Position numbers and translations under genes: made by a program | IMG/VR virus record: IMGVR_UViG_3300020191_000010 | Span: 660-64,659 of that record | Length of the DNA stretch: 64,000 nt | Strand: one strand, 5' to 3' | DNA from: a virus | Lineage: Duplodnaviria > Caudoviricetes | In this document: piece after piece, positions 1-64,000 of the stretch | Position numbering within the stretch: position 1 is the stretch's first letter | How the letters are laid out: each line of letters starts with the position of its first letter | Notes under the pieces: model-generated | Seen by the model: the letters and a program-made list of their open reading frames with translations, nothing else | Database searches by the model: none | Told to the model about the DNA's origin: nothing

Positions 1-744
1 GCAAATGTTATTGAATGGTGCGGTTGGTGTGCAGTTGATGTAGACGATTATAAATTTGATGGTGAATTAAAAGATGCAATCCTTAATCATACCCGTAACT
101 GGCGTTTCGTTTGTTATTCTACTGCTAGCAGTACTCTCGATTATCCGAAGTTTAGACTTGTATTTCCACTTAAAAGAAAAATATCGAATAAGGAAATTCC
201 TCGTTTCAACTTTGCGTTACAGAATGCACTCGGAGGAATCGGAGATGAACAAACAAAAGATCTTGCTAGAATGTATTACATTCCTGCTAATTATGTCGGG
301 GCTAACAATTTTATCTTCTCTCACGATGGCGATTATGTTGATCCAGATGCTTTAATAAAGGAATTCCCTTATGCCGAAAAAACCAATTCAAGCAAATTCT
401 TTGATCGACTCCCAGAAGAACTCCAAAGACAAATCGTCGAGCACAGAAAATCAAGAATGGACAACACTGACATACGGTGGACGTCCTATCGCGACTGTCC
501 CTTCTTCCCTCGTAATCTCGAAAAAGAATACAGAGTCATAAGCAATACCGGTTGGTATCATAAAATGTATCAGATAATGGTTGCTATTGCTGGTAATGCT
601 ATTAAGAAAGAATATCCTATTACTGCAGATGAAATAGCTTCCCTTTGTAGAGAATTAGATATGGAAACTGGTAATTGGTATAAAAGTAGACCACTAGATA
701 AAGAAGCAGATCGTGCACTTGAATACGTTTATAGAAACATTTGA
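1..744 (+). CDS. Primase/prim-pol-like protein (AEP-type with PriCT-like C-terminus), 5'-truncated by the window
   Basis: Frame 1 is open from base 1 (ANVIEWCGWCAVDVDD...YSTASS...PKFRLVFPL) and runs into the listed 271..744 ORF. The DxD and 'ST.S....PKFRLVFPL' motifs resemble phage AEP primases. Confidence 0.55.
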   Translation, partial: ANVIEWCGWCAVDVDDYKFDGELKDAILNHTRNWRFVCYSTASSTLDYPKFRLVFPLKRKISNKEIPRFNFALQNALGGIGDEQTKDLARMYYIPANYVGANNFIFSHDGDYVDPDALIKEFPYAEKTNSSKFFDRLPEELQRQIVEHRKSRMDNTDIRWTSYRDCPFFPRNLEKEYRVISNTGWYHKMYQIMVAIAGNAIKKEYPITADEIASLCRELDMETGNWYKSRPLDKEADRALEYVYRNI

Positions 745-1159
745 TATTAGAGATATAGATCCGGATCTTCTTAAATCCCGAGCTAAAGCCGAGGCTGATA
801 GAGTGTGGAAGCCCTATCAGAATAGATCTTGGAAAGATGCTTATATTAGTTGTCTTCAAGGTGGCGTTGCGGAAATACATGTGATATCTCAAGGATATAA
901 GGATGATCCAAGACCATTTTTAGATCAAATTAATCTAGAAGGCGATACTATTGATAATAAAGTTCTAGATTGTACAGATAAACCTCAGGCCTGGCTAGAT
1001 GCCGGCATTAGAAGAATACTGAATGATATGACAGAAAAGAAGTTTAAATACGGTGATGGGGTGGCAAATCAGATATACTTCTGGGTTATACGGAATAGGT
1101 ATACGTGTAAATTACATAGGATATTTAAATGGTCAAATAATGATAAAAAATTCAAATAA
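713..1159 (+). CDS. Hypothetical protein, possibly PD-(D/E)xK nuclease fold
   Basis: 148-aa ORF with a G..AE / D / DxK pattern. Confidence 0.4.
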   Translation: MHLNTFIETFDIRDIDPDLLKSRAKAEADRVWKPYQNRSWKDAYISCLQGGVAEIHVISQGYKDDPRPFLDQINLEGDTIDNKVLDCTDKPQAWLDAGIRRILNDMTEKKFKYGDGVANQIYFWVIRNRYTCKLHRIFKWSNNDKKFK

Positions 1160-1168
1160 AATGAATTT

Positions 1169-1229
1169 AGGGGGTTTACATTCCTAAAAAGCTATGATAT
1201 AATATACTAGTAAAATAGGAATTAGGAGA
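1169..1229 (+). promoter_or_regulatory. Early sigma70-type promoter cassette
   Basis: AGGGGG-TTTACA (1175-1180), N17, TATAAT (1198-1203), then an AGGAG RBS. Confidence 0.85.
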
Positions 1230-1234
1230 TTCAA

Positions 1235-1516
1235 ATGTACAAGTTTTTAGAAAATGTAGTTGCTCTAGAACAAAGCCTGATGCAGGACGTTATCGAATAC
1301 GAAGGTGTTGATCAGGGTATGGCTAATATGTATGCTCAAGATCGCAACGATGTTATTGAAGCTAAGTCTCTCTACTTTGCTGGTAAAGCAGAAGAATTCA
1401 GCAGACACATTGATCGTCTAGATACTTCTATCCGTGAAGGTATCGTGGTTGCTTTTGCTAAAGATCTTGGCAAAGATTGGGTTTTGAAGAATCTTGGTTA
1501 TGAGGTATATGCGTAA
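1235..1516 (+). CDS. Hypothetical early protein
   Basis: ORF with RBS directly after the promoter. Confidence 0.75.
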   Translation: MYKFLENVVALEQSLMQDVIEYEGVDQGMANMYAQDRNDVIEAKSLYFAGKAEEFSRHIDRLDTSIREGIVVAFAKDLGKDWVLKNLGYEVYA

Positions 1517-1731
1517 TGAAAAATACTATTCAAGTTGGTGATCTTATTAGTACCAGACATGGTACATCTAAAATCAAAAAGATTGAACTATGCGAAAAGC
1601 CTGGTGAAAAATATGGCATTCCTGTAAAAAGGGTATTTACAAATCTCCTAGATCGTGTTATAATAGATCTAGAAAATGGACACTGGACATATGGTTCAGA
1701 TGCGGAGGTTATTAATGAAAGAGTCTCTTAA
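1516..1731 (+). CDS. Hypothetical protein
   Basis: TAATG-coupled to the upstream ORF. Confidence 0.7.
   Translation: MKNTIQVGDLISTRHGTSKIKKIELCEKPGEKYGIPVKRVFTNLLDRVIIDLENGHWTYGSDAEVINERVS
1636..1664 (+). promoter_or_regulatory. Sigma70-type promoter upstream of the nucleotide-modification operon
   Basis: TTTACA-N17-TATAAT. Confidence 0.6.
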
Positions 1732-2074
1732 AGTACTTCAGCGTGCTGCTGAAATACAAACACAAAAAAGTAACGATTATCAGAATCCAAGTTCTCGTAT
1801 TCGTCAGGCTATGTACTATCCTCGTGGCTGTGCAACTATTACTGATATTATGCTAGGTAAAATACTTCGTATCCAATCTGTACTTGAAGCTATGGAACAA
1901 GATCCTAGCTATACACCTAACTTCGAATCGCTCGAAGATTCTTGTGTAGATCTTATTAATTATTCTTCCTTCTTTGTAGCCTATATGAAAGGTGGTATTG
2001 AAGGTCAAGATCCTAATAATGATTTTCTAAATAGACCAAGGGTACAAAATACAAATGAACAGAGTGACGAGTAA
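1676..2074 (+). CDS. Nucleotide-modification-associated helical protein (Nmad1/DUF1599-like, MazG-related); likely start ATG 1715
   Basis: 'K..DY', 'K..R', 'ESLEDSCVDLINYS.F' motifs; adjacent to the TS homologue. Confidence 0.6.
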   Translation: MDTGHMVQMRRLLMKESLKVLQRAAEIQTQKSNDYQNPSSRIRQAMYYPRGCATITDIMLGKILRIQSVLEAMEQDPSYTPNFESLEDSCVDLINYSSFFVAYMKGGIEGQDPNNDFLNRPRVQNTNEQSDE

Positions 2075-2792
2075 AGACCTAGGTGAAGGTTTATATAAAT
2101 TAAGGCATTTGCTTTATCACCAAGGATATGAAATTCAAACAGCATCGTGGCAGGGTACCGAGTCTCCTCCTATTTTCCTCGAAGTACTTCATGCTGATTT
2201 GATATCAAAGATGAGTGACGATCCTGATGAGGCGTCCGATCTTTGCAATGCCACACAACCTTGGGCTAACACCCATTTCGAAGAACGTGTAGGTGGCTCT
2301 CCTCTCAACCCTCCGCCATCACACGTTATGTGGCTGAAGGACACTGATCAGTACCTATCTGGCCAGGCCTTCAGCCACTCATATCCAGAACGTATGTGGG
2401 CACCAAAAAGACCTGGCATACGATTCGAAACTGGTAATCTGAATGATGCAGTTGAACTTCTTAAGAAAGATCCTACTACTCGGCAGTGTTATATTCCTAT
2501 GTGGTTTCCTGAAGATCTAACTGCTGCAAATCAAGGTGAACGTGTACCCTGTTCTTTTGGTTGGCACTTTATTGAACGTGGCGATGAACTACATTGTTCA
2601 TATCATATGCGTTCATGCGACGTAGTACGCCACTTACATAATGACCTATACTTTGCAAATAGACTTGGTTTATGGTTAATTGAAAAAGCTGGATTAAATT
2701 GTAAAATGGGTTATTTACATTTTAGTTCAACTAGTTTACATTGTTTCCTGAATGATAGATATTCATTAGGAAGACTGATTGGAGTTAATTAA
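2055..2792 (+). CDS. Thymidylate-synthase-family protein, dCMP hydroxymethylase/methylase-like
   Basis: Catalytic 'PC' (ERVPCS), 'MRSCDVVRHLHND' and 'SLHCF'. Asp occupies the position of ThyA Asn177, as in T4 gp42. Confidence 0.8.
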   Translation: MNRVTSKDLGEGLYKLRHLLYHQGYEIQTASWQGTESPPIFLEVLHADLISKMSDDPDEASDLCNATQPWANTHFEERVGGSPLNPPPSHVMWLKDTDQYLSGQAFSHSYPERMWAPKRPGIRFETGNLNDAVELLKKDPTTRQCYIPMWFPEDLTAANQGERVPCSFGWHFIERGDELHCSYHMRSCDVVRHLHNDLYFANRLGLWLIEKAGLNCKMGYLHFSSTSLHCFLNDRYSLGRLIGVN

Positions 2793-4087
2793 TGTGTGGT
2801 TTTGTAGCATATCCTACTGGTAGAAATCCTGAATCTGTTATTCGCAATATTGGATATCGTGGCCTTCCAGAATTTATTGGCCATAGAGAATTCGAAGGAT
2901 TTACCTTTGCGCATATTGCATTACCATTTGTTAATCTAGATCCAGATATTGCTATACAGCCAGTTGGTGATGACTTCCCTGGTTTATTTGTTGGCGAAAT
3001 ATTTAATTTTAATTCTGAAAAATATGAAACAGATGCCCAACAAATCCATGACGATTTCTTTTATGGTGAATTTGGTTTCGATTCATTAATGAATTATGAT
3101 GGATTCTTTACCTATGTTACTGTAATGGGTGATTACTTATTTGGTATAACAGATCATCTCGGTATTAAGCCTCTCTATTATCGTACTGATATGGAAGCAA
3201 TGGCATCTGAAATCGATGTACTAAAACTCTTTGGCCCAGTTACAATCGATGAAACATTTATGTCAAATACTTTAAAGTGGGGTTATTCACCAGATCCAAG
3301 AACACCATTTAATGAAATTAAACAGCTTCCACCTGGTCATTTTATCCATCAAGGTGTTATACATAATTATTGGGATTGGGAAAAAGTTAAAACCGATACC
3401 TTATATAATGATATGAAACGTTCAGTTGTATCCAGACTTAGTGGTCAAAGAGAAGTTTCTATGCTACTATCAGGCGGATTAGATTCTAGTATTATACATG
3501 GTCTTCTCAAAGAGATTGGTCATGACATTACCTGTATCCATGTAGAAAATCACGAAAAAGACTTTGCACATCTTGTATCAGATAATCTTGTTGAGGTAAC
3601 ACTTGATGATGTATCTGATGAGGAAGCAGTTAGTATTCATCAATCACCGGTAGATCTTGGTTCAGTTAAACCACAGATTGCTATGGCTAGAAAGCTACGC
3701 GAATTAGGTTTCCATGCAGTTATGACTGGCGATGGCGCAGATGAATTATTCGGTGGATATAGACGTGCAAAAGAATATGATAGTCAGTATTCCGATACAT
3801 TTGTCGAACTACCATACTATCATCTTCCCAAACTAGATCGGACTATGATGAGATCTACAATCGAACTTCGTGCGCCATTCCTGGCACCATATATTGTTAA
3901 ACATGCATTGAATACGCCTTATTCACTTCGCAATGGTGAAAAGAAAGTCTTAAAAGAAGTATTCAAAGATATTGTTCCTAAGGAGATTCTGAATCGTGAA
4001 AAGCATCCTCTCAAAACTGACAAGATCAGAAAAGACCCAATCGATCAAAGAATCATCAACGACGGAATCTTTAGAACAATCCAATAA
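2792..4087 (+). CDS. Asparagine-synthetase-B-like glutamine amidotransferase
   Basis: N-terminal MCG (Ntn Cys), 'D.LGIKPLYY', PP-loop 'LSGGLDSS', 'TGDGADELFGGY', 'ELRAPFL'. Confidence 0.9.
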   Translation: MCGFVAYPTGRNPESVIRNIGYRGLPEFIGHREFEGFTFAHIALPFVNLDPDIAIQPVGDDFPGLFVGEIFNFNSEKYETDAQQIHDDFFYGEFGFDSLMNYDGFFTYVTVMGDYLFGITDHLGIKPLYYRTDMEAMASEIDVLKLFGPVTIDETFMSNTLKWGYSPDPRTPFNEIKQLPPGHFIHQGVIHNYWDWEKVKTDTLYNDMKRSVVSRLSGQREVSMLLSGGLDSSIIHGLLKEIGHDITCIHVENHEKDFAHLVSDNLVEVTLDDVSDEEAVSIHQSPVDLGSVKPQIAMARKLRELGFHAVMTGDGADELFGGYRRAKEYDSQYSDTFVELPYYHLPKLDRTMMRSTIELRAPFLAPYIVKHALNTPYSLRNGEKKVLKEVFKDIVPKEILNREKHPLKTDKIRKDPIDQRIINDGIFRTIQ

Positions 4088-4535
4088 ATGGGATAAAAGA
4101 TATATGCAGCTGGCTAAAGAAGCTGCTAGTTGGTCGAAAGATCCTTCAACTAAAATTGGTGCAGTTTGTATTGGATCTAAAGGTCAAGTATTATCTACAG
4201 GCTATAATGGGTTTCCCCGGGGTATAGACGATAGTCTTACTCGTTACTATGATCGGGAATTAAAATATAAAATGGTAGTTCACGCAGAAATGAATGCCAT
4301 TTTTAATGCAACATACAACGGTGTTTCACTCGATGGATCAACAATGTATGTTCATGGATTACCTGTTTGTTCAGATTGTGCAAAAGGTATTATCCAAGTC
4401 GGCGTCAAGAGAATTGTTATGGACGGATCAATTCCAGATAGGTGGAAAGACTCTTGGCAATTAACACAAAAAATGTTTAACGAAGCAAATGTTAAATGGG
4501 AGTTAACCAATGTCAGCAACCCAAGAATGGATTAA
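3996..4535 (+). CDS. cd: dCMP deaminase
   Basis: 'SKDPSTKIGA', 'GYNGFPRG', 'HAEMNA', 'PVCSDC'. GTG start with AGGAG 10 nt upstream. Confidence 0.92.
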   Translation: MKSILSKLTRSEKTQSIKESSTTESLEQSNKWDKRYMQLAKEAASWSKDPSTKIGAVCIGSKGQVLSTGYNGFPRGIDDSLTRYYDRELKYKMVVHAEMNAIFNATYNGVSLDGSTMYVHGLPVCSDCAKGIIQVGVKRIVMDGSIPDRWKDSWQLTQKMFNEANVKWELTNVSNPRMD

Positions 4536-4686
4536 AAAGCAGTATCAAAATGAGCGCGGCGTCGTAGGTGAAAATGTGGAATACACAAATATGCGATTAA
4601 GCAGAGAAGCTATGGATTTAAAAGAAAGGGTTAAGAAACTAGAAACTGACATGGCATTTTTAATAAAAGAAAAAAATGAAGAATAA
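4510..4686 (+). CDS. Small hypothetical coiled-coil protein (58 aa; not in the ORF track)
   Basis: MSATQEWIKKQY...KEKNEE*, GGAG upstream, fills the gap between cd and the UDG-like gene. Confidence 0.55.
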   Translation: MSATQEWIKKQYQNERGVVGENVEYTNMRLSREAMDLKERVKKLETDMAFLIKEKNEE

Positions 4687-5032
4687 AATCCTAATCATTG
4701 GACATAGTCCAGCCAAAAAGAATATACTTAAGTCTCCTACTATGAAAAGACTTCATAAGTGGATGGATGAATGTGGTATCGATTTCTATGGCTTTACTAA
4801 TCTTTGTTATGAACCTAAGGCGAAGCTAAAAGAAGAAGATATCTTTTTGACTGATATGTCTGGTCACAGGATTATAGCATTAGGAGGATTCGTTTCCAAA
4901 TATTTAAATAAATTGGGTGTGGAGCACTTTGCTGCTCCGCATCCATCACCATTGAATAGAAACCTAAATGATAAATCATTTGAAAATAAAATTATTAATG
5001 AATTAAAGGTTTACACTCAGGCTATATTATGA
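4676..5032 (+). CDS. Minimal uracil-DNA glycosylase superfamily protein
   Basis: 'ILIIGHSP', 'FTNL', 'IIALG', 'PHPSPLNR'. Confidence 0.75.
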   Translation: MKNKILIIGHSPAKKNILKSPTMKRLHKWMDECGIDFYGFTNLCYEPKAKLKEEDIFLTDMSGHRIIALGGFVSKYLNKLGVEHFAAPHPSPLNRNLNDKSFENKIINELKVYTQAIL

Positions 5033-5038
5033 TATAAT
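5010..5038 (+). promoter_or_regulatory. Sigma70-type promoter for uvsX
   Basis: TTTACA-N17-TATAAT. Confidence 0.7.
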
Positions 5039-5063
5039 ATGTACATCAATTCAGGAGAGATAT

Positions 5064-6098
5064 ATGAGTATTATGGATAAACTCAAAAAGAATAGTAAGA
5101 TCAAAGAAACTTCTATTCTTGCAGATTCGAAATTTTTTAATAGCCAGGATATGGTACCAACAGACGTTCCTATGATTAATGTTGCCCTATCCGGTTCCGT
5201 GGATGGCGGACTTGCGCCAGGACTTACAGTACTAGCTGGCCCATCCAAACACTTTAAGACTTCCTTCGGTCTTATTATGGCATCAGCTTACTTGAAAAAG
5301 TATCCTGATGCCGTAATACTTTTCTATGATTCAGAATTTGGTTCTCCGCAATCTTATTTTGAACAATTTGATATCGATACATCACGAGTACTTCATACAC
5401 CTATTACAGATGTAGAAGTATTAAAATTCGATATTATTGGCCAGCTAGAAGAACTAGATCGTAATGATAAGGTTATTATTATGATCGATTCTATCGGCAA
5501 CTTGGCTTCAAAGAAAGAAATGGAAGATGCGATTAACGAGAAATCGGTTGCTGATATGTCACGCGCGAAAGCCCTTAAAGGTCTTTTCCGTATGGTTACG
5601 CCGTATCTTAACATGAAAGATATTCCACTCATTGCTATCAATCATACATATCAAGAGATGGGATTATTCCCTAAAGCAATTGTTTCTGGTGGTACTGGTA
5701 TTTATTACAGTGCAAATAATATCTGGATTCTTGGTCGTCAACAAGACAAACAAGGTACAGAGATTAAAGGCTACCACTTTGTAATTAATGTGGAGAAATC
5801 GCGTTATGTTAGGGAAAAGTCAAAGATTCCTATTTCGGTGTCTTGGGAAGGTGGAGTACAAAAGTGGTCTGGTCTTCTTGACGTTGCTCTCGAAGGTAAA
5901 TATGTTGCTAAGCCGTCTAATGGCTGGTATTGCAGGGTTAGCCGGGAGACTGGTGAATTACTTGAGCCAAAAGTACGAGAAAAACAAACACTAGAAGAAG
6001 AATTCTGGTTACCTATTTTAGAAGAAACCGATTTTAAAGAGTTCTTAAAGACTAGGTATTGTATTGGTAACTCTTTAATTCAACCGGAGGAATGCTAG
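5064..6098 (+). CDS. uvsX: UvsX RecA-like recombinase
   Basis: 'AGPSKHFKT', 'YDSEFG', 'DSIGNLASKKE', 'DMSRAK', 'GGTGIYYSA'. Confidence 0.97.
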   Translation: MSIMDKLKKNSKIKETSILADSKFFNSQDMVPTDVPMINVALSGSVDGGLAPGLTVLAGPSKHFKTSFGLIMASAYLKKYPDAVILFYDSEFGSPQSYFEQFDIDTSRVLHTPITDVEVLKFDIIGQLEELDRNDKVIIMIDSIGNLASKKEMEDAINEKSVADMSRAKALKGLFRMVTPYLNMKDIPLIAINHTYQEMGLFPKAIVSGGTGIYYSANNIWILGRQQDKQGTEIKGYHFVINVEKSRYVREKSKIPISVSWEGGVQKWSGLLDVALEGKYVAKPSNGWYCRVSRETGELLEPKVREKQTLEEEFWLPILEETDFKEFLKTRYCIGNSLIQPEEC

Positions 6099-6409
6099 TG
6101 TCTTTAGACTTACAAAGAAAGTCTGAAGGGGTACATTATGAGTTGATCCCTTCAGATGAACATGAACAGGCCTGGAACGTACGTATTCTAGAAGGTGACT
6201 TTGTTGAGACAGTACTTCAGTATGGAGCTATCTCTTTTAACAAAGTTCGCGAAGGTGAGATGAATTTTAATTTTTCAATTGTATCTACACCAGACCAGGA
6301 CCTGGAAGTTAGTAACTTAGATCTACAAGAGGAAGCAGGTGATATACTTCAATCTGTTATTGCACAGGCTATTTCTGATGGATCATTAATGACAAAGGAA
6401 GAAGAATAG
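6092..6409 (+). CDS. Hypothetical protein, positionally like T4 gp40
   Basis: Acidic ~105-aa ORF between uvsX and gene 41. Confidence 0.45.
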   Translation: MLVSLDLQRKSEGVHYELIPSDEHEQAWNVRILEGDFVETVLQYGAISFNKVREGEMNFNFSIVSTPDQDLEVSNLDLQEEAGDILQSVIAQAISDGSLMTKEEE

Positions 6410-6411
6410 AT

Positions 6412-6603
6412 ATGGCACTAACATCAGATATTGATCGTATTATTATGTTAATGGAAGAAATAGCATATGCAGAATCTCAGCTCCAACCTCATGATACAGG
6501 TCATATTAATACTGCAATTGCTTGGATGCAAAAAAGAGTAAACGAAATCAAGGATAAATCTAAAAATGAAAATTCTAGTTATGGGCCTGCCGGGCGCAGG
6601 TAA
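6412..6603 (+). CDS. Hypothetical protein
   Basis: Tightly packed ORF. Confidence 0.6.
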   Translation: MALTSDIDRIIMLMEEIAYAESQLQPHDTGHINTAIAWMQKRVNEIKDKSKNENSSYGPAGRR

Positions 6604-6982
6604 AACCTGGCTATCAGAAAGACTACAAAAATATTTAGGATCAGCATGGTATAATGCAGATAAAGTTCGCGAGATGGCGAATGATTGGGACTTCTCTCCT
6701 GAAGGTAGGGTAAGACAGGCAAATCGAATGAAGACATTCGCTGACTATGAAAAATCTCATGGTCGATATGTCATCTGCGATTTTGTCTGTCCTACTCGAC
6801 AAACAAGAGACGCCTTTAATCCAGATCTAGTCATTTGGTTAAATACTATCGAAGAAGGAAGGTTTGAAGATACAAATAATATGTTTGAAAAACCTGAACT
6901 AGTTGATTGGGTAGTAGAAGGATTCTTATCCGATAGAGAAATCGAAGAAATCGCTACAGAAATAAAGGGTTACGGTGTATAA
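6566..6982 (+). CDS. Adenylyl-sulfate-kinase-like P-loop kinase
   Basis: 'GLPGAGKT', 'NADKVR', 'DFSPEGR', 'DFVCP'. Confidence 0.75.
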   Translation: MKILVMGLPGAGKTWLSERLQKYLGSAWYNADKVREMANDWDFSPEGRVRQANRMKTFADYEKSHGRYVICDFVCPTRQTRDAFNPDLVIWLNTIEEGRFEDTNNMFEKPELVDWVVEGFLSDREIEEIATEIKGYGV

Positions 6983-7418
6983 AATGGCTGATATTATTAT
7001 TAAAGAATTCGACTGGAAAAATCCAACAGTACAGATGCTTGGGCGTTGGCAACCATGGCATGATGGTCATTCAGAACTATTTAAAAGATGCCATGCTATG
7101 ACTGGACAAGTAGCTATTATGATCCGTACAGTACCAGAATCACGCGAAGCAAATTCACGTGTTCCTGGTCAAGATGATAATCCATTTGATATTAAAACTG
7201 TAAAAGAAAATATTCGTTTGGGATTAAAAAAAGAAGGGTTTACAGAAGACGAAGATTACGTTATAATGATCGTACCAAACATCGTTGACATTGGATATGG
7301 ACGTGGCGTTGGGTATACATTTACAGAACACGATCTTGGAAAAGAAGTACATTCTATTTCAGCTACTAAGATTCGTGAACAGATGAGGGAAGAAGGTAAA
7401 CTTGCAAAAAAACATTGA
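6975..7418 (+). CDS. HxGH (cytidylyltransferase-like) nucleotidyltransferase
   Basis: 'GRWQPWHDGH' and 'ISATKIR'. Confidence 0.8.
   Translation: MYKMADIIIKEFDWKNPTVQMLGRWQPWHDGHSELFKRCHAMTGQVAIMIRTVPESREANSRVPGQDDNPFDIKTVKENIRLGLKKEGFTEDEDYVIMIVPNIVDIGYGRGVGYTFTEHDLGKEVHSISATKIREQMREEGKLAKKH
7239..7267 (+). promoter_or_regulatory. Possible internal promoter for gene 41
   Basis: GGG-TTTACA-N17-TATAAT. Confidence 0.5.
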
Positions 7419-8769
7419 ACAGACTATTCTTCGTAATCTTTTAACAGACGAAAATTATATGCGGAAAGTTCTTCCGTTTATAAAGCCAGATTACTTCGAA
7501 GGTGTCTATCGTATATTATTTAAAGAAGCCGGTAAGTTTGTTGGAAAGTATAATAAGCTCCCAACTTCGGAATCGTTTATTATTGAACTTGATCAATCTG
7601 ATAGACTTACCGGTGAACAGTATTCTTTAGCGAATGATATTATTCCACATCTTTTTTCCAGAGAAGAAATTGATGAAAATTGGCTATTAGATACAACTGA
7701 AAAATGGTGTCAAGATAGAGCAATCTATAATGCTATTATGGAATCAATTACTATTATTGATGGTAAGCATGATTCCCTAACAAAAAATGCTTTACCTGAT
7801 CTTTTACAAAAAGCATTAGGTGTTGGATTTGATACTAATATTGGTCACGACTATATTGAAAATGTAGAAGAACGTTATGAATTTTATCATACAGAAGAAG
7901 ATCGTATACCATTTGATCTTCAGTATTTTAACAAGATTACAAAAGGTGGTGTACCAAATAAAACACTCAACATTGCCCTTGCAGGTACTGGCGTTGGCAA
8001 GTCTTTATTCATGTGTCATGTTGCTGCTAGTGCTTTGGTAGAAGGTAAGAATGTTCTTTACATCACGATGGAAATGGCAGAAGAACGTATTGCAGAACGT
8101 ATCGATGCAAATCTATTGAATATTCCTATTGATCAATTATCAAATGTTTCGAAAACAGATTTTACCCAAAAGGTTGCAAATCTTGCTAAGAAGACAACAG
8201 GTAAGCTAATTGTAAAAGAATATCCTACAGGATCAGCACATTCGGGTCATTTCCGTGCACTCTTAAATGAATTAAAACTAAAGAAACAATTTGAACCGGA
8301 TATTATCTTTATTGATTATCTTAATATTTGTTCATCATCAAGAATGAAAGGAATGGGTGGTGCTATCAATTCTTACACATATGTTAAAGCAATTGCAGAA
8401 GAACTCCGTGGTCTTGCGGTGGAATTCGATGTACCTGTTTTTAGCGCTACTCAGACTACGCGTTCTGGCTTTTCGAATTCGGATGTTGGTCTGGAGGACA
8501 CGTCTGAATCGTTTGGTCTCCCTGCCACGGCTGATCTTATGTTTGCTCTTGTTTCGACTGAGGAACTAGAAAAACAAGGACAAATAATGGTAAAACAGTT
8601 AAAGAATAGATATAATGATCCGACACTTCATAAGAGATTCGTTCTTGGCGTAGATCGTTCTAAAATGCGTCTTTATGATGTTGATGAAAACGAACAGGAT
8701 CTTACTGATGATACACCGGTCTTTGATAGAACAGAAGCAGGACAAAGATTTAAGGATTTTAAGCTATGA
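7402..8769 (+). CDS. 41: Replicative DNA helicase gp41
   Basis: 'AGTGVGKS', 'EMAEERIAERIDAN', 'KEYPT', 'IDYLNI', 'SESFGLP', 'QLKNRY'. Confidence 0.97.
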   Translation: MQKNIEQTILRNLLTDENYMRKVLPFIKPDYFEGVYRILFKEAGKFVGKYNKLPTSESFIIELDQSDRLTGEQYSLANDIIPHLFSREEIDENWLLDTTEKWCQDRAIYNAIMESITIIDGKHDSLTKNALPDLLQKALGVGFDTNIGHDYIENVEERYEFYHTEEDRIPFDLQYFNKITKGGVPNKTLNIALAGTGVGKSLFMCHVAASALVEGKNVLYITMEMAEERIAERIDANLLNIPIDQLSNVSKTDFTQKVANLAKKTTGKLIVKEYPTGSAHSGHFRALLNELKLKKQFEPDIIFIDYLNICSSSRMKGMGGAINSYTYVKAIAEELRGLAVEFDVPVFSATQTTRSGFSNSDVGLEDTSESFGLPATADLMFALVSTEELEKQGQIMVKQLKNRYNDPTLHKRFVLGVDRSKMRLYDVDENEQDLTDDTPVFDRTEAGQRFKDFKL

Positions 8770-8975
8770 AATATAAAAATTACGAATTAAGTACCTATTG
8801 GGGTGATGAAGAATATCATGATAGAAAAGCAAACGTTATGCGAAATAATAAAGGATTCTACGTAGAATTATATAAAGGGGAAGAACTAATTGAAGTTCGA
8901 ACCTTATATGACCATAGTGAAATCTATGCAGAGAATGCTGCAGAAAACTATGTGATAGGAATTTTAAATCCATGA
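8766..8975 (+). CDS. Hypothetical protein
   Basis: ATGA overlaps at both ends. Confidence 0.7.
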   Translation: MKYKNYELSTYWGDEEYHDRKANVMRNNKGFYVELYKGEELIEVRTLYDHSEIYAENAAENYVIGILNP

Positions 8976-9640
8976 GCGTAAAACTAATTAGTTATTCAAA
9001 GGGAGAGAAAGATGAAAGTCTCCAGGACATCATTGCGTATACAGCCCGTGTCTCGAATCCATCCAACCAAGACAATACCGAAACGTCAGAAAGACTATTA
9101 CGATATCTCATCCGAGAAAAACACTGGTCGCCCTTCGAAATGGTTAGCGCTTGCTTGGAAGTAACTACTACTCGTGATATTGCCCGTCAACTATTACGAC
9201 ATAGATCTTTTTCATTCCAAGAGTTTTCTCAGCGATATGCAGATCCTACACAAGATCTGAATTTTGTTATGAGACAAGCAAGACTTCAGGATACAAAAAA
9301 TAGACAAAATAGTATTGAACTATCTGATATGATGGATAGCGATGAAAGAGTTGATTTAGAATTAAATTGGTATAAACAACAGGCGGAAGTAGTAAATGCA
9401 GCAAGAAAATCATATGAATGGGCAATCAAAAATGGTATTGCCAAAGAACAAGCTCGCTCGGTTTTACCAGAAGGTATTATGGAATCTCGACTCTATGTTA
9501 ACGGCACCATTAGGTCCTGGATCCACTATGTCGACCTACGCTCTGGAAATGGAACGCAAAAAGAACACATTGAATTAGCTCGCGCGTGCTCGGCCGCGCT
9601 CGAACCAGTCTTTCCAATGATTAAGGAATTTTGCCATTAA
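8972..9640 (+). CDS. thyX: Flavin-dependent thymidylate synthase ThyX
   Basis: 'HWSPFE', 'RQLLRHRSFSFQEFSQRY', 'EQARSVLP', 'TQKEH'. Confidence 0.97.
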   Translation: MSVKLISYSKGEKDESLQDIIAYTARVSNPSNQDNTETSERLLRYLIREKHWSPFEMVSACLEVTTTRDIARQLLRHRSFSFQEFSQRYADPTQDLNFVMRQARLQDTKNRQNSIELSDMMDSDERVDLELNWYKQQAEVVNAARKSYEWAIKNGIAKEQARSVLPEGIMESRLYVNGTIRSWIHYVDLRSGNGTQKEHIELARACSAALEPVFPMIKEFCH

Positions 9641-9662
9641 ATATCTAGTTCTAATACTTTGT

Positions 9663-10007
9663 TTGGCTTCTACTACTTCGTACGCAGGTGGTCGTACTTA
9701 TACTGGTAGTGAAGATAAAACTCATTGTACTCTATGGAATACAAATCCCCTACGATGGCCACAGACTATCTTAGGACTAGAAGCTATGGAATGTAGGCGT
9801 AAAGCAGTTCCACCAACTACTACTAATACTATTAATTGTAGGCTAAAACGACAATATATTGATCCTGAATCTGATGAGCGTATGTGCATATACGAGAGAG
9901 GAGCAACAGGACATGGTGATCTTACAGTAGCTATGGATAAGTATTTTCATTGTCCTAGAACCCAAATGTGCACACAGAGTCCTGGATCTGATCCTACCCT
10001 AGATTAA
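9663..10007 (+). CDS. Hypothetical Cys-containing protein (start uncertain)
   Basis: ORF; upstream in-frame hydrophobic codons suggest a signal peptide. Confidence 0.55.
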   Translation: MASTTSYAGGRTYTGSEDKTHCTLWNTNPLRWPQTILGLEAMECRRKAVPPTTTNTINCRLKRQYIDPESDERMCIYERGATGHGDLTVAMDKYFHCPRTQMCTQSPGSDPTLD

Positions 10008-10030
10008 AAATAATTCAAATTAATTCAATT

Positions 10031-10090
10031 TAGGGGGTTTACATTCCTTTTTTCTTATGGTATAATAGTAAGAATAATTAGGAAGAGGAG
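10031..10090 (+). promoter_or_regulatory. Early promoter cassette
   Basis: TAGGGGG-TTTACA (10038), N17, TATAAT (10061), then AATTAGGAAGAGGAG. Confidence 0.88.
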
Positions 10091-10098
10091 TTTATATT

Positions 10099-10332
10099 AT
10101 GTCAAAGGGTATTTCACTATCTAGATTGAAAAAGAATATTCAATCACTTCCACGCGAAAAGCAGCGTGAATCAATTGAAAGATTCCTTCGTGTTCTCCCA
10201 CAGTGGATTATGGATGAAGTTGCTCGGCCAAAGCCGAATGAAAAGGTTATAAAATACCTTGAATCTCAACTTAAAATGGTTCGCGGTCTTTGGTCTGACT
10301 ATCTCATCAAACATCATGTACGGAGTATCTAA
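10099..10332 (+). CDS. Hypothetical early protein
   Basis: First ORF after the cassette RBS. Confidence 0.75.
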   Translation: MSKGISLSRLKKNIQSLPREKQRESIERFLRVLPQWIMDEVARPKPNEKVIKYLESQLKMVRGLWSDYLIKHHVRSI

Positions 10333-10878
10333 ATGAAACGATATGTTTTTCTCGGTGCATGTGCTTTTGCTTTTCTTGGGGGATTAGTTACCGGTAAATC
10401 AGCCTTTGGTGGTGAAGCAATTGCTGGTAATATCCACTCTCCGGAGTCTGAGCAAAAGTGTTTAGCAGATAATATATATTTCGAAGCTCGTAACCAGATA
10501 CATAGGGGAATGATTGGTGTCGCTCTTGTCACTCGTAACCGTGTTCTTGATTCTAGGTTTCCTCATTCATATTGTGAGGTTGTTAAGCAAGGACCTGAAA
10601 GACCATCGTGGAAACAAAATGGGACTATGGTACCTCTTCGCCACCGGTGCCAATTTAGTTGGTATTGCGATGGCAAGTCTGATAGCATTTCTTATCACGA
10701 TGTTAGTGTGTATGAACTTGCTCGTGCCATCGCTTTTAAAGTCTATCACGGAGAATTTACCGACTTTACAGATGGCGCCACTCATTATCATGCCGATTAT
10801 GTTAGACCAGAATGGGCATCAACAAAAACAAAAACAATGACAATTGATAACCATATTTTTTATAGATGGGAAAAATAA
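10333..10878 (+). CDS. SleB/Hydrolase_2-family cell wall hydrolase with N-terminal hydrophobic signal
   Basis: 'CLADNIYFEAR', 'NRV.D.RFP', 'CQFSWYCDGK', 'GATHYHADYVRPEW', 'IDNHIFY'. Confidence 0.9.
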   Translation: MKRYVFLGACAFAFLGGLVTGKSAFGGEAIAGNIHSPESEQKCLADNIYFEARNQIHRGMIGVALVTRNRVLDSRFPHSYCEVVKQGPERPSWKQNGTMVPLRHRCQFSWYCDGKSDSISYHDVSVYELARAIAFKVYHGEFTDFTDGATHYHADYVRPEWASTKTKTMTIDNHIFYRWEK

Positions 10879-11192
10879 TGAAAGATCTATTTCCGGAAAA
10901 TGATTTACCTGAATTCAAGTTTAACGAAGATATGTATATTGATGAGATTGCTGATTACATCATTGCGACATATAGTCAACATTACTCTAAGAAACGATTT
11001 CAGGCATCAGAGTTTATCTATGATACCGGTCATGGTACTGGATTTAATATGGGCAATGTAATGAAGTATGCTCAGAGATATGGCAATAAAGGTACTAGAG
11101 ATGATCATCGGAAGGATCTGATGAAGGTGATTCATTATGCGATTCTTCAGTTGCACGTGCACGATACTTCGCAAGACGAATGGTCTCTTTAA
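10866..11192 (+). CDS. DUF3310-like conserved phage protein
   Basis: 'HY', 'GFNMGNVMKYAQRYG.K', 'DLMKVIHYA'. Confidence 0.65.
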   Translation: MGKIMKDLFPENDLPEFKFNEDMYIDEIADYIIATYSQHYSKKRFQASEFIYDTGHGTGFNMGNVMKYAQRYGNKGTRDDHRKDLMKVIHYAILQLHVHDTSQDEWSL

Positions 11193-11325
11193 GATCAAAT
11201 AGTTCTTTTTCTAATTGTGTTTGTGGCGCTCGAACATCCTCTAACGTCCTATCATAAAGATAGGCGTTAAGGAAAAGTATGGCAACTAATAGTGCTATAA
11301 TTGACAACAGTATTACCTCTGACAT
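11095..11325 (-). CDS. Hypothetical membrane-anchored protein
   Basis: N-terminal TM segment; last ORF of a minus-strand block. Confidence 0.5.
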   Translation of the reverse strand: MSEVILLSIIALLVAILFLNAYLYDRTLEDVRAPQTQLEKELFDLKETIRLAKYRARATEESHNESPSSDPSDDHL

Positions 11326-11328
11326 ACA

Positions 11329-11541
11329 TTACCATTGACTTGACAATTGGCCTTTGTTTACTGGCTTACACTTCCACTGGTATGGCTTAAAACCAGACAT
11401 AGTTAAATGTATAGCTTGGGACATTTCTAAAGCCCGAGCTTCACATCTTTCGTATGTTTTGTATGGTCCTCTCTGGTCTTCTAGCACTACACACTGATTG
11501 GGATCAGATATAAGACAAGCTAAAACTAAAGCCATATACAT
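11329..11541 (-). CDS. Hypothetical small Cys-containing protein
   Basis: 'C....C', 'ERCEARA', 'WKC' pattern. Confidence 0.65.
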   Translation of the reverse strand: MYMALVLACLISDPNQCVVLEDQRGPYKTYERCEARALEMSQAIHLTMSGFKPYQWKCKPVNKGQLSSQW

Positions 11542-11557
11542 TTTTTTTCTTTCTATA

Positions 11558-12037
11558 TTAAACTGCCGAGTATACTACAAATATTAATCCACCGCCGCCT
11601 AATATTACACAACTACCAATAATAATAAACATTTTAACAGTTTCCCAAAACTCAGCTTGTTCTTTTAATCTTCTTCTTCTTTCTGCTTCAGCTGCTTCTC
11701 TTGCTTCAGCAATTCGTTTTTGGCGTTCTTCTAAAATACCTTGCCAGGTTCCAGGACCAAAACGCATATCAACTAGATTACGCATTTCCTGCATTTTTTC
11801 TTCTGCAAGTTTTGCATCGATCATTTCTTGGGCAACTGATTGGATCCCGAACTGATCTTTCAGTCCGACACCAGTTTTCTTATTTCTTTTCTTTTGTACT
11901 TCTTCAGTACCTTTGAAAAGACCATCAATTGCTCCTGCGATCTCCCCGATATCTTGTGCTGTCTGAATATTGCTTTTAATAAAATCTACTGACGATTTTA
12001 CAAGAGCTATTCCGGCAAGAATCTCTGCTACTGGCAT
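11558..12037 (-). CDS. Hypothetical coiled-coil protein with C-terminal TM
   Basis: 159-aa ORF with an AAGGT RBS. Confidence 0.75.
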   Translation of the reverse strand: MPVAEILAGIALVKSSVDFIKSNIQTAQDIGEIAGAIDGLFKGTEEVQKKRNKKTGVGLKDQFGIQSVAQEMIDAKLAEEKMQEMRNLVDMRFGPGTWQGILEERQKRIAEAREAAEAERRRRLKEQAEFWETVKMFIIIGSCVILGGGGLIFVVYSAV

Positions 12038-12112
12038 CTTGATCTACCTTTTTTTATGTTAGATAGATATGACTCAATTTTAAGATATAACTCGCTCTCA
12101 CTACTATTTATG

Positions 12113-12153
12113 TTTACATTCGCCCTTATATGTGATATAATACATTATAAATA
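12113..12153 (+). promoter_or_regulatory. Tandem early (TTTACA-N17-TATAAT) and late (TATAAATA) promoters for tmRNA
   Basis: TTTACA 12113-12118, TATAAT 12136-12141, TATAAATA 12146-12153. Confidence 0.75.
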
Positions 12154-12154
12154 A

Positions 12155-12220
12155 GAAATGATTCAGTGAAGCTGGATGGATGTAGACTGGACGCGGGGGC
12201 AGTACCCGCCGCCTCCACCA
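12155..12220 (+). ncRNA. ssrA: Two-piece (permuted) tmRNA, acceptor piece; 5' end approximate
   Basis: T-arm GCGGG-GGCAGTA-CCCGC followed by CGCCTCC-A-CCA. CGCCTCC pairs with GGGGGCG at 12488, including the G3:U70 alanine determinant. Confidence 0.93.
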
Positions 12221-12238
12221 TAAACACACTAGGGAAAT

Positions 12239-12475
12239 ATGACTAAGATAACAAAGGAAAATACACCAAATAAATATGTGAGATGGTTCTGTTGGTTTAT
12301 ACAATTTAAATATGTATGGGATATCCAAACATTATTTGAAAAATACCTTCCAATGGAAAAGATATATCGCTTTTTAGGTTTTTACTTATTCTGGTTAATT
12401 TGGTTTTGTTTTCTAATGTTTGTATTATATCAAATTACAGGAAGTTTTGAATTCCTCCTTTGGTTTGAAGAATAG
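12239..12475 (+). CDS. Hypothetical aromatic-rich membrane protein inside the tmRNA intervening segment
   Basis: 78 aa, AGGGA upstream, one long hydrophobic helix; fills the intervening loop. Confidence 0.6.
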   Translation: MTKITKENTPNKYVRWFCWFIQFKYVWDIQTLFEKYLPMEKIYRFLGFYLFWLIWFCFLMFVLYQITGSFEFLLWFEE

Positions 12476-12487
12476 TGTGCTTATGAT

Positions 12488-12627
12488 GGGGGCGAAATAG
12501 GATCGACAGATACGTGAAGGCAGTGGAGAATCACAAAAGTAAATGCAAACGATAACTTTGCTCCTGAGATGCGCCTAGCGGCATAATCTCTGGGCCCGCC
12601 GGAGCCTCGAAACAGAATCCGGCAACC
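12488..12627 (+). ncRNA. ssrA: Two-piece tmRNA, coding piece; tag ANDNFAPEMRLAA* at 12545-12586; 3' end approximate
   Basis: 5' GGGGGCGAAATAGGATCGAC; resume context TAAAT-GCA; tag ends in LAA; downstream GCCGGA...TCCGGC helix. Confidence 0.95.
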
Positions 12628-12645
12628 TACCCGAAGGAGGGTACC

Positions 12646-12987
12646 ATGAAATACTATCTAATAATGTTCCTAATGCTATGGGCTACATCAGCATTTGCTG
12701 AACCAGAGTGGAGACAGAAACCAGTTCAATGTGGATCTCCAGATACTCTTATCAAAGTAATTTCTGCAGCAGGAGAAAAGGCTTTAATTGGAGCTCTTAC
12801 TGATTTAAGAAAACCAGGAGAACAACAATCTAGTCTAACACCGGTATACATATTTGTTAATACTGATACAGGTACTTTTACTATTGTTGAATATCATATA
12901 AATGGTGAAGATGTATGTGTAATCGGTTATGGTACAGGTATTGATTTTAACGTACAACATTTATTTGAGAAAAAAACTGAAAGTTAA
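12646..12987 (+). CDS. Hypothetical secreted protein
   Basis: GGAGG RBS; signal peptide ending AFA. Confidence 0.8.
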   Translation: MKYYLIMFLMLWATSAFAEPEWRQKPVQCGSPDTLIKVISAAGEKALIGALTDLRKPGEQQSSLTPVYIFVNTDTGTFTIVEYHINGEDVCVIGYGTGIDFNVQHLFEKKTES

Positions 12988-12993
12988 AACTTT

Positions 12994-14478
12994 GTGAACC
13001 ACTGCTTGATTATGAACATCGAAGAACGAAGTCATACACGTTCTTTGGGCCCATATCGAATAGCACATTGGCTAAGAGAAAATGGGTGGGATGCTGAAGT
13101 GATAGACTACTGCGCTCATTGGTCACACGATGAATTAACAGAACTGTGTCTTTCTCGTATTACGAATGATACAAAATTTGTAGGATTTTCCTCCTTATTT
13201 ACAGGATGGTCACAACATATAGAATTTTTCTCTCAATTCCTTCGAAAATTTTATCCAAATATTATACAAATATCCGGATCATCTAGTCTTCCAAACGCAG
13301 ATATGACATGTGTAGATTACCATATCTATGGATTTGGCGAGCGAGCTATTGATAAACTATTACAATATCTTTTCTCAAGTGGTGAGGAACCAAAAAACAT
13401 TGAATATTTTAATACTAAACTAATTGATGCATCCCATTATCCTGCATATCCATTAAATGATTATACCGTATTATACCAAGACAGAGATTATCTTCAGCCA
13501 TGGGAATTCCTTTCAATTGAAACAGGTAGAGGTTGTAAATTTAAATGCAGCTTTTGCAACTTTTCAGTGCTCGGTGTAAAGGGTGATTATAGCACATCTC
13601 AAGATAGTTTTGAAAAACAAATGAAGACAAACTACGATAAATGGGGTATTAAGAACTATGTTATTGCAGAAGAAACATTTAATGATCGTACTGAAAAAGT
13701 AGAAAAGTTTAGTAAGGTAGTTAAAAAACTAGATTTCGATCCATGGTTTGCAGCTTATATTCGAGCTGATTTATTAATATCACGTAAAAGTGAAATGGAA
13801 TATTTAGCCGATATGAATGTTTTCGGTCAGTTCTATGGTGTAGAATCGTTCAATCAAAAGACTGCAAAGGCGATTAAGAAAGGCATGGATAGAGGCAAGA
13901 TGAAAGATGGTCTCTTAAATGTTAAGGAATATTTTGAAAAGAATCATAATAAATATCGAGGCAATATTTCCCTTATAGTTGGTGCACCATATGAAACAAA
14001 AGAGTCACTCGATAATTCATTGGATTGGCTAGTTGATAATTGGAAGAGTCAGAGCTTTACTGCATATCCACTTGGTATCCCAGTATATGGAAGACAATCA
14101 ATATTAAGTGGATCATACGAAAAGAATGAATATGAAGAAATTGCTATTGATGAACTCTATCAAAAGCACGATAAAGCATATGTTGATAAAGTTGTAAAGA
14201 AAAATAATATAATTCAAAATGGAAATATTATTGAAAAGAAATGGCTCATGTGGAAAAATAAACAAATGGATGTAGTTGAAGCATTTCAAATACATGATAA
14301 AATGTATGATGTAATGAAAAAAGAAAAATTTAAAAAATCAACATTTGCTGTTGCCGAATTTAGTGGTAAAAAATCTACTATCGAAGATAAATTAAAGCTT
14401 GACGTAAACTTTGTAAAAAAATTCAGAGATGAAGAATTGAAATGGGTAGAGGAATATAAAGAGAAAAAATTATCATGA
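12994..14478 (+). CDS. Cobalamin-binding radical SAM enzyme
   Basis: N-terminal B12-binding-like domain ('LGPYRIA..LRE.G....VID', 'VGFSS', 'GFGE'); 'GRGCKFKCSFC'; 'GVESFN'. Confidence 0.88.
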   Translation: MNHCLIMNIEERSHTRSLGPYRIAHWLRENGWDAEVIDYCAHWSHDELTELCLSRITNDTKFVGFSSLFTGWSQHIEFFSQFLRKFYPNIIQISGSSSLPNADMTCVDYHIYGFGERAIDKLLQYLFSSGEEPKNIEYFNTKLIDASHYPAYPLNDYTVLYQDRDYLQPWEFLSIETGRGCKFKCSFCNFSVLGVKGDYSTSQDSFEKQMKTNYDKWGIKNYVIAEETFNDRTEKVEKFSKVVKKLDFDPWFAAYIRADLLISRKSEMEYLADMNVFGQFYGVESFNQKTAKAIKKGMDRGKMKDGLLNVKEYFEKNHNKYRGNISLIVGAPYETKESLDNSLDWLVDNWKSQSFTAYPLGIPVYGRQSILSGSYEKNEYEEIAIDELYQKHDKAYVDKVVKKNNIIQNGNIIEKKWLMWKNKQMDVVEAFQIHDKMYDVMKKEKFKKSTFAVAEFSGKKSTIEDKLKLDVNFVKKFRDEELKWVEEYKEKKLS

Positions 14479-15047
14479 TTCATTATTTACCAATTAATAT
14501 ACCAAGAATGATTCCTATCAAATGGGACGGTATGACAAAAGGTCATTATGCTTGGTGGGATATGATTAAAATTACAGAAGAAACAAATAATAGATATGAT
14601 GAATCAAAAATTAAACCTGAATTTTTAGAATTAAATCCATGGTTTAAAGAATGGTTATGTCATTTACCAATTAAGAGGCTTATTAATATTAAACTACATA
14701 TGCAAGATAAACCGGCGGATGCTCATATCGATTTTAGTAAACCAAATGAAAACTTAGATCTATATAGAGTAACCCGTGCAAACGAACCATGCGGTTATAG
14801 AGTCGTAATAAATGGTCGAAGTAAAAATACCATGTATATTATTAATGATAAAGGTGAAAAGGTGTATACTGAATTACCCTCAGATACAAATACGTATGTT
14901 ATTAATCATACACAATGTATACATGGGACTGAAGAAGATCTAGATCGGTGTGTAATGTTTTTTCAATTTGAAGTTGATCCTCAAAGACATGCACAAATTA
15001 TTAACCAAAGTAGATTAGTATATAAAGATTATGTTGTTACTGTATAG
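14475..15047 (+). CDS. AspH-like/2OG-Fe(II) cupin oxygenase
   Basis: 'AHIDF' (HxD), distal 'CIHG', 'DR...FF'. Confidence 0.55.
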   Translation: MIHYLPINIPRMIPIKWDGMTKGHYAWWDMIKITEETNNRYDESKIKPEFLELNPWFKEWLCHLPIKRLINIKLHMQDKPADAHIDFSKPNENLDLYRVTRANEPCGYRVVINGRSKNTMYIINDKGEKVYTELPSDTNTYVINHTQCIHGTEEDLDRCVMFFQFEVDPQRHAQIINQSRLVYKDYVVTV

Positions 15048-15618
15048 CTATATTTTATATTACATTTTAGCAGCGATTGGTATTACATTTGGATATCATC
15101 GCTATTTTTCCCATAGAGAATTTTCTGCACCATATTGTCTACAGGTAATGTTCTTGTATTTCGGACTACTATGTGGTGGGAGATCTGCGCTTACATGGTC
15201 AGCAGTTCATCGAATGCATCATGCATATGCTGACACACCAAAAGATCCACATTCGCCAAAATATAGAAAATGGTATGAGATAGTATTTTCACTTTGGAAA
15301 GTAAAGAGAATTCCAAGAAGATTTTGTAAGGATTTATTTAACAATAAATTAGTAATGCATTTCCATCATGAAGGTTGGAAATATATATTTCTTACATATT
15401 TTTTTGCATTATTAATTGACTGGAAATTGTTAGTTATACTATTACTGTCATTTGTTTATTCTTATATAGGATTTGGTTTATTAAATTATCTAGGGCATGA
15501 TAATAATGGTCCTATAAATAATTTTATGATTAATTTATTTGCACCATTTGAGGGAAATCATAGAGATCATCATGAAGAATCTAAGAAGAAGATATCTACC
15601 AAACTTCGCAACACTTAG
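15031..15618 (+). CDS. Delta-9-type fatty acid desaturase family protein
   Basis: His boxes 'GYHRYFSH', 'HRMHH', 'HRDHH'; 'DPHSP'; TM segments. Confidence 0.9.
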   Translation: MLLLYSYILYYILAAIGITFGYHRYFSHREFSAPYCLQVMFLYFGLLCGGRSALTWSAVHRMHHAYADTPKDPHSPKYRKWYEIVFSLWKVKRIPRRFCKDLFNNKLVMHFHHEGWKYIFLTYFFALLIDWKLLVILLLSFVYSYIGFGLLNYLGHDNNGPINNFMINLFAPFEGNHRDHHEESKKKISTKLRNT

Positions 15619-16315
15619 TAGTGTTTATGATTTTGATGTAGAAAAATTAAAGGAATCTTATTTTTACAGTATTAATAAAAATAAAGATGAGGGTATGAAC
15701 CATCATTTTACTATTAATTCTGTAGAGGATAAGGATAAAAAAAAGTTTTATGACACTGATGAATCTGGTTATGAGCAGGTAAATCTTACTTCTTATAATG
15801 AGGTTGATACTTCTGATGGATATGAAAAGGCGCAATGGCAATGGTGGAATTCTAGAAAGGATCTTACATTAGCTGATCGTAAATCATTCTATCGTCGCGC
15901 ATTACAAAATAAATTAGATGGATTAGAATCAACTCTTGAAACATCCTATGCAAAAATGAACGCACTGTCTGATGGATATATGAAAGAAATACTGCAAAGA
16001 CATAAAGGTAAAGTTACAAGGGTAAGATGGGCTGTAGCAAATCCTGGTATGCAAATGCAACCTCATTTGGATTATGATACAACTTATGCTGTAAGATATC
16101 ACTATCCTATTATTACAAATCCAGATGCTATTATTTGTGTTGATAGACATGGTGAAGGAATTCAAAAAATTCATATGAAGGATGATGGCCGAGTTTATTT
16201 TATCAACCAAGGGTTTAAGCATTGGATTGAAAATAATGGAAATAGTCCAAGAGTACATTTGATTGTGACTGTAGTAGGTCAAGAGGATATGGTAGGATGC
16301 TCTCCTATTCTGTAA
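15539..16315 (+). CDS. Aspartyl/asparaginyl beta-hydroxylase-like oxygenase (likely start ATG 15572)
   Basis: 'PHLDYD', 'RYHYPIITN', 'KHWIEN.G..PRVHLIV'. Confidence 0.8.
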   Translation: MHHLREIIEIIMKNLRRRYLPNFATLSSVYDFDVEKLKESYFYSINKNKDEGMNHHFTINSVEDKDKKKFYDTDESGYEQVNLTSYNEVDTSDGYEKAQWQWWNSRKDLTLADRKSFYRRALQNKLDGLESTLETSYAKMNALSDGYMKEILQRHKGKVTRVRWAVANPGMQMQPHLDYDTTYAVRYHYPIITNPDAIICVDRHGEGIQKIHMKDDGRVYFINQGFKHWIENNGNSPRVHLIVTVVGQEDMVGCSPIL

Positions 16316-17055
16316 AATTAAAACTGATATGGCTTTTTGCTATGTTGATTAGCAGTTATTGGTTTGTCACAACAGATCTACTGTGGTGGCAAATTCTTAT
16401 TGCTTTTTATGTTTCAGTGTTTATTTCTAGGATAGGAAGTGAAATTAGCTATCATCGGTATTTTACACATAGAGCATTTAAGACAAGTAAAATAATCCAT
16501 AATATTTTATTATGGTGGGGATCTTTACTTGGTGTAGGAAGCTGTATATCATGGTCATGCATGCACCGTGCTCATCATGCTACTTCAGATACAGATGATG
16601 ATCCTCATAGCCCACATAAAATAGGAATGCTTAAAACTTTCTTTTTATCGCCGGACACATCTCAATTAAGCTTTAGAAATGTTAACGATCTTATAAGGGA
16701 TCCGTTACAAAATTTTATTCATAAAAATTATTTTAAAATAGTTATGACTTGGATATGGATCCTTATTGCACTTTCCTATTGGAGTGTATTGCCACTTGTA
16801 ATTCTCTTTGCTTTACCTGTTTCCATTCTTTGGATTATGTCAGGTATTACAAATTGTTTTGGTCATATGTATGGTTATAGAAATTTTGAAACAAACGATC
16901 ATAGTACAAATCATCATCTTACAAGATGGTTACTTCTAAATGTAGGTTTACACAATAACCATCATTATAAGCCAACAGCATCTAATACAAATCTTAAAAA
17001 TAAATGGTATGAATTTGATATTGAAGGTTATATTATAAAAATGATTCAAACATGA
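16297..17055 (+). CDS. Delta-9-type fatty acid desaturase family protein
   Basis: 'YHRYFTH', 'HRAHH', 'DPHSP', 'N.FGH..GYRNFET.D.STN', 'HNNHH'. Confidence 0.92.
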   Translation: MLSYSVKLKLIWLFAMLISSYWFVTTDLLWWQILIAFYVSVFISRIGSEISYHRYFTHRAFKTSKIIHNILLWWGSLLGVGSCISWSCMHRAHHATSDTDDDPHSPHKIGMLKTFFLSPDTSQLSFRNVNDLIRDPLQNFIHKNYFKIVMTWIWILIALSYWSVLPLVILFALPVSILWIMSGITNCFGHMYGYRNFETNDHSTNHHLTRWLLLNVGLHNNHHYKPTASNTNLKNKWYEFDIEGYIIKMIQT

Positions 17056-17600
17056 TTACTACATATCATATATCAGATGCTCCTATTCATGAAGTCAAAA
17101 CTTGGATAAGAAATAACGCACATGGCAAGCATGTACAAAATTATAAGAATATTGAATTTGATAACGGGTATAAAGCAATTACAATAGAAAGAGATAAGGT
17201 AATTACATGCGTTTCAACTGTATATCAGAGAGACTTTTATCCTAAAAAATGCGTAAGGATTTTTAATAAATGGATAGCCACTCGAAAAATAGGTGGAACG
17301 AAAGGAAACATCCTATCTGATCGAGCTATTGAAACAGCAACTCAGCAGATTTATTTTGCAGAAATGATGGGATATACTTCATTTTTTATATCATATCATA
17401 GTTATATTCCACGATTTTGTAATCAATTAGTAGATCTTCTTAATCAAAAAACTGAGTGGGATTGGCGTCATGCCGAATTAGTAAAAGTAACACCAAGTAA
17501 TAAAAAAAGTTCTTACCAACATATTATATACTGCGGTAATGATATGGAAGAATTTATAAATACCAATATTGATTTAAAAGATTGGAGATCATTGTGTTAG
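17052..17600 (+). CDS. Hypothetical protein (possibly GNAT-like)
   Basis: Coupled ORF inside the biosynthetic island; the fold call is tentative. Confidence 0.5.
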   Translation: MITTYHISDAPIHEVKTWIRNNAHGKHVQNYKNIEFDNGYKAITIERDKVITCVSTVYQRDFYPKKCVRIFNKWIATRKIGGTKGNILSDRAIETATQQIYFAEMMGYTSFFISYHSYIPRFCNQLVDLLNQKTEWDWRHAELVKVTPSNKKSSYQHIIYCGNDMEEFINTNIDLKDWRSLC

Positions 17601-18214
17601 AAGTATTTAAAAATTTAGATTTTTCAGAATCTATTTCTATAGAAAAAGAGTTGCCGCTTTATAAAAAAATTGTTGAAGGTCTTGATCATGAAAAATTATT
17701 AACTGAAATGAATCAGTTTGCAGTACCAGAAAATAAGGCTAGCTCCCCATGGTTTCAGATCTATGGTGAAAGTATAGGGAACCCTCTTGAAGAGTTAAAC
17801 AATTTAGGTTTAATAGATGGCCGCGAATTTTGGCAAATGACCCAAAAGCAAATAGCTACCCCATGGCAAACGTGGAGAGATGGAATTGGCTCAACAACTC
17901 GGGATATTTTTGAAACCCATCTACGTAATTTCCATCGTCCTAGATATATTATAGCACAACCCGGTTGGCAAACACAATCTCATCGGGATTGGGATGATAA
18001 TAATAAACTAGGTTTAAGATGTTATCTTATACTCGAAACAAATGATGATTGTTTACACTACATCACTGATGATGAAGGCGTAGAGCACGAATTACATTTT
18101 AAGCCAGGTGAGGTATGGTTCTATAATACTGAAAAACTTAACCGAGAAAAAAATGCAGGATCAGGATTAAGGAAAAGCATTAGCTTTGAATTATTCAATG
18201 ACGATCTTCTTTAA
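17582..18214 (+). CDS. AspH-like cupin protein, distal His apparently replaced
   Basis: 'SHRDWD', 'ETN', 'GEVWFYNT.KLN...NAG...R'. Confidence 0.6.
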   Translation: MEIIVLEVFKNLDFSESISIEKELPLYKKIVEGLDHEKLLTEMNQFAVPENKASSPWFQIYGESIGNPLEELNNLGLIDGREFWQMTQKQIATPWQTWRDGIGSTTRDIFETHLRNFHRPRYIIAQPGWQTQSHRDWDDNNKLGLRCYLILETNDDCLHYITDDEGVEHELHFKPGEVWFYNTEKLNREKNAGSGLRKSISFELFNDDLL

Positions 18215-18653
18215 CACATCCTACTATATGTATTCTATCCTCAGTAGAAGCATTAATTGCTGTGTGCATTTTAGTAGTATCAATTAAATAAGATCTACCA
18301 TCTGCTGGATATCTAGATACCACGTCGTCTATAATAAACATACAACGATCATTTGTAATAAGGGGTATGTGCATTCTTTTAGTTAAATCTAGGTGATATG
18401 TGTAGCATGTCTGGGGAGTCATTTTCATAACTCTTGTTCTATACATACCTAAAGATTGTATTATTGAATTAGTGTATGGTATATTAAAAAGCGGATAAAT
18501 AAATTCTTCTTCATTATGATCTAGTTCTAGAACTTTACCTATACCATAAAACGGATTATTATTAACCGGTTCAGCACCTTGTAACATAATCTGACTATCA
18601 TATTTAGGTAATAATTCTAGCTCTAAGAGTATTTTTTCAATATCTATGCACAC
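18195..18653 (-). CDS. Aspartyl/asparaginyl beta-hydroxylase-like oxygenase
   Basis: 'YTYHLD', 'RMHIPLITN', 'DTTKMHTAIN...DRIHIV'. Confidence 0.8.
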   Translation of the reverse strand: MCIDIEKILLELELLPKYDSQIMLQGAEPVNNNPFYGIGKVLELDHNEEEFIYPLFNIPYTNSIIQSLGMYRTRVMKMTPQTCYTYHLDLTKRMHIPLITNDRCMFIIDDVVSRYPADGRSYLIDTTKMHTAINASTEDRIHIVGCVKEDRH

Positions 18654-19096
18654 AACGTCATTTCCTTAATTCTATGAGGTTGAAATATAACCCAATCAAT
18701 AATCTCTATTACATAGTCCAATGTCATTTTTGGCTTATCAACATGAGAAGATCTTTCGGTATCAAAATATCCAAAATTTAAAATAGTAGTGTTTACTCCT
18801 TGCCAGAACAATTGGTCGTTTACCATACGTAAAGTATGTTTTTCAATACCATATTTAAAATTGTCCTTATAGCCTTTAGTCCAATCACTAGCAGCACTTC
18901 CAATATTAATTATTCTTTTATTTAATTTTGCTGCTTTATATAATAAATCAACTTGGGAAAATCCATCATGTTTACAATTAATAAAAATATCGCAGGTTTC
19001 TAGATTATCAGTTACCGGATATAATTCGCTTAATCGTTTTCCAAGACCCCGTCTTGTACCAGTGATATAAAATTTCATAGTATGATCTAATCTCAT
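18644..19096 (-). CDS. Minimal short-chain dehydrogenase/reductase
   Basis: 'ITGTRRGLG', 'IINIGS', YxxxK ('YGIEK'), 'GYFDT'. Confidence 0.85.
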   Translation of the reverse strand: MRLDHTMKFYITGTRRGLGKRLSELYPVTDNLETCDIFINCKHDGFSQVDLLYKAAKLNKRIINIGSAASDWTKGYKDNFKYGIEKHTLRMVNDQLFWQGVNTTILNFGYFDTERSSHVDKPKMTLDYVIEIIDWVIFQPHRIKEMTLCA

Positions 19097-19613
19097 TAAT
19101 ATTTAAAAAATAACTTTCATAGTCTATATATTCTGAAAATTTTACATGGGTAGTTTCCCATTCTATATCTTCATAGTAAATAGTATCGTAATTATATTGG
19201 TCCAATAAATGTTGCCAACTAAAAAATAATTTATTAGTATTTTTATAATTATTAGATTTTTTTTTCTGTTTATCTATTTTATTTGGATTTTCTGTCCAAG
19301 TCATTTTCCATCCATTTTCATGTTGGTATAAATGACTTAAGTATTGATGCCACAGATTTTTTCGCCGAAGTATATAAATTTCTTCGGGTGTATAAAAAGA
19401 TTGAAACCAATCTATATTATCGACGATTTGATGTATGTGTACTTTGTAACAATATTCTCGGTTTCTTTTCTTTTCATCTTCCAGAAAATCTATAGCATTG
19501 CCATTTAAAAATGGCTCCTCATGTGATGTATGAAGAAACCCTGATTTTTTTCTTAACCACTTTACTGCACATGTAGACCCAGATCTTGGTGTACATAATA
19601 TAACTTTTTTCAT
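19008..19613 (-). CDS. Sulfotransferase-like protein (Stf0-like)
   Basis: 'TPRSGST', 'EPF', 'LRRKN...QYLS', 'YYED'. Confidence 0.75.
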   Translation of the reverse strand: MKKVILCTPRSGSTCAVKWLRKKSGFLHTSHEEPFLNGNAIDFLEDEKKRNREYCYKVHIHQIVDNIDWFQSFYTPEEIYILRRKNLWHQYLSHLYQHENGWKMTWTENPNKIDKQKKKSNNYKNTNKLFFSWQHLLDQYNYDTIYYEDIEWETTHVKFSEYIDYESYFLNINEIRSYYEILYHWYKTGSWKTIKRIISGN

Positions 19614-19616
19614 GTT

Positions 19617-19790
19617 TTATTTTTTAAACCAGTCCATTAATTCCCGAGAGTTTTTGTTCATGTACTTCTGGATACAAGCTATTTTTACAACATCATCTTC
19701 GCCATTATCTATAACAACCCAATCCTTGTCGCCGCTTGGTGACTTAAGTACTTGTCCTTTTTGAAGAACGGTATGTCCTACCTTATCCAT
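19617..19790 (-). CDS. Small hypothetical protein (57 aa; not in the ORF track)
   Basis: MDKVGHTVLQKGQ...ELMDWFKK*; GGAGG RBS; stop lies 3 nt before the sulfotransferase ATG. Confidence 0.65.
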   Translation of the reverse strand: MDKVGHTVLQKGQVLKSPSGDKDWVVIDNGEDDVVKIACIQKYMNKNSRELMDWFKK

Positions 19791-19854
19791 GCAACCTCCA
19801 TATGTTGTTGCGGGTGATTGTATTTACCGAAAATAAAATTTAAAAAAAATGAAA

Positions 19855-19891
19855 ATAGGGGATTTACTTTTAAAACAAATTATGGTATAAT
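19855..19891 (+). promoter_or_regulatory. Early promoter cassette
   Basis: TAGGGGA-TTTACT (19863), N17, TATAAT (19886); AGAGGAG RBS downstream. Confidence 0.8.
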
Positions 19892-19921
19892 ATTCATATA
19901 AAATAAAAAGAGGAGAAAAAA

Positions 19922-20125
19922 ATGGGTAAAGTAAAATCAATGATGATGGATCAAGAAGAAAAGATGTTCGATATAATCGAAGAAGCAATTCGAACTGTAG
20001 ATCATCTTACCGAAGTTATGCAGATCGCTCTAAAAGAAAAGCATCTGGTACCACATTGGACCGATCAGGAAATCGAAGATGCCTGTAGTGAATATTGGGA
20101 AGAGTATTGGTCTAGCAAGATATAG
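19922..20125 (+). CDS. Hypothetical early protein
   Basis: Promoter and RBS upstream. Confidence 0.75.
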   Translation: MGKVKSMMMDQEEKMFDIIEEAIRTVDHLTEVMQIALKEKHLVPHWTDQEIEDACSEYWEEYWSSKI

Positions 20126-20153
20126 AATAGAAAAAATCCGTTAATTTTAATAT

Positions 20154-20189
20154 TAGGGGATTTACTTTCAAAAGAAAATACGGTATAAT
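20154..20189 (+). promoter_or_regulatory. Early promoter cassette, near-duplicate of 19855
   Basis: TAGGGGATTTACTTT.AAA..AAAT..GGTATAATATTCATATAAAAT shared with the 19855 copy. Confidence 0.8.
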
Positions 20190-20225
20190 ATTCATATAAA
20201 ATCAAAAGACGAAGAGGTTTATATA

Positions 20226-21182
20226 ATGGCACATATGGTAGAAACAATGGCGTATGCAGGCGACACACCTTGGCATGGTCTTGGCGTTCCAGTCTCAAAT
20301 GATCTTACTCCGGTACAGATGATGGAAAAGGCTGGGCTAGATTGGAAAGTTCGGGAACTAGAATCCTTTGTAGAGTTTGATGGTAAACGTATGCCTACTG
20401 GCCAAAAATCATTGGTTCGTGAAACAGATGGACGTATCCTTACCAACGTTGGTGAAAACTGGAATCCTGTACAAAATGAAACAGCATTTGAATTTTTTCA
20501 TGAATTCGTAATGTCTGGTGATATGGAAATGAACACTGCTGGTTCATTAAAAGATGGACAAATGGTATGGGCACTAGCAAAGGTAAAAGATTCATTTGAG
20601 CTTTTTGGAAAAGATCGTATTGACTCTTATTTGCTTTTCTCAAACCCCCATCAATACGGTAAGGCAATCGATGTTCGCTTTACACCAATTCGCGTAGTTT
20701 GCAACAATACACTTTCACTTTCACTTGACAGTAAAAAAGATAATTCTGTTAAGGTCGGTCATCGTGTAGAATTCGATGCAAGTCAGGTAAAGACCGCTCT
20801 TGGTATTGCCAAAGCTAAAATGACTACGTATAAAGATATGGCACAGTTTCTTGCTGGTAAAAGATTTACTACAGATTCCTATATCGAATATTTGAATGCG
20901 GTCTTCCCACGTACTGCTGATAAGCGCGTACAGGGAAAAGATCTTTCAATGGAAACTCTTTCACGTAATGCTAAACTTGCACACGAGGTTCTGGAAACAC
21001 AACCAGGTGCAGCATATGGTGAAGGATCTTGGTGGCAGGCATTTAATTCTGTTACCTATATTACCGACCACGTTCAAGGTCGGAACGCAGACAATCGTCT
21101 GTATTCATCATGGTTTGGCGGTAATCAGGTTCGCAAGCGCGACGCACTGAAAACCGCTATTGAATTTGCGGAGGCAGCATAA
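20226..21182 (+). CDS. DUF932 family phage/plasmid protein
   Basis: 'PWHGLG', 'AGLDW.V', 'TAGSL..G..VW.LA', 'TPIRVVCNNTL', 'W.AFN.VT...DH'. Confidence 0.9.
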   Translation: MAHMVETMAYAGDTPWHGLGVPVSNDLTPVQMMEKAGLDWKVRELESFVEFDGKRMPTGQKSLVRETDGRILTNVGENWNPVQNETAFEFFHEFVMSGDMEMNTAGSLKDGQMVWALAKVKDSFELFGKDRIDSYLLFSNPHQYGKAIDVRFTPIRVVCNNTLSLSLDSKKDNSVKVGHRVEFDASQVKTALGIAKAKMTTYKDMAQFLAGKRFTTDSYIEYLNAVFPRTADKRVQGKDLSMETLSRNAKLAHEVLETQPGAAYGEGSWWQAFNSVTYITDHVQGRNADNRLYSSWFGGNQVRKRDALKTAIEFAEAA

Positions 21183-21442
21183 TGTTAAAATGTAGAAAGA
21201 CTTTTAATGGTATTATTGGTGATCGTTTTCGTTTTGCGGAAGATGGTTGGAGAGGAAGCATATACTTTATTGAACGGGTGGGAGGATCTTATAAGATTGA
21301 AACTACCGACAATAAAGCTACAACATGCGTTATTAATCGACTAGGTAGGATGTTTGATACAAGACATCCTAGTAAAAGTTATCCACAGTGGAACTATGTT
21401 ACCAGAGATGAAATTAATTCTATTATATCCGAGGTGGCATAA
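21182..21442 (+). CDS. Hypothetical protein
   Basis: TAATG coupling and GGAGG RBS. Confidence 0.7.
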   Translation: MLKCRKTFNGIIGDRFRFAEDGWRGSIYFIERVGGSYKIETTDNKATTCVINRLGRMFDTRHPSKSYPQWNYVTRDEINSIISEVA

Positions 21443-21633
21443 TGTCAGAAGGTCCTTTTAAATCTGCTCTTGATCAGTTACCAAGTCAAGGTGTGTTTCG
21501 ACACACCTTGATAACCTATCGATATGAGGGAAGTATTTTAATAAAAGAAACGCGTGATCGCGTATATCAGTATGATGGTGATTATGTTGATTCGTATACT
21601 AGTCAACCTATTGGTAAAGGTAGTTCGGTATGA
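21442..21633 (+). CDS. Hypothetical protein
   Basis: TAATG coupling and GAGGT RBS. Confidence 0.7.
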   Translation: MSEGPFKSALDQLPSQGVFRHTLITYRYEGSILIKETRDRVYQYDGDYVDSYTSQPIGKGSSV

Positions 21634-21803
21634 AGGCACATAGTCTGGATCAGGTTGCTGCTTGGGCAAAAAGCTGGAACATGAAGGGATTCGAACACCT
21701 ATATCCGGAAAACCGGGAAAAGGCCCGACAGTATGCAATCAAGCAATACAATGATCGTGATCGGGAAAAACTTAATAAAAGCTTAACGAAAAATAATCGT
21801 TAG
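21630..21803 (+). CDS. Small hypothetical protein (57 aa; not in the ORF track)
   Basis: MKAHSLDQVAAWAKSW...KNNR*; ATGA overlap with the upstream stop. Confidence 0.55.
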   Translation: MKAHSLDQVAAWAKSWNMKGFEHLYPENREKARQYAIKQYNDRDREKLNKSLTKNNR

Positions 21804-21828
21804 TTTAGTTAAATAGTAATGAGGATAG

Positions 21829-22770
21829 TTGAGTGTCCTCATTTTCAATTTTAACAGGGAAAAACTTATGAAAAAAATTATCTTTTCGCTCGCACTCGTG
21901 TTAGCGGCCTCAAATGCGCATGCACGAGATACTATCGTTTCTGTTGGCTCATCAACAGTTTATCCATTCACCACAATCGCTGCCGAAAAATTTGCACAAG
22001 ATACAGGATCTCGTGTTATCGTCGAATCAACCGGTACCGGTGGTGGAATAAAACTCTTTTGCAATGGCATTGGAGTTAAACATCCAGATATGACTGGCGC
22101 ATCACGTGCCATGAAGAAAAAAGAAGCAGAAAAATGTGCTGCAAACAATGTCACATTTGAAGAAGTTCAAATTGGATTTGATGGAATTACAATTTCAAAT
22201 TCAATTGATAGACCAAAGGTCTCTTTCACAAAAGAACAAATCTTTAAAGCTGTAAGTGATACAAAATTTAAGTTATGGGCTGATATTGATCCACGACTTC
22301 CTGCAACTCCTATCTCAATCATGGTACCACCTCCAACCTCAGGTACAAGAGATGCATTCATTGAATTAGTAATGCATGGTGCTTGTAAGGAAATGGGTGT
22401 TCCGAAAAAAGAAATTAAAGCAAAGTGTTCTACAATGAGAGAAGACGGCGCGGTTATCATTATGGGCGAAAACGATAATTTGATTGTCGAAAAGCTAGTT
22501 GCAGATCCAAATATGTTCGGTGTATTTGGATTTTCTTTCCTTGACAGTAATCTAGACAAAGTACAAGGTTCAAAGGTAAATGGTGTAGCGCCAACATTTG
22601 CTACTATTGCTGATGGATCATACAAGGTATCTCGTCCATTGTTCGTTTACTTTAAGAACGATCATATGGGTGTTATCCCTGGTCTTGCAGAGTTTAAGGA
22701 GTACTACACAAAAATGTCAAGAGATACAGACTCACCTCTTGCAGCGGTAGGACTTATTCCTCTAAAATAA
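21829..22770 (+). CDS. pstS: Phosphate ABC transporter substrate-binding protein (likely start ATG 21868)
   Basis: Signal peptide, 'GSSTVYP', 'STGTGGG.KLFC.G', 'ASR', 'SGTRDAF', 'Y.VSRPLFVY'. Confidence 0.95.
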   Translation: MSVLIFNFNREKLMKKIIFSLALVLAASNAHARDTIVSVGSSTVYPFTTIAAEKFAQDTGSRVIVESTGTGGGIKLFCNGIGVKHPDMTGASRAMKKKEAEKCAANNVTFEEVQIGFDGITISNSIDRPKVSFTKEQIFKAVSDTKFKLWADIDPRLPATPISIMVPPPTSGTRDAFIELVMHGACKEMGVPKKEIKAKCSTMREDGAVIIMGENDNLIVEKLVADPNMFGVFGFSFLDSNLDKVQGSKVNGVAPTFATIADGSYKVSRPLFVYFKNDHMGVIPGLAEFKEYYTKMSRDTDSPLAAVGLIPLK

Positions 22771-22790
22771 CCTACACACCCAGTAAATAG

Positions 22791-22823
22791 AAAGGGAGGA
22801 GATTTTAGTTCCCCTCCCTTTTT
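22791..22823 (+). terminator. Intrinsic terminator after pstS, possibly bidirectional
   Basis: AAGGGAGG...CCTCCCTT followed by a T-run. Confidence 0.75.
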
Positions 22824-22852
22824 AGTCTAACTGATCAGTTATAGTTTTGTTT

Positions 22853-23086
22853 TTACTTTCTGTTCCAGATTCCCCAGAGAATCCAAATAGCAATTAATCC
22901 CATCACCCCTTGTGAGCCAAGAGATGAAATCATTGAAGATACATTATCAACTACGCTAAGACCTTCTGGCATGAATGGCATATTGTTTAAACCTAGGGCT
23001 TCTGCTACAATAGCCAAAGCTGCTAAACTAATACCTACATCAGCTAGACTACCAGCCCAGCCCCTAATATTATTAAGCACTTCCAT
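22853..23086 (-). CDS. Small two-TM membrane protein
   Basis: AAGGAGG RBS; two hydrophobic helices; AATAAATA late-like motif upstream. Confidence 0.8.
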   Translation of the reverse strand: MEVLNNIRGWAGSLADVGISLAALAIVAEALGLNNMPFMPEGLSVVDNVSSMISSLGSQGVMGLIAIWILWGIWNRK

Positions 23087-23189
23087 GTGTGCCTCCTTTA
23101 GTTAGTGGCATAATATAGATTACTTTCAATTCGTAGAAATTATTTATTAAAAAGAAATTTTTAAGATCATTTTTTTGTTTACTTTTCAG

Positions 23190-23197
23190 TATAAATA
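23190..23197 (+). promoter_or_regulatory. T4-type late promoter
   Basis: TATAAATA. Confidence 0.7.
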
Positions 23198-23223
23198 GAG
23201 TATAGTTAATAATTAATATTAGC

Positions 23224-24039
23224 TTGGAGAAAAAAATGAAGAGATTGTCAAAATATTTAAGGGAGATGGCAGCCGTGAACGTAGATGATCTAGATCCCGA
23301 ATTTATGAGAAGAGCCCTTAGAGTTACTTCTTTTAACTTATCACCATCAGATTTTATTACTGATCGGTATAAGGCAGAAATCCAACATCTTTTTAATATT
23401 CATTTTTTTCCAAAGTTTGATTTAAAAGATACTATTAAAGGCAAACCTTCTACTAGCAAGATGAATACTCTTATCAAAAAGTTAAGAGATTCGAATAAAA
23501 ATAATTTTTTAGCACTTCATAATTATAATCTAAAGGGTGTAGGACCAGGAGAGGCAACTCTTTACTTTCTTTTAGATGATGCTACACTAGGGGGAGGTTC
23601 AGCATCAGCAGCTGATATTAATATTAAAGGTCAGGCCTATGAGGTAAAAGCCGGAGATCTTGGCGGTGACGGTTTCTTCAAAAACTTTAAACTTGGAGGA
23701 ACAGTACCTATGGATAAAATGGTGGGAGCTGGATTAGCTATAAGAGACTCTGATCAAAATATTAAGAATATGGGAAAAGAAGTGAATGGGGTAAATGCTG
23801 CGCAAATTAAAGCTATCATGAGAAACCCTAAACTTAAAAGAGAATGGGCTATTAAGGTAGAAACACCTTATGTTAAAGCTGCATTTAATTATCTTAATAA
23901 AAATCCTTTGATCCTTATGATTAATAAAACCCCAGCAGCTAGACGGGGTGAGGTATTATTCGTTGGTTCTTTAAAACAATCACAAGTCCACTTGGATGTT
24001 ATTACCCAAGGGACAATTAAACCAAAGTTACAGTTCTAA
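23224..24039 (+). CDS. Hypothetical protein with PD-(D/E)xK-like motif (likely start ATG 23236)
   Basis: 'GVGPGE', 'AD....G..YEVK'; CTS-like N-terminus MKRLSKYLRE. Confidence 0.6.
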   Translation: MEKKMKRLSKYLREMAAVNVDDLDPEFMRRALRVTSFNLSPSDFITDRYKAEIQHLFNIHFFPKFDLKDTIKGKPSTSKMNTLIKKLRDSNKNNFLALHNYNLKGVGPGEATLYFLLDDATLGGGSASAADINIKGQAYEVKAGDLGGDGFFKNFKLGGTVPMDKMVGAGLAIRDSDQNIKNMGKEVNGVNAAQIKAIMRNPKLKREWAIKVETPYVKAAFNYLNKNPLILMINKTPAARRGEVLFVGSLKQSQVHLDVITQGTIKPKLQF

Positions 24040-24833
24040 TGGCTATTTGGAATACAAATAAAAACCGCTATATTTCAAACAACGGTAAGTTGTTTGAAGT
24101 TGTAATGATTGCAGACCAAGACGGCAATATTATTAACACCTTTGGTGCTGCATCAAATATCATTATTTCTGCTGGAGATCTAGCTGGTTATACTGGTGTT
24201 AGTAAATTTGGATTAGTTGAAGGTACTGCGACGACTACTTTTTCAACTGTATGGACTGCTGCTGATACTGCCTCTACATCCACTTTGGATTACTCAGCAT
24301 TTCCTGGCACTGCTACTGTTACATCAAATGCTGCTGATGCTGGAGATCTAGTGATTGAAGGTTTAGATACTGACTATAACTTTGCAACCGAAACACTTTC
24401 ACTGACTGGCACATCAGTCACAGGTACTCAAACCTTCCATAGAATCAATAGGGCATATTATTCTGATGGCCAACCGAATCAACATAATATTACTGTCTCT
24501 GTGGGAGGCACAGTGGTTACTCGTGTTGATGCTGGTTATGGTCAAACTCTGCAAGCATTCTATACCGTTCCTGCTGGAAAGACGGGATATCTTTTACAGA
24601 TATCAGCATCAGCATCCAAAAACCAAGAAACTGTACTTGGTATGTTTCAGAAACCTTTTGGAGCATCATTTAGAGTTGCTCAAACAATGGCCTTATATCA
24701 GAGTAACCAGACGCTTGAATTTGCAGTTCCTATTAAGTTTACCGAAAAAACAGATCTTGAGGTGAGAACTAAAGGGGCTACTAATGCAGTTATATCAGTA
24801 GAATTTACTCTAGTACTAGTGGATAACGAATAA
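24039..24833 (+). CDS. Putative virion structural protein (Thr/Ser/Gly-rich, beta-rich)
   Basis: Composition and 'YTVPAGKTGYL' motif; late context. Confidence 0.55.
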   Translation: MAIWNTNKNRYISNNGKLFEVVMIADQDGNIINTFGAASNIIISAGDLAGYTGVSKFGLVEGTATTTFSTVWTAADTASTSTLDYSAFPGTATVTSNAADAGDLVIEGLDTDYNFATETLSLTGTSVTGTQTFHRINRAYYSDGQPNQHNITVSVGGTVVTRVDAGYGQTLQAFYTVPAGKTGYLLQISASASKNQETVLGMFQKPFGASFRVAQTMALYQSNQTLEFAVPIKFTEKTDLEVRTKGATNAVISVEFTLVLVDNE

Positions 24834-26059
24834 TGCAATTTTCAGATTTCATAACTGAACAAAAAAATACGCACATGACACACATCGAGGACAAGGTTTT
24901 CTATGGTGGTGTGAAAGGAACTCGTGAGGCTATTCTCGCTTTACGTTCCCTCAGAGATGCTTTAGGAGGAGTACATGATGGAAATGTTAGTGTTAAATGG
25001 GACGGTGCTCCTGCTGTGTTTGCTGGGATTGATCCTAGTGATAAGCGATTCTTCGTGGCGAAGAAAGGGATCTTTAACAAATCTCCCAAAATATACAAGA
25101 GTGATGCTGACATTGATGCTGATACTAGCGGCGATCTTTCTACAAAACTTAAGCTTGCTTTACAGTATCTACCTGAACTAGGAATTAAAGGAGTTATTCA
25201 AGGTGATTTCTTATTTGGACCGGGTGATCTTAAAATTAGAAAGATCAAAGGTAAGCCCTATCTTACGTTTCACCCCAATACAATTGTTTATGCAATTCCG
25301 GCTGGCACGGACATGGCCAAGCAAGCTCAGAGAACAAAGATTGGAATTGTATGGCATACGGCGTACAAAGGACCAACATTCGAAACAATGAAAGCTTCAT
25401 ATAATTTTGATGCATCAGGTCTTAAGCCTTCGAAGAATGTATGGTCACAAGATGCTAAACTTCGTGACATGACACAATATACTATGTCTAAAAAAGATAC
25501 CGATGAGGTAAATGAATATCTTTCTACTGCAGGATTTATTTTTAATAAGATTGCAGGATCTACCCTTAGACAGCTTGAAAAGAATAAAGATCTTACACAG
25601 CTGATTGAGCAACATACTAATTCATATGTACGAGCTCAGGCATTGCCACCTGATCCAGCTAAACGTGTGGATGCGCTTATTCGTTTTATCCAGCAAAAAT
25701 TTAAAAAAGAAATTGACAAAAGAACTACTGATAAAGGCAAAGATGCCCAGCGAATGAAGCTTGGGGAAATATTAAATTTCTTTTCACAAAAAAATAAACA
25801 ATCCCTTGTACAAATGTTCGAATTGCAAAAAGTTATAATTCTAGCGAAGTTAAAACTTATAAATATACTTAACAAGCTCAATATGACTCAAACCTTCCTT
25901 AAGACTAAAAGGGGATATAGGGTAACGGGTCAAGAAGGTTATGTAGCTATTGATAAGCTTGGTGGTGATGCGGTTAAGATTGTTGATCGAATGGAATTTT
26001 CATTCGCCAACTTTAGCCCGAATATTTTAAAAGGATGGGATAAACCAGGGAGAAACTAA
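24833..26059 (+). CDS. Conserved T4-like protein with ligase/capping-enzyme-type nucleotidyltransferase motifs
   Basis: 'HMTHIED', 'SVKWDGAPA' (KxDG), 'QGDFLF', 'EGYVA', 'VKIVDR.EFS'. Confidence 0.65.
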   Translation: MQFSDFITEQKNTHMTHIEDKVFYGGVKGTREAILALRSLRDALGGVHDGNVSVKWDGAPAVFAGIDPSDKRFFVAKKGIFNKSPKIYKSDADIDADTSGDLSTKLKLALQYLPELGIKGVIQGDFLFGPGDLKIRKIKGKPYLTFHPNTIVYAIPAGTDMAKQAQRTKIGIVWHTAYKGPTFETMKASYNFDASGLKPSKNVWSQDAKLRDMTQYTMSKKDTDEVNEYLSTAGFIFNKIAGSTLRQLEKNKDLTQLIEQHTNSYVRAQALPPDPAKRVDALIRFIQQKFKKEIDKRTTDKGKDAQRMKLGEILNFFSQKNKQSLVQMFELQKVIILAKLKLINILNKLNMTQTFLKTKRGYRVTGQEGYVAIDKLGGDAVKIVDRMEFSFANFSPNILKGWDKPGRN

Positions 26060-26562
26060 TGGCGGATATCGTTCGCTTTAAAGACATTTATCAGAATCCA
26101 GACGCTCTTTCATTTAAAGACATGTACACTGTAGAGTATCGTCCAGGCGAGGACGAGCTAACAAATTACCGTGCTTACAGACGGAGAAGACTAAACAGTG
26201 TAGGTGAAGGTGGTCCAGTAGGCGAATCTACTGATGTAGAAGAAGCTCTTAATATGGCGCAACGTATGAAACGTTCGCGACTTATGAAACGTATGAAATC
26301 TAGAATTAAGATTGGTCGTATGCGTGCAAAACGTAAAATGGCTGATAAGGGAAAATTAGAAAAAAGATCAATGAGAAAAGCCCGTGATCTTATAGTTCGT
26401 AAGCTTACAAAAGATATTCCTAAAAAAGATCTTTCCTTTGCTAGAAAACAAGAGATTGAAAAAAGACTAGATAAACCAGCAATGCAGGCAAGAATTAAAA
26501 GAATCGCTCGTAAGATGTTTCCTAAAATTCGTAAAGCAGAAGTGGAAAGAAAAAAGGGATGA
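26059..26562 (+). CDS. Highly basic hypothetical protein, possible internal head protein
   Basis: Arg/Lys-rich after 'VEEAL'; TATAAATA at 25858-25865. Confidence 0.7.
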   Translation: MADIVRFKDIYQNPDALSFKDMYTVEYRPGEDELTNYRAYRRRRLNSVGEGGPVGESTDVEEALNMAQRMKRSRLMKRMKSRIKIGRMRAKRKMADKGKLEKRSMRKARDLIVRKLTKDIPKKDLSFARKQEIEKRLDKPAMQARIKRIARKMFPKIRKAEVERKKG

Positions 26563-27941
26563 TTAATTCATTTCGTAATTATCTGGTTGAAGAGGAAAAA
26601 ACCTTATACTTTGTATGGGGTCGAATGAATCCTCCTACGGCTGGTCATGAAAAGCTTTTAGATTTTCTAAAAGCAAAGGCAGGAAATAATCCCTTTAGAA
26701 TTTATCTGACACAGTCTGAAGATAATAAAAAGAATCCTATACCATTTATGCAAAAGGTTAAATTTGCACGTAAGGGATTTCCTCAGTATGCACGTCAGAT
26801 CATGATGGATAAAAAGTTGAAGACTATCTTTGATGCTATGACAGCTTTTTATAATGAAGGATTTAAGAGAGTCGTAATTGTTGCAGGTTCAGATCGCGTA
26901 CGCGAGTACGAGATTACTTTAAACAAATATAACGGTAAAAAGGCTAGACACGGATTTTATAACTTCGAACGTATTTCTGTAATGAGTGCTGGAAATAGAG
27001 ATCCTGAATCTAAGGGTGTTGAAGGTGTATCTGGTACTAAGTTAAGAGGATATGCAGAGGATGGTGACTTTACTAAATTTGCACAATATATGCCTAAGAG
27101 ACTTTCAAATGCAGAATCAAAACAAGTATACAATGCAGTACGTAAAGGTATTGGGCTAAAAGAACAAAAAGAATTTAAAAACCATATACAACTTAATTCA
27201 GTATCACCAATTAGAGAATCCTATATTGATGGTAAATTATTTAACGTTGGTGATACAGTAGTTGTTAAAGAATCTGGTGAAGTAGGAACAGTTAAAGTTC
27301 TTGGATCTAATTACGTAATTGTAGAAAATAGTGGTAACCAATATCGTAAGTGGTTAGATGCTGTTGAGCAAGTTGATCAGCCACGTGTTGAATATGATGT
27401 CTTTAATGAAAATGTATATTATGATGTTGCAGATTTCTCTGTTGGAAGACAAGACACCCCAACAATATCAAATGAAGACATACAAGAAGCTGGTCCATGT
27501 TGGACAGGATATAAACAAGTTGGTACTAAGATGAAAAAAGGGAAAGCAGTTCCAAACTGTGTTCCTGAAAAGATTGAGGTAAGCCAAGATAAAGATATTG
27601 ATGAACTTCCAGGCTCACAGCCGGCTACATTCCAAAAGGGTATTAAATCAAAGTCTACAAAGGCTGCACGGCATCGTCATTTCCAAAGAATGACCAAGCG
27701 AGACGATAATGACCCAAGTGCATATAAAGATGCACCCGGAGATAAGGCGGCACGTAAAAAAGGAACAAAGCCTTCACAGTATACTAAAAGATTTAAACAA
27801 ATGTTTGGTGAAGACCAGGCAACAGATATCGCTAAAAAAAGAATTGAAAGAGAAAAAGAGCGTGATAAAATGAAACATGATCGTATGATGGATCGCGCAC
27901 GTATGAGAGATACCCTTAAAAAAAATAGAGAAACGACATGA
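26559..27941 (+). CDS. Cytidylyltransferase-like (HxGH) protein with basic C-terminal extension
   Basis: 'GRMNPPTAGHEKL', 'KNP', 'VAGSDRV', 'SAGNRDP', 'SGTKLR'. Confidence 0.85.
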   Translation: MINSFRNYLVEEEKTLYFVWGRMNPPTAGHEKLLDFLKAKAGNNPFRIYLTQSEDNKKNPIPFMQKVKFARKGFPQYARQIMMDKKLKTIFDAMTAFYNEGFKRVVIVAGSDRVREYEITLNKYNGKKARHGFYNFERISVMSAGNRDPESKGVEGVSGTKLRGYAEDGDFTKFAQYMPKRLSNAESKQVYNAVRKGIGLKEQKEFKNHIQLNSVSPIRESYIDGKLFNVGDTVVVKESGEVGTVKVLGSNYVIVENSGNQYRKWLDAVEQVDQPRVEYDVFNENVYYDVADFSVGRQDTPTISNEDIQEAGPCWTGYKQVGTKMKKGKAVPNCVPEKIEVSQDKDIDELPGSQPATFQKGIKSKSTKAARHRHFQRMTKRDDNDPSAYKDAPGDKAARKKGTKPSQYTKRFKQMFGEDQATDIAKKRIEREKERDKMKHDRMMDRARMRDTLKKNRETT

Positions 27942-28198
27942 TCGGATTTAAAAACTTTATTGTAGAAAATGCTGATGCTGCACTTGCAGCAAAGGCTAAA
28001 AAAGGAGGATACTCTTTAAGTATCTTAAAGCAAGTATATAAAAGAGGTGTAGCTGCTTGGAAGGTCGGACATAAGCCTGGTACTACTCCACAACAATGGG
28101 GTATGGCACGGGTTAATAGTTTTATGACTGGCGGGCGTACAAGAGTAAAAGGCGACCCTGATTTATGGGCGAAGCAAAAGGGAAAGATAAAGAAATGA
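27938..28198 (+). CDS. Small basic putative internal head protein
   Basis: N-terminus MIGFKNFIVE; 'VYKRG.AAW...H.PG.TPQQW..ARVNSF'. Confidence 0.75.
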   Translation: MIGFKNFIVENADAALAAKAKKGGYSLSILKQVYKRGVAAWKVGHKPGTTPQQWGMARVNSFMTGGRTRVKGDPDLWAKQKGKIKK

Positions 28199-28809
28199 AA
28201 ACCTTTAAAGAAATTAGCCAAGGTTTAAAAACCAGGTACTATAGAAAAGCTGTTGCTACAAATAGACATGGTAATACCCAAATGAAGGTAGACACAGCTC
28301 GTATTTTTGGTAAACCAGGTGATGCTAAAAAAGCTCAAGATAGAGCAGATTCTGTTCGTAGTAAAATGGCTACAGTACGTCCTGCTGGTGAGGCAAAGGA
28401 AGACTCAGATGCAGTGAAAGCTTTCTTAGCAAAGGGTGGTAAGATCACGAAGGTTCCTGCAGCGAAAGCGCAAGGATATCATGGCAAAGACGATCCAGGT
28501 AAAGGTATGCATGGTATTCTCGACAAGCCTGATACCCAAAAGATTGGCACTCGTAAGAAGGTTAAATCAATGGAAGATACTGATGTTAATGAGCTTAGTA
28601 CTCCTACTTTAAAAAGTTATTTGAAAAAAGCTGGGCCACAAAAAGACAAGTATTATTCTCAGTATCAAAAACTAAGACGTGGTCAAACTAAGAAACATGG
28701 CGAGTTTTCTCCAGATATGGGGAAAACAAAGGAAGTTGGTAGAAAAGCAGTTAATCGTGATGATGGTGAATATAGAGCACAAAAAACCCTTGCAAAAAGA
28801 GGAAAGTAA
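28165..28809 (+). CDS. Basic putative internal head protein (likely start ATG 28195)
   Basis: MKTFKEI N-terminus; Lys-rich; 'ELSTPTLKSY.KKA'. Confidence 0.7.
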   Translation: MGEAKGKDKEMKTFKEISQGLKTRYYRKAVATNRHGNTQMKVDTARIFGKPGDAKKAQDRADSVRSKMATVRPAGEAKEDSDAVKAFLAKGGKITKVPAAKAQGYHGKDDPGKGMHGILDKPDTQKIGTRKKVKSMEDTDVNELSTPTLKSYLKKAGPQKDKYYSQYQKLRRGQTKKHGEFSPDMGKTKEVGRKAVNRDDGEYRAQKTLAKRGK

Positions 28810-28811
28810 AA

Positions 28812-29576
28812 ATGCCATTGAAAGTTTCAGACGGTGCAGCAGCTTGGATCAAAGATTTTAAAAAATCTGATGCTCCACAGTTTAAAGGTAAATCCGATAA
28901 AGAACGTCGGGATATGGCTTTAGCAGCGTATCTTTCTGCAAAGAACGAGGACGTTAAATCTGCAGATAAGAAACCTGAAACTTATACTAAGCCTGATGGC
29001 AAACCCGGTGTACGTATGGTTCCTGTAGATAAGCAGGTAGTTAAATCGGAAAAAGTTGTAGGATTTAAAATGGACCGTAAACTTCCAAATTTAAAAGTTC
29101 CAATTAAACGTAAACAGGGTAAGATTTATAATAAGAAAACTGGCCAGTTTGAAGATAAGTCTGTAAAAGAAGAAACTAGCTTTGAGGTTAAGATTGAAGG
29201 TCTTCCTATGATGTTTATGTCTGATATGGGACCAGGACAATTAAAACAGAAGCTACGTAAGATTGTTAAGCAGCCTTCAATGATTAGTTCTGTTAAACGT
29301 GTTACCGATGCTGATGTAAAGAAGACATTCCGTTTAAAAGCCCAAGGCCGTGATGAAGAAGAGAATGAAGTAGATGAATCTTCATATGATAAAATAAACA
29401 AATACTATGATGCTGCAAAGAAAAATAAAGACCGGGCTACAAATTCTGCAGTTGCTACTATTCTTAGAAAAGGTGATCATTCAAAAGATTTGAACACTAT
29501 GCGAAAACGCGAAAAGGGTATTAAGCTTGCAAAGAGTAGAATTACCGATAAGATTCGTAAAGGACAAAAGACATGA
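28812..29576 (+). CDS. Basic hypothetical protein, putative internal head protein
   Basis: 'DF.KSDAPQFKGKS...R..MA.AAYL' module; Lys-rich. Confidence 0.75.
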   Translation: MPLKVSDGAAAWIKDFKKSDAPQFKGKSDKERRDMALAAYLSAKNEDVKSADKKPETYTKPDGKPGVRMVPVDKQVVKSEKVVGFKMDRKLPNLKVPIKRKQGKIYNKKTGQFEDKSVKEETSFEVKIEGLPMMFMSDMGPGQLKQKLRKIVKQPSMISSVKRVTDADVKKTFRLKAQGRDEEENEVDESSYDKINKYYDAAKKNKDRATNSAVATILRKGDHSKDLNTMRKREKGIKLAKSRITDKIRKGQKT

Positions 29577-29836
29577 GCTTACGTTCAGCTATAGAAGAAG
29601 TTCGCCAAAAGCAATACATTAAAGAGGCTAATGATAAAGATCCTGGTGAATACGATCAGGAAGGTGATATGGCCAAAACCCAGTTAAATACTATGATTGA
29701 TGCTGCGCAAGAACTTCGCAAGATGCTTGGTGATAATGATAATCTACCAGAATGGGTACAGAACAAAATTACCAAAGCAACAGATTATATCGATTCCGTT
29801 AGAGATTATTTAAAATCCGAGAAATCTGATGATTAA
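29573..29836 (+). CDS. Hypothetical protein
   Basis: 'EGDMAKTQL...LPEWVQ.KITKA.DYI' module. Confidence 0.75.
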   Translation: MSLRSAIEEVRQKQYIKEANDKDPGEYDQEGDMAKTQLNTMIDAAQELRKMLGDNDNLPEWVQNKITKATDYIDSVRDYLKSEKSDD

Positions 29837-30119
29837 GTTTAAACAGTTCGTAGAAGAAACCGGAAAAGATTCGAAAGGTCATTTTCGTGCTACTGAAAAA
29901 GGTGCTGGCATGACACAGAAGGGTGTTGATGCCGTCAATAGAAAAACCGGTGGTAATCTTAAAACTGCAGTTACCGGTAAAGTAAAACCTGGTAGTAAAG
30001 CTGCTGGCCGTAGAAAATCATATTGTGCTCGTAGTGCAGGACAAATGAAAATGTTCCCTAAGGCCGCAGCAGATCCTAATAGCAGATTACGTCAAGCTCG
30101 TAGAAGGTGGAAGTGCTAA
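29829..30119 (+). CDS. Basic putative internal head protein
   Basis: MIKFKQFVEE N-terminus; 'RRKSYCARS.GQ...DPNSRL..ARRRWKC'. Confidence 0.75.
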   Translation: MIKFKQFVEETGKDSKGHFRATEKGAGMTQKGVDAVNRKTGGNLKTAVTGKVKPGSKAAGRRKSYCARSAGQMKMFPKAAADPNSRLRQARRRWKC

Positions 30120-30394
30120 TGGCTGATACAACCAATCATAGACTTGATCGCATTGAAGAGAAATTGGATAAATTAGCAACTGCTATGGTATCTATTGCTC
30201 GCGCCGAAGAAAAAATTGCTGCAATGCAGGAGTTTCAACATAATCAAATCGAGCGTGTAAACAGATTATCTGTAAAATTAGATGATATTGAAAAAAAGGT
30301 GGACGAAAATCATCGTACGGTGTGTCTTATAAATAAACTAGTATATGCTGCTCTGATAGCAGCTGTCGGAGCATATGTGGCTCAATTCATATAG
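30107..30394 (+). CDS. Coiled-coil protein with C-terminal TM
   Basis: 'RLDRIEEKLDKL' heptads and a terminal hydrophobic helix. Confidence 0.7.
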   Translation: MEVLMADTTNHRLDRIEEKLDKLATAMVSIARAEEKIAAMQEFQHNQIERVNRLSVKLDDIEKKVDENHRTVCLINKLVYAALIAAVGAYVAQFI

Positions 30395-30403
30395 GAGAAA
30401 GAA

Positions 30404-31276
30404 ATGTTTGGAAATAATCCTTTTACGAGTGGGGCCACTCAAAATATGGTCCAAGAAAGAACAGAAGCTGACTGCAAAGGAATGGTTTGCAAATCATGTG
30501 GTGATACATATGGTAAGCCTACTAATGAAAAATGCATGTACGATTCAAAAGACCCGAATGGAAAAAATTGGATGACATCGAAAAATGAAGCAATGGATCC
30601 TGTAAATAAAGCCGAACTTAAAGGCAAGCATAAGGATCGTAAAGATAAAGACATCGATAATGATGGCGATGTTGATTCCTCAGACAAATATTTACATAAG
30701 CGTAGAAAAGCAATTAGCAAAGCTATGAAAGATGAGGGATATTATAAAGATCTTGAAATTAAAAAGCAGGATAAAGAATTAGGTGCTAAGCCTGTATTAG
30801 GTAAAAAGAAAAAGCCTGGTGAAAATGCAGTAATGAATCCTAAATTAGATTCAGGTAAAAGCAAAGGTAGTGAAATGGAACAAAAAGAATCTGTGAATGT
30901 ATCACATATCCGTCAAGCATTAATGTCTGTTCTAGAAGGCGAAAACCATAGCCCAAATAAAGATAAAGCTGAAAAGCCAGAAGATGCTTTAAAGGGTGCT
31001 GGTGCTAAAAAGATGAAAGATGATAATAAAGATGATGGAAGATATCATGACATGGAAAAGAAAAGTCATGATGATGCAGCAAAGGCTGGTCGTGCAGGGC
31101 CTGGTAAAAAAGCTAGACCAAATGATAGCAAAGATGGGGATAAGAACGTTATTAACCCAGCTGATGATGTTACTAAAAAAGGTCAGGCACCGCAGATTAA
31201 AGTAGAATCATATGATGATATGTCTGGATTAAAAACAGCATATGCTTCAATGTACCAAAAGAAAGATGAGGAATAA
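30404..31276 (+). CDS. Charged low-complexity protein, putative internal head/core protein
   Basis: AGGAG RBS; TATAAATA at 30328-30335; 'DIDNDGDVDSSD.YL..RRKAI' module. Confidence 0.75.
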   Translation: MFGNNPFTSGATQNMVQERTEADCKGMVCKSCGDTYGKPTNEKCMYDSKDPNGKNWMTSKNEAMDPVNKAELKGKHKDRKDKDIDNDGDVDSSDKYLHKRRKAISKAMKDEGYYKDLEIKKQDKELGAKPVLGKKKKPGENAVMNPKLDSGKSKGSEMEQKESVNVSHIRQALMSVLEGENHSPNKDKAEKPEDALKGAGAKKMKDDNKDDGRYHDMEKKSHDDAAKAGRAGPGKKARPNDSKDGDKNVINPADDVTKKGQAPQIKVESYDDMSGLKTAYASMYQKKDEE

Positions 31277-31589
31277 AATGGCTATTAAACCACCTAATTG
31301 GTGTCGTCATGCAGTACCAACTACTCGTGGTTGGGTAGATCCGAGAACAAAAGAACTTCTTCAGGCAACTACTATTAACCAAGTTCAGATTGATGAGTGG
31401 AATGGTGTTACTCCTAAAACAGTAGAATCAGCTCCTACAGTCTTAAGAGAAGCTCCTATGAATAACTCCTCACTGGAAGAAATGACTAAATTTGAACTTG
31501 AATCATTAGGTAGACAGCATGGTATTGAACTTGATCGGCGAAAAAGAAAAGATGACCTGATTGAGGAGCTATCTGAACATTTAGAGTAA
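31242..31589 (+). CDS. Hypothetical protein with C-terminal Rho-N/HeH-like helical motif (likely start ATG 31278)
   Basis: 'LEEMTK.ELE.LG...GI.LD.R..K.DLIEEL'. Confidence 0.65.
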   Translation: MLQCTKRKMRNKMAIKPPNWCRHAVPTTRGWVDPRTKELLQATTINQVQIDEWNGVTPKTVESAPTVLREAPMNNSSLEEMTKFELESLGRQHGIELDRRKRKDDLIEELSEHLE

Positions 31590-31600
31590 TAAATACTCTT

Positions 31601-31969
31601 ATGATTAGATTTAATGAACTAACAGAAGATAATCTTTTTCTGTATGCTGCAAAACACTATTATAATCCTCAGTTTTCTGACATTGAAGAATTCTATGAGG
31701 ATTTAAAACGTTTTAAATATATTAAAAGATTATTAAATCGTTATCTTGAGAATGATGAATTAGCCGAAAGGTTAATATTAAATCATTTAATAGTTGTTTT
31801 TAATTCGTTTGGTATCGAGGCAACATTAAATATATTAGACCTAAAACTTGAAAATAGGCATTGGCCAGTAATAAAACCTTTTTTAGTTTTTCTAAAATAT
31901 ATTAGGAATGATCAATATACTGGTATTGTTATGGATCCCGATGTAGTCGAGTGCTTAAGGAAAATCTAA
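31601..31969 (+). CDS. Conserved T4-like hypothetical protein
   Basis: 'YA.KHY.NP', 'EF.EDLKRFKYIKRL', 'RLILNHLI...N.FG'; AATAAATA upstream. Confidence 0.8.
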   Translation: MIRFNELTEDNLFLYAAKHYYNPQFSDIEEFYEDLKRFKYIKRLLNRYLENDELAERLILNHLIVVFNSFGIEATLNILDLKLENRHWPVIKPFLVFLKYIRNDQYTGIVMDPDVVECLRKI

Positions 31970-32556
31970 TGGGATTAATTAAAAGAGCAGCAGACCTTAC
32001 CTATACTTTCCGTTTTATTAGAATGCTTGTAATGAAATGGGAAAATTGGGATGCTTATAAGCTAGGTATTATTGATGGAACTGGCGCTAGGGTAAAAGGT
32101 GTAAAACTAGATTCAGATGAAAAAAAATCTGCATATACTCCTTTTATTCGTCTTGCTGCTAATATTAAGCGGCTGCTATCAAACATACCCGGGGGTGGGT
32201 CTAAACTTGGTAGTTTCGCTGCTGCACTTTATTTGATTAAAGAGAAATTAAATCTTACTGATAAAAATCTAGAAAAGATTATTTCAGAGTGTAATATGAG
32301 TACTTTGGATTTTCTTGCTGAAGAAAGTAAATGGTTTTTATTAGAAGATAAACAACTGTCTCCTGGTCTTTATCGTGTCTATAATCCTAAACTATTAAAT
32401 CATTCTTGTGAGGAAATGGTATGGGCTAAAGATCAGATTCGTATATTAGAAGATTCTTACCCAATTGGTGATGTATTTGGTATGGATATCTATGAGGCGG
32501 TTCATGCTAAAACAAATCAAAAAATATTCATTACAATAAACGAGATTTATCGATGA
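31951..32556 (+). CDS. Conserved T4-like hypothetical protein (likely start ATG 31969)
   Basis: 'D..YT.RF...L...W....AYKLGIID..G', 'AAALYLIKE'. Confidence 0.8.
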   Translation: MLKENLMGLIKRAADLTYTFRFIRMLVMKWENWDAYKLGIIDGTGARVKGVKLDSDEKKSAYTPFIRLAANIKRLLSNIPGGGSKLGSFAAALYLIKEKLNLTDKNLEKIISECNMSTLDFLAEESKWFLLEDKQLSPGLYRVYNPKLLNHSCEEMVWAKDQIRILEDSYPIGDVFGMDIYEAVHAKTNQKIFITINEIYR

Positions 32557-32735
32557 AGAAAGTAACAGAAAATGATGCTGCACCAGCTACCAGTACAGCT
32601 TCTATTCCAAATCCGGCTACAACCGCTATGGGACCTAGCTATAGAGCTATGACCGTACATGATCGGCGTAGAAAAAAGAAGGATCACCCGGTACTCTTAA
32701 AAAGGTTCCGGAAGTATATGGATGATAATGGTTAG
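32553..32735 (+). CDS. Hypothetical protein
   Basis: Coupled ORF. Confidence 0.6.
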   Translation: MKKVTENDAAPATSTASIPNPATTAMGPSYRAMTVHDRRRKKKDHPVLLKRFRKYMDDNG

Positions 32736-33228
32736 GATCTATGCATTAATTTTTGTTATTGCAATTTTAGGTGGTATTGGTTATGGCGCTAAATACTACT
32801 ACGATACTACACAAGCAACCATTGCCACTCTCAGAGAAAATAATGTTAAACTAGAATCTGCAGTAGAAACTGCAGAACAATCTGTAGCGACATTACAACA
32901 AGATATGGTAAAGCTTGGTAATCTAAATAAAGAATTATCTACTTCATTGCAAAAAGCAGAAGCATACGGTGATGAACTTAGAACTAAATTAAGTAAATTA
33001 AATCTTGTGGTGGAAGCATTACGAGACTCTAAACAATTAGAAGGAAAGATGAATGGCGCTTCAGCAAACCTGTGGCGTGGTCTTATGGAAGATACTGGCG
33101 GTGATGGCAACCGTCCTAATCCTCAGTGGTTGCAGCGGCCGGATGGAACCGGAAGTGAAAGTAGTAACCAAAGTGGAAAAGGTACAGATACCAACAGTAG
33201 CTCGACCGAAACCACTCCAGCTCAGTGA
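32722..33228 (+). CDS. Putative inner-membrane spanin (Rz-like)
   Basis: N-terminal TM plus coiled coil; overlaps a lipoprotein ORF in another frame. Confidence 0.75.
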   Translation: MIMVRIYALIFVIAILGGIGYGAKYYYDTTQATIATLRENNVKLESAVETAEQSVATLQQDMVKLGNLNKELSTSLQKAEAYGDELRTKLSKLNLVVEALRDSKQLEGKMNGASANLWRGLMEDTGGDGNRPNPQWLQRPDGTGSESSNQSGKGTDTNSSSTETTPAQ

Positions 33229-33451
33229 TACAAGAGTCTTTGTAGTTACCAAAGATAACTTTGAGGAATTTGAAAAAGAGTTCACGGAGTTATATGGTGA
33301 CTTGGCTTTTGTTGCTTTAAGTATGAAAGATTATGAAAACCTAGCACTCAATATTTCTGAGTTAAAAAGATATATAAATCAACAAGGTGAGATAATTGTA
33401 TATTATGAAAAAGCAGTTACGGAGAAACCAGATGGCAACGAAATTAAATGA
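33053..33451 (+). CDS. Putative outer-membrane lipoprotein spanin (Rz1-like); start probably GTG/ATG at 33077-33104
   Basis: Lipobox 'ILSGC', Pro-containing segment, overlap with the i-spanin. Confidence 0.75.
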   Translation: MALQQTCGVVLWKILAVMATVLILSGCSGRMEPEVKVVTKVEKVQIPTVARPKPLQLSDTRVFVVTKDNFEEFEKEFTELYGDLAFVALSMKDYENLALNISELKRYINQQGEIIVYYEKAVTEKPDGNEIK

Positions 33452-33719
33452 AAGTACTGAAGTATCCATACCTATAAAAAATTTGGTAGGGTTAATTATT
33501 GGTACAGTTATTGCTGTGACTGCATATTTTGGACTGACTGAACGCATTGCTTTTCTTGAGCACAACTATACGATGGTGGATATGCAAGTAGATAAAAATA
33601 ATGATTGGATTAATAGTTTTAAACCACCCGCCGAAGTTCAAGACACTATTAAAAGAGTCCGTGTTCTAGAACTAAAAATTAAAGAACTTGAAATACTACT
33701 TCAACAGTATCAAAAATAA
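33396..33719 (+). CDS. Hypothetical membrane protein (likely start ATG 33432)
   Basis: GGAG RBS; one TM plus coiled coil. Confidence 0.65.
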   Translation: MYIMKKQLRRNQMATKLNESTEVSIPIKNLVGLIIGTVIAVTAYFGLTERIAFLEHNYTMVDMQVDKNNDWINSFKPPAEVQDTIKRVRVLELKIKELEILLQQYQK

Positions 33720-33731
33720 TAGGAGACACTA

Positions 33732-34319
33732 ATGGACTTCATTATCGATCAACTTGTCACTTGGTGGCAATTTACTATCGTAGGTATTTTAATTATCATA
33801 GGATGGATTATCAACTGGCTCGGAGTTGATCAAGATGAAGATATTATTGGTTTTAAATATGTTGAAATGCCGCAATTAAAACCTCTTAAGATTGATACAG
33901 CAGGTAAAGGTTTTTGGAGTGCGATATGGATGTGGCTAACAGGTACACGTCATTGGGAAGTAGCTAAAGATTGGTCATATGAAATTGAAGGTGAACAATA
34001 TGTAATCCCAGCAGGATTTACATTTGATGGTGCATCGATTCCTAAGTTTTTACACACATGGTTATCACCGACTGGTGTTCTTTTAATGGGCGGTCTGGTA
34101 CATGACTATGCATATAAGTATGCTACACTTTTAAAAGCAGATAAGAAATCAACTATGGGTGAGATTGATCAAAAGAAAGCTGATCAAATCTTTAGAGATA
34201 TTAATATTGAACAAAACGGGTTTCACTTCCTTAATAACTTGGCATACTGGGCGTTACGTATCGGTGGCTTTGTCGCTTGGAATGGTCACAGAAAAGTAAA
34301 CGCACAGATTGGAGAATAA
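33732..34319 (+). CDS. DUF1353 family protein
   Basis: 'IPAGF.FDGASIP', 'LVHDY.Y', 'ADQIF'. Confidence 0.8.
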   Translation: MDFIIDQLVTWWQFTIVGILIIIGWIINWLGVDQDEDIIGFKYVEMPQLKPLKIDTAGKGFWSAIWMWLTGTRHWEVAKDWSYEIEGEQYVIPAGFTFDGASIPKFLHTWLSPTGVLLMGGLVHDYAYKYATLLKADKKSTMGEIDQKKADQIFRDINIEQNGFHFLNNLAYWALRIGGFVAWNGHRKVNAQIGE

Positions 34320-34716
34320 TATGTATGAATATAGATGTGAAATAGTCAAAATTATTGATGGTGATACTGTCGATGTTGATATTGATTTAGGATTTGGAAT
34401 ATGGATGAGAAACGAAAGAGTAAGATTATATGGTATTGATACCCCAGAATCACGTACACGCGATCTAGAAGAAAAAAAATATGGATTGGCAGCAAAGGAG
34501 TTTCTTACTAAATGGCTTTCTGCTGGGAATATTACGCTCAAAACACATAAAGATGCCGAAGGTAAATTTGGAAGAATCTTAGGCGAGCTATGGTATAATG
34601 ATGTAAATATCAATCAAAAACTAATTGAAGAGCATCATGCAGTTGGTTACCATGGCCAATCTAAAGATGAAATCGTATCTGAGCATTTATATAACAGAAC
34701 AAAGGTTAAAATTTAA
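34309..34716 (+). CDS. SNase-like (thermonuclease) nuclease (likely start ATG 34321)
   Basis: 'IIDGDTVD..IDLGF', 'RVRLYGIDTPE', 'GKFGRILG'. Confidence 0.9.
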   Translation: MENNMYEYRCEIVKIIDGDTVDVDIDLGFGIWMRNERVRLYGIDTPESRTRDLEEKKYGLAAKEFLTKWLSAGNITLKTHKDAEGKFGRILGELWYNDVNINQKLIEEHHAVGYHGQSKDEIVSEHLYNRTKVKI

Positions 34717-34763
34717 AATGAACTTGAAATGGTAGAAAAATATTTTTCAGAATAGCGCTAAAT

Positions 34764-34797
34764 AGGGGTTTACAAAACTCGCCATTTGATATATAAT
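34764..34797 (+). promoter_or_regulatory. Early promoter for nrdJ
   Basis: AGGGG-TTTACA (34769), N17, TATAAT (34792). Confidence 0.8.
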
Positions 34798-34834
34798 ATA
34801 CATTAATAAAAAATCAAACAAAAGAGGTGACAGA

Positions 34835-37051
34835 ATGGCAACAGCAGCTGTTGACACAAGAAGGTTTTTGTCCGAAACAAAATTTTACGAAGGCTACTCC
34901 CGGTATATTGAAGATGAAGCTAGATATGAAACTTGGGATGAAGCAGTAGATCGTGTTATTGAAATGCACGAAAAAAACTATATTACAAAGAATAATGAAT
35001 TAAAAGAATATTTCGAAGAAGCAAGACAAGCTTATAAAGAACAAAGAGTTCTCGGTGCTCAGCGCGCTTTGCAATTTGGTGGTGATCAGTTAATGAAACA
35101 CCAAATGCGCATGTATAATTGTACCTCATCATATGCAGATAGACCAGATTTTTTTGGTGAACTGTTTTATATTCTTCTTTGCGGTGCAGGTGCAGGCTTT
35201 TCTGTACAGAAACATCATATTAAAAAATTACCAAAATTACAAGCCCGTACTAAACAGGCTAAAGGTTATATTGTAGAAGACTCTATTGAAGGTTGGGCAT
35301 CAGCACTAGATGTACTAATGTCTTCTTATTTTGTTGGTGGGGGTAAACATCCCGATTACGAAGGACGTAGAGTATTCTTTGATCTTACAAATATTAGACC
35401 AAAGGGAGCTAAAATTTCTGGTGGCTTTAAAGCACCAGGACCAGAAGGTCTACGTCGTTCACTCGACAAAATCGAACATTTACTTCAAGGTATTGTACTA
35501 GACTCCAAAGAACCTATTGCGATTAAACCTATCAATGTATATGATATTGCTATGCATGCAGCAGATGCAGTATTATCAGGTGGGGTTCGTCGTTCAGCAA
35601 CTATCTGTCTTTTTTCACCAGATGATGATGAAATGATGACAGCAAAGACTGGCAATTGGTTTATGGATAATCCACAAAGAGGCAGATCAAACAATTCTGC
35701 TGTTATTGTTAGAGATAAAACTACACCAGAACAGTTTGGCAAGATTATGGAATCTGTTAAACAGTTTGGTGAACCAGGATTTGTTTTCGTTGAATCAACA
35801 GAGCATACAACTAATCCCTGTGTAGAGATTGGTATGTTCCCACAGATTGGTAGAAAATCTGGCTGGCAAGGATGTAACTTGACAGAGATTAACGGAGGCA
35901 TGTGCAATACCGAGGAAGACTTTTATAAGGCATGCCGTGCAGCGTCTATCCTCGGTACCCTACAAGCTGGGTACACTGACTTTAGGTTCTTATCAGATAC
36001 ATCAAAGAAAATCTTTGATAGAGAAGCGCTATTAGGTGTATCAGTTACAGGTTGGATGAACAATCCGGATATCCTGTTTAACGAAAAAATTCTAGAAAAG
36101 GGAGCTAAGATTGTTAGAGAAACAAATAAAAAAGTTTCTGCACTTATCGGCATTAATCCTGCTGCTAGGACTACTTGTGTTAAGCCCAGTGGCAATGCTT
36201 CCGTATTACTTCAAACTGCTTCCGGTATTCATGCTGAACATTCCCCTATGTATATAAGAAATGTTCAGCTAAATAAAGAATCTGAGATTACACAAGCCAT
36301 TATTAAATCTAATCCTTATATGGTTGAAGAATCAGTATGGTCTGCATCAGGTACTGACGTCGTAGTTTCGTTTCCTATTTTACCAAACGAAGGATCAATT
36401 TATAAAGATGATCTAATTGGTGTTAAGCATTTGGAATTAGTTAAGAAAGCCCAAAAGCATTGGGTAGATGCTGGAACAAATGAAGATCTTTGTGCAGATA
36501 AAGGCGTACGTCATAATGTTTCAAATACTATCCTTGTCGACGATTGGGATGAAGTAGAAAAATATGTATTTGAAAATAGACATTCATTTGCTGGTATTTC
36601 TTTCCTTTCTATGATGGGAGATAAAGATTTTAATCAGGCACCAAATACTGCTGTTATTACTGCAAAGGAAATGGTAAAGAAATATGATGCTGCTTCAATC
36701 TTTGCATCAGGTCTTGTTGTAGATGCGCTAAAAGTATTCTCTAATCTATGGGATGCTTGTTCAACAGCACAAGGCTATGGATTAGATATTACCTTAGAAT
36801 CTTCTGAAAATGCAGCAAGACAAGATTGGGTACGACGTTTTAATAACTTTGCAGATAATTACTTAAAAGGTGATATTAAAAAGGCAGAGTATTGTCTTAA
36901 GGATGCTTATCTACTTCATAAATGGAATAAGATCCAAACTAATCTTAAAACCATTAATTGGATGGAAGATCTCACTGAAAAGAAATATACTGATGTTGAT
37001 ACATTAGGAGCAGCAGCTTGTGCTGGCGGTGCCTGTGAAATCGATTTCTAG
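34835..37051 (+). CDS. nrdJ: Class II (B12-dependent, RTPR-type) ribonucleotide reductase
   Basis: 'YNCT', 'GAGFS', 'GGVRRSA', 'NPCVEI', 'CNLTE', 'TCVKPSG', C-terminal 'CAGGAC'; no beta-subunit gene adjacent. Confidence 0.92.
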   Translation: MATAAVDTRRFLSETKFYEGYSRYIEDEARYETWDEAVDRVIEMHEKNYITKNNELKEYFEEARQAYKEQRVLGAQRALQFGGDQLMKHQMRMYNCTSSYADRPDFFGELFYILLCGAGAGFSVQKHHIKKLPKLQARTKQAKGYIVEDSIEGWASALDVLMSSYFVGGGKHPDYEGRRVFFDLTNIRPKGAKISGGFKAPGPEGLRRSLDKIEHLLQGIVLDSKEPIAIKPINVYDIAMHAADAVLSGGVRRSATICLFSPDDDEMMTAKTGNWFMDNPQRGRSNNSAVIVRDKTTPEQFGKIMESVKQFGEPGFVFVESTEHTTNPCVEIGMFPQIGRKSGWQGCNLTEINGGMCNTEEDFYKACRAASILGTLQAGYTDFRFLSDTSKKIFDREALLGVSVTGWMNNPDILFNEKILEKGAKIVRETNKKVSALIGINPAARTTCVKPSGNASVLLQTASGIHAEHSPMYIRNVQLNKESEITQAIIKSNPYMVEESVWSASGTDVVVSFPILPNEGSIYKDDLIGVKHLELVKKAQKHWVDAGTNEDLCADKGVRHNVSNTILVDDWDEVEKYVFENRHSFAGISFLSMMGDKDFNQAPNTAVITAKEMVKKYDAASIFASGLVVDALKVFSNLWDACSTAQGYGLDITLESSENAARQDWVRRFNNFADNYLKGDIKKAEYCLKDAYLLHKWNKIQTNLKTINWMEDLTEKKYTDVDTLGAAACAGGACEIDF

Positions 37052-37190
37052 TCCATGTATTAAAATTTGTACTTTGATAGATAGTATCTGTATAGGATGC
37101 GGTAGATCCTCTGAAGAGATTCGGGAATGGTTTACCGCATCTAATACTAGAAAAAAAGAGATATTGGAGAAGATTGCCAGTGGAAAATGA
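37035..37190 (+). CDS. DUF1289-like small Cys protein (not in the ORF track)
   Basis: GTG start; 'SPCIKIC......CIGCGRS.EEI.EW'. Confidence 0.75.
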   Translation: MKSISSPCIKICTLIDSICIGCGRSSEEIREWFTASNTRKKEILEKIASGK

Positions 37191-37323
37191 GTACAGAATA
37201 GAATGTGAAGAGTGTGATAATATTACTATAGTTTTAGTAGAATCTGATGATGTCCCGGAATTTTGCGCGATTTGTGGAAGAAGGGCAGAGGTAGAGGATA
37301 TATCTAATGAAGATTTTAATTAA
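37180..37323 (+). CDS. Small zinc-ribbon protein (not in the ORF track)
   Basis: GTG start; 'CEEC...PEFCAICG'. Confidence 0.65.
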   Translation: MENEYRIECEECDNITIVLVESDDVPEFCAICGRRAEVEDISNEDFN

Positions 37324-37436
37324 ATTATTTCAAAAATATTTAAATAAAAAAGAAAAAGTGCCAGGTTATCTAGGTAGAGATTTATCTAAACATAGGGTTT
37401 ATACTACAAGATACGAAGATCTGTGTAAATAACTAT

Positions 37437-37841
37437 ATGTGGTATTATAATGATAAACCTTTCGACGACACACCAGAAGAGTACCAGGGATTTGTGTATC
37501 TTATCACAGAACTGGATACAAATAAAAAATATATCGGTAAGAAGAACTTCTGGCGGCCTAAAATATTACCAAAAAATAGTAAAAGAACTAGACGGATCAA
37601 AACCAGAGTTGAATCTGACTGGCGAAAATATTATGGATCTAATAAGAAATTTCAATTACTACTTGAACAAAAAGGGCCAGATAATTACAAAAGAGAAATC
37701 TTAAGACTCTGTGTAAGTAAAGGCGAAATGTCTTATTACGAAGCTAAGTTACAATTCCAAAACGATGTGCTTTTAACCGACGATTACTTTAATGAGTTTA
37801 TCGGCTGTAAAATACATTCGAACCATGTAAGAAAAACGTAG
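37437..37841 (+). CDS. GIY-YIG endonuclease (endonuclease II/DenA-like)
   Basis: 'GFVYLIT', 'KKYIGKK', 'ESDWRKYYGS', 'REIL'. Confidence 0.85.
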   Translation: MWYYNDKPFDDTPEEYQGFVYLITELDTNKKYIGKKNFWRPKILPKNSKRTRRIKTRVESDWRKYYGSNKKFQLLLEQKGPDNYKREILRLCVSKGEMSYYEAKLQFQNDVLLTDDYFNEFIGCKIHSNHVRKT

Positions 37842-37874
37842 TTGGGTATTCTATCCCCTGCGTAACCATAGCTT

Positions 37875-37907
37875 ATTATACCGAATTTTACTCTGTTTGT
37901 AAACCCC
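37875..37907 (-). promoter_or_regulatory. Leftward early-type promoter with no obvious downstream gene
   Basis: Reverse complement reads GGGG-TTTACA-N17-TATAAT. Confidence 0.7.
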
Positions 37908-37933
37908 ATTTTTTTCCATATGAAATAGAATTA

Positions 37934-37989
37934 GTGGGTTTACATCCATGGCTAACTATGGTATAATACTCTAACAATTAGGAAAAGGA
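37934..37989 (+). promoter_or_regulatory. Early promoter cassette
   Basis: TTTACA (37939), N17, TATAAT (37962), then AACAATTAGGAAAAGGA. Confidence 0.85.
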
Positions 37990-37995
37990 TATATT

Positions 37996-38220
37996 ATGAC
38001 TTACACTGTACAACTGGATATCGACGGCGAATATCCTCCTGCCGAACTACTAAAGACATGCCAACGATTCGAAGTTTCGGTTAAGCTGATATCTAATTTT
38101 GGTCCAGGTGGTGGAAATCCAGTCTATCGGTTTTATGCAAATGATAAATCAGAATTAATCAAAATGTTAGCAAAATTCGATATGTCTGAATATGAATCAA
38201 ATATTAAATTTAATCTGTAG
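37996..38220 (+). CDS. Hypothetical early protein
   Basis: Follows the cassette; 'GPGGGNP' motif. Confidence 0.75.
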   Translation: MTYTVQLDIDGEYPPAELLKTCQRFEVSVKLISNFGPGGGNPVYRFYANDKSELIKMLAKFDMSEYESNIKFNL

Positions 38221-38228
38221 GTGATATT

Positions 38229-39080
38229 ATGATTATAGTCGACTTTAGTGGTATATGCTTAGCATCTATCCTTATACATAAAACCTTAGATGAAGCTATG
38301 GTACGTCATATGACTCTGAATTCTTTGCGTATGTACAATAAGAAATTTAGGGATCAATATGGTGAAGTAATTCTCGCGTGCGATGGCGCGAACAATTGGC
38401 GGCGTTCATACTTTCCTCAGTACAAAGGTAACCGTAGAAAAGATCGCGAAAAATCTACATTCGATTGGAATGAAGCTTTCCGTATTATGCATACCATTAA
38501 AGACGAAATACGTGAAAACTTCCCCTACAAAGTTATTCATCTAGAAGGTTGTGAAGCAGATGATATTATTGGTACACTTGTAGAACGTACACAAGAATTT
38601 GGCAATTATGAAGATGTAATGATTGTATCATCGGATGGCGATTTCAAACAGCTTCAGAAATATAAAAATGTAAAACAATGGTCACCACTCTTAAAGAAAC
38701 AAGTTGTAGATGATAATCCTCGTGTTAACCTAAAAGAGAAAATACTAAGAGGTGATACTGGAGATGGCATACCGAATGTACTATCAGATGATGATGTACT
38801 GGTTGAAGGACGTAGGCAAACACCTCTTTCGAAAAAGAAAATGCAATCTATAATAGAAGATTTATCTGAAGGTGAATTACTTTATGCAGCATCTTGGTAT
38901 CGTAACTATCAGCGTAATGAAACTCTAATTGATCTTACTAAGACACCAGAAAATCTAAAAACACTAATTATAGATAATTATGAACAACAAGATCCAGTAG
39001 AAAATAAAGCTAAAGTATTTCCATATCTTGTTGCAAAAAGAATGAATAGACTAATTGAAAGTGTACAGGAGTTTGTTTAA
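38229..39080 (+). CDS. rnh: T4-type RNase H (5'-3' exonuclease)
   Basis: 'WRR.YFP.YK..R', 'EADDIIG', 'SSDGDF.QL', 'GD.GDGIPNVLS'. Confidence 0.95.
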   Translation: MIIVDFSGICLASILIHKTLDEAMVRHMTLNSLRMYNKKFRDQYGEVILACDGANNWRRSYFPQYKGNRRKDREKSTFDWNEAFRIMHTIKDEIRENFPYKVIHLEGCEADDIIGTLVERTQEFGNYEDVMIVSSDGDFKQLQKYKNVKQWSPLLKKQVVDDNPRVNLKEKILRGDTGDGIPNVLSDDDVLVEGRRQTPLSKKKMQSIIEDLSEGELLYAASWYRNYQRNETLIDLTKTPENLKTLIIDNYEQQDPVENKAKVFPYLVAKRMNRLIESVQEFV

Positions 39081-39496
39081 TGAAACAATATGTATTCGAG
39101 GTATTAGAAGAAGTACAAAAAGCCTCAAAGAAAGAAGATAAGATTAAGATCTTAAAAGAAAATGAAACATGGGCATTAAAAGATATTATCCGTGGTTCAA
39201 TGGATAAAAATGTAGTATGGAATCTTCCACCAGGATCACCACCATATACTGCATCAGAAGAGCACAATCATCCTAGTAACCTAATTGGACAGAATAAGCA
39301 GTTTAAATATTTTGTTAAAGGTGGTCCGGGTGATAAGCTACCAGCATTTAAACGTGAAACTATTTTTATTAGCGTTATCGAAAGTGTACATCCTAAAGAT
39401 GCACAGCTTGTAATCGATATGGTGAATAAAGAAAAACCAGCTGGTATTACTAAAGCTTTGGTAAAAGAAACTTTTCCGGGTTTACTTCAAGACTAA
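39080..39496 (+). CDS. Conserved T4-like hypothetical protein
   Basis: 'LP.G.PPY', 'KRE..FI...E.VHP.DA'. Confidence 0.8.
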   Translation: MKQYVFEVLEEVQKASKKEDKIKILKENETWALKDIIRGSMDKNVVWNLPPGSPPYTASEEHNHPSNLIGQNKQFKYFVKGGPGDKLPAFKRETIFISVIESVHPKDAQLVIDMVNKEKPAGITKALVKETFPGLLQD

Positions 39497-39509
39497 TATA
39501 CGGTATAAT
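39481..39509 (+). promoter_or_regulatory. Sigma70-type promoter
   Basis: GGG-TTTACT-N17-TATAAT. Confidence 0.65.
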
Positions 39510-39518
39510 GAGGGTATT

Positions 39519-40103
39519 ATGAACATATTTGTATTAGATAAAGATCCAGTAGTTGCTGCACAAATGCAGTGTGACAAGCATGTAGTCAAAATGATTACAG
39601 AATCAGCTCAGATGCTATCGACAGTACATCGATTGCTAGATGGTAAGATGCGACTTAAACCATCTAAATCTGGTAAACGTATGATTAAATATTATGATCT
39701 ATATGATGGTGCCGATGACCTTGAAATGGAATTAATACTTATGTGTAATGTTCATGAACGTCATCCGTGCACTGTATGGACAATGGAATCTAGTGATAAC
39801 TATGACTGGCACTGGGAACATCTATATGCTCTTTGCAAGGAATATACATACAGATATGATAAGATTCATAAATGCGAACGTGTACACCTATGGCCTCTAA
39901 AAAACCATCCACGCAATATTCCGCAAGGTCCTATGACAGAATTTAAACTTGCTATGAATTCTAATCCAGAATGTATTGCACTAGGTGATCCTGTAAAAGC
40001 CTATCAGGCATTCTACCAAACTAAACAGGAACGGTTTAAAATGGCTTGGACAAAACGTCCAGTACCGGATTGGTTTAATATTATGGAGAATGCTTATGCT
40101 TGA
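39519..40103 (+). CDS. Pyrimidine-dimer DNA glycosylase-like protein
   Basis: 'MNIFVLD.DP..AA...CDKHVVKM..ESAQMLST', 'HPCT.W', 'EYT.RY.K.H'. Confidence 0.75.
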   Translation: MNIFVLDKDPVVAAQMQCDKHVVKMITESAQMLSTVHRLLDGKMRLKPSKSGKRMIKYYDLYDGADDLEMELILMCNVHERHPCTVWTMESSDNYDWHWEHLYALCKEYTYRYDKIHKCERVHLWPLKNHPRNIPQGPMTEFKLAMNSNPECIALGDPVKAYQAFYQTKQERFKMAWTKRPVPDWFNIMENAYA

Positions 40104-40278
40104 TTTAGATAAAATGGAATATCTTATTACTGAATTGCAAACTGAAAAATCTAAGATTAGTCCTAATATGGTTCAAAGACTAGATTATCCTTATAATGTG
40201 GAGGAAGCTGTCAAGTATTTAGAGACCCAGATAAAATATGTAAAGGAAAAGATCAGTGCCAACCTATACACTGCGTAG
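40090..40278 (+). CDS. Hypothetical protein
   Basis: Coupled ORF. Confidence 0.55.
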   Translation: MLMLDLDKMEYLITELQTEKSKISPNMVQRLDYPYNVEEAVKYLETQIKYVKEKISANLYTA

Positions 40279-40486
40279 AATTTCTACTGGCGAAGAATGG
40301 GATGTAAATTGCAATTTCCATGAACTAGCACCTATGTTAGAAGATGAGGATATTGTTAAAGTATTAAGTACGCCTAAGATTGTAACAGGTGTTGGTACAC
40401 TTCATAGCAAAGTACCTGATGGATTTAAAGATAAAATGAAACAAATTAAAAAAACATCCGGAAGTGGGAATACAATTAAAGTATGA
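40256..40486 (+). CDS. FmdB-like small protein
   Basis: 'MPTYT', 'TGE', 'DGFKD....IK'. Confidence 0.65.
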   Translation: MPTYTLRRISTGEEWDVNCNFHELAPMLEDEDIVKVLSTPKIVTGVGTLHSKVPDGFKDKMKQIKKTSGSGNTIKV

Positions 40487-41154
40487 GGTTTATACATGAA
40501 AAAATTGATTTGGGATATGATGATCTCGTTGCAGACACAAAGCCAACTGGCAGGACTTACCTTGCTCCTAACGGTAATCGTTATCCTAGCATTACTACAG
40601 TCTTAAGCATTATTAATGAAGAAGCCATTTTACAATGGCGAAAAAGGGTAGGGGAAGATGAGGCCAATCGTATTGGCACACGTGCAGCAAACAGAGGTAC
40701 ACATGTACACTCTATTATTGAAAGGTATTTAAAGAATGAAAATACTGAAGACTTTCTCCTCCACATTAGACAAAGCCTCGAGAACCTACGTCCTATTCTG
40801 GACGAGCGGATTGGAAAAATCTATGGTCTTGAGGTACCTCTTTATAGTGATCACCTTGGCGTTGCTGGTCGATGCGATGCTATTGCTGATTTCGATGGGG
40901 TACCTTCTATTGTAGATTTTAAGACTTCGAAGTGGCCTAAGAAAAAAGAAAAGATCCCAAACTACTTTGCACAAATGTCAGGCTATGCCATTATGTTTGA
41001 AGAACGTACTGGCATGCCTATTACTAATACAGTTATTATTATGGATGTTGATAACCATGAGCCAATGGTCTTCAAAGAGCATCGTGATAATTATGTAGAT
41101 CTTTTACTTAAAACAAAGGCTGAATATGACCGCCGAAAGATCTTTCGTTCTTAA
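40483..41154 (+). CDS. PD-(D/E)xK exonuclease (Cas4/RecB-like phage exonuclease)
   Basis: 'YPSITTVL', 'RGT.VH...E', 'AGRCD', 'IVDFKTS', 'Q...YA.MFEE.TG'. Confidence 0.9.
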   Translation: MRFIHEKIDLGYDDLVADTKPTGRTYLAPNGNRYPSITTVLSIINEEAILQWRKRVGEDEANRIGTRAANRGTHVHSIIERYLKNENTEDFLLHIRQSLENLRPILDERIGKIYGLEVPLYSDHLGVAGRCDAIADFDGVPSIVDFKTSKWPKKKEKIPNYFAQMSGYAIMFEERTGMPITNTVIIMDVDNHEPMVFKEHRDNYVDLLLKTKAEYDRRKIFRS

Positions 41155-41998
41155 AGGGTTTTGTCCATACGATATTTTAGCATTGTATGACGAATTTGGA
41201 TTAGATGTCGGTAAACATCTAAGAGGTGATTTCTGTATTGAAATTAAAGATGGTAATAAAATTATTTACATTACAGACTTTGCCGGTACTAAATGTGCTG
41301 GTAAATTACCAAGAAATTCTACAATAGTTGTAGAAGACAACCAAATTATTAGTAGAACTGATAATATTAGTATAACAGATCTGTACTATAATCCACCTCA
41401 GGGAAAAGAAAAACAATATTCTTATAAAAACTTTTTTATAGCATTAGATAATGCAATTGCATTTAGATGTAAGGATAATCCTACAATCTTTCTTAGTTGT
41501 GGTCATGACAGCGGTTCCATTGTTACAGGGGCTATCCGTCAGGATTTAGATTTTAGGACCTTAAGCTATGTAGAAAGTGAAGATCCTGAAATATTAGACA
41601 AAAGATTAAAGTTAAATCGTGAATATAAATGTTGGAAAGAATCTGATACTATACCCAAGACATTGGTAAAGCCTAATTTGCCTGATAATGAAAGCCACTC
41701 TGTATTAGCATCATTTTGTAAAAATAGGGTAGCTTTATCTGGATTAGGTGCAGATGAATTTTATACTTCTACTGATAATCAACTTTTGGAAATGTTCTTA
41801 AAAGATTCTGAAGAACAATATCAAAAATATAAAGTAGAAGTTAGATATCCACTATTAGATCCGATAGTTTACAAGGAGTATTTCTATTTGCATTCTAAAC
41901 TTAGACCTAATAATCCTAAAAAGAAACCATTTATAGAATATATGAAATCCATTGGATATCCTATCTACAGGGGGTACAAAAAATCATTTGTGGTATAA
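41126..41998 (+). CDS. Degenerate asparagine-synthetase-like protein
   Basis: 'LSCGHDSG', 'LSGLGADEFY', 'VRYPLLD'; lacks the Ntn Cys. Confidence 0.65.
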   Translation: MTAERSFVLKGFCPYDILALYDEFGLDVGKHLRGDFCIEIKDGNKIIYITDFAGTKCAGKLPRNSTIVVEDNQIISRTDNISITDLYYNPPQGKEKQYSYKNFFIALDNAIAFRCKDNPTIFLSCGHDSGSIVTGAIRQDLDFRTLSYVESEDPEILDKRLKLNREYKCWKESDTIPKTLVKPNLPDNESHSVLASFCKNRVALSGLGADEFYTSTDNQLLEMFLKDSEEQYQKYKVEVRYPLLDPIVYKEYFYLHSKLRPNNPKKKPFIEYMKSIGYPIYRGYKKSFVV

Positions 41999-42020
41999 AA
42001 AAAATCAAATAAAATGAAAA

Positions 42021-42080
42021 AAGGGGGTTTACATTCTAGTAAAACTGCGATATAATAATATCAACAATTAGGAAGAGGAG
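42021..42080 (+). promoter_or_regulatory. Early promoter cassette
   Basis: AGGGGG-TTTACA (42028), N17, TATAAT (42051), then AACAATTAGGAAGAGGAG. Confidence 0.88.
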
Positions 42081-42087
42081 CTTAATT

Positions 42088-42402
42088 ATGAAATATCAGG
42101 TTTTACAAAACAAGGGTCAAAAAGATTCAAACGAAGCTTTCTACGCTCGGTTATACGGATATGTTGATCCTACACTGTTTCTAGAAAATTATCAGATCGT
42201 ATGTGAAATCGAAGCAGACGATTTAGATGATGTATTCGAGATTGGTAATATTGGTCCTGAAGAAAAAATTACCCGTATCGATCGCATGTATTCCATTTCA
42301 GTTGGCGATGTTATTCGTACACCAGAAGGAATATATTCCGTAGTCGAGCCAATGGGCTTTGGACGTCTAGGTGAACAAACACTAATTAATGAGGCAGTAT
42401 AA
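42088..42402 (+). CDS. YodL-like protein
   Basis: 'LDDVFEIGN', 'SISVGDVI', 'V.P.GF'. Confidence 0.65.
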   Translation: MKYQVLQNKGQKDSNEAFYARLYGYVDPTLFLENYQIVCEIEADDLDDVFEIGNIGPEEKITRIDRMYSISVGDVIRTPEGIYSVVEPMGFGRLGEQTLINEAV

Positions 42403-42914
42403 TGACAGTATATCTTGACATGGATGGAGTAATCGCAGACTTCTTTGGCGGTATAGCTAAAAAGTTTAAAGTCGATCATTGGAAATCAATTCAGGATCGC
42501 GAAGTTGCTTTTGCTACCCTTGCCAATACTGATTTCTTTTATACACTCGATACCTTCAATGAAACAAATTCAATTATCAAGTTTGTTAAAAAGATCTCCA
42601 AAGATGACTGGGGTATCTGTTCTTCACCTCTTAGGGGTGATACGATGAATTCTGCTTATTGGAAAAGACAATGGCTTACTCGTTGGGATTATCTTCCACC
42701 ACTAGTGGAAAATATAATCTTTACTGGGAATAAACATAAGTATGCTATTAATCCTTTAAATAGAAAACCAAACATCCTCATCGATGATAAACCTGAAAAT
42801 ATTACTCGTTGGGAAAAAGCTGGAGGTATTGGTATTCGCTTCCAAGCAAATGAAGATGATGTTGAAGAATACCTATTCGTAGAACTGGAGAAAGCGATTG
42901 AAAAATCTAATTGA
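42402..42914 (+). CDS. HAD 5'(3')-deoxyribonucleotidase-like protein
   Basis: 'YLDMDGVIADF', 'K..W', 'ILIDD...NI..W..AGG.GI'. Confidence 0.88.
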   Translation: MTVYLDMDGVIADFFGGIAKKFKVDHWKSIQDREVAFATLANTDFFYTLDTFNETNSIIKFVKKISKDDWGICSSPLRGDTMNSAYWKRQWLTRWDYLPPLVENIIFTGNKHKYAINPLNRKPNILIDDKPENITRWEKAGGIGIRFQANEDDVEEYLFVELEKAIEKSN

Positions 42915-43149
42915 ATTATTAATGCTTAGAACAGAATTCGAGGAACTTACTGGTGAATATAAGTTTCCGGAAAATGTTAGCGGATCTTGTATAAATACTC
43001 TAAATTGGTTTGTTCAGGATGGGCATAAGTCTAATTCACTTCGTAATGGTTTTGATGATGCAAAAAAAATAGCACAAGAAATCCTTACGGAGTATAAAAA
43101 TGTCAGAGCCGACAAAGGAAGATATCAAAGCCTTACGGAAGACTGTTGA
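42898..43149 (+). CDS. Hypothetical protein
   Basis: TTG start with GGAG RBS. Confidence 0.6.
   Translation: MKNLIELLMLRTEFEELTGEYKFPENVSGSCINTLNWFVQDGHKSNSLRNGFDDAKKIAQEILTEYKNVRADKGRYQSLTEDC
42990..42997 (+). promoter_or_regulatory. T4-type late promoter
   Basis: TATAAATA upstream of the 43100 ORF and the transferase island. Confidence 0.55.
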
Positions 43150-43465
43150 AGGTCTAGATGAAGCTGATACTAATGGTGATGGCCATATCACTGCAGAAGA
43201 GCTTGCAATGCATATGGAGTTTAAACGTAAAGAACTTGAAGATGCTGATGCACAAAGAGATGCTATGAGAAAAATGACTTGGTTCGCATTATTTGGTATG
43301 TTACTCTATCCAGCAATTATTCTTGTTACTACTATCATGGGTCAAGATAAAGCTGCACAATTAATTAGTGATATTGCACCAACTTATTTTGTTTCTATCT
43401 CGGTATTAGTTGCAGCATTCTTTGGTGCTGATGCAGTCAAAGGTAAACCTTCCGCTAAAAAGTAA
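43100..43465 (+). CDS. EF-hand-containing two-TM membrane protein
   Basis: 'DTNGDGHITAEE' and two hydrophobic helices. Confidence 0.75.
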   Translation: MSEPTKEDIKALRKTVEGLDEADTNGDGHITAEELAMHMEFKRKELEDADAQRDAMRKMTWFALFGMLLYPAIILVTTIMGQDKAAQLISDIAPTYFVSISVLVAAFFGADAVKGKPSAKK

Positions 43466-43502
43466 ATATATAATACTAGATAATTAAATAAAGTGAGTAG
43501 TT

Positions 43503-44288
43503 ATGAAAAGATTGATTTATCAGGTTTATGTTGGCAAGCGTTCACATCTTTATGATCATTGTGTAGAGTCTGTATCCCAATACTGTAAACAACACGGTAT
43601 TGATCATGAGGTACAAAAAACCCCTATATTAAGAATTAAACCAGACGTATTTTCTACAAATCGTAGTAGAGAATCGTACGAAAAGCATGGCGGATTTTTA
43701 CCTATCTTTGAAAAAGAGAATGCTTTTACATATTGGCCAAAGTATGATCAGATTGCTATTATTGATGCTGATGTTTGGATTAGACCTGGCTCTCCTAATG
43801 TTTTTGATGAACTAAATACGGATATTGACTTCGCGGGCGTGGTCGAGCGCGAAATGCCTATTACTGATCAGTACAGACAAAAGATACTTAACTATTCTCG
43901 TATGCAATATAGTTCCATTAAACTAGATTGGAAATGGGATAAGCAAACTGGTGGCGAGTTTTTTAATATGGGTATTATGGTTATGAATAAACGTATATCG
44001 AAATATCTAAAAGGACAAACCCCTCACCAATTTATAAACAGACCAGAGTTTAAAGCCTTTGTTGATGGGATGGGACCATGGAAATGGTCAACAGATCAAA
44101 CTCTCCTAAATACCTGGGTAAAACAAGAGAAGATGAATGTTAAACATCTAGATTGGAAATGGAACGGCCTCTTTAAAGGAATTAAAGATAACAAAGTAAA
44201 AGAAGCACACTTTGTACATTTTTTCTTAAAAGATAAATTACCAAATAGAGGCGAGAACGTAAAAGAGTTAATGAAATATGTTTCTTAA
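43503..44288 (+). CDS. GT-A glycosyltransferase (GT8/GT34-like)
   Basis: 'IIDADVWI' (DxD), 'FN.G.MV', 'DQTLLN', 'WN', 'HFVHF'. Confidence 0.85.
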   Translation: MKRLIYQVYVGKRSHLYDHCVESVSQYCKQHGIDHEVQKTPILRIKPDVFSTNRSRESYEKHGGFLPIFEKENAFTYWPKYDQIAIIDADVWIRPGSPNVFDELNTDIDFAGVVEREMPITDQYRQKILNYSRMQYSSIKLDWKWDKQTGGEFFNMGIMVMNKRISKYLKGQTPHQFINRPEFKAFVDGMGPWKWSTDQTLLNTWVKQEKMNVKHLDWKWNGLFKGIKDNKVKEAHFVHFFLKDKLPNRGENVKELMKYVS

Positions 44289-44964
44289 AAGAATTTTTAT
44301 ACACATCCCAAAAAATGCTGGAATGACCATACGTAGGTCGCCTCAGCTAGCTAATAAGATTATTCCTGCTACTCCGCAGATTCATAAAAGCAAACAGTAT
44401 ACCCAGTCTGTATTAGCTCATATGAATAGCATTGGGGATCATCATGGATATGAACATGCAAGATGGCGTGATCTAAATCCTGCTTTCGCGCGCGGGCACG
44501 AAGCATTTGCTGTTATTAGAAATCCTTGGGATAGAGTAGTGTCACGCTATTTCTTTGCAAAAAAAGTAATTGAGGTAGAGAAAAAAGAAAAACCTGGTAA
44601 ACATAAAATCGATTCATTTGAACATTTCCTAGAAGAAAGATTCGAATGGGGAGATATGAAATATATGTGGCACAGAGCTATCCGTGGTTGGTATAATGCA
44701 TACGATTATGTTACCGATAAAGAAGGAAATATTAAATGTGATATGATGAGATTTGAAAACCTAAACAGTGATCTCTGTGCATATTTTAAAATTCCTGAAA
44801 TGAGCAGAGCTAGAAATGTTACCGGATTAAACGAAGATTATAAAACAATATATACACCAGAAACAATTCAGATTGTTGCTGATTGGTATCAAAAGGATAT
44901 CGAAACATGGGGATTCGATTTTGATACAGGTGCTAAGAAAAATTATTGGAGACACACGAAATGA
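44278..44964 (+). CDS. Sulfotransferase family 2 protein
   Basis: 'FIHIPKNAG.TI', 'RNPWDRVVS.Y', 'RFENL..D', 'Y.KDI..GF'. Confidence 0.9.
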   Translation: MFLKRIFIHIPKNAGMTIRRSPQLANKIIPATPQIHKSKQYTQSVLAHMNSIGDHHGYEHARWRDLNPAFARGHEAFAVIRNPWDRVVSRYFFAKKVIEVEKKEKPGKHKIDSFEHFLEERFEWGDMKYMWHRAIRGWYNAYDYVTDKEGNIKCDMMRFENLNSDLCAYFKIPEMSRARNVTGLNEDYKTIYTPETIQIVADWYQKDIETWGFDFDTGAKKNYWRHTK

Positions 44965-45554
44965 TGGGAAGTAGAATTAATAAGGATTCGCATAATATTA
45001 TGCACCTTATTAAAGAAGATACAATTGGTGCTGAAGTTGGTGTATGGTGGGGTAACACATCCTATAACTTTTTTATGAAAAATCTTAAGCATTTATATCT
45101 GGTAGATCCGTGGAGTGTAGAACCATATAAAGGATCTACTGAATTTGAATGGGATGAATATCTAAGTAGATATGAAAAAGTAACAGGATCGAATACTGAA
45201 GAAGGCTTTCAGAAATACTACGAAAAAGTATACGAAGATGTAAATCGTAGATTTAGTCCCTATTCGAACGTAACTGTTTGCAGAGAAACATCAGACGATT
45301 TCTTTAAAGAATTTAAAGGTGATCAATTAGATTGGATCTATTTAGATGGATCTCATTCATATGAAGGTGTAACTGCTGATCTAGAAAATTCATTAAAAAT
45401 CGTAAAACCTGGTGGTATGATTCTTGGCGATGATTATAAATGGGGACAAAGATTTGGTAAGCCTGGTGTAACAAAGGCAGTAAAAGAATTTGTAAGTAAA
45501 CATAAATTTAAAATTAAGCAACACGGCGCTGTACAATTTGAGATAAGGATTTAA
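44946..45554 (+). CDS. Class I SAM methyltransferase (Methyltransf_24-like)
   Basis: 'EVGVW.G', 'VDPW', 'YLDGSHSYEGV..DL', 'PGG...GDDY'. Confidence 0.88.
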   Translation: METHEMMGSRINKDSHNIMHLIKEDTIGAEVGVWWGNTSYNFFMKNLKHLYLVDPWSVEPYKGSTEFEWDEYLSRYEKVTGSNTEEGFQKYYEKVYEDVNRRFSPYSNVTVCRETSDDFFKEFKGDQLDWIYLDGSHSYEGVTADLENSLKIVKPGGMILGDDYKWGQRFGKPGVTKAVKEFVSKHKFKIKQHGAVQFEIRI

Positions 45555-45556
45555 TT

Positions 45557-46084
45557 ATGCACCCATCATCCCGTATTAATATGCAAAGATCTAGAGATCT
45601 ACTAGGATCTAGATTAGAAAAAGGTATTACTATTCTTGACGTTGGTGGTAGAGATATTAAGCCTGGTCAAGATAGATCGTACAAGCAAATGTTTAAGGAT
45701 GTAGTAAAAGACTATTATATTGCAGATATCCAGAACGGACCAAATGTTACACATGTTATGCCTGGTGATTATGAATTACCATTTGAAGAAGGATCTATTG
45801 ATCTTGTAGTATGCGGACAGGTACTTGAGCATGTAAAGAATCCATTTCGCAGTGTTATCGAAATGACACGTGTACTTAAATCTGGTGGTTATATTATTCT
45901 TATTGCACCATCAGCAGGTAAGTACCACGACTCTATTGATTGCTGGAGATTTATGGATGATGCATTTCAGGCTATTGCCGAAGAGGCAGGATTAGAAACT
46001 ATTACTGATTATGTAGATCGATCACAACCAGACGAAAGATCTCGCCGTTGGGCAGATCATGTATTTGTAGGACGTAAGCCTTGA
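45557..46084 (+). CDS. Class I SAM methyltransferase (Methyltransf_11-like)
   Basis: 'ILDVGG', 'D.V...QVLEHV.NP', 'RVLK.GG', 'H....DCWRF'. Confidence 0.88.
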   Translation: MHPSSRINMQRSRDLLGSRLEKGITILDVGGRDIKPGQDRSYKQMFKDVVKDYYIADIQNGPNVTHVMPGDYELPFEEGSIDLVVCGQVLEHVKNPFRSVIEMTRVLKSGGYIILIAPSAGKYHDSIDCWRFMDDAFQAIAEEAGLETITDYVDRSQPDERSRRWADHVFVGRKP

Positions 46085-46776
46085 AGGCATTTGTAATTAC
46101 AATACCAGACCACGAAGTCTCTCAACATGCTGCAGACGTGTGTATAGAAAGTAGCAAAGTCGTAGGTAATTCCTTTGAGATTCAGAAGTTTGATGCAGTA
46201 ATACCACGTCAAGTAAACAAAATGATGAGAGATTACCGCCTAGAATGGAACTATCCCTGGGAAGGATCAGTATTTGATTTTAAAACTGGTTTAAAGAAGT
46301 CTGCTTATCCTACCGTAAATAAACAAGCTAGAATCGCTTGTTCTTTGAGCCATTATACTTTATGGAAAAATTGTTATAATGATGCTGAACCATATCTTAT
46401 TTTAGAACATGATGCAAAGTTTATAAAGAAATTAGATATTAATATTATCGATACTGATAAGTTTTTTATTATAGGCATTAATAATCCATTATTTGCAACT
46501 AGGAAGGCAAACCTATTTAAACAGATAATTGATGAAAATACTAAAGAACTACAGCTTGTACCAACAATTGATTCATTCGAAGTTCCCCAAGGGTTAGCTG
46601 GAAACTCAGCATATATAATTAAACCAAAAGGGGCTAGACAGATGCTAAGGCTTGTAGAAGATCATGGTTTATGGCCTAATGATGCTATTATGTGTAAACA
46701 ACTAATCCCAGCATTAGGTGTAACAAAGACATTCTATACAGAAGTTCAAGGTACACCTTCTACTACTTCGAGGTAA
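46081..46776 (+). CDS. GT25-like glycosyltransferase
   Basis: 'KAFVIT', 'FDAV', 'C.LSHY.LW', 'ILEHDA', 'AYII.P.GA..L'. Confidence 0.85.
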   Translation: MKAFVITIPDHEVSQHAADVCIESSKVVGNSFEIQKFDAVIPRQVNKMMRDYRLEWNYPWEGSVFDFKTGLKKSAYPTVNKQARIACSLSHYTLWKNCYNDAEPYLILEHDAKFIKKLDINIIDTDKFFIIGINNPLFATRKANLFKQIIDENTKELQLVPTIDSFEVPQGLAGNSAYIIKPKGARQMLRLVEDHGLWPNDAIMCKQLIPALGVTKTFYTEVQGTPSTTSR

Positions 46777-46780
46777 TAAT

Positions 46781-47362
46781 ATGGAAATTTTTAAATACAA
46801 AGATTACGAGGACTATGTTAAATCTCAGATCGAAGGTAATCTTAAGAAAATTGATAAGATAAAAGAAAAAAATATTGCATATGTCAAACCTGAAACTATA
46901 ACACAAATAGTAAAAAGAATGCCAGATGCAAAGAGAGTATTATGTCATGGTACTCGTAATGCAAAAGAACAGCTTTATTTTCAAAAACATTTATCAGACG
47001 CATTCATTATTGGTTCAGAAATAAGTACTAATGCAGAAGAATTTCCTATGACTATTGAACATGATTTTAATATGGTAAAAGAGGAATGGATTAACTCATT
47101 TGATATTGTTTATAGCAACTCATTTGATCATAGTATTACACCATTTGAAACTCTAGAGGTATGGAGAGATCAATTAAATGATTCTGGAAGATTATTTTTA
47201 GAACATACAGTACAAAAAAAGAACCATGTATCAAATAAAACAGATCCTCTTAAAATAGAAAAACAAGAGTTAATTGATATGATAGATAAAGTCGATATGA
47301 ATATAGTAGAAGAATTCCGTGGTAGAGAAAAGGGATATGTTCTAGTCTGTGAGAAAAAATGA
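46781..47362 (+). CDS. Putative SAM methyltransferase
   Basis: 'LCHGTRN..E', 'HDF', 'FDIVYSNSFDH'. Confidence 0.7.
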   Translation: MEIFKYKDYEDYVKSQIEGNLKKIDKIKEKNIAYVKPETITQIVKRMPDAKRVLCHGTRNAKEQLYFQKHLSDAFIIGSEISTNAEEFPMTIEHDFNMVKEEWINSFDIVYSNSFDHSITPFETLEVWRDQLNDSGRLFLEHTVQKKNHVSNKTDPLKIEKQELIDMIDKVDMNIVEEFRGREKGYVLVCEKK

Positions 47363-48009
47363 AAGCATTTGTTATAACATTAATGGATAACCCTAAATCG
47401 GTACAGGCAGCAATGCGTTGTATGAAGTCTGCCGAAAGATATGGTCTACATGTAGAGCATCACGCTGCTACAACTCCTAAAGATAATCCTCATCTAATTT
47501 TACATACAAAAGGTATTCAACCATCTTTCTTCCATGAAAAATATTCTAGACCTGACAATTGTATGGCGGCATTTTTATCCCACCATTCTTTATGGGAAAT
47601 GTCTGTTAAGCAAAAAGAAACAATTGTTATCTTTGAACATGATGCCATTGTAACAGGTGAAGTACCAGTTAATGAAAAATTTAAAGGCTGTTTAACATTC
47701 TCTAAACCATCATATGGAAAGTTTAATACCCCTATAAAATTAGGTGTAGATGGATTAGTACAAAAGAAATATTTTGGTGGCGCGCATGGTTATATGGTTA
47801 ATCCTGAAGGTGCAGCAAAGCTTATTAAGAAAGCTAAGACGCACGGTGGACCAACAGATGTATTTCTAAATGTTGATAACTTCCCATTTCTAGAAGAATA
47901 TTATCCGTGGGTGTGCATGGCAGTAGATAGTTTTACTACGATCCAAAAGGAAGCCGGCTGTTTGGCAAAACATAATTATGGGGACGGATATGTCATCGAA
48001 GAAGTATGA
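47359..48009 (+). CDS. GT25-like glycosyltransferase
   Basis: 'KAFVIT', 'FLSH..LW', 'IFEHDA', 'GAHGY.V.PEGA.KL'. Confidence 0.85.
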   Translation: MKAFVITLMDNPKSVQAAMRCMKSAERYGLHVEHHAATTPKDNPHLILHTKGIQPSFFHEKYSRPDNCMAAFLSHHSLWEMSVKQKETIVIFEHDAIVTGEVPVNEKFKGCLTFSKPSYGKFNTPIKLGVDGLVQKKYFGGAHGYMVNPEGAAKLIKKAKTHGGPTDVFLNVDNFPFLEEYYPWVCMAVDSFTTIQKEAGCLAKHNYGDGYVIEEV

Positions 48010-48640
48010 TAAGGTATTCCTAACAGGATGCGATGAAAAGACTGAATGGATGCTTCCGTGGTTTGTAGAAAATTATAAAAAACATAATGATACACCTCTT
48101 ATCTTTGCTAATTTTGGGTGTAGTGAAAAAACACAGAACTACGTATTTGAACAGTTCCATGCTATCTTAAATTTTAAGAATAATAATCTTAAAGGATGGT
48201 TTATGAAACCGTTGGCTATGATGACATGCCCATCGGTAGAAACAGTTTGGATCGATACTGATTGCGAAGTACTAGATAACATTTCTGATATATTTAGTTT
48301 AATTGAAAATGAAAAGCTTTTAATGGCTGAAGATAGACCTTGGTCTAAAAGAAGAAAAGAACTATGGCATAATTCTGGTATAGTTGGATTTCGTAATAAA
48401 CCACAAATACTTCGTGCATGGCTTGAGCAGGTAAAGAAAAGCCCTGTTGTAGGTGACCAAGAAGTACTGCATAGTATGTTAGATCCAATCTCTAAGCTTA
48501 CATACATAAAGGACCTACCATCAGTATATAATTGGTTAAGATTAGATTTATTAGATGGTGTAGATAGTAAAAAGAAAAAAGTGATACACTGGACCGGTAA
48601 AAAAGGGAAAGATCATATTAGGAGTTTAATGAATGGCTAG
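47978..48640 (+). CDS. GT-A glycosyltransferase-like protein (likely start ATG 47990)
   Basis: 'WF.KP', 'WIDTDCEV', 'NSG.V', 'GDQEVL', 'YNWLR', 'IHWTG'. Confidence 0.8.
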   Translation: MGTDMSSKKYDKVFLTGCDEKTEWMLPWFVENYKKHNDTPLIFANFGCSEKTQNYVFEQFHAILNFKNNNLKGWFMKPLAMMTCPSVETVWIDTDCEVLDNISDIFSLIENEKLLMAEDRPWSKRRKELWHNSGIVGFRNKPQILRAWLEQVKKSPVVGDQEVLHSMLDPISKLTYIKDLPSVYNWLRLDLLDGVDSKKKKVIHWTGKKGKDHIRSLMNG

Positions 48641-49250
48641 ATCAGTTCATGTTATTGGAAATGGTGATTGGGTTCATCTCTATACTAGAAGAGAAAGAAA
48701 GGGATTAAATCTTACATGTAATCTTGCACCGTTCCCTTATCCTAAAAATCATTATGCAACTTGCATTGTAGATTTTAAAATGATGAAGGCTATGACTGAA
48801 GGAACAGTTGTTGTACCAGGTGAATGGGTACTTGGATATAGGCCAAAGGTTTGGATGGAGAAAAATCCAAATTTTCATTTATCTACGGCTAGACAAATTA
48901 AAGAATTTTATTTAGATCTTCCTAAGTATGCCGGCAACTATACTAACTTTAATTGTGGTCATATGGCAGTACATTATGCTGCAAATAAACTAAAGGCTGA
49001 TAGAGTACATCTGTACGGATTCGATTCGATATTCGATTTTAATCTTCGTAGTGTTTCTGACTTTATCCTAAACTCTGACCGTGGAAATATGAATACTAAT
49101 CGATTAGCGACTAACTGGCGTTCTATTTGGTCTGAAATGTTTAAAGAATTTAAGAACACCGAATTTGTTTTACACCATGTTCATGACGAATTTAAGATTA
49201 AGGTTCCAGACAATGTACGTGCAGAAGTATATCCTAGAAAAAGAAATTAA
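48633..49250 (+). CDS. Hypothetical protein (GT29/DUF115-like 'IGNG' fold)
   Basis: 'VIGNG', 'CN', 'N.G..A', 'LYGFD'. Confidence 0.6.
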   Translation: MARSVHVIGNGDWVHLYTRRERKGLNLTCNLAPFPYPKNHYATCIVDFKMMKAMTEGTVVVPGEWVLGYRPKVWMEKNPNFHLSTARQIKEFYLDLPKYAGNYTNFNCGHMAVHYAANKLKADRVHLYGFDSIFDFNLRSVSDFILNSDRGNMNTNRLATNWRSIWSEMFKEFKNTEFVLHHVHDEFKIKVPDNVRAEVYPRKRN

Positions 49251-49258
49251 ATTAATTT

Positions 49259-49317
49259 TAGGGGTTTACATTCCTTCCAAATTGTGATAGAATAATATTA
49301 ACAATTAGGAAGAGGAG
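49259..49317 (+). promoter_or_regulatory. Early promoter cassette
   Basis: AGGGG-TTTACA (49265), N17, TAGAAT (49288), then AACAATTAGGAAGAGGAG. Confidence 0.85.
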
Positions 49318-49323
49318 TTCCCT

Positions 49324-49497
49324 ATGTCATATCGTTACCAAGTTCTTGAGTCGGCTCTTATTAGCATTGCCAAAGATAGCTCTGATGAAAATATCAGATA
49401 TCAGGTTTCCCGTCTAACCTCAGATGAAAGACGCAAACTCAATGGTTTGCTTTCTCTGGTTATGATTGAATCTTACGATCGTGAGATTGCAGCATGA
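49324..49497 (+). CDS. Small hypothetical early protein (57 aa; not in the ORF track)
   Basis: MSYRYQVLES...DREIAA*, directly after the cassette RBS. Confidence 0.7.
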   Translation: MSYRYQVLESALISIAKDSSDENIRYQVSRLTSDERRKLNGLLSLVMIESYDREIAA

Positions 49498-49694
49498 GCC
49501 ATCCATCCGAAATTGTAAATACTAAAGGTCACTGGGCTATTGGATTAGAATGGCCAGTAACTGGTAGTAAAGGTAATAAATATTTTGTAGAAATGAATAA
49601 TTATGGATTCGACTGTAATTGTGTTGCATATCGTAAATGTAAACATATCAAACAGGTAGAGGCTTTATTCGATGATCCTAGTGACGGGGAATAG
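49494..49694 (+). CDS. SWIM zinc-finger protein
   Basis: 'GSKGN.Y.V', 'CNC......CKHI'. Confidence 0.8.
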   Translation: MSHPSEIVNTKGHWAIGLEWPVTGSKGNKYFVEMNNYGFDCNCVAYRKCKHIKQVEALFDDPSDGE

Positions 49695-50070
49695 ATCTAA
49701 GAAACGACAAAACGTTTATAGAGCAGCAATCTTCGCTTGGAATTATCTAATGCCAAGGATATCTAAATGCGATGTTTATATAGAAATTAAAAAGCTAAAG
49801 GATGCACACGGATATTGTTTGGAACTAGATAAAAGAGAATATGAAATTGAAATTGATCAAAGACTAAAAGGTGATGATCTTATTACAACAGTCTTCCACG
49901 AAATGATACATGTAAGACAGGGTGTAAGAAAACAATATCAAAATATTAATACTATTAACTATAAAACATATGATGAATATATGAAACTGCCATGGGAAAT
50001 CGAGGCTTATGAATTACAGGAGGTTATGCTAAAAGAATGGAACAAGAAAAATATGAAATGTCTGAAGTAG
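49672..50070 (+). CDS. Zincin-like metallopeptidase domain protein
   Basis: 'HEMIHVRQ' (HExxH), 'PWEIEAY'. Confidence 0.8.
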   Translation: MILVTGNRSKKRQNVYRAAIFAWNYLMPRISKCDVYIEIKKLKDAHGYCLELDKREYEIEIDQRLKGDDLITTVFHEMIHVRQGVRKQYQNINTINYKTYDEYMKLPWEIEAYELQEVMLKEWNKKNMKCLK

Positions 50071-50191
50071 ATATTTTAAAGAAAAATGTATACGATTTGC
50101 AAAAACAGCTTCAATTGGCTTATCGTAGAATTGGTGAGCTAAGAGAAGCACTCGACATAGAAGTAGAAAAAAATAAAAGGGAAACTGTATC

Positions 50192-50446
50192 TTGTATATA
50201 ATCTATTCAAAATCTGGGTGTATTTTTTGTGACGCAGCTATGGAACTTTTAGATAGTAAGGAAATCCCTTATGAAGAGGTAAAGGTACCTGGTAATGATT
50301 ATGCAGTTTCTTTGTTTAAAGAACATAATTTTAAAACTGTACCGCAGATCTTTGACGATGGTGGGAACCATATTGGTGGTTACCAAGATCTAAAAACCAT
50401 TTTCGAGGAATGGCCAGATAATCCTGCAGAAGCAAAGGCTTTTTGA
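50192..50446 (+). CDS. Glutaredoxin
   Basis: 'CIFC', 'TVPQIF', 'HIGGY.DL'. Confidence 0.9.
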   Translation: MYIIYSKSGCIFCDAAMELLDSKEIPYEEVKVPGNDYAVSLFKEHNFKTVPQIFDDGGNHIGGYQDLKTIFEEWPDNPAEAKAF

Positions 50447-50460
50447 AATAAAATGAAAAA

Positions 50461-50519
50461 AGGGGGTTTACAAACCTAAATTAGTATGGTATAATGTATA
50501 TAACAATTAGGAAGAGGAG
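50461..50519 (+). promoter_or_regulatory. Early promoter cassette
   Basis: AGGGGG-TTTACA (50467), N17, TATAAT (50490), then AACAATTAGGAAGAGGAG. Confidence 0.88.
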
Positions 50520-50526
50520 CTTAATT

Positions 50527-50835
50527 ATGTACAAGTTAGATAAAGGTTTGGTAGATTTCATTAACGCTCAACGGGCTGAAGCTGAAGAATTCAGCAAGCA
50601 ACCCGGATGTTTCATGGGCATGATGCCTGAAGCAACCGATTTGCAATACTGGGAGTCTCGTGTTCCTAGTGGTACTCTAAAAGAGTACAAGCGTCAGGAG
50701 CTGGTAGAGTCAGCTTACTATATCACTGCCGATCGTACGAGTAAGTCGTACGCCCGGTCTTTGGACTTTGCAAACTGGACTGATGAAAGGATCCAGCGTC
50801 ATATCGATCGGATGTGTGAAAAGGAGGTAGCATAA
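50527..50835 (+). CDS. Hypothetical early protein
   Basis: Start moved to the ATG after the GAGGAG RBS (MYKLDKGL...). Confidence 0.75.
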   Translation: MYKLDKGLVDFINAQRAEAEEFSKQPGCFMGMMPEATDLQYWESRVPSGTLKEYKRQELVESAYYITADRTSKSYARSLDFANWTDERIQRHIDRMCEKEVA

Positions 50836-51077
50836 TGGCTAAATGTAAAACTACTGAAATGTTTGGTTCAATGTTTACTACCCATCCTATTACTGGATAC
50901 GATGGGGAGGACGCAGATGGTCTATCAGAAATGTTTGATATGTTAAGAGAAGATTATAAATCCAGTGGTAAAAAAGTTATTAATATCCAAACTTATTATA
51001 ATAGTGGTTATAATAGTGCAACTGATCGTTATGAAGGTGAAAAAGAATTTGGTATTGAAGTAGAGTGGGTGTGGTAA
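50835..51077 (+). CDS. Hypothetical protein
   Basis: AGGAGG RBS, TAATG coupling. Confidence 0.75.
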   Translation: MAKCKTTEMFGSMFTTHPITGYDGEDADGLSEMFDMLREDYKSSGKKVINIQTYYNSGYNSATDRYEGEKEFGIEVEWVW

Positions 51078-51256
51078 TGACGCCCGCAGAGTTACAAGAA
51101 GCGCTGCCTTTACTCGGTCAGCTCCTCTTACTGGTAGTAATTGGCGCGCTTCTTGTAGGTTCTTTTTTTGCCATTGTTGGCTTTATGTTTCGAAATGCAT
51201 TATGGATTACAATGATATTAGGAGTTATAATTATCTTTATGAATATGGTTCCGTAG
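51065..51256 (+). CDS. Small two-TM membrane protein (likely start ATG 51077)
   Basis: Hydrophobic ORF; its stop lies inside the tRNA-Arg 5' end. Confidence 0.6.
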   Translation: MGVVMTPAELQEALPLLGQLLLLVVIGALLVGSFFAIVGFMFRNALWITMILGVIIIFMNMVP

Positions 51257-51323
51257 CTCAGCTGGATAGAGCAACAGCCTTCTAAGCTGTGGGTCGAGGG
51301 TTCGAATCCTTCCGGAATCGCCA
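51247..51323 (+). tRNA. tRNA-Arg (TCT)
   Basis: Cloverleaf; ACAGC-CT TCT AA-GCTGT; TTCGAAT T-loop; encoded CCA. Confidence 0.95.
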
Positions 51324-51326
51324 AAT

Positions 51327-51411
51327 GCCCGCGTGATGGAATAGGTAGACATAACGGACTTAAAATCCGTGGCCATACGGCGTGCCAGTTCGAGTCTGGC
51401 CGTGGGTACCA
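51327..51411 (+). tRNA. tRNA-Leu (TAA)
   Basis: ACGGA-CT TAA AA-TCCGT; long variable arm; encoded CCA. Confidence 0.95.
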
Positions 51412-51414
51412 TAT

Positions 51415-51603
51415 ATAGTTAGTCGAACGAGTATAAACGTGGTTAAGCCTGCAACGACTCTAAAATTAAGACGCAGGTGGGAATGGTCCGTTCGCCTTCA
51501 TAAGAAAGGAACGCAATCGCATCCAGCATTTATAAGTTGGCTCTGCTAAATTTAAGGGTGATGCCTTAATACATCCGCGTGGGGCCAACGGTTAGCCCCA
51601 CAC
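51415..51603 (+). ncRNA. Putative structured ncRNA between tRNAs
   Basis: No ORF with an RBS seen. Crossing helices AGTCG/CGACT and GCCTGC/GCAGGT; hairpins at 51489-51513, 51552-51569 and 51579-51601. Confidence 0.55.
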
Positions 51604-51606
51604 CCT

Positions 51607-51680
51607 GCGGGTATAGTATAATGGTATTACAATCGCCTTCCAAGCCAAAGACCTCGGTTCGATTCCGGGTACCCGCTCCA
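51607..51680 (+). tRNA. tRNA-Gly (TCC) with imperfect anticodon stem
   Basis: GCGGGTA/TACCCGC-T-CCA; loop CTTCCAA; T-arm CTCGG-TTCGATT-CCGGG. Confidence 0.88.
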
Positions 51681-51696
51681 TATAAATTAATTTAAA

Positions 51697-51704
51697 TATA
51701 AATA
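51697..51704 (+). promoter_or_regulatory. T4-type late promoter
   Basis: TATAAATA. Confidence 0.55.
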
Positions 51705-51710
51705 TCCCTA

Positions 51711-51741
51711 AGGGATAGTACCAGTCGGTCTATCCTTTTTT
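51711..51741 (+). terminator. Possible intrinsic terminator after the tRNA cluster
   Basis: GGATAG...CTATCC followed by T7. Confidence 0.55.
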
Positions 51742-51767
51742 AACACAAATAGGAAAAGAATAAAAAA

Positions 51768-52103
51768 ATGAAAAAACTAATGGTTGCACTCTTCGCGCTT
51801 GGTATGTCATCAAGTGCATATGCTGAATCTTCAATTGAAACAACAGTTGGGGTTGAGCGTAATCTGGATACAGAAATTAATAAGCTCTTCTTTGGCCCTT
51901 CAATCACATCAGGTGATTTTACCCTTAGCACAACAGTAAATATGGTAGATACTACTACAGATAATATGAAATTTAATATTTCATCTGCTGATGTCGATCT
52001 TAGCTATTCGGTAACTTCTAATATCGATGTATATATTGAAAACGATTTGGATGCAGATTTTAAACAAACGGATACAACTGTAGGTGTTGCAGTTAAATTC
52101 TAA
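51768..52103 (+). CDS. Small outer-membrane beta-barrel/porin-like protein
   Basis: Signal peptide (…SSAYA), alternating amphipathic strands, C-terminal 'GVAVKF'. Confidence 0.65.
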   Translation: MKKLMVALFALGMSSSAYAESSIETTVGVERNLDTEINKLFFGPSITSGDFTLSTTVNMVDTTTDNMKFNISSADVDLSYSVTSNIDVYIENDLDADFKQTDTTVGVAVKF

Positions 52104-52234
52104 TTAAGGAGACCCAATGTTAAGATGGTATGATTATGTGATGGTAGGTATGTTTTCCTATCCAATAAGCCAAGGATTAATGTATAATATTTTCTGGGCT
52201 ATCTTAACTTGGGTCTGCTTTGTTCAATACATGA

Positions 52235-52516
52235 ATGCAAGGAGGAATGGAAATGTCTGATGATTTTTTCGATTTCGGATTTACAGCAGTAGATGAATCC
52301 GAACTACAAGCTGTACAAGAAGCTACGCAAAAGGTAGAAAGCGTTGCTAGCACTGCTACTGTAACACAAGATAAATTGGATAAACTTTATAATGCTATTA
52401 TTCCTCTCCTCAATAATCTTAAGAAAAATCCTGAAAAAGAATATATCCTCTGGCCTAATCGGATTGAAAAAGTAGAAGCTTTTGAAGATCACCTTTATAA
52501 AATTTATTCAAATTAA
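52235..52516 (+). CDS. Conserved hypothetical protein (likely start ATG 52253)
   Basis: 'FDFGFTAVDE.EL', 'PLL.NLK.NPEK.YI.WP.R'. Confidence 0.8.
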   Translation: MQGGMEMSDDFFDFGFTAVDESELQAVQEATQKVESVASTATVTQDKLDKLYNAIIPLLNNLKKNPEKEYILWPNRIEKVEAFEDHLYKIYSN

Positions 52517-52523
52517 ATCGATT

Positions 52524-52583
52524 TAGGGGGTTTACATTTGGATAAAACTATGATAGAATAGTATGAATAATTGGGAAGAGGAG
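52524..52583 (+). promoter_or_regulatory. Early promoter cassette
   Basis: AGGGGG-TTTACA (52531), N17, TAGAAT (52554), then AATTGGGAAGAGGAG. Confidence 0.85.
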
Positions 52584-52589
52584 ATCCAA

Positions 52590-52841
52590 ATGTCTAAAAT
52601 TATTATCACTAAAAATATGTCCCAGGAACAGCGTCTAGAAGCTATTCGCAAAGCCAGCAAAAAGTTCAATGCTAAAATGCAGCGTAACTTTAAGGTTCGG
52701 GATTATTCAGTTACTGCTAAAGAAGATCGCGGTGACGATTCAGTCAACATTAATGCTTGGACAGATGCTCCAAAGTATCTAGACGAACACTATGGGGATC
52801 GCGCACGCGAGCAGGCGTCATACGAATCCGATTGGGGTTAA
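52590..52841 (+). CDS. Hypothetical early protein
   Basis: Start moved to the ATG after GAGGAG (MSKIIITK...). Confidence 0.7.
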   Translation: MSKIIITKNMSQEQRLEAIRKASKKFNAKMQRNFKVRDYSVTAKEDRGDDSVNINAWTDAPKYLDEHYGDRAREQASYESDWG

Positions 52842-53136
52842 TATGTCTGTATATCCGGATATAGCAAACATTAGTATTCATCGTCTGGTACCATTCTTTT
52901 GTATGTCATCGTACCTTTATTACAAACAAAATAAATGCGTTCTTACAGACGGTGACTTCGATCTTTTATGCAAGCGAATGTTAGAAAACTGGGATGATAT
53001 TAAGCATCCCCACAAATATAAAATACGTAAAAAAGATCTAGAAGCTGGTACCGGTTATGCAATAGTCTATACTAATATGATTGTAGGATCTGCAGAGTCT
53101 TGGTATAATGCTTGGGAAAAGGAGTGCGGTAAATGA
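52792..53136 (+). CDS. Protein resembling the NAD-dependent DNA ligase N-terminal (Ia) subdomain (likely start ATG 52843)
   Basis: 'SYLYY.....LTD..FD.L'. Confidence 0.55.
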   Translation: MGIAHASRRHTNPIGVNMSVYPDIANISIHRLVPFFCMSSYLYYKQNKCVLTDGDFDLLCKRMLENWDDIKHPHKYKIRKKDLEAGTGYAIVYTNMIVGSAESWYNAWEKECGK

Positions 53137-53492
53137 GTATGCATCTTGTCCGTGGTATGACTAGTCTTAATACTAAAAAACGTAAAATGAAAAATGCACC
53201 TGGCTTTAAGAAAGCTTTAGAAGAGCATAACAAATGGCTTCGGAAAATGGGTGTTCATCCAGATCAACTCAAAGATAAGGATAAATCAAATGGCTCGAGT
53301 GTTCCGAATTATGCAGAAACACGTTTCAGCGTCCCGACGTCGGACGTCATTACACCCATCCAGGGAAAAACAAAAGCTAATGAATACTCAGGCGAATACA
53401 TCATCGGTCTTGCCACTCTTCACAAGTCAAACACAGTACCGGTCGGTCGAGGAGATAACCCAGAAATATACGCAAAAATGAGGCGTGGATGA
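53133..53492 (+). CDS. Hypothetical protein
   Basis: 'Y.G..IIG.ATLHKSN.VPV' and terminal 'MRR'. Confidence 0.75.
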   Translation: MSMHLVRGMTSLNTKKRKMKNAPGFKKALEEHNKWLRKMGVHPDQLKDKDKSNGSSVPNYAETRFSVPTSDVITPIQGKTKANEYSGEYIIGLATLHKSNTVPVGRGDNPEIYAKMRRG

Positions 53493-53495
53493 AAA

Positions 53496-53531
53496 TAGGG
53501 GGTTTACATTCCATTGAATCTATGGTAGAAT
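53496..53531 (+). promoter_or_regulatory. Early promoter
   Basis: AGGGGG-TTTACA (53503), N17, TAGAAT (53526). Confidence 0.8.
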
Positions 53532-53567
53532 GCTTGTATAATAAAATTTTGTTGAGGAGCAAATATT

Positions 53568-54704
53568 ATGGCTATTAGAAAAAAGCAAAAGAAAGTGGTA
53601 CCAACACGTCGTCGTTTCGGACTAAGTGCTGTACCAATTGAAAAAGGCTTCGATCAGGTTCTATATTATTTTCAAACTGAAATGTCGAATTCTGATATAT
53701 CTAAGATACTGAAAAACTATCTTAAAGAAAAACATAAAAAATCTGCTAATCTACAGTATATTATGTCTTGTCCTGAATATCATTTCTATTCACATCCTTC
53801 ACGTGCAGCAACAGCCTTCTGGCTGACACATGCTCCGAAGAAGGATGACGATGATAAGTCTAAGGCTTATTCATCGGGACTATCAAAATGGACTTCTGAG
53901 ATGATTTCCCTTGGTAAAGAAATTTACCAGGATAAGCTAATTAAAAAGAACGATTCTGATGCACGTCCTAGTATTTCGCCTATGGAAAGGCTTAAGAATA
54001 AGATTAGTAATACTATTATGCAGGATCTTCTTGGGTTAGAAGATCAATGGATAGACGGCGAAAAAACTACTATCGACGTTTATAGTTTATTTAAGAAACA
54101 CGGTTTGGCAGGATCGGCAACATTGCCTGTCCGCCAGGTGATTGAGGGATGGTTGGTAGATTATGAAGATGCTTATCATAAGCGTTGTGATGATGCCGTC
54201 GAGGGTTACTCACATTTGAAAAGGCCCGAACTCAATCGCCGCATTAAGTCCTGTCAGGAAATGCTCCTCGATCTTGATAGGATTAAGTCTGCTGCCAAGG
54301 CACAACGTAAGACGAGAGTCAAACAGCCTAAGGCAGCAGACAAACAAGTTTCAAAGGTACAATACAAATCTGAAGATTCTAATTTTAAATTGGTTTCAAT
54401 TAGTCCTATACAAATTATTGGCAAAATCAGATTGTATACCTTTAATACAAAATCCAGGATGCTTACCGAATACATTACACAGAGTGTTGGTGGATTCGAA
54501 ATTTCTGGTACTACAATTAAGAATATCGATACTGTGAATAGTCGAACAGTTAGATTACGTAAGCCTGATGAATTTTTACCAGGTGTTCTAACTAAGACCG
54601 TTAAGCAAATCGATACCGAATGGAAGAAGCTTACCACTAAGACAACTATTCCAAATGGTAGATTAAACTCAGACACAATCCTATTAAAGGTATTAGATAA
54701 ATGA
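53568..54704 (+). CDS. Conserved T4-like hypothetical protein
   Basis: 378 aa with GAGGAG RBS; 'EGYSH', 'NTK.R', 'LRKP', 'NGRLN.DTILL'. Confidence 0.8.
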   Translation: MAIRKKQKKVVPTRRRFGLSAVPIEKGFDQVLYYFQTEMSNSDISKILKNYLKEKHKKSANLQYIMSCPEYHFYSHPSRAATAFWLTHAPKKDDDDKSKAYSSGLSKWTSEMISLGKEIYQDKLIKKNDSDARPSISPMERLKNKISNTIMQDLLGLEDQWIDGEKTTIDVYSLFKKHGLAGSATLPVRQVIEGWLVDYEDAYHKRCDDAVEGYSHLKRPELNRRIKSCQEMLLDLDRIKSAAKAQRKTRVKQPKAADKQVSKVQYKSEDSNFKLVSISPIQIIGKIRLYTFNTKSRMLTEYITQSVGGFEISGTTIKNIDTVNSRTVRLRKPDEFLPGVLTKTVKQIDTEWKKLTTKTTIPNGRLNSDTILLKVLDK

Positions 54705-54940
54705 TTGAAGATAACTTTTTGACCAAGTCAAAATTTACTAAGCTTATCGAAGCAACAGTAATCGAAACGAAATTATCCTATATGGATACTATCTTACATC
54801 TTTGTGAAAGGAATGAAATTGATCCTGAAGATGTAAGAAAATTTATATCACCTATCATAAAAGAGAAATTAGAAGCTGAAGCTATGGCTTTAAATTTTCT
54901 TCCAAAAACAAATTCATTGGACTCAGCTTTTTTTGAATAG
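54701..54940 (+). CDS. 33: Late transcription coactivator gp33
   Basis: 'F...IE..V.....SY.D.I...CE.N.I..E.....IS..IKEKL.AEA..LNFL'; precedes gene 32. Confidence 0.88.
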   Translation: MIEDNFLTKSKFTKLIEATVIETKLSYMDTILHLCERNEIDPEDVRKFISPIIKEKLEAEAMALNFLPKTNSLDSAFFE

Positions 54941-54956
54941 ATCGATATATAATATG

Positions 54957-54985
54957 TTTACAAAACAACGAAAATACGGTATAAT
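54957..54985 (+). promoter_or_regulatory. Promoter for gene 32
   Basis: TTTACA-N17-TATAAT. Confidence 0.75.
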
Positions 54986-55024
54986 AATTCAGTTTAATAC
55001 TTCAGCAAATACAAGGAAATACAA

Positions 55025-55930
55025 ATGACATTCGAAAATCTAAAACGTAATCGTGACCAAATCCAGAAACTAGTACAAGCAGCGGAATCTACCGGTGGTG
55101 GTACTGAAAAGAAATCATATACAGATGATCGGATTTGGAAGCCAACCGTAGATAAGGCAGGTAATGGATATGCAGTACTACGATTCCTCCCAGCAGCAGC
55201 AGATCAAGAACTACCTTGGGTCAGATACTGGGATCACGGATTCAAAGGACCAACTGGTCAATGGTATATCGAAAACAGCCTTACTTCTATTGGTCAAACT
55301 GATCCAGTCGGGGAACTTAACTCGCGCCTTTGGAACTCGGGTGTAGAATCTGATAAGCAGAAAGCTCGTGACCAAAAGCGTCGTCTTCACTATGTGACGA
55401 ATGTTCTTGTTCTTCAAGATCCTTCTGCACCACAGAATGAAGGCAAGGTATTCATCTATAAGTTTGGTAAAAAGATCTTTGATAAAATCATGGATTCTAT
55501 GCAGCCAGAATTTGCAGATGAAAATCCTGTTAACCCGTTTGATTTTTGGGAAGGCGCAGACTTTAAATTAAAGATCCGTCAAGTCGAAGGTTATCGTAAT
55601 TATGATAAGTCTGAGTTTGCTAGCCCATCTGGTCTATATGAAGGAAATGAATCCCAGTTGGAATCAGTTTATAACCAACTACATAATCTCAGTGAGTTTA
55701 CAGATCCAAAGAACTACAAAACGTATGATGAACTAAAAGCAAAGTTAATGCGTGTTCTTGGTGAAGAATCAACTGCAGGTGCTTATACTATTAAGCAGGA
55801 AAACATGATTAATGAACCTGTATCAGCACCTCAGCCACGTATGGCAGAGCCAGTAACGGCAGAGCAGATTGATACATCTGGTGATGAAGATACTATGTCA
55901 TATTTTGCACGATTGGCAAATGACGACTAA
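55025..55930 (+). CDS. 32: Single-stranded DNA-binding protein gp32
   Basis: 'D.R.WK...DKAGNG.AV.RFLP', 'WYIEN..T', 'GKKIFDKI', 'NYD.SEF', acidic tail. Confidence 0.97.
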   Translation: MTFENLKRNRDQIQKLVQAAESTGGGTEKKSYTDDRIWKPTVDKAGNGYAVLRFLPAAADQELPWVRYWDHGFKGPTGQWYIENSLTSIGQTDPVGELNSRLWNSGVESDKQKARDQKRRLHYVTNVLVLQDPSAPQNEGKVFIYKFGKKIFDKIMDSMQPEFADENPVNPFDFWEGADFKLKIRQVEGYRNYDKSEFASPSGLYEGNESQLESVYNQLHNLSEFTDPKNYKTYDELKAKLMRVLGEESTAGAYTIKQENMINEPVSAPQPRMAEPVTAEQIDTSGDEDTMSYFARLANDD

Positions 55931-56027
55931 TTAGGTAAGCCAACCAATTAGGCCTAGTCGCTGAATAAGATTCGGACAAAAGTTGGTACACAATAAAGGA
56001 GAAAGACTACTTCGGTAGTCGGGGATT

Positions 56028-56053
56028 AGGGAGCTTCGGCTCCCTTTTCTTTT
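56028..56053 (+). terminator. Intrinsic terminator with CUUCGG tetraloop
   Basis: AGGGAGC-TTCG-GCTCCCT followed by a T-rich run. Confidence 0.9.
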
Positions 56054-57665
56054 AGTGGGATAATAGCATATCTGATGCATCAACCGGGCTTTGTGCATTT
56101 CCTGGAAGAGAAAATCCATTTGTTGTTGACGATGTCGATGTTGATGGTGCTAAAATAATTGGCGCGGATCCGCCTGGTCCAGGTGGGACTGCCGATCTTA
56201 ATCCTTGAACGCCTTCATACTTTTCTGCCCTAATATTTGTATCTGGTTTTAATACAAATTTCCCTTTATCATTTTTAGTATATCCAGCATATTCATATAC
56301 AGAATTAGGAATACCCATAACTGCTAGTCGCGTAGGATCATACCATGCCCGTTCAACGTTCGGGTCAGGTAAAGTGTTTCTTAAGATATATTTTGTAAGT
56401 CGCTCAGACATACTACCAACACTAGCAGTAACTTGTCTAATTTTACTAGTAGGATTAGCAAATGCTTCTTTAAAGAAATTCTTTACTGCTTCCCATGCAG
56501 GATCGACCAATGCAGTTAGGCTAAACTCTTTTAGTTTTTTCGATGCATCTTCAAATCCTAGTTTATCAGCAAACCATGCCGGCAATTTAATAAACAATAA
56601 ATCTATAGCCTCTGTAAACCCTTTAATAACTCCTTTTATACCACCTTCGATTCCCGATTTAATTCTATCTAATAATTTTTTATTATCCCCTTCCATAAAT
56701 CCATCATAAAATCCTACAAAGAAATCAATTGCAGAAATAATAATTTGGAAAAATGGTCTAAGTGCAAATCCGATTATCTTTTTAAGAGGCGTTAAAATAG
56801 GATCAAGTGCTGATATAATTTTTTGGAAGAATCCAATTATGCCGCCGCCGGCCTCTCCACCACCTAATATCCCCTTTAAAGCTTCAAAATTAACTGTAGG
56901 GAAATATTTAGTAATAGAACCTATTTTATTAGACAATCCATCAAAAAATTCTGTAATAGGGGCAACTGCTTTTGAAATTCTACCTTCACCTTCTGTATTG
57001 CTAAAAAGATCTGTAACCGGTTTTAAGAAATTTGATATAGAGGTTCGAATTGCTTGTATGGTCTTTGAAAATGATTTAACACCCTCTGATGTATCTACGA
57101 CAGGTTTACCATCAACACCTAATCCTAATATTCTATATAATCCCTGTAAAAAATTGTTAGGTATATTTTTAAATAATGTTTTAGTTTCATCTGGAATAAT
57201 TAAAAGATTTTTAAGATTTCTACCAAAGGCTGCTATACTTTTCCCAAAATCTCTAATGGAATCAATAAATGTAGTAAATCTAGTGTTTAGTGCCTTTCGG
57301 GTATCATTTAGACGTTTTGCAATTTGTCCTATTCTTAATGCTTTAATTGCTGCATCTAAATCTGTCAACGATGCCACAATGCCTGCTACGGTAGCTCCTA
57401 TTGCACCAAGACCCGTTAATCCGCCAAGTAAACTAAATCCGCTATCTCCACCTGTACTGGATTTTGGCTGGGGTATTGCCGGTAACTTTTTTTTGGCTTC
57501 TCTTTGTGTTTCCAAGTTCTTCAATTTTTGCATGCTCATCATACTGAAGAATCTATCAAATCTTATACCGATCTTAGTAAGCTCAAGTCGAGTGCCTTCA
57601 TGACCTAACTGATTTTCTATATTATTTTCTTTTAATTTTTGAGTTACGTCATCTAGAGTTGCCAT
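56052..57665 (-). CDS. Tape-measure/baseplate hub-like protein (gp29-like)
   Basis: Long amphipathic helical Gly/Phe/Ile-rich sequence; downstream of gp26/gp51 in the tail module. Confidence 0.6.
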   Translation of the reverse strand: MATLDDVTQKLKENNIENQLGHEGTRLELTKIGIRFDRFFSMMSMQKLKNLETQREAKKKLPAIPQPKSSTGGDSGFSLLGGLTGLGAIGATVAGIVASLTDLDAAIKALRIGQIAKRLNDTRKALNTRFTTFIDSIRDFGKSIAAFGRNLKNLLIIPDETKTLFKNIPNNFLQGLYRILGLGVDGKPVVDTSEGVKSFSKTIQAIRTSISNFLKPVTDLFSNTEGEGRISKAVAPITEFFDGLSNKIGSITKYFPTVNFEALKGILGGGEAGGGIIGFFQKIISALDPILTPLKKIIGFALRPFFQIIISAIDFFVGFYDGFMEGDNKKLLDRIKSGIEGGIKGVIKGFTEAIDLLFIKLPAWFADKLGFEDASKKLKEFSLTALVDPAWEAVKNFFKEAFANPTSKIRQVTASVGSMSERLTKYILRNTLPDPNVERAWYDPTRLAVMGIPNSVYEYAGYTKNDKGKFVLKPDTNIRAEKYEGVQGLRSAVPPGPGGSAPIILAPSTSTSSTTNGFSLPGNAQSPVDASDMLLSH

Positions 57666-57859
57666 TATACCCGTCCCTGTTGTTCCTGCCTTGCTTGTTC
57701 TTCTTTCAAATGGTTGATTAGCATATCAAGATATACTTCTCTTTCCCATGGTATCATATGGTCTATCTCAGTCAACGAATAGTGATAATGGTGCATTAAC
57801 TGAAAATTCGTCCTATAATAATTTACAAGTGTCTCATGAGATAGACCTATGAGAAAAAA
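57665..57859 (-). CDS. 51: gp51-like baseplate hub assembly protein; no canonical start before its conserved core, probably reached by -1 frameshift
   Basis: Open frame reads ...LSHETLVNYYRTNFQLMHHYHYSLTEIDHMIPWEREVYLDMLINHLKEE...*; TAATG-coupled to the next gene. Confidence 0.8.
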   Translation of the reverse strand, partial: FFLIGLSHETLVNYYRTNFQLMHHYHYSLTEIDHMIPWEREVYLDMLINHLKEEQARQEQQGRV

Positions 57860-58557
57860 CTTTGCATTCCTTCTACTACAATATTGTTTTGATGATTACA
57901 TTTTTTACAAGAGAAAGCTACATCATGTGTTAGCTTAGGCATTTTTTCTACGTATTCTCTTACCTTAGTAAATTGCTGATTGTTCATAGATTCTATAAAG
58001 GAATCTAATTCTTGAGCAGTTTGATCTTTAGCAGAGAATCTTTCTTCATTTGTTTTTATAACATCAATACTTGATCTAATTAATCCAAAAATTTGATCTA
58101 CACTTGATTCTGAAGAAAGAATATCGCCTCTAACTATACTATCGAAGGTAGGCCATTTCATTTCTAGAGAAATCTGGTTATCCAATTCGATAGTATTAGA
58201 GATGTCTGGTACTTCTATTTCTACATCATCAATATTTAATGTAATATCATTACTAGATTCACATTCATTACATTTCATAACAATAGTCGATGTTTCACCT
58301 ACGCTTTTAGCTCGTATTTTTAGAAACATATATTCGATATCAAATGTAGTTAATCTTGTAGTATCGATATCTTCAGTTACACAAGCTTTAATAGTATTAA
58401 TTACTGTATTCAGAATCTGTTTCTGATCATCAGATTCTAAAGCCATTAATAAAATCTTTTCTTCTTTGACTAAGAATGGTCTAAAGCTCACACTTTTTTT
58501 CATTGATGGTATAATTAAATCATAATTTGGGGAATCATTTAATCTTGGTAAAGCCAT
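57847..58557 (-). CDS. 26: Baseplate hub assembly protein gp26-like
   Basis: 'MALP', 'FRPFLVKEEKILL.A', 'FDIEY.FL.IRAKSVGE', two CxxC, terminal 'EG.QSFF'. Confidence 0.9.
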   Translation of the reverse strand: MALPRLNDSPNYDLIIPSMKKSVSFRPFLVKEEKILLMALESDDQKQILNTVINTIKACVTEDIDTTRLTTFDIEYMFLKIRAKSVGETSTIVMKCNECESSNDITLNIDDVEIEVPDISNTIELDNQISLEMKWPTFDSIVRGDILSSESSVDQIFGLIRSSIDVIKTNEERFSAKDQTAQELDSFIESMNNQQFTKVREYVEKMPKLTHDVAFSCKKCNHQNNIVVEGMQSFFS

Positions 58558-58802
58558 TATGCACTCTTTCTTTTCCACACGTCATTCGCATTTACACGAA
58601 TCATTTTTTTATTTGTTTCATTCTTATTTGGATTTTCAATAGTTAGCATTACATTTTTGCCGGCGTGCCATGCATTTACCTTTGCAATCATTTGTGCTGT
58701 ACTACCAACCCATTCTTTTCTTGATTGTTTACTCCATCTAGGATCTTGGGATCTGCGTTCTCCCTTAGAAACCTGATGGGCTCTTTGTCTTTTCTTTGCC
58801 AT
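58557..58802 (-). CDS. Basic hypothetical protein
   Basis: 'SKGER', 'LTI.NPNK.ETNK..IRV'. Confidence 0.75.
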   Translation of the reverse strand: MAKKRQRAHQVSKGERRSQDPRWSKQSRKEWVGSTAQMIAKVNAWHAGKNVMLTIENPNKNETNKKMIRVNANDVWKRKSA

Positions 58803-58811
58803 TTAAATCCC

Positions 58812-59501
58812 CTATCCAAAATTTAAGCCACCGCTTACGAAGTTTTGTAGACCAGCCTTAATTGGTCTCCATTTAGTATAAGATAGATCTACTTGAAGTT
58901 GTACTAATCCATCTAATTCATTTGATAATTGAACTGCGCCAATTGTTGTTGGGAAAGCATCTTGTAATTCTACGGCATATATTGTACCTCCACCAATTTC
59001 TAAATTACCCTGGAGTGGACCAATATTAGCACTGAAACCTTTTCTAGCCTTTCTCAACTGATGTATCTTTACTGTCTTAGCATAATCCTGTTTATAACCT
59101 ACTTCACCTGTATCCTGATTCAATACAAGATCTGTCCAGGCATCAAAATATGTTTTAATACCATAATCATTCATCAAGTAAAATGTTAAGCTAACCTCTT
59201 GAACTGCATATCCATAGGCTACCCTTTGAAATTCCATACCGATTCTTCTATCTGTTGTAAGAATCTGTTTACCAGGTAATGTGGCATTTGAGCATAAAAT
59301 ATTCATTTCTCTACTAGTTGGTTTACCAGTTTCTAATATGCCTGGTATATTTGGTATTGACGGTAATAGATTTGCAAGAAATCCTCCTAGTGTACCAAAC
59401 CCACCAGAGCCAACTGGAGGTAGCTCAACCAAAAACTGATTTGCTTGTGCAAACCCAAGCTTTGAGGTAGCAACAGATTTTAGATCGTCAATTGATGCCA
59501 T
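58812..59501 (-). CDS. Baseplate-tail tube junction protein (gp54/gp19-like)
   Basis: 'N.F.V', 'C....LPG', 'V.LTFY', 'F..W', 'AFPT.IG...LS'. Confidence 0.75.
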   Translation of the reverse strand: MASIDDLKSVATSKLGFAQANQFLVELPPVGSGGFGTLGGFLANLLPSIPNIPGILETGKPTSREMNILCSNATLPGKQILTTDRRIGMEFQRVAYGYAVQEVSLTFYLMNDYGIKTYFDAWTDLVLNQDTGEVGYKQDYAKTVKIHQLRKARKGFSANIGPLQGNLEIGGGTIYAVELQDAFPTTIGAVQLSNELDGLVQLQVDLSYTKWRPIKAGLQNFVSGGLNFG

Positions 59502-60034
59502 TACATCTTCCCTCTTGAATCTCTATAAACAGTACCTGAACTTGCCTTTCTGAAATCCTGTGTCGGAAGAAATGTAGCAATTTCCCATTCTGGTTTATCT
59601 ACTAAAGCAAATCTACTTTTTACATGTTTTGTTAAATATCTATGGATAGTTGGCTTAATAAATTTCATAGGTAATTCTCCTTCACCCAATAAAGCATCTA
59701 AGGCTTTAGCTCTGAGTACAGGAGGAAGATAGTGTAAATTTAAGCCGTAGAATCCACCCTTTGCTGGTCCCATCATAATAACTAATGGGAATGCATCATA
59801 ATAGGGTAAAGTATCTTTATATTTTGGATCATAGAAATACATGTACATATTACCGTACGGTGCTGTCTTTGGTCTATTCCTTAATGCAATTTCTTCTTCT
59901 CGCATAAGATCAAGACGATTTACGCGCCCGAGCGCGACGGCCTTTTTACGGAACCACTCAATAGACTGTTTAGTCCGTGGGGTAATACCAGCACGGAATG
60001 CCTCGATTTCTAGATCTTTAAATAAGTTGCTCAT
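59501..60034 (-). CDS. 2: DNA end protector gp2
   Basis: 'YDPK.K.TLPYYD.FPL', 'GLNLHYL', 'RYL..HV.S', 'LPT..F'. Confidence 0.9.
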   Translation of the reverse strand: MSNLFKDLEIEAFRAGITPRTKQSIEWFRKKAVALGRVNRLDLMREEEIALRNRPKTAPYGNMYMYFYDPKYKDTLPYYDAFPLVIMMGPAKGGFYGLNLHYLPPVLRAKALDALLGEGELPMKFIKPTIHRYLTKHVKSRFALVDKPEWEIATFLPTQDFRKASSGTVYRDSRGKM

Positions 60035-60039
60035 ACGAG

Positions 60040-60047
60040 TATTTATA
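60040..60047 (-). promoter_or_regulatory. T4-type late promoter
   Basis: TATTTATA on the + strand, i.e. TATAAATA on the - strand, just upstream of gene 2. Confidence 0.7.
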
Positions 60048-60066
60048 TTGATTTATTCAATAAATG

Positions 60067-60627
60067 TTAATCCTTCCACTCTTTAGGTGCTGCATTAACA
60101 TTCTTTGGTGGCCTAACACGAGGCTTTGAAATTTTCTTTTTCCTATATGGTGCTGCTTTCTTTAGCGGCTTTTTTATTTTACCAGGCATCGGTTTAGCAA
60201 GAAGTTTCATCTCTTGCAATTTCTTTTCAGTCCACACTTCAAAAGTCCAGCCACGATCTTCTGCATATTCCTTTGCAGCTTTCCATTTATTCATATTCTT
60301 AACATAAGTTAATCCTTCATAGATATACTTCTTTGTACGTCTTTCACCTGAAGGTGGCTGTGTTTCTTTTTCTGGTTTAATTTCAATAAGTGTGGTTTTA
60401 TTATTTCTCCATGTGATTTTAAGATCTACAAAATATCTGTGATATCTTTTGTCAACATCGTAGAAATAAGGTATAACTGTTTCTTCAGATTCCCAGCTTT
60501 TTACCTCTATATTATGATCACACCATTTAAAAACTTTCCTCTCCCATGAGGATCTGTATACGACATTAGCCGGATCGCCGGCATACTTATCTCGATTAAC
60601 GACTTTATATCTTCCTGAATGTGCCAT
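60067..60627 (-). CDS. 4: Head completion nuclease gp4
   Basis: 'KY.GDP..V.YRSSWE', 'W.SEE..IPY', 'RYF.D', 'EIKP', 'N..KW.AA'. Confidence 0.92.
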   Translation of the reverse strand: MAHSGRYKVVNRDKYAGDPANVVYRSSWERKVFKWCDHNIEVKSWESEETVIPYFYDVDKRYHRYFVDLKITWRNNKTTLIEIKPEKETQPPSGERRTKKYIYEGLTYVKNMNKWKAAKEYAEDRGWTFEVWTEKKLQEMKLLAKPMPGKIKKPLKKAAPYRKKKISKPRVRPPKNVNAAPKEWKD

Positions 60628-60634
60628 AATTCCA

Positions 60635-60642
60635 TATAAATA
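60635..60642 (+). promoter_or_regulatory. T4-type late promoter
   Basis: TATAAATA upstream of gene 48. Confidence 0.75.
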
Positions 60643-60676
60643 AGATTAAACTTTCTTAGTATCTATAGGATATAAT

Positions 60677-61768
60677 ATGGCTATCAGAAACCAATTTGAA
60701 TACAACAATAATGGTATTGTCCAAAATAATACCAATCTAGGTACATCGGCGCTAAAAAGAAGTAATGTCATTATGGCATATCCTATTAATAGAGACGATT
60801 CCTATTTAGGTAGGATAAGGTTCGTTGTAAAAGAGGCTAAGCCTATTAATCCAGTACTAGGAGCTAATAGACTCTTTGAAGCAATAAATGTAGATAATTT
60901 CTTTGGCCAAGCCGGTGGAACTAAAAAAGCAAAAAGCGATGATGATGGATATACCGCTTATGAACCTAGTACCGGTACTAGAGAACAGCAAGAACAAAAA
61001 GCAGCTAAAAATGCTGAAAAGGATCAACTAGTAAAATCTTCAGTATCAGGATTGACTGGTATTAAATATCAAACTGCTAAAAATACACCTATTATCGATT
61101 TATACATGCCGGCCGGAAACTTAGTTATGAACGAAGGTGTTCAATATGAAAATGTTAATTTAGATCCTATGGGTGCTGCTACTGGTGCAGCTTTAGCTAG
61201 TGGTGATTCTATTATGTCGGCCTTTGGGAAAGGCCTAGCAGAAGGTCTTCAGTCTATTTTTAATATGAGAGATACCAATACTGAACAATTAGCAAGATTG
61301 GCTACCGCTAGATTAATGGATAAAATCCCTGGAGGTATTGGTCGTGCTGGTCAGCTAGCAGTACAGGCTACAACTAACCCAAATACAAGAGCAATGTTTC
61401 GAAATGTAAATATACGGGAATTTAATTTTACTTTTAAATTTATTGCTACTTCGGCTACTGAAGCAAGAATAGTTGAAGAAATTATACGTCATTTTAGGAC
61501 AGAAATGTATCCTGAAGCCATTAATCCTGCTGGCGTTCCTATTGGATATAATTTCCCTAATGCATTTGATATATCATTTAAATATAAAGGTCAGAATGCA
61601 AAAATACCAAAAATAGAAACTAGTTATCTAAGAAATATTCAAACTTCATATAATCCAACTAGTGCTACATTTCACGCCGATGGCCAACCAAATGAGATTG
61701 ACCTTACACTTAATTTTGTTGAGGTTAGAACTCTTAATAAGCAAGATATCTTAGGGGAATTCGGATGA
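60677..61768 (+). CDS. 48: Baseplate tail-tube cap gp48
   Basis: 'LYMP', 'NP.....F.....R.F.F.F', 'YP', 'Y.P', 'L.F.E'. Confidence 0.82.
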   Translation: MAIRNQFEYNNNGIVQNNTNLGTSALKRSNVIMAYPINRDDSYLGRIRFVVKEAKPINPVLGANRLFEAINVDNFFGQAGGTKKAKSDDDGYTAYEPSTGTREQQEQKAAKNAEKDQLVKSSVSGLTGIKYQTAKNTPIIDLYMPAGNLVMNEGVQYENVNLDPMGAATGAALASGDSIMSAFGKGLAEGLQSIFNMRDTNTEQLARLATARLMDKIPGGIGRAGQLAVQATTNPNTRAMFRNVNIREFNFTFKFIATSATEARIVEEIIRHFRTEMYPEAINPAGVPIGYNFPNAFDISFKYKGQNAKIPKIETSYLRNIQTSYNPTSATFHADGQPNEIDLTLNFVEVRTLNKQDILGEFG

Positions 61769-62517
61769 GATTTTTTAAAGACTTTGAAGAAGTACAGTAT
61801 CGATTTGGTAATGAAACTTCAAATGTACTTTTCCAAAATTTGACTGCATATGCTGATATTGTAGATCAGATTAAGGATGATGCTGGCCTCTATCAATTTG
61901 AGCAAATTCATGAAGGATTTAGACCAGACCAAGTTTCAATTAGATTATATGGAACACCACTTTATTATTGGACTTTCTATTTAATGAATGATAACCTAAG
62001 ATTACAAGGTTGGCCACTTACGAACAGAGAATTAGAAGCAAAGGTAAAGAAAGATTATCCTGGAACATCTATTACTACTCGAAATAATCTTACAGGGATT
62101 TTTAAAATTGGTCGTACTGTAGTCGGATCCCAGTCTGGTGCAACTGGTCAAATCTTTCATAGAAATTTAAGCTTGGGTCAAATAGTAGTTACGGGGGATT
62201 TAGAATTTAAAATTAATCCAAGTCCAGAAGCTGTAACTAGTACCTACCAAACTCCAGGTGGAACACAGGCAACAACAACAGAGACTATTAATCTTTCTAG
62301 CTATTCACCATATTATAATGCTGCACATCATTATATCGATGGAAATGGAAATTGGACAGACTTTGATCCTCAGGTTGGGCCAGGTGCACAATTAACAGAA
62401 GTAACTAATTTCGATCATTACATTAATGAAAATGATGCATTAAGAACTATTCGAGTTATTAGACCTGGTTTAATCGGTGATATAGTTTCTGCGCATAAGA
62501 AATCCATAAGGTCATAA
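61765..62517 (+). CDS. 53: Baseplate wedge gp53
   Basis: 'RPD.VS..LYG...YYW...L.N', 'WP', 'HHY', 'N...R.I.V'. Confidence 0.85.
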   Translation: MRFFKDFEEVQYRFGNETSNVLFQNLTAYADIVDQIKDDAGLYQFEQIHEGFRPDQVSIRLYGTPLYYWTFYLMNDNLRLQGWPLTNRELEAKVKKDYPGTSITTRNNLTGIFKIGRTVVGSQSGATGQIFHRNLSLGQIVVTGDLEFKINPSPEAVTSTYQTPGGTQATTTETINLSSYSPYYNAAHHYIDGNGNWTDFDPQVGPGAQLTEVTNFDHYINENDALRTIRVIRPGLIGDIVSAHKKSIRS

Positions 62518-62518
62518 T

Positions 62519-63883
62519 ATGAAAAGCTCTGAAGAAAAGAGTTCCTATCAGTTTGAATCTGTAATACTTTCTTCCGATAGACTTAAGAATGGTCTTGAAG
62601 TTGATATCTCAAATTCTATATCTGATCTTGAAATATTTGAACATATAGAAAAGCCATACTTAACTGGTCAGATTGCATTTTCAGATAATGATAATCTTGT
62701 ATCAGGTTTCGATTTTCAAGGTGGGGAAAGAATTACTATTAATATGAGTCCTACTAATTTAGTAGAAGAAGGTAGAATAACATCCAAAGTTTTTCGTGTA
62801 GAAAAGATTATGGGGACTTATAAATCTAATGATAAAAACGAAGCAGTATTTTTAAAATTAATAGAAGACATAGGATATACTTCAAGTGTTAAAAATGTAA
62901 ATAAATCTTATCAAGGAAGCCCTATAACTATTATTCAGAATATATTATCTTCCTATATTAATAAAGATCTTTTGTATTCTAGTGATGAATATAAAGGAAG
63001 AATGAAGGTGGTAGTTCCAAATCTTCATCCTATTGAAGCTGCTATGTGGATTAAGAATAGAACTACTAGTGAGGATGGTTTACCCTTTTACCTATATTCC
63101 GTGTTCGGAGATAATTATTTAAGGATGATCGATCTAGGACATATGTTAAGACAAACCCCTATTAACGTTTCAGCCCCTTATGTATATTGGCAGAATGCAG
63201 CAAATACCTTAACTTCTTTTACTGCGTTTACTGCTATTCAAAATTATAAACATGAAGAAAATGATAATCTTCTTCGATTAATACGTTCAGGAGTAGTAGG
63301 ATCTAAATATAATTTTTATGACACTATGAACGCTTTACCTCAGCAAGTAGATTTTGCAGTTGACAATGATGTATTCGAAATGTTAGCTACCTCAGACTAT
63401 TTTAAAAATGGACAGGAAAGATTTAACTATGGTCCAAATTTTCAAATTGATGAAGTTAAAATTAGTGACTATAATTCGAATGTAATATCTCAAATATCAA
63501 ATGGTGGTACTTATGATGGCGCAGGTGGATTTAAAACTCTTCATCAAGAACCAGATTCAGGATCACATAAAAGAAAAATAATAGGAAAAGCTCTTAAAAA
63601 CTTTATGACAAAAAATCCCCTTATTATCCAAGTAAGAGGTGATGACTTTTTAAAGGGTGAAGAAAATAGAGAAGGAATTTATAACTATACTATCGGAAAT
63701 GTAGTTAGAATTTTATTTAAAGATAATTCTGCAGATGATCCAGATTCTCCAAAATTTGATAGAAAGAAATCAGGGGACTATATAATATATGCGGCAAGAC
63801 ATATGATTAAAGCAGAAAGATATGATGTAAGCCTACTTTGTGCTAAATTAGCATCTTATACAGAGGATCCTAAATTACAATGA
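62519..63883 (+). CDS. Baseplate hub protein (gp27-like)
   Basis: 'I.E.I..P.LTG.I...D', 'G.E.I.I', 'SG.Y.I....H'; lies between gp53 and gp5. Confidence 0.6.
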   Translation: MKSSEEKSSYQFESVILSSDRLKNGLEVDISNSISDLEIFEHIEKPYLTGQIAFSDNDNLVSGFDFQGGERITINMSPTNLVEEGRITSKVFRVEKIMGTYKSNDKNEAVFLKLIEDIGYTSSVKNVNKSYQGSPITIIQNILSSYINKDLLYSSDEYKGRMKVVVPNLHPIEAAMWIKNRTTSEDGLPFYLYSVFGDNYLRMIDLGHMLRQTPINVSAPYVYWQNAANTLTSFTAFTAIQNYKHEENDNLLRLIRSGVVGSKYNFYDTMNALPQQVDFAVDNDVFEMLATSDYFKNGQERFNYGPNFQIDEVKISDYNSNVISQISNGGTYDGAGGFKTLHQEPDSGSHKRKIIGKALKNFMTKNPLIIQVRGDDFLKGEENREGIYNYTIGNVVRILFKDNSADDPDSPKFDRKKSGDYIIYAARHMIKAERYDVSLLCAKLASYTEDPKLQ

Positions 63884-64000
63884 TACCGACGAATGAAAAT
63901 TTCTACGGTGATAGTACCAGGTGGTTTATTGGAAATGTTATTTCTATAAATGATCCACTAGAACTAGGTAGGGTAAAGATAAGAATCTTTGGGGTTCATA
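63880..64000 (+). CDS. 5: gp5 baseplate hub/spike, N-terminal OB domain (3'-truncated)
   Basis: MIPTNENFYGDSTRWFIGNVISINDPLELGRVKIRIFGVH... Confidence 0.88.
   Translation, partial: MIPTNENFYGDSTRWFIGNVISINDPLELGRVKIRIFGVH

Follow-up and report, generated by a model that had tools for sequence, protein, structure and literature searches.

The 5-hydroxymethyl-dC pathway of phage T4 comprises the dCTPase gp56, the dCMP hydroxymethylase gp42, the dNMP kinase gp1 and the deaminase Cd. Within it gp42, an enzyme of the thymidylate synthase (TS) fold, owes its cytosine specificity to an Asp that takes the place of an Asn in TS. TS homologues also lead to 5-hydroxymethyl pyrimidines in the thymidine hypermodification of phages M6, ViI and PhiW-14, where ATP activation and installation of a nitrogen-bearing group follow (Lee et al., NAR 2022, PMC8989533). 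These systems start from dUMP and use a P-loop kinase acting on DNA together with amino-acid:DNA transferases; the study reports amidotransferases co-associated with thymidine-hypermodification genes.

The CmoA/CmoX/CmoY (Cmo) system, by contrast, is post-replicative and acts on DNA (Yang et al., Nat Commun 2025, PMC12783734). It requires Cx-SAM and a C5-methyltransferase (MTase) homologue with SPPC, ENV and a motif-X Arg. Its CmoY protein from Synechococcus phage S-B43 is an asparagine-synthetase homologue that ligates glycine to 5cxmC in DNA. In the same paper a second, unassayed ligase cluster has a glutaminase domain, and for such glutamine-type ligases next to CmoX amidation of a carboxyl-bearing side chain was proposed. 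CmoY is the nearest precedent for an asparagine-synthetase homologue in phage cytosine hypermodification, and had been missed in the preliminary description of the locus considered here.

In this locus, from an uncultured marine T4-like phage, a TS homologue is coupled to an AsnB-like enzyme. The pair is met again in hundreds of uncultured phages and is probably responsible for making a nitrogen-bearing cytosine, as yet undescribed, that goes into the phage's DNA. Full-text searches gave no paper on this pairing, in keeping with the earlier statement that no characterised pathway with it was known.

A five-gene module between primase and uvsX

We analyzed a stretch of 64,000 nt (the window) from a record that is 39% complete. 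ORF calls and Pfam matches reveal five genes at window positions 1676-5032, all on the + strand, encoding in order a DUF1599/Nmad1-like protein, the TS homologue, the two-domain AsnB-like enzyme, a dCMP deaminase and a short UDG-superfamily protein (Table 1). Neighbors overlap: the TS gene with the Nmad1 ORF, and the AsnB-like gene with both the TS gene and the dCMP deaminase ORF. Read directly from the sequence, the TS ATG at 2055 falls 20 nt within the Nmad1 ORF (stop codon 2072-2074), and the last A of the TS stop codon TAA (2790-2792) is the first A of the AsnB-like ATG (2792-2794). The operon as first described, including this TAATG coupling of the TS and AsnB-like genes, is confirmed as real.

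Table 1. Genes of the module and the thymidylate synthase downstream of it (window coordinates)
Feature	Position	Strand	Basis and remarks
Nmad1/DUF1599-like small helical protein	1715..2074	+	ORF opens 1676; Pfam DUF1599, phrog_18404
TS homologue, cytosine type, putative dCMP C5-hydroxymethylase or methylase	2055..2792	+	PF00303, phrog_160
AsnB-like two-domain enzyme (Ntn-type N-terminal + PP-loop adenylating domain)	2792..4087	+	PF00733
dCMP deaminase	3996..4535	+	PF00383, phrog_174; start GTG 3996 or ATG 4104
UDG-superfamily protein, short, 118 aa	4676..5032	+	PF03167
ThyX, flavin-dependent thymidylate synthase, dTMP supply	8972..9640	+	PF02511

The module sits between primase and uvsX, the place held in T4 by gene 42 and beta-gt. 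The two phages are alike in that these genes adjoin uvsX, 41 and 61, as gene 42 does, and in carrying a dCMP deaminase and a separate thymidylate synthase. Unlike T4, the window has the AsnB-like gene inserted and coupled and no adjacent glucosyltransferase, and a search of its partial record revealed no counterpart of gp56 or gp1.

The remaining genes are associated with the module to different degrees. The dCMP deaminase (dCMP_cyt_deam_1, 5e-22; phrog match 2.1e-46) comes after the AsnB-like gene in 43/46 related loci, and the other three loci stop just past the AsnB-like gene. The GTG is its sole in-frame start before the conserved KWDKRY and gives a 92-nt overlap with the AsnB-like gene; the ATG is the next start. 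ThyX, found where it had been placed before (2.4e-41), is conserved in related loci, where it lies downstream of gene 41. The UDG-like protein has a Pfam match above cut-off (2e-6, 28.3 bits against 24.3) and neither a PHROG match nor a PDB sequence match. Its gene occupies the same position in the closest relatives only, being elsewhere or not found in several others. The family assignment made in the preliminary description is supported, but membership of the module is not constant, and we regard the gene as a loose associate.

The first gene was previously taken for a MazG-like protein that removes the competing dNTP, a reading that our searches do not bear out. Its match to DUF1599 ('Nucleotide modification associated domain 1'; E 6.1e-4, 20.5 bits) falls under the 25-bit cut-off, and its PHROG match (4.1e-11) is annotated 'hydrolase'. 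Since relatives begin MKESLKV, the likely start is 1715. The AF2 model (pLDDT 88.5) consists of three long helices, for which Foldseek returned nothing significant in the PDB (best E 1.1; MazG-related chains at E 3.9 to 5.7, TM 0.33-0.42); neither a Pfam MazG or PRA-PH match nor a PDB sequence match at E up to 10 was found. A PRA-PH/MazG-type gene such as that of the complete relative G006 is a likelier dNTP-clearing enzyme. With family members as tblastn queries, we detected no PRA-PH, u8, u7 or u12 match in the 39%-complete window record and no u7/u12 kinase in G006.

A TS homologue with the gp42-type aspartate

The TS homologue matches Thymidylat_synt above cut-off (E 8.9e-7, 28.7 bits) and its PHROG at 1.4e-29. 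The window segment MRSCDVVRHLHND aligns without gaps both to MRSNDVVFGFRND of T4 gp42 and to RSCDVGLGVPFNI of TS. Because these alignments are ungapped, its Asp can be assigned to the column of gp42 Asp179 and of TS Asn177, as the preliminary description had it. Like gp42, the protein has this Asp together with the catalytic Cys, and both columns are conserved in 48/48 aligned rows (the window, T4, three cultured phages, four large phages and 39 loci). This supports assignment of the window enzyme to the cytosine type. It is nevertheless not close to T4 gp42, to which there was no tblastn match; its nearest relatives are TS homologues of Muddy, Gordonia and Serratia phages, actinophage enzymes among them, at 35-43% identity.

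The protein ends 16 residues past the SLH motif and so is missing the long C-terminus of TS, which is required for the reductive step. This shortness is a hint that the product may be 5-hydroxymethyl-dCMP rather than 5-methyl-dCMP.

Linkage of a viral AsnB-like family to the TS homologue

Proteins of the AsnB-like family are short (about 430-470 aa) and occur in hundreds of IMG/VR stretches. No member was found above 30% identity in 50,697 GenBank phage records or above 36% identity in cellular genomes; in these searches the family was present in no cultured phage or lysogen, and it appears to be virus-only.

Clustering of 258 loci at 70% identity gave 48 lineages, of which 39 have a TS homologue of the same family on the same strand and no more than 8 kb away. 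The nine lineages without a nearby TS are six large gp23-linked phages and three short or cut contigs. Four of five large records with A2-type AsnB-like genes have a same-family Asp-type TS elsewhere in the record; the fifth record is 51% complete. All same-family TS partners that we found carry the Asp. Furthermore, among 46 related loci, the order TS-AsnB-dCD holds in every one that extends upstream of the AsnB-like gene (38/38), and the pairing recurs in unrelated phage backbones of the PolA, PolA2/SSB, gp23 and jumbo types. Because gene order is conserved and the pairing is seen again in other backbones, the association is more than chance and a functional link is supported. Both the co-occurrence expected from the preliminary description and the functional tie that it drew are upheld by these counts.

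The association is asymmetric. TS homologues of this type often stand without an AsnB-like partner (in 259 phage records of GenBank, including Muddy and Serbin, which carry tmpK, dUTPase-like, TS, dCD and PolA), a pattern that fits an add-on step downstream of TS. Thymidylate-kinase-like P-loop proteins are immediate neighbors of the AsnB-like gene in 27/48 lineages; dCMP deaminase (29/48) and the all-alpha NTP-pyrophosphatase-like genes PRA-PH (19/48) and u8 (15/48) are also recurrent. A C5-MTase homologue is nearby in 26/48 lineages, with Lys at the motif-X Asn in 18/18, the position of CmoX Arg350 and of M.MpeI N374K.

Active sites of the AsnB-like enzyme

The window enzyme matches Asn_synthase at E 3.1e-33 and GATase_7 weakly (21.3 bits against a cut-off of 25). 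Its AF2 model (pLDDT 82.9) has AsnB, 1ct9, as best fold match (E 4.8e-21). With E. coli AsnB and human ASNS (PDB 1ct9, 6gq3) it shares the fold, N-terminal Cys, PP-loop (SGGLDS) and catalytic Lys (K449 in E. coli, K466 in human), but it is about 120 residues shorter (431 aa versus 553 for AsnB), the final C-terminal 100 residues being absent, and the equivalents of Arg49, Asn74, E348 and D384 are replaced.

In AsnB, Arg49 binds glutamine and Asn74 forms the oxyanion hole. The window protein starts MCG, retaining the nucleophile Cys2, and has Ala43 and Val67 in the Arg49 and Asn74 columns, with Ala and Val in its clade. Since both equivalents are replaced, glutamine use by this clade is doubtful. 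The Ntn domain, earlier called complete, keeps its nucleophile and lacks these two residues. Across 139 family members, Cys2 is present in 123, Arg49 in 105 and Asn74 in 33, and the PP-loop Ser/Gly in all 139.

In the synthetase site, the aspartate-site residues of human ASNS (PMC6748925), E364, D367 and D400, correspond to E. coli E348, D351 and D384. In the window protein D351 is kept as D317 and E318 is also kept, while E348 has become Asp314 and D384 His344. Because the acidic pocket for the aspartate amino group is partly kept (D317, E318), an amino-acid substrate would still be compatible with the sequence. D288, G290, S291, D314, D317, E318, R325, H344, E358, R360, R380, K384 and K404 show no or almost no variation across 49/49 sequences regardless of neighbors, which we count in favor of a single substrate across lineages. 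R325 and R380, with a YDSQxSD loop, are family hallmarks. The protein is acidic (pI 5.3), a weak hint toward a small-molecule rather than a DNA substrate.

A proposed pathway and its alternatives

Direct observation covers the identity of the genes, the Asp, the coupling and the co-occurrence of the pair. The best reading of them, to which we would give an even chance, is that the module provides the central steps of a pathway acting before replication, by which cytosine in the DNA is replaced or decorated, with the AsnB-like enzyme altering the TS product. From family knowledge we infer the substrate, step order, product and choice of nucleotide over DNA as the AsnB-like target. The TS homologue would add a one-carbon unit to C5 of dCMP, most likely yielding 5-hydroxymethyl-dCMP as T4 gp42 does. 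The AsnB-like enzyme, co-produced through the TAATG junction, would then use its PP-loop domain and ATP for activation of an oxygen of this product, and this oxygen would be replaced or amidated with nitrogen from glutamine or free ammonia. The C5 side chain would thereby come to carry nitrogen, with 5-aminomethyl as the simplest candidate. dCMP deaminase and ThyX would maintain the dTMP supply, as cd and td do in T4, and dCTP would be cleared by a PRA-PH/MazG-type pyrophosphatase, known from relatives and absent from the partial window record. Compared with the M6, ViI and PhiW-14 systems, the base would be cytosine and the extra enzyme an AsnB-type PP-loop protein.

In favor of this pathway we count the Asp-type TS, its linkage to the AsnB-like gene and the asymmetry of that linkage, the nucleotide-level neighbors, the invariant site, the acidic pI and the primase-uvsX position. 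Several points count against it. AsnB-family enzymes of known chemistry adenylate carboxylates; a carboxylate is not expected on the TS product, and we know of no precedent in the family for activation of a hydroxymethyl oxygen. The C5-MTase homologue in many lineages sits badly with full cytosine replacement, because a C5-methyltransferase requires an unsubstituted C5. The Ala and Val at the Arg49 and Asn74 columns, the partly kept aspartate pocket and the tblastn searches with family members, which revealed no dNMP kinase in the window record or G006 and no dCTPase in the window record, also weigh against it.

Amination of a ring carbonyl would require no carboxylate. The AsnB-like enzyme could aminate the C4 carbonyl of dUMP, dTMP or 5-hydroxymethyl-dUMP to the matching deoxycytidylate, feeding or balancing the dCMP pool of the TS homologue. 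GMP synthetase and TilS are PP-loop enzymes that adenylate ring carbonyls, and the neighbors are all deoxypyrimidine enzymes (dCD, ThyX, TMP-kinase-like proteins and NTP-pyrophosphatases). However, this reaction would set up a futile cycle with the adjacent dCMP deaminase and leaves unexplained why the AsnB-like gene travels with an Asp-type TS while the TS is often alone. We know of no AsnB-family member that aminates C4 of deoxyuridylates, and consider this explanation unlikely.

The retained D317 and E318 and the loss of the Arg49 and Asn74 equivalents in the window's clade would also suit an enzyme with a vestigial N-terminal domain that activates an amino-acid carboxylate, as AsnB does with aspartate, and attaches it to a modified cytosine through the latter's hydroxymethyl or amino group. 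The frequencies of Cys2 and Arg49 given above instead suggest that most family members have a functional glutaminase alongside a synthetase site that is unchanged, and the AsnB E348 and D384 positions hold Asp and His; we judge such ligation unlikely.

It is quite improbable, in our view, that the enzyme amidates a carboxyl side chain such as 5-carboxymethylcytosine already in DNA. The Cmo system does offer a precedent in CmoY and the glutaminase-bearing ligase cluster, sharing with the window a phage asparagine-synthetase homologue tied to a cytosine C5 side chain (PMC12783734). gp124 of Streptomyces phage TurkishDelight (gp123/gp124, CmoX-linked) has the same short two-domain build at 466 aa, and the C5-MTase homologue with its invariant motif-X Lys would fit as well. 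Several lines of evidence argue against this route. First, the window's clade has the TS homologue as partner, and neither a C5-MTase homologue nor phage CmoA was found in the records searched. PF00145 had no match in the window's record or in five T4-like records (two complete); the A6 profile, which recovered its positive controls G011 and G013, had none in the complete T4-like G006 and G007 or in jumbo phage G002; and phage CmoA (Cx-SAM synthase, TIGR00740) was detected in 0/5 records, three of them at least 90% complete, though the host could supply this activity. Second, the synthetase site is identical with or without the MTase and is unlike that of gp124, the CmoX-linked enzyme used for the comparison: at 27.5% identity over 229 aa, 33/61 key positions are the same and 28/61 differ, the latter including nearly all family-specific positions (among them D288, S291, D314, R325, Y329-S334, E339, H344, D349 and R380). 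Finally, the AsnB-like protein is acidic. Because neither an MTase homologue nor CmoA was found in complete T4-like relatives and the site differs from that of gp124, a CmoX/CmoY-type route is unlikely for this phage.

That the protein is an ordinary asparagine synthetase, a metabolic helper tied to nucleotide genes by T4-like gene order only, is very improbable: although its top Pfam, NCBIfam and PDB matches are asparagine synthetases and it retains the catalytic Lys, the PP-loop and some of the aspartate pocket, it scores 162.3 bits against the curated cut-off of 267.1 for TIGR01536 (glutamine-hydrolysing asparagine synthetase), is truncated as described, belongs to a family not seen in cellular genomes above 36% identity and is found repeatedly next to genes for TS, kinases and pyrophosphatases in unrelated backbones.

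Implications

Returning to the proposed nucleotide-level pathway, we tentatively suggest, at well below even confidence, that this virus-only AsnB-like family may be the first in its superfamily with a deoxynucleotide as substrate. It would take what a dCMP hydroxymethylase makes and turn it into a new cytosine bearing nitrogen, such as 5-aminomethyl-dC, and this base would replace cytosine in the DNA of many uncultured phages. If true, this would mean a new base in the DNA of uncultured phages from the sea, fresh water and soil, among them abundant T4-like ones of Alphaproteobacteria.

The thymidylate synthase homologue and its gene neighbourhood

The parent IMG/VR record comprises 64,659 bases (the window being bases 660-64659) and is estimated to be 39% complete. 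Its gene content, including primase, UvsX, a gene-41-type DnaB helicase and ThyX, indicates a marine T4-like phage. Between primase and uvsX lie five plus-strand genes that overlap or abut, occupying the same neighbourhood (61, 41, 40, uvsX, beta-gt, 42) that in T4 houses the dCMP hydroxymethylase gene. The thymidylate synthase (TS) homologue starts within the Nmad1 ORF, and its stop codon forms a TAATG with the start of the AsnB-like gene, a coupling already noted in the preliminary description and evident on reading the sequence; the ThyX gene it reported is likewise in place.

Coordinates of the module and surrounding replication genes
Feature	Position	Strand	Remark
Primase fragment	1-744		phrog_9765, 9.3e-35
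DUF1599/Nmad1-like protein	likely 1715-2074	+	
TS homologue	2055-2792	+	
AsnB-like protein	2792-4087	+	
dCMP deaminase	3996 or 4104 to 4535	+	
UDG-superfamily protein, 118 aa	4676-5032	+	58-codon ORF precedes
UvsX	5064-6098		
Gene-41-type DnaB helicase	7402-8769		
ThyX	8972-9640		

For the deaminase, GTG 3996, which makes the two genes overlap by 92 nt with the AsnB-like gene, is the sole in-frame start upstream of the conserved KWDKRY helix, no ATG being present there; in relatives this gene starts immediately after the AsnB-like stop. Between uvsX and gene 41, positions 6566-7418 hold a small P-loop kinase (Pfam APS_kinase, 5.6e-7, plus AAA_18/AAA_33) and an overlapping 147-aa protein with no Pfam match, found again in some relatives only. 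Despite the Pfam name, it may be a nucleotide kinase, the one otherwise missing from the set, and not an APS kinase.

The motif MRSCDVVRHLHND of the TS homologue aligns without gaps to both MRSNDVVFGFRND of T4 gp42 and RSCDVGLGVPFNI of TS, which places the window's Asp in the column of TS Asn177 and gp42 Asp179, as had been proposed. Which residue stands in this column decides whether dUMP or dCMP is the substrate. On this sequence evidence, the window's protein is a cytosine-type TS homologue. Both the Asp and the catalytic Cys are present in 48/48 aligned TS rows. The closest relatives (35-43% identity) come from Streptomyces, Mycobacterium (Muddy), Gordonia and Serratia phages and are annotated 'thymidylate synthase', and one relative from a spring-water phage is annotated 'pyrimidine hmase'. 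An SLH motif lies 16 residues from the C-terminus of the window's protein, and the long C-terminus of TS is missing. Because earlier work on C-terminal TS deletions bears on reductive methylase versus hydroxymethylase activity, this short C-terminus is a hint that hydroxymethylase fits better than reductive methylase.

Several of these relatives sit in cultured phages. Mycobacterium phage Muddy (locus L050, genes 45-49), a therapy phage, Serratia phage Serbin (L051) and the spring-water phage (L049, MW202777) carry a set of thymidylate kinase, all-alpha dUTPase or PRA-PH, an Asp-type TS homologue, dCMP deaminase and PolA, with no AsnB-like gene. In Muddy and Serbin the set adds an uncharacterised 270-300-aa protein that was not seen in the spring-water phage. 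This gene set resembles the one with which T4 replaces a pyrimidine, and it suggests a replaced cytosine in particular. The 270-300-aa proteins beside the TS homologues of Muddy and Serbin, gp47 and 051 respectively, had no relatives among the 48 loci.

Two flanking genes fared less well. The Nmad1-like protein had been proposed to be a MazG-like dNTPase. Its AF2 model shows three helices at high confidence (pLDDT 88.5). The PDB gave no sequence match and no significant fold match, MazG included, which leaves the proposed role unsupported; information on the family comes from its Pfam description, and the gene is absent from the complete T4-like relative G006. The UDG-like gene had been counted as an operon member, which holds in the window and its closest relatives, but its position is kept there only, and the protein has no PDB sequence match.

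The AsnB-like protein differs from ordinary asparagine synthetases

An AF2 model of the AsnB-like protein (pLDDT 82.9, pTM 0.86) shows a full two-domain fold. Among solved structures, E. coli AsnB matches best (E 4.8e-21); human ASNS, TsnB9, beta-lactam synthetase and carbapenam synthetase come next. The protein retains an MCG start, an SGGLDS PP-loop, GDGADELFGGY and a Lys in the column of AsnB K449. The earlier reading of a complete Ntn plus PP-loop amidotransferase therefore stands for the fold and these motifs, but not for the columns of AsnB Arg49 and Asn74, which are Ala and Val in the window's clade and make its use of glutamine doubtful; across the wider family the first is Arg in 105/139 and the second Asn in 33/139.

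The protein is set apart from ordinary asparagine synthetases by score (162 bits against the TIGR01536 cut-off of 267), by length (431 aa against 553 in AsnB, the final 100 residues being absent) and by family-specific residues. These invariant residues comprise a YDSQxSD loop, R325, H344 (AsnB D384), D314 (AsnB E348) and R380. According to PMC6748925, the human ASNS residues that correspond to E348, D351 and D384 bind the amino group of aspartyl-AMP; one of the three is retained in the AsnB-like protein and two are altered. The YDSQxSD motif falls within residues 324-342 (about 3761-3817), the sole long low-confidence stretch of the model, and this region is probably a mobile loop closing over the substrate.

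The AsnB-like family is widespread in uncultured viruses and linked to the TS homologue

Searching 1.84 billion representative proteins with a 13-sequence profile returned 2,727 matches with E-values no higher than 1e-30, and the top 150 of these were nearly all full-length (about 400-520 aa). Three profile scans of IMG/VR confirmed at least 566 stretches in one case and 392 and 460 in the others, in overlapping sets. Together with a first scan (46 loci), they gave 258 loci with an AsnB-like gene, which group into 152 clusters at 98% identity and into 48, here called lineages, at 70%. By contrast with these hundreds of stretches, tblastn of three family members yielded no match above 30% identity in 50,697 GenBank phage records, and 185,579 prokaryote species (one genome each) yielded only ordinary AsnB relatives at 26-36%, and hence no cultured lysogen with the family. 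On present data, sequence searches thus place the family in uncultured viruses only, where isolate-based work would miss it. One weak AsnB match, the 'Bacteriophage sp.' scaffold MT835487, was dropped as an ordinary-length 621-aa AsnB with an uninformative annotation.

At the nucleotide level, no GenBank phage matched window positions 1600-5100. Contigs near-identical to positions 1600-8800 occur in 20 public runs from 17 studies dated 2018-2025, with salt marsh, estuary or generic metagenome as their labels (13 are 2018 salt-marsh samples, four of which may be the source), which points to a phage recurrent in coastal waters.

The order TS homologue, AsnB-like gene, dCMP deaminase is kept in all 38 of the 46 closest loci that reach upstream, and the deaminase follows the AsnB-like gene in 43 of the 46, the remaining three ending there. 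For the wider family, we tabulated neighbours within 8 kb of the AsnB-like gene in one representative locus per lineage, grouping stop-to-stop ORFs by blastp single linkage (E 1e-6, 50% coverage) and excluding antisense shadow ORF families; with this grouping and sampling, the counts are lower bounds.

Gene families near the AsnB-like gene, as lineages out of 48
Family	Lineages
TS homologue, same strand always	39/48
dCMP deaminase	29/48
C5-methyltransferase homologue	26/48
PRA-PH pyrophosphatase	19/48
SNF2 helicase	19/48
P-loop kinase-like u7, abutting AsnB-like gene	18/48
All-alpha dUTPase-like u8	15/48
PolA	14/48
N6/N4 methyltransferase	12/48
P-loop kinase-like u12, abutting AsnB-like gene	9/48
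DUF6378	8/48
ThyX	7/48

The pair thus co-occurs across phages, on backbones as varied as gp23-type myoviruses, PolA phages, PolA2/SSB/PD-(D/E)XK phages and jumbo phages of 245-349 kb, so that the linkage is more than conserved T4 gene order. The nine lineages without a nearby TS homologue are six large gp23-linked phages and three short or cut contigs. Among five large records with A2-type AsnB-like genes, four have a TS homologue of the same family (259-264 aa) elsewhere in the record, and the fifth, in which none was found, is 51% complete. Conversely, such a TS homologue is common with no AsnB-like gene alongside (259 GenBank phage records), whereas we saw no complete record with an AsnB-like gene that lacked one. 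Such a one-sided relation would be expected of an AsnB-like enzyme that contributes an additional step downstream of TS.

The u7 (EGPDGSGK and DR motifs) and u12 (EGxRNSGK) families are two thymidylate-kinase-like P-loop families. In 27/48 lineages one of them overlaps or abuts the AsnB-like gene, directly upstream of it (for example at L045:5546-6013 and L052:7460-7999). By tblastn, neither has a member in the window or in G006.

Comparison with the CmoX/CmoY system

Yang et al. (Nat Commun 2025, PMC12783734) showed an AsnB-type enzyme acting on phage cytosine. In Synechococcus phage S-B43, CmoA produces carboxy-SAM, the C5-methyltransferase homologue CmoX uses it to form 5-carboxymethylcytosine in DNA, and the asparagine-synthetase homologue CmoY ligates glycine to this base; a second, putative ligase cluster has a glutaminase domain. 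The setting differs here, where the partner is a TS homologue. For comparison, the Streptomyces phage TurkishDelight set comprises two ParB-like genes, gp123 (SPPC, ENV and Arg in motif X), the 466-aa CmoX-linked ligase gp124 and a further methyltransferase. Gp124 is 27.5% identical to the window's AsnB-like protein over 229 aa and has the generic catalytic residues in common with the family. The family's own specific site, however, is not shared: of 61 checked positions, the two agree at 33 and disagree at 28, the latter including D288, S291, D314, R325, Y329-S334, E339, H344, D349 and R380.

No C5-methyltransferase homologue was found in the window's record, in G006 and G007 (both complete T4-like relatives with terminal repeats) or in a complete jumbo phage, in a search that matched two positive controls strongly, and CmoA was found in 0/5 records searched. 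By these searches, the CmoX/CmoY precedent does not fit the window. Furthermore, the synthetase site is the same with or without a methyltransferase homologue, so the most likely source of the substrate is the TS homologue, the sole universal partner.

The C5-cytosine-methyltransferase homologue of 26/48 lineages (for example L155:9373-10788, L045:7818-8993 and L218:10017-11201), which lies outside the window, is divergent, with HPEC for PPC, MDD for ENV and a Cys-rich C-terminus. At the motif-X Asn it has an invariant Lys (18/18), at the position of CmoX Arg350 and of the N374K change that enables carboxy-SAM use by M.MpeI. In the complete 65-kb phage genome of locus L218 it reads through one in-frame TAG (G011:C1:17050-18243), and CmoA was not found in one genome with this Lys-type homologue. 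The set of Yang et al. (PMC12783734) was filtered on SPPC and Arg, which would leave the Lys type outside. Since a C5-methyltransferase needs a free C5, its presence in these lineages fits poorly with complete cytosine replacement.

A proposed cytosine pathway and its alternatives

We give roughly even odds to the window genes forming a pre-replicative cytosine pathway. In such a pathway, the TS homologue would hydroxymethylate (or methylate) dCMP at C5, the AsnB-like enzyme would act on this product with ATP and a nitrogen donor, the deaminase and ThyX would supply dTMP, and a PRA-PH-type enzyme would clear dCTP. A PRA-PH gene lies just upstream of primase in G006, whose AsnB-like protein and TS homologue are 60% and 73% identical to those of the window. 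Given the kinase-like neighbours and the acidic AsnB-like protein (pI 5.3), we favour a nucleotide over DNA as its substrate. The simplest guess at the product would be 5-aminomethyl-dC, formed by nitrogen replacing the hydroxymethyl oxygen. The chemistry is the weak point: AsnB-family enzymes of known chemistry adenylate carboxylates, the TS product has none, and we know of no precedent in this family for replacing such an oxygen.

Other roles for the AsnB-like enzyme can be considered. That it aminates the C4 carbonyl of uracil is unlikely, and that it attaches an amino acid is improbable. A CmoY-like amidation shares the enzyme type but has neither the methyltransferase homologue in the window's record nor CmoA in the five records to draw on, and is decidedly improbable. 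Plain asparagine synthesis, at odds with the score and length of the protein, is hardly credible.

A full-text literature search found no paper on the pairing of a TS homologue with an AsnB-like enzyme, in keeping with the preliminary description, which knew of no characterised pathway of this kind. The module would be a phage pyrimidine hypermodification system built on a TS homologue, already known in kind, with an AsnB-type enzyme as in CmoY but in a different setting. Modified bases are a main phage escape route from restriction and CRISPR and also supply enzymes and building blocks to DNA technology; the genes of this module are small. If it makes a new cytosine derivative, one base would be added to the known set, and an AsnB-type enzyme would be at work in nucleotide metabolism. 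Common uncultured T4-like phages from salt marshes and estuaries may also owe some of their biology to the module.

What the first reader, a model, noticed from the sequence alone, without database searches (positions are those of the whole stretch)
12217..12487. A protein gene nested in the tmRNA intervening segment and closed by its own stem
Seen: the spacer between CCA (12220) and G1 (12488) is 267 nt. Its ends pair: CATAAACACACTA (12219-12231) with TAGTGTGCTTATG (12473-12485), one mismatch, extending the acceptor stem. The loop is filled almost exactly by a 78-codon ORF: the RBS-like AGGGA starts where the 5' arm ends, and the TAG stop forms the first three bases of the 3' arm. The product is a Trp/Phe-rich single-TM protein. 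Established: bacterial intervening segments are usually short, non-coding and discarded in processing. Inference: the phage uses the pre-tmRNA loop as a cargo slot, giving either an excised stem-protected mini-mRNA or translation coupled to tmRNA maturation.
Basis: partly seen in the sequence, partly recalled or inferred. Interest (0 to 1): 0.82.

Follow-up and report, generated by a model that had tools for sequence, protein, structure and literature searches.

The report
Protein gene inside phage tmRNA spacer
The spacer that is cut out when this marine T4-like phage's two-piece ribosome-rescue RNA (tmRNA) matures carries a real, selected 78-codon gene for a small membrane protein, and related phages keep the same stem-closed spacer empty or fill it with other small genes.

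Summary
Window 12122-12626 (+) is an intact alpha-type circularly permuted tmRNA gene that ARAGORN misses. CCA ends at 12220, G1 is 12488, and the 267-nt intervening segment (IVS) holds a 78-codon ORF (12239-12475).

The ORF is a genuine gene. It has 22 protein relatives down to 48% identity. dN/dS among nested copies is about 0.08. More distant homologs are ordinary operon genes with no tmRNA nearby.

The 13-bp stem is real but is not the ORF's own. It is the ancestral pre-tmRNA hairpin that extends the acceptor stem. It is present, with covariation, in ORF-less phage and cellular IVSs.

At the orthologous site, relatives carry an empty 26-29-nt hairpin, other ORFs of 33-49 codons, this ORF, or this ORF plus a second one. 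In my samples 43 of 111 phage IVSs were at least 100 nt, against 0 of 100 cellular ones.

So the "cargo slot" reading is supported comparatively. How the cargo is expressed (from the precursor or from the excised RNA) and whether translation is coupled to maturation remain inference. RNA-library contigs span the junctions, but DNA carry-over is not excluded.

My literature searches found no description of this. Earlier notes of this scan report the same phenomenon on many other genomes.

The parts
12113..12141 (+). Sigma-70-type promoter of the tmRNA gene (TTTACA, 17 nt, TATAAT, with TG before the second hexamer)
   Evidence: 11 of 12 matches, the best site in 11900-13100. A consensus match only; no transcription start was mapped.
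12159..12220 (+). Acceptor piece of the two-piece tmRNA: 5' strand of P2, T arm (12193-12209), 3' strand of the acceptor stem (12210-12216), ACCA (12217-12220)
   Evidence: Rfam alignments. Pair list, including the G3-U wobble 12490-12214.
12219..12231 (+). 5' arm of the precursor closing stem (starts in the CA of CCA)
   Evidence: Conserved by covariation in relatives.
12221..12487 (+). Intervening segment (IVS), 267 nt, absent from mature tmRNA by analogy with characterised two-piece tmRNAs
   Evidence: Removal is inferred, not shown.
12231..12235 (+). Shine-Dalgarno-like AGGGA, 3 nt before the ATG
   Evidence: Relatives have TAGGAG or TAGAGG at the same place.
12239..12475 (+). 78-codon gene for a small Trp/Phe-rich membrane protein, orphan family
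   Evidence: No Pfam or PHROG match.
12473..12485 (+). 3' arm of the closing stem; its first three bases are the ORF's TAG stop
12488..12626 (+). Coding piece of the tmRNA, from G1; its 3' limit is taken from the RF01849 match
12545..12586 (+). Tag reading frame ANDNFAPEMRLAA plus stop
   Evidence: Position is as in the Rfam alignment.

Best explanation
Window 12122-12626 is an intact alpha-type two-piece (circularly permuted) tmRNA gene of an uncultured marine or salt-marsh T4-like phage. Like its phage and cellular relatives, its precursor closes the spacer between CCA and G1 with a hairpin of about 13 bp that stacks on the acceptor stem.

In this lineage the hairpin loop has received a bona fide gene for a 78-residue membrane protein. 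The gene has no promoter or terminator of its own. It is therefore transcribed from the tmRNA promoter as part of the pre-tmRNA, and translated from its own Shine-Dalgarno site. Translation could occur on the nascent or unprocessed precursor, or on the spacer RNA released when RNase P cuts at G1 and the CCA end is matured.

The slot is exchangeable: relatives at the same genomic site have it empty, filled with other small ORFs, or filled with this ORF plus another.

Shown:
- the tmRNA is intact;
- the stem is conserved;
- the ORF is a selected protein gene;
- the cargo varies between relatives.

Inferred:
- transcription as one precursor;
- where and when the ORF is translated;
- the fate of the excised RNA;
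- the protein's function (a small inner-membrane protein, possibly lysis-related).
For: The tmRNA is intact.
- RF01849 scores 82.9 bits and RF04321 77.6 bits over their full models.
- There is a 7-bp acceptor stem with a G3-U pair, and the tag is ANDNFAPEMRLAA.

The ORF is real.
- 22 relatives range from 99% to 48% identity, with 12 invariant columns.
- Nested-versus-nested dN/dS has a median of 0.075 and a range of 0-0.187, over the 57 of 66 pairs with dS above 0.02; median dS is 1.18.
- An ORF of 78 or more codons arose in 5 of 2000 shuffles.
- An SD-like motif is kept at the same spot in relatives.
- Homologs at 69% identity or less stand as ordinary genes with overlapping stop and start codons. 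No tmRNA lies within about 3 kb in 12 of 12 loci scanned.

The stem belongs to the precursor.
- Among 80 unique IVSs of at least 40 nt, cognate arms give a mean of -14.85 kcal/mol against -6.02 for non-cognate arms. 62 of 80 lie beyond the 5% tail. By size class this is 30 of 31, 16 of 26 and 16 of 23.
- In-register pairing is 0.89 against 0.33-0.53 when shifted, and stem positions 4-13 show 4-6 pair types each.
- The stem is also present in cellular genes.

The cargo varies at the orthologous site. Of 36 tmRNAs located in 80 loci:
- 14 have an IVS of 26-29 nt without an ORF, two of them (L356, L379) in a different arrangement;
- 9 have 109 nt with an ORF of 35-39 codons;
- 6 have 114-152 nt with other ORFs;
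- 4 have 267 nt;
- 3 have 388 nt with two coupled ORFs.

Long IVSs are phage-specific in my samples: 43 of 111 phage IVSs are at least 100 nt against 0 of 100 cellular ones. Of 49 unique IVSs of at least 100 nt, a sense ORF covers 70% or more in 38, against 12 for the antisense strand.

Transcription.
- Inside the IVS the scan found no + strand promoter better than 9 of 12 matches, and no terminator.
- RNA-library contigs run across CCA-ORF-G1 (X1 12191-13399, X16 12191-12503) or across the ORF-G1 junction (X17 12288-12600).
Against: - There is no direct evidence of translation or of processing. The RNA runs were available only as contigs, the flanking genes on both strands are covered too, and DNA carry-over in those libraries is not excluded.
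- AGGGA is a weak SD, only 3 nt from the ATG.
- Two of the 22 database homologs look truncated or frame-shifted: P0013 diverges after residue 50 and P0016 is 45 aa.
- For IVSs of 100-160 nt the ORF excess over shuffles is mostly not significant, so not every slot ORF need be real.
- The structure model is of low confidence (mean pLDDT 65.9) and no family match gives a function.
Confidence: 0.8

Rival explanations
1. Regulatory coupling. The nested position is functional in itself: ribosomes translating the cargo must open the closing stem. The stop codon lies in the 3' arm, 13 nt before G1. Translation would therefore delay formation of the acceptor stem and RNase P cleavage, or processing would limit how long the mRNA can be translated, tying tmRNA maturation to the phage's translation status.
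For: - Geometry: the SD abuts the 5' arm and the TAG is inside the 3' arm.
- In many other cargo families the SD lies inside the 5' arm (for example CATAAGGAGATT). The ORF then ends either at the conserved TGA just before G1 or at a TAG 11-13 nt inside the coding piece. Those ORFs can terminate normally only on the uncut precursor.
Against: - Nothing here measures kinetics.
- The same gene family works as an ordinary operon gene, and sits immediately upstream of the tmRNA in L010, L011 and L016. The protein therefore does not need the nested position.
- The stop positions are largely dictated by conserved tmRNA sequence and may be incidental.
Confidence: 0.2
2. Two transcription units. The acceptor piece and the coding piece (and/or the ORF) are transcribed separately and the pieces assemble in trans, so the ORF is just a gene lying between two RNA genes.
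For: - A 267-nt separation would allow it.
- Weak promoter-like matches exist on the + strand at 12278-12305 and 12503-12531 (9 of 12 each).
Against: - The arms flanking long, ORF-bearing IVSs still pair and covary (16 of 23 for IVSs of at least 160 nt). That is expected only if both ends sit in one RNA.
- No candidate promoter precedes G1 at a usable distance, and no terminator follows CCA.
- RNA-library contigs bridge both junctions (weak evidence).
Confidence: 0.08
3. The tmRNA gene was inactivated by the insertion and is decaying. Only the inserted gene matters.
For: Covariance-model scores are lower than for relatives with short IVSs (77.6 bits here against 120.9 bits in L010 for RF04321). 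The long insert itself costs score.
Against: - Both pieces, the G3-U pair, the tag frame and the closing stem are all kept.
- They are kept across nested copies whose synonymous sites are near saturation (median dS 1.18) and in at least three different genomic neighbourhoods.
Confidence: 0.04
4. The ORF is a chance open frame in a structured non-coding spacer.
For: - The spacer is AT-rich.
- 5 of 2000 shuffles reached 78 codons.
- An antisense ORF of 74 aa overlaps the region.
Against: - dN/dS is about 0.08 with near-saturated dS.
- Free-standing homologs occur in other phages at 45-69% identity.
- There are 12 invariant residues.
Confidence: 0.02

Closest known systems
Circularly permuted two-piece tmRNA genes of Alphaproteobacteria and of aquatic T4-like phages (Rfam RF01849 and RF04321; OM43 phage Melnitz and pelagimyophages, PMC9004378; tmRNA database, PMC11915505)
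   Same: - Gene order: acceptor piece, then IVS, then coding piece.
- A G3-U acceptor stem and an alpha-type ANDNFA...LAA tag.
- A precursor hairpin closing the IVS.
   Different: - Cellular IVSs in my sample are 5-83 nt (median 30) with no room for a gene. Here the IVS is 267 nt and encodes a selected protein.
- The passages I read of PMC11915505 mention only a tRNA-Ala gene and a repetitive element as IVS contents, and 'ORF' and 'open reading' occur 0 times.
- The passages I read of PMC9004378 describe Melnitz ssrA and a glutamine riboswitch but no IVS ORF.
Mixed tRNA-mRNA transcripts: the phage T4 tRNA region with interspersed small ORFs, and the E. coli tufB and tyrT operons (recalled from general knowledge, not checked in any call)
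   Same: One transcript carries both stable-RNA precursors and translated ORFs, and tRNA-processing nucleases separate them.
   Different: Here the ORF lies inside one RNA gene, between two halves that must pair with each other, and within a hairpin that continues the acceptor stem.
ORFs inside group I introns of tRNA, rRNA or tmRNA genes (homing endonucleases; the intron form of tmRNA, PMC11915505)
   Same: A protein gene nested in a segment that is removed from a stable RNA.
   Different: - There is no intron. Rfam finds only tmRNA and tRNAs in the window, and the two tmRNA pieces are not religated.
- The cargo is a small membrane protein, not an endonuclease.
Phage 'morons' and the hyperplastic regions of T4-like phages (recalled)
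   Same: Small accessory genes of unknown function come and go at fixed hot-spots between conserved flanks. The same genes turn up in other positions in other phages.
   Different: The hot-spot is the loop of an RNA-processing hairpin rather than an intergenic region, and the cargo uses the promoter of a stable-RNA gene.

Membership tests
Circularly permuted (two-piece) tmRNA, alpha type (RF01849 / RF04321) | Covariance-model score above the curated cut-off over the full model | tested here: met
   RF01849 82.9 bits against 50, model positions 1-355. RF04321 77.6 bits against 47, positions 1-213.
Circularly permuted (two-piece) tmRNA, alpha type (RF01849 / RF04321) | Permuted order: T arm, 3' acceptor strand and CCA lie upstream of G1 and the tag frame | tested here: met
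   CCA at 12218-12220, G1 at 12488, tag at 12545-12586.
Circularly permuted (two-piece) tmRNA, alpha type (RF01849 / RF04321) | 7-bp acceptor stem with the G3-U alanine identity pair | tested here: met
   12488-12494 pairs with 12216-12210, and G12490 pairs with T12214.
Circularly permuted (two-piece) tmRNA, alpha type (RF01849 / RF04321) | Tag reading frame ending in a hydrophobic ...LAA degradation signal and a stop | tested here: met
   ANDNFAPEMRLAA*.
Circularly permuted (two-piece) tmRNA, alpha type (RF01849 / RF04321) | The precursor is cleaved into two pieces and the IVS is discarded | not testable with these tools
   Only contigs of RNA libraries were available. They show no ends.
Protein-coding gene (cargo ORF) | Homologs conserved at protein level with purifying selection | tested here: met
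   22 relatives. dN/dS median 0.075 between nested copies, 0.086 between nested and upstream copies, 0.095 between free-standing copies.
Protein-coding gene (cargo ORF) | Evidence of translation | not testable with these tools
   No Ribo-seq or proteomics data were available. Only an SD-like motif was seen.
Group I intron with nested ORF | Intron core recognisable; exons religated | tested here: not met
   No intron family among the Rfam matches of the window. Two-piece tmRNAs are not religated (PMC11915505 passages).
Holin or lysis-associated small membrane protein | Membrane helix or helices, a charged C-terminus, a place in a lysis cassette, and a family match | tested here: inconclusive
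   - One hydrophobic stretch at residues 44-68 and an acidic C-terminus.
- Homologs lie directly after a Phage_lysozyme gene (L031) or two genes after a Hydrolase_2 endolysin (L010; window 10333-10878).
- Other homologs have unrelated neighbours.
- No Pfam or PHROG match.

The most novel reading that the evidence does not exclude
Phage two-piece tmRNA genes have evolved their discarded spacer into a dedicated, exchangeable expression cassette. The conserved hairpin arms supply the recombination anchors, often the ribosome-binding site (in the 5' arm) and the stop codon (in the 3' arm or just inside the coding piece).

The stem-closed RNA released by tRNA-processing enzymes would then work as a nuclease-protected mini-mRNA. 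Alternatively, cargo translation gates maturation of the phage's own ribosome-rescue RNA.

For cargoes whose stop lies beyond G1, RNase P cleavage would turn the message into a non-stop mRNA. That is the very substrate of tmRNA, so the system would tag its own cargo.
Probability: 0.3. Interest if true: 0.85.

Novelty: new variant of a known kind. Interest (0 to 1): 0.72.

Why it matters
**A stable-RNA precursor that is also an mRNA.** The tmRNA spacer is treated as disposable, non-coding RNA. Here it is a place where phages keep and swap small selected protein genes. One transcript is therefore both a stable-RNA precursor and an mRNA, and ribosomes and tRNA-processing nucleases must share it.

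**Testable questions.**
- How translation and RNase P processing are ordered on one RNA.
- Whether excised, stem-closed spacers persist as mRNAs.
- What small membrane proteins T4-like marine phages express from a strong tmRNA promoter.

**Annotation.** ARAGORN missed this tmRNA. Pipelines that rely on it would therefore annotate a lone hypothetical protein and no tmRNA.

Tried and rejected
I therefore could not inspect the DNA of the two apparently truncated homologs P0013 and P0016, or the long contigs of P0004 and P0015.
- **Function of the protein.**
  - No Pfam or PHROG match.
  - The ESM Atlas gave only scores of 0.79-0.80, which is chance level.
  - The profile search over 1.84 billion representatives found 8 relatives, all unnamed.
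  - The AlphaFold2 model has a mean pLDDT of 65.9 and three helices. That was too weak for a fold search, so I ran none.
- **Cultured relatives.**
  - tblastn of the ORF and of the neighbouring radical-SAM protein against 50,697 GenBank phage records found nothing.
  - blastn of the tmRNA region matched only 35-41 nt of the T arm and acceptor in Melnitz and in an Erythrobacter phage.
- **Expression.**
  - Four metatranscriptome runs hold the stretch, but only as contigs. They bridge the junctions, but the flanks on both strands are covered too, so neither transcription nor processing is shown.
  - The 'joints' at 12228/12474 carry other letters between them. They are other tmRNA genes with the same arms and a short spacer, not splicing (table 5c).
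- **Predicted pairing of the SD and AUG** with 12389-12414 in the MFE fold is AU-rich and untested in relatives. I do not rely on it.
- **Direction of movement of the ORF.** The ORF could have moved from upstream of the tmRNA into the loop, or the reverse. I considered a duplication-loss route and did not resolve it. Two observations bear on it:
  - the ORF's 3' flank in L010 resembles both the window's 3' arm and the tmRNA promoter -10 region;
  - L016 keeps a remnant copy of the upstream gene's 3' end.
  - My first G1 regular expression and the relaxed one were mistyped and found nothing. They were corrected.
  - The peptide motif caught 39 loci (23 unique sequences). It missed the roughly 49%-identity group, so those sequences are not in the dN/dS figures.
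- **Literature.**
  - Five searches and passages of PMC11915505, PMC9004378, PMC10117765, PMC12291355 and PMC3978253 gave no report of protein genes in a tmRNA spacer.
The tables of PMC11915505 and Table S1 of PMC9004378, which may list spacer lengths, were not seen.
  - Subscription papers are not in the library.
Full report
**1. What is at the coordinates**

- CCA ends at 12220 and G1 is 12488, so the spacer is 267 nt.
- CATAAACACACTA (12219-12231) is complementary to TAGTGTGCTTATG (12473-12485), apart from A12224 opposite C12480.
- AGGGA (12231-12235) begins at the last base of the 5' arm.
- An ATG at 12239 opens a 78-codon frame. Its TAG (12473-12475) forms the first three bases of the 3' arm.

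Rfam identifies the surrounding gene as a permuted tmRNA. RF01849 alpha_tmRNA scores 82.9 bits (cut-off 50) over 12122-12626. RF04321 tmRNA_permuted scores 77.6 bits (cut-off 47). ARAGORN does not report it.

The tRNA-like part is canonical. The 7-bp acceptor stem pairs 12488-12494 with 12216-12210 and includes the G3-U pair, and the T arm is 12193-12209. The tag frame reads ANDNFAPEMRLAA-stop. A near-consensus promoter (TTTACA, 17 nt, TATAAT with TG) lies at 12113-12141. No terminator, and no + strand promoter match better than 9 of 12, lies inside the spacer.

The window's larger genes are UvsX-like recombinase, DnaB/gp41-like helicase, ThyX, ribonucleotide reductase and baseplate or tail proteins. 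This is a T4-like phage. The record is a 64.7-kb IMG/VR contig estimated 39% complete.

**2. Is it more than chance?**

The closing stem is in the minimum-free-energy structure of 12150-12640. Its pair probabilities are 0.86-1.00 at 12 of 13 positions. An ORF of at least 78 codons appeared in 5 of 2000 dinucleotide shuffles of the 28% G+C spacer, where the mean longest ORF was 32 codons. The comparative evidence below is much stronger than either figure.

**3. The ORF is a real gene**

The protein search found 22 relatives from 99% down to 48% identity. They share 12 invariant residues, concentrated in an N-terminal NKYVRW...VWDI.T..EKYLPM block that is followed by a hydrophobic helix.

In IMG/VR, 70 loci encode a relative. 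I took the 23 unique coding sequences that a peptide motif recovered and computed Nei-Gojobori dN/dS.

| Comparison | Median dN/dS | Detail |
|---|---|---|
| Nested vs nested | 0.075 | Range 0-0.187; 57 of 66 pairs with dS > 0.02; median dS 1.18 |
| Nested vs immediately-upstream copies | 0.086 | |
| Free-standing vs free-standing | 0.095 | |

The protein is therefore under strong purifying selection while sitting inside the tmRNA gene.

The family is small and orphan.
- The profile search found 8 representatives among 1.84 billion proteins.
- There is no Pfam or PHROG match.
- The Atlas gave nothing useful.
- GenBank phages gave no match.
- The AlphaFold2 model is of low confidence (pLDDT 65.9) and shows three helices.
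- Composition is 6 W, 13 F and 6 Y, with one hydrophobic stretch at about residues 44-68 and an acidic C-terminus.

Two database members (P0013 and P0016) look frame-shifted or truncated. I could not examine their DNA.

**4. Where the gene sits in relatives**

An Rfam scan of 20 representative loci and a script over L001-L027 show four arrangements.

| Arrangement | Spacer | Loci |
|---|---|---|
| (a) ORF nested | 264-267 nt | Window, L001-L009, L014, L018-L026. L017 and L027 have CCA 18-19 nt before the ORF; my G1 pattern missed their G1, but Rfam confirms L027. |
| (b) ORF nested, preceded by a second ORF | 388 nt | L012, L013, L015. A 41-codon ORF precedes it, and its TGA overlaps the GTG start of the 77-codon ORF. 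|
| (c) ORF immediately upstream of the tmRNA | 53 nt (L010, L011) or 140 nt (L016) | ATGA overlap with a DUF3310 gene. The 53-nt spacer has no ORF; the 140-nt spacer holds a different 45-codon ORF. |
| (d) ORF as an ordinary operon gene | No tmRNA in the fetched flanks (up to 3 kb each side) | All more distant homologs (69% identity or less): 12 of 12 scanned. |

The nested module also occurs in at least three different gene neighbourhoods.

**5. The stem belongs to the tmRNA precursor, not to the ORF**

I collected phage tmRNA genes by an exact pattern from the G1 region. A script located the matching acceptor end in 111 of them. Spacers range from 8 to 499 nt, and 43 are at least 100 nt.

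For the 80 unique spacers of at least 40 nt, including the ORF loci and the window:
- The two ends pair with a mean of -14.85 kcal/mol, against -6.02 for non-cognate ends. 62 of 80 lie beyond the 5% tail of the control.
- By size class this holds for 30 of 31 spacers of 40-99 nt, 16 of 26 of 100-159 nt and 16 of 23 of 160 nt or more.
- In register with the window's stem, 89% of cells pair, against 33-53% when the partner is shifted. Positions 4-13 each show four to six different pair types. This is covariation.

Within the nested clade the window's A-C mismatch is absent in the L019 type, where the 3' arm has T. The L018 type has a mismatch at the next position instead.

The same kind of stem closes cellular alphaproteobacterial spacers. 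In a GTDB sample, 100 located of 120 stretches, those spacers are 5-83 nt with a median of 30, and none reaches 100 nt. L338 has practically the window's arms around a 29-nt spacer. The ORF was therefore inserted into the loop of a pre-existing processing hairpin.

**6. The slot varies at the orthologous site**

I used the divergently transcribed neighbour (window 11558-12037) as an anchor. 80 syntenic loci were fetched, the best 80 of 154. A tmRNA was located in 36 of them (one search had a mistyped pattern).

| Spacer | Content | Loci |
|---|---|---|
| 26-29 nt | No ORF | 14 (two in a different arrangement) |
| 109 nt | ORF of 35-39 codons | 9 |
| 114-152 nt | Other ORFs of 33-49 codons | 6 |
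| 267 nt | The 78-codon ORF | 4 |
| 388 nt | Two ORFs | 3 |

L315 has an empty 29-nt spacer, although its anchor protein is as close to the window's (84%) as those of loci with the 267-nt spacer. L323's 152-nt spacer holds a 41-codon ORF homologous to the first ORF of L012. L012 is therefore stacked cargo.

Across the wider sample, recognisable cargo families recur.
- One is the 120-codon ORF in L100's 499-nt spacer. Its homolog is the gene directly upstream of the free-standing homolog of our ORF in L029.
- Of 49 unique spacers of at least 100 nt, a sense ORF covers 70% or more in 38, against 12 for the antisense strand.
- 25 of the 49 beat 95% of shuffles. Nearly all spacers of 160 nt or more do so, whereas most of 100-160 nt do not.

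**7. Expression**

Six metatranscriptome runs hold the stretch. In the four I laid, contigs from RNA libraries run across both junctions (X1 12191-13399, X16 12191-12503), across ORF-G1 (X17 12288-12600), or across CCA-ORF (X18 12194-12484). The flanks on both strands are covered as well, and contigs show neither ends nor strand. This is compatible with a precursor but does not prove transcription, and says nothing about processing.

**8. Mechanism**

The best-supported model is as follows. The tmRNA promoter drives one precursor. The cargo is translated from its own SD. RNase P at G1 and 3'-end maturation at CCA free the two tmRNA pieces, and also a spacer RNA whose ends remain paired.

The steps shown and inferred are listed under Best explanation. 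Because the TAG lies in the 3' arm 13 nt before G1, a terminating ribosome must have opened the whole closing stem. Translation and acceptor-stem formation therefore cannot coincide on one molecule. Whether that is used for regulation is open (rival 1).

The protein itself does not need the nested position (arrangements c and d).

Function: a small inner-membrane protein.
- Homologs lie just after a phage lysozyme gene (L031) or two genes after a Hydrolase_2 endolysin (L010, L011 and L016; the window's endolysin is 10333-10878). This hints at a lysis-related role.
- Other contexts do not support it.

**9. Comparison with what is known, and novelty**

The gene meets every testable defining feature of an alpha-type two-piece tmRNA (see Membership tests). 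What is not described in the papers I could search and read is protein-coding cargo in the spacer.
- The 2025 tmRNA database paper mentions a tRNA gene and a repetitive element as unusual spacer contents and never uses 'ORF'.
- The Melnitz paper describes the phage ssrA and a riboswitch.
- Five full-text searches found nothing closer. Supplements were closed, and subscription journals are not covered.

Mixed tRNA-mRNA transcripts and ORFs in introns of stable RNAs are known analogues (recalled). I therefore rate this a new variant of a known kind.

After I had reached this reading, I looked up the scan's earlier notes. The same phenomenon has been noted by first readers and follow-up agents on many other genomes (296 notes hold the search words). 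Their 'swappable slot' claim agrees with what I tested independently here.

**10. Verdict**

- The cargo-slot idea holds.
- 'Its own stem' does not hold.
- The mini-mRNA and coupling ideas remain to be tested.

Noticed in passing
L182, L091, L187, L095, L186, L333-L341, L094, L117, L076, L016 (spacer ORFs): Many cargo ORFs do not stop inside the spacer. They read through G1 and end at the TAG of the conserved GAAATAGG, 11-13 nt into the coding piece, giving peptides that end ...MGAK or ...GLK. After RNase P cleavage such a message would lack a stop codon, which would make it a substrate for trans-translation itself.
   Followed up: partly
L312 935-1118 (Methylophilales phage Melnitz MZ577097, record about 46077-46260): The cultured phage Melnitz has a 142-nt spacer with the same type of arms and a GGAG site. 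An unannotated 54-codon ORF (L312 954-1118) runs 42 nt into the coding piece. GenBank annotates only one tmRNA feature there. Its conservation was not tested.
   Followed up: partly
L029 2642-3001 and L100 spacer (499 nt): The 119-aa membrane protein encoded directly upstream of the free-standing homolog in L029 is homologous to the 120-codon ORF that fills L100's tmRNA spacer. Two genes that are neighbours in one phage are each spacer cargo in others.
   Followed up: no
L016 3246-3290; L010 3232-3250: In L016 a remnant copy of the 3' end of the upstream DUF3310 gene follows the ORF, a trace of duplication or recombination. In L010 and L016 the ORF's stop plus the next 12 nt resemble both the window's 3' arm (13 of 15 in L010) and the tmRNA promoter's -10 region. 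The direction of the ORF's move is unresolved.
   Followed up: partly
window 12122-12626: ARAGORN does not detect this tmRNA, whereas Rfam does. I presume the cause is the long spacer, but I did not test that. Phage annotation pipelines that rely on ARAGORN would miss such genes and call only a hypothetical protein.
   Followed up: partly
window 12228/12474 (tables 5 and 5c): RNA-library contigs join the two arms with 33 or 7 other letters between them. These are other tmRNA genes in the same samples that share the window's arms but have a short spacer. They are not spliced forms.
   Followed up: partly
window 51247-51680: A cluster of three tRNA genes: Arg-TCT, Leu-TAA and Gly-TCC. In L022 an array of six tRNAs lies just upstream of the tmRNA.
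   Followed up: no
window 10333-12037: Upstream of the tmRNA lie a signal-peptide-bearing Hydrolase_2 endolysin (10333-10878), a DUF3310 gene (10866-11192) and three small minus-strand genes. Two of the three have hydrophobic segments (11095-11325 and 11558-12037). This may be a lysis-related neighbourhood.
   Followed up: partly
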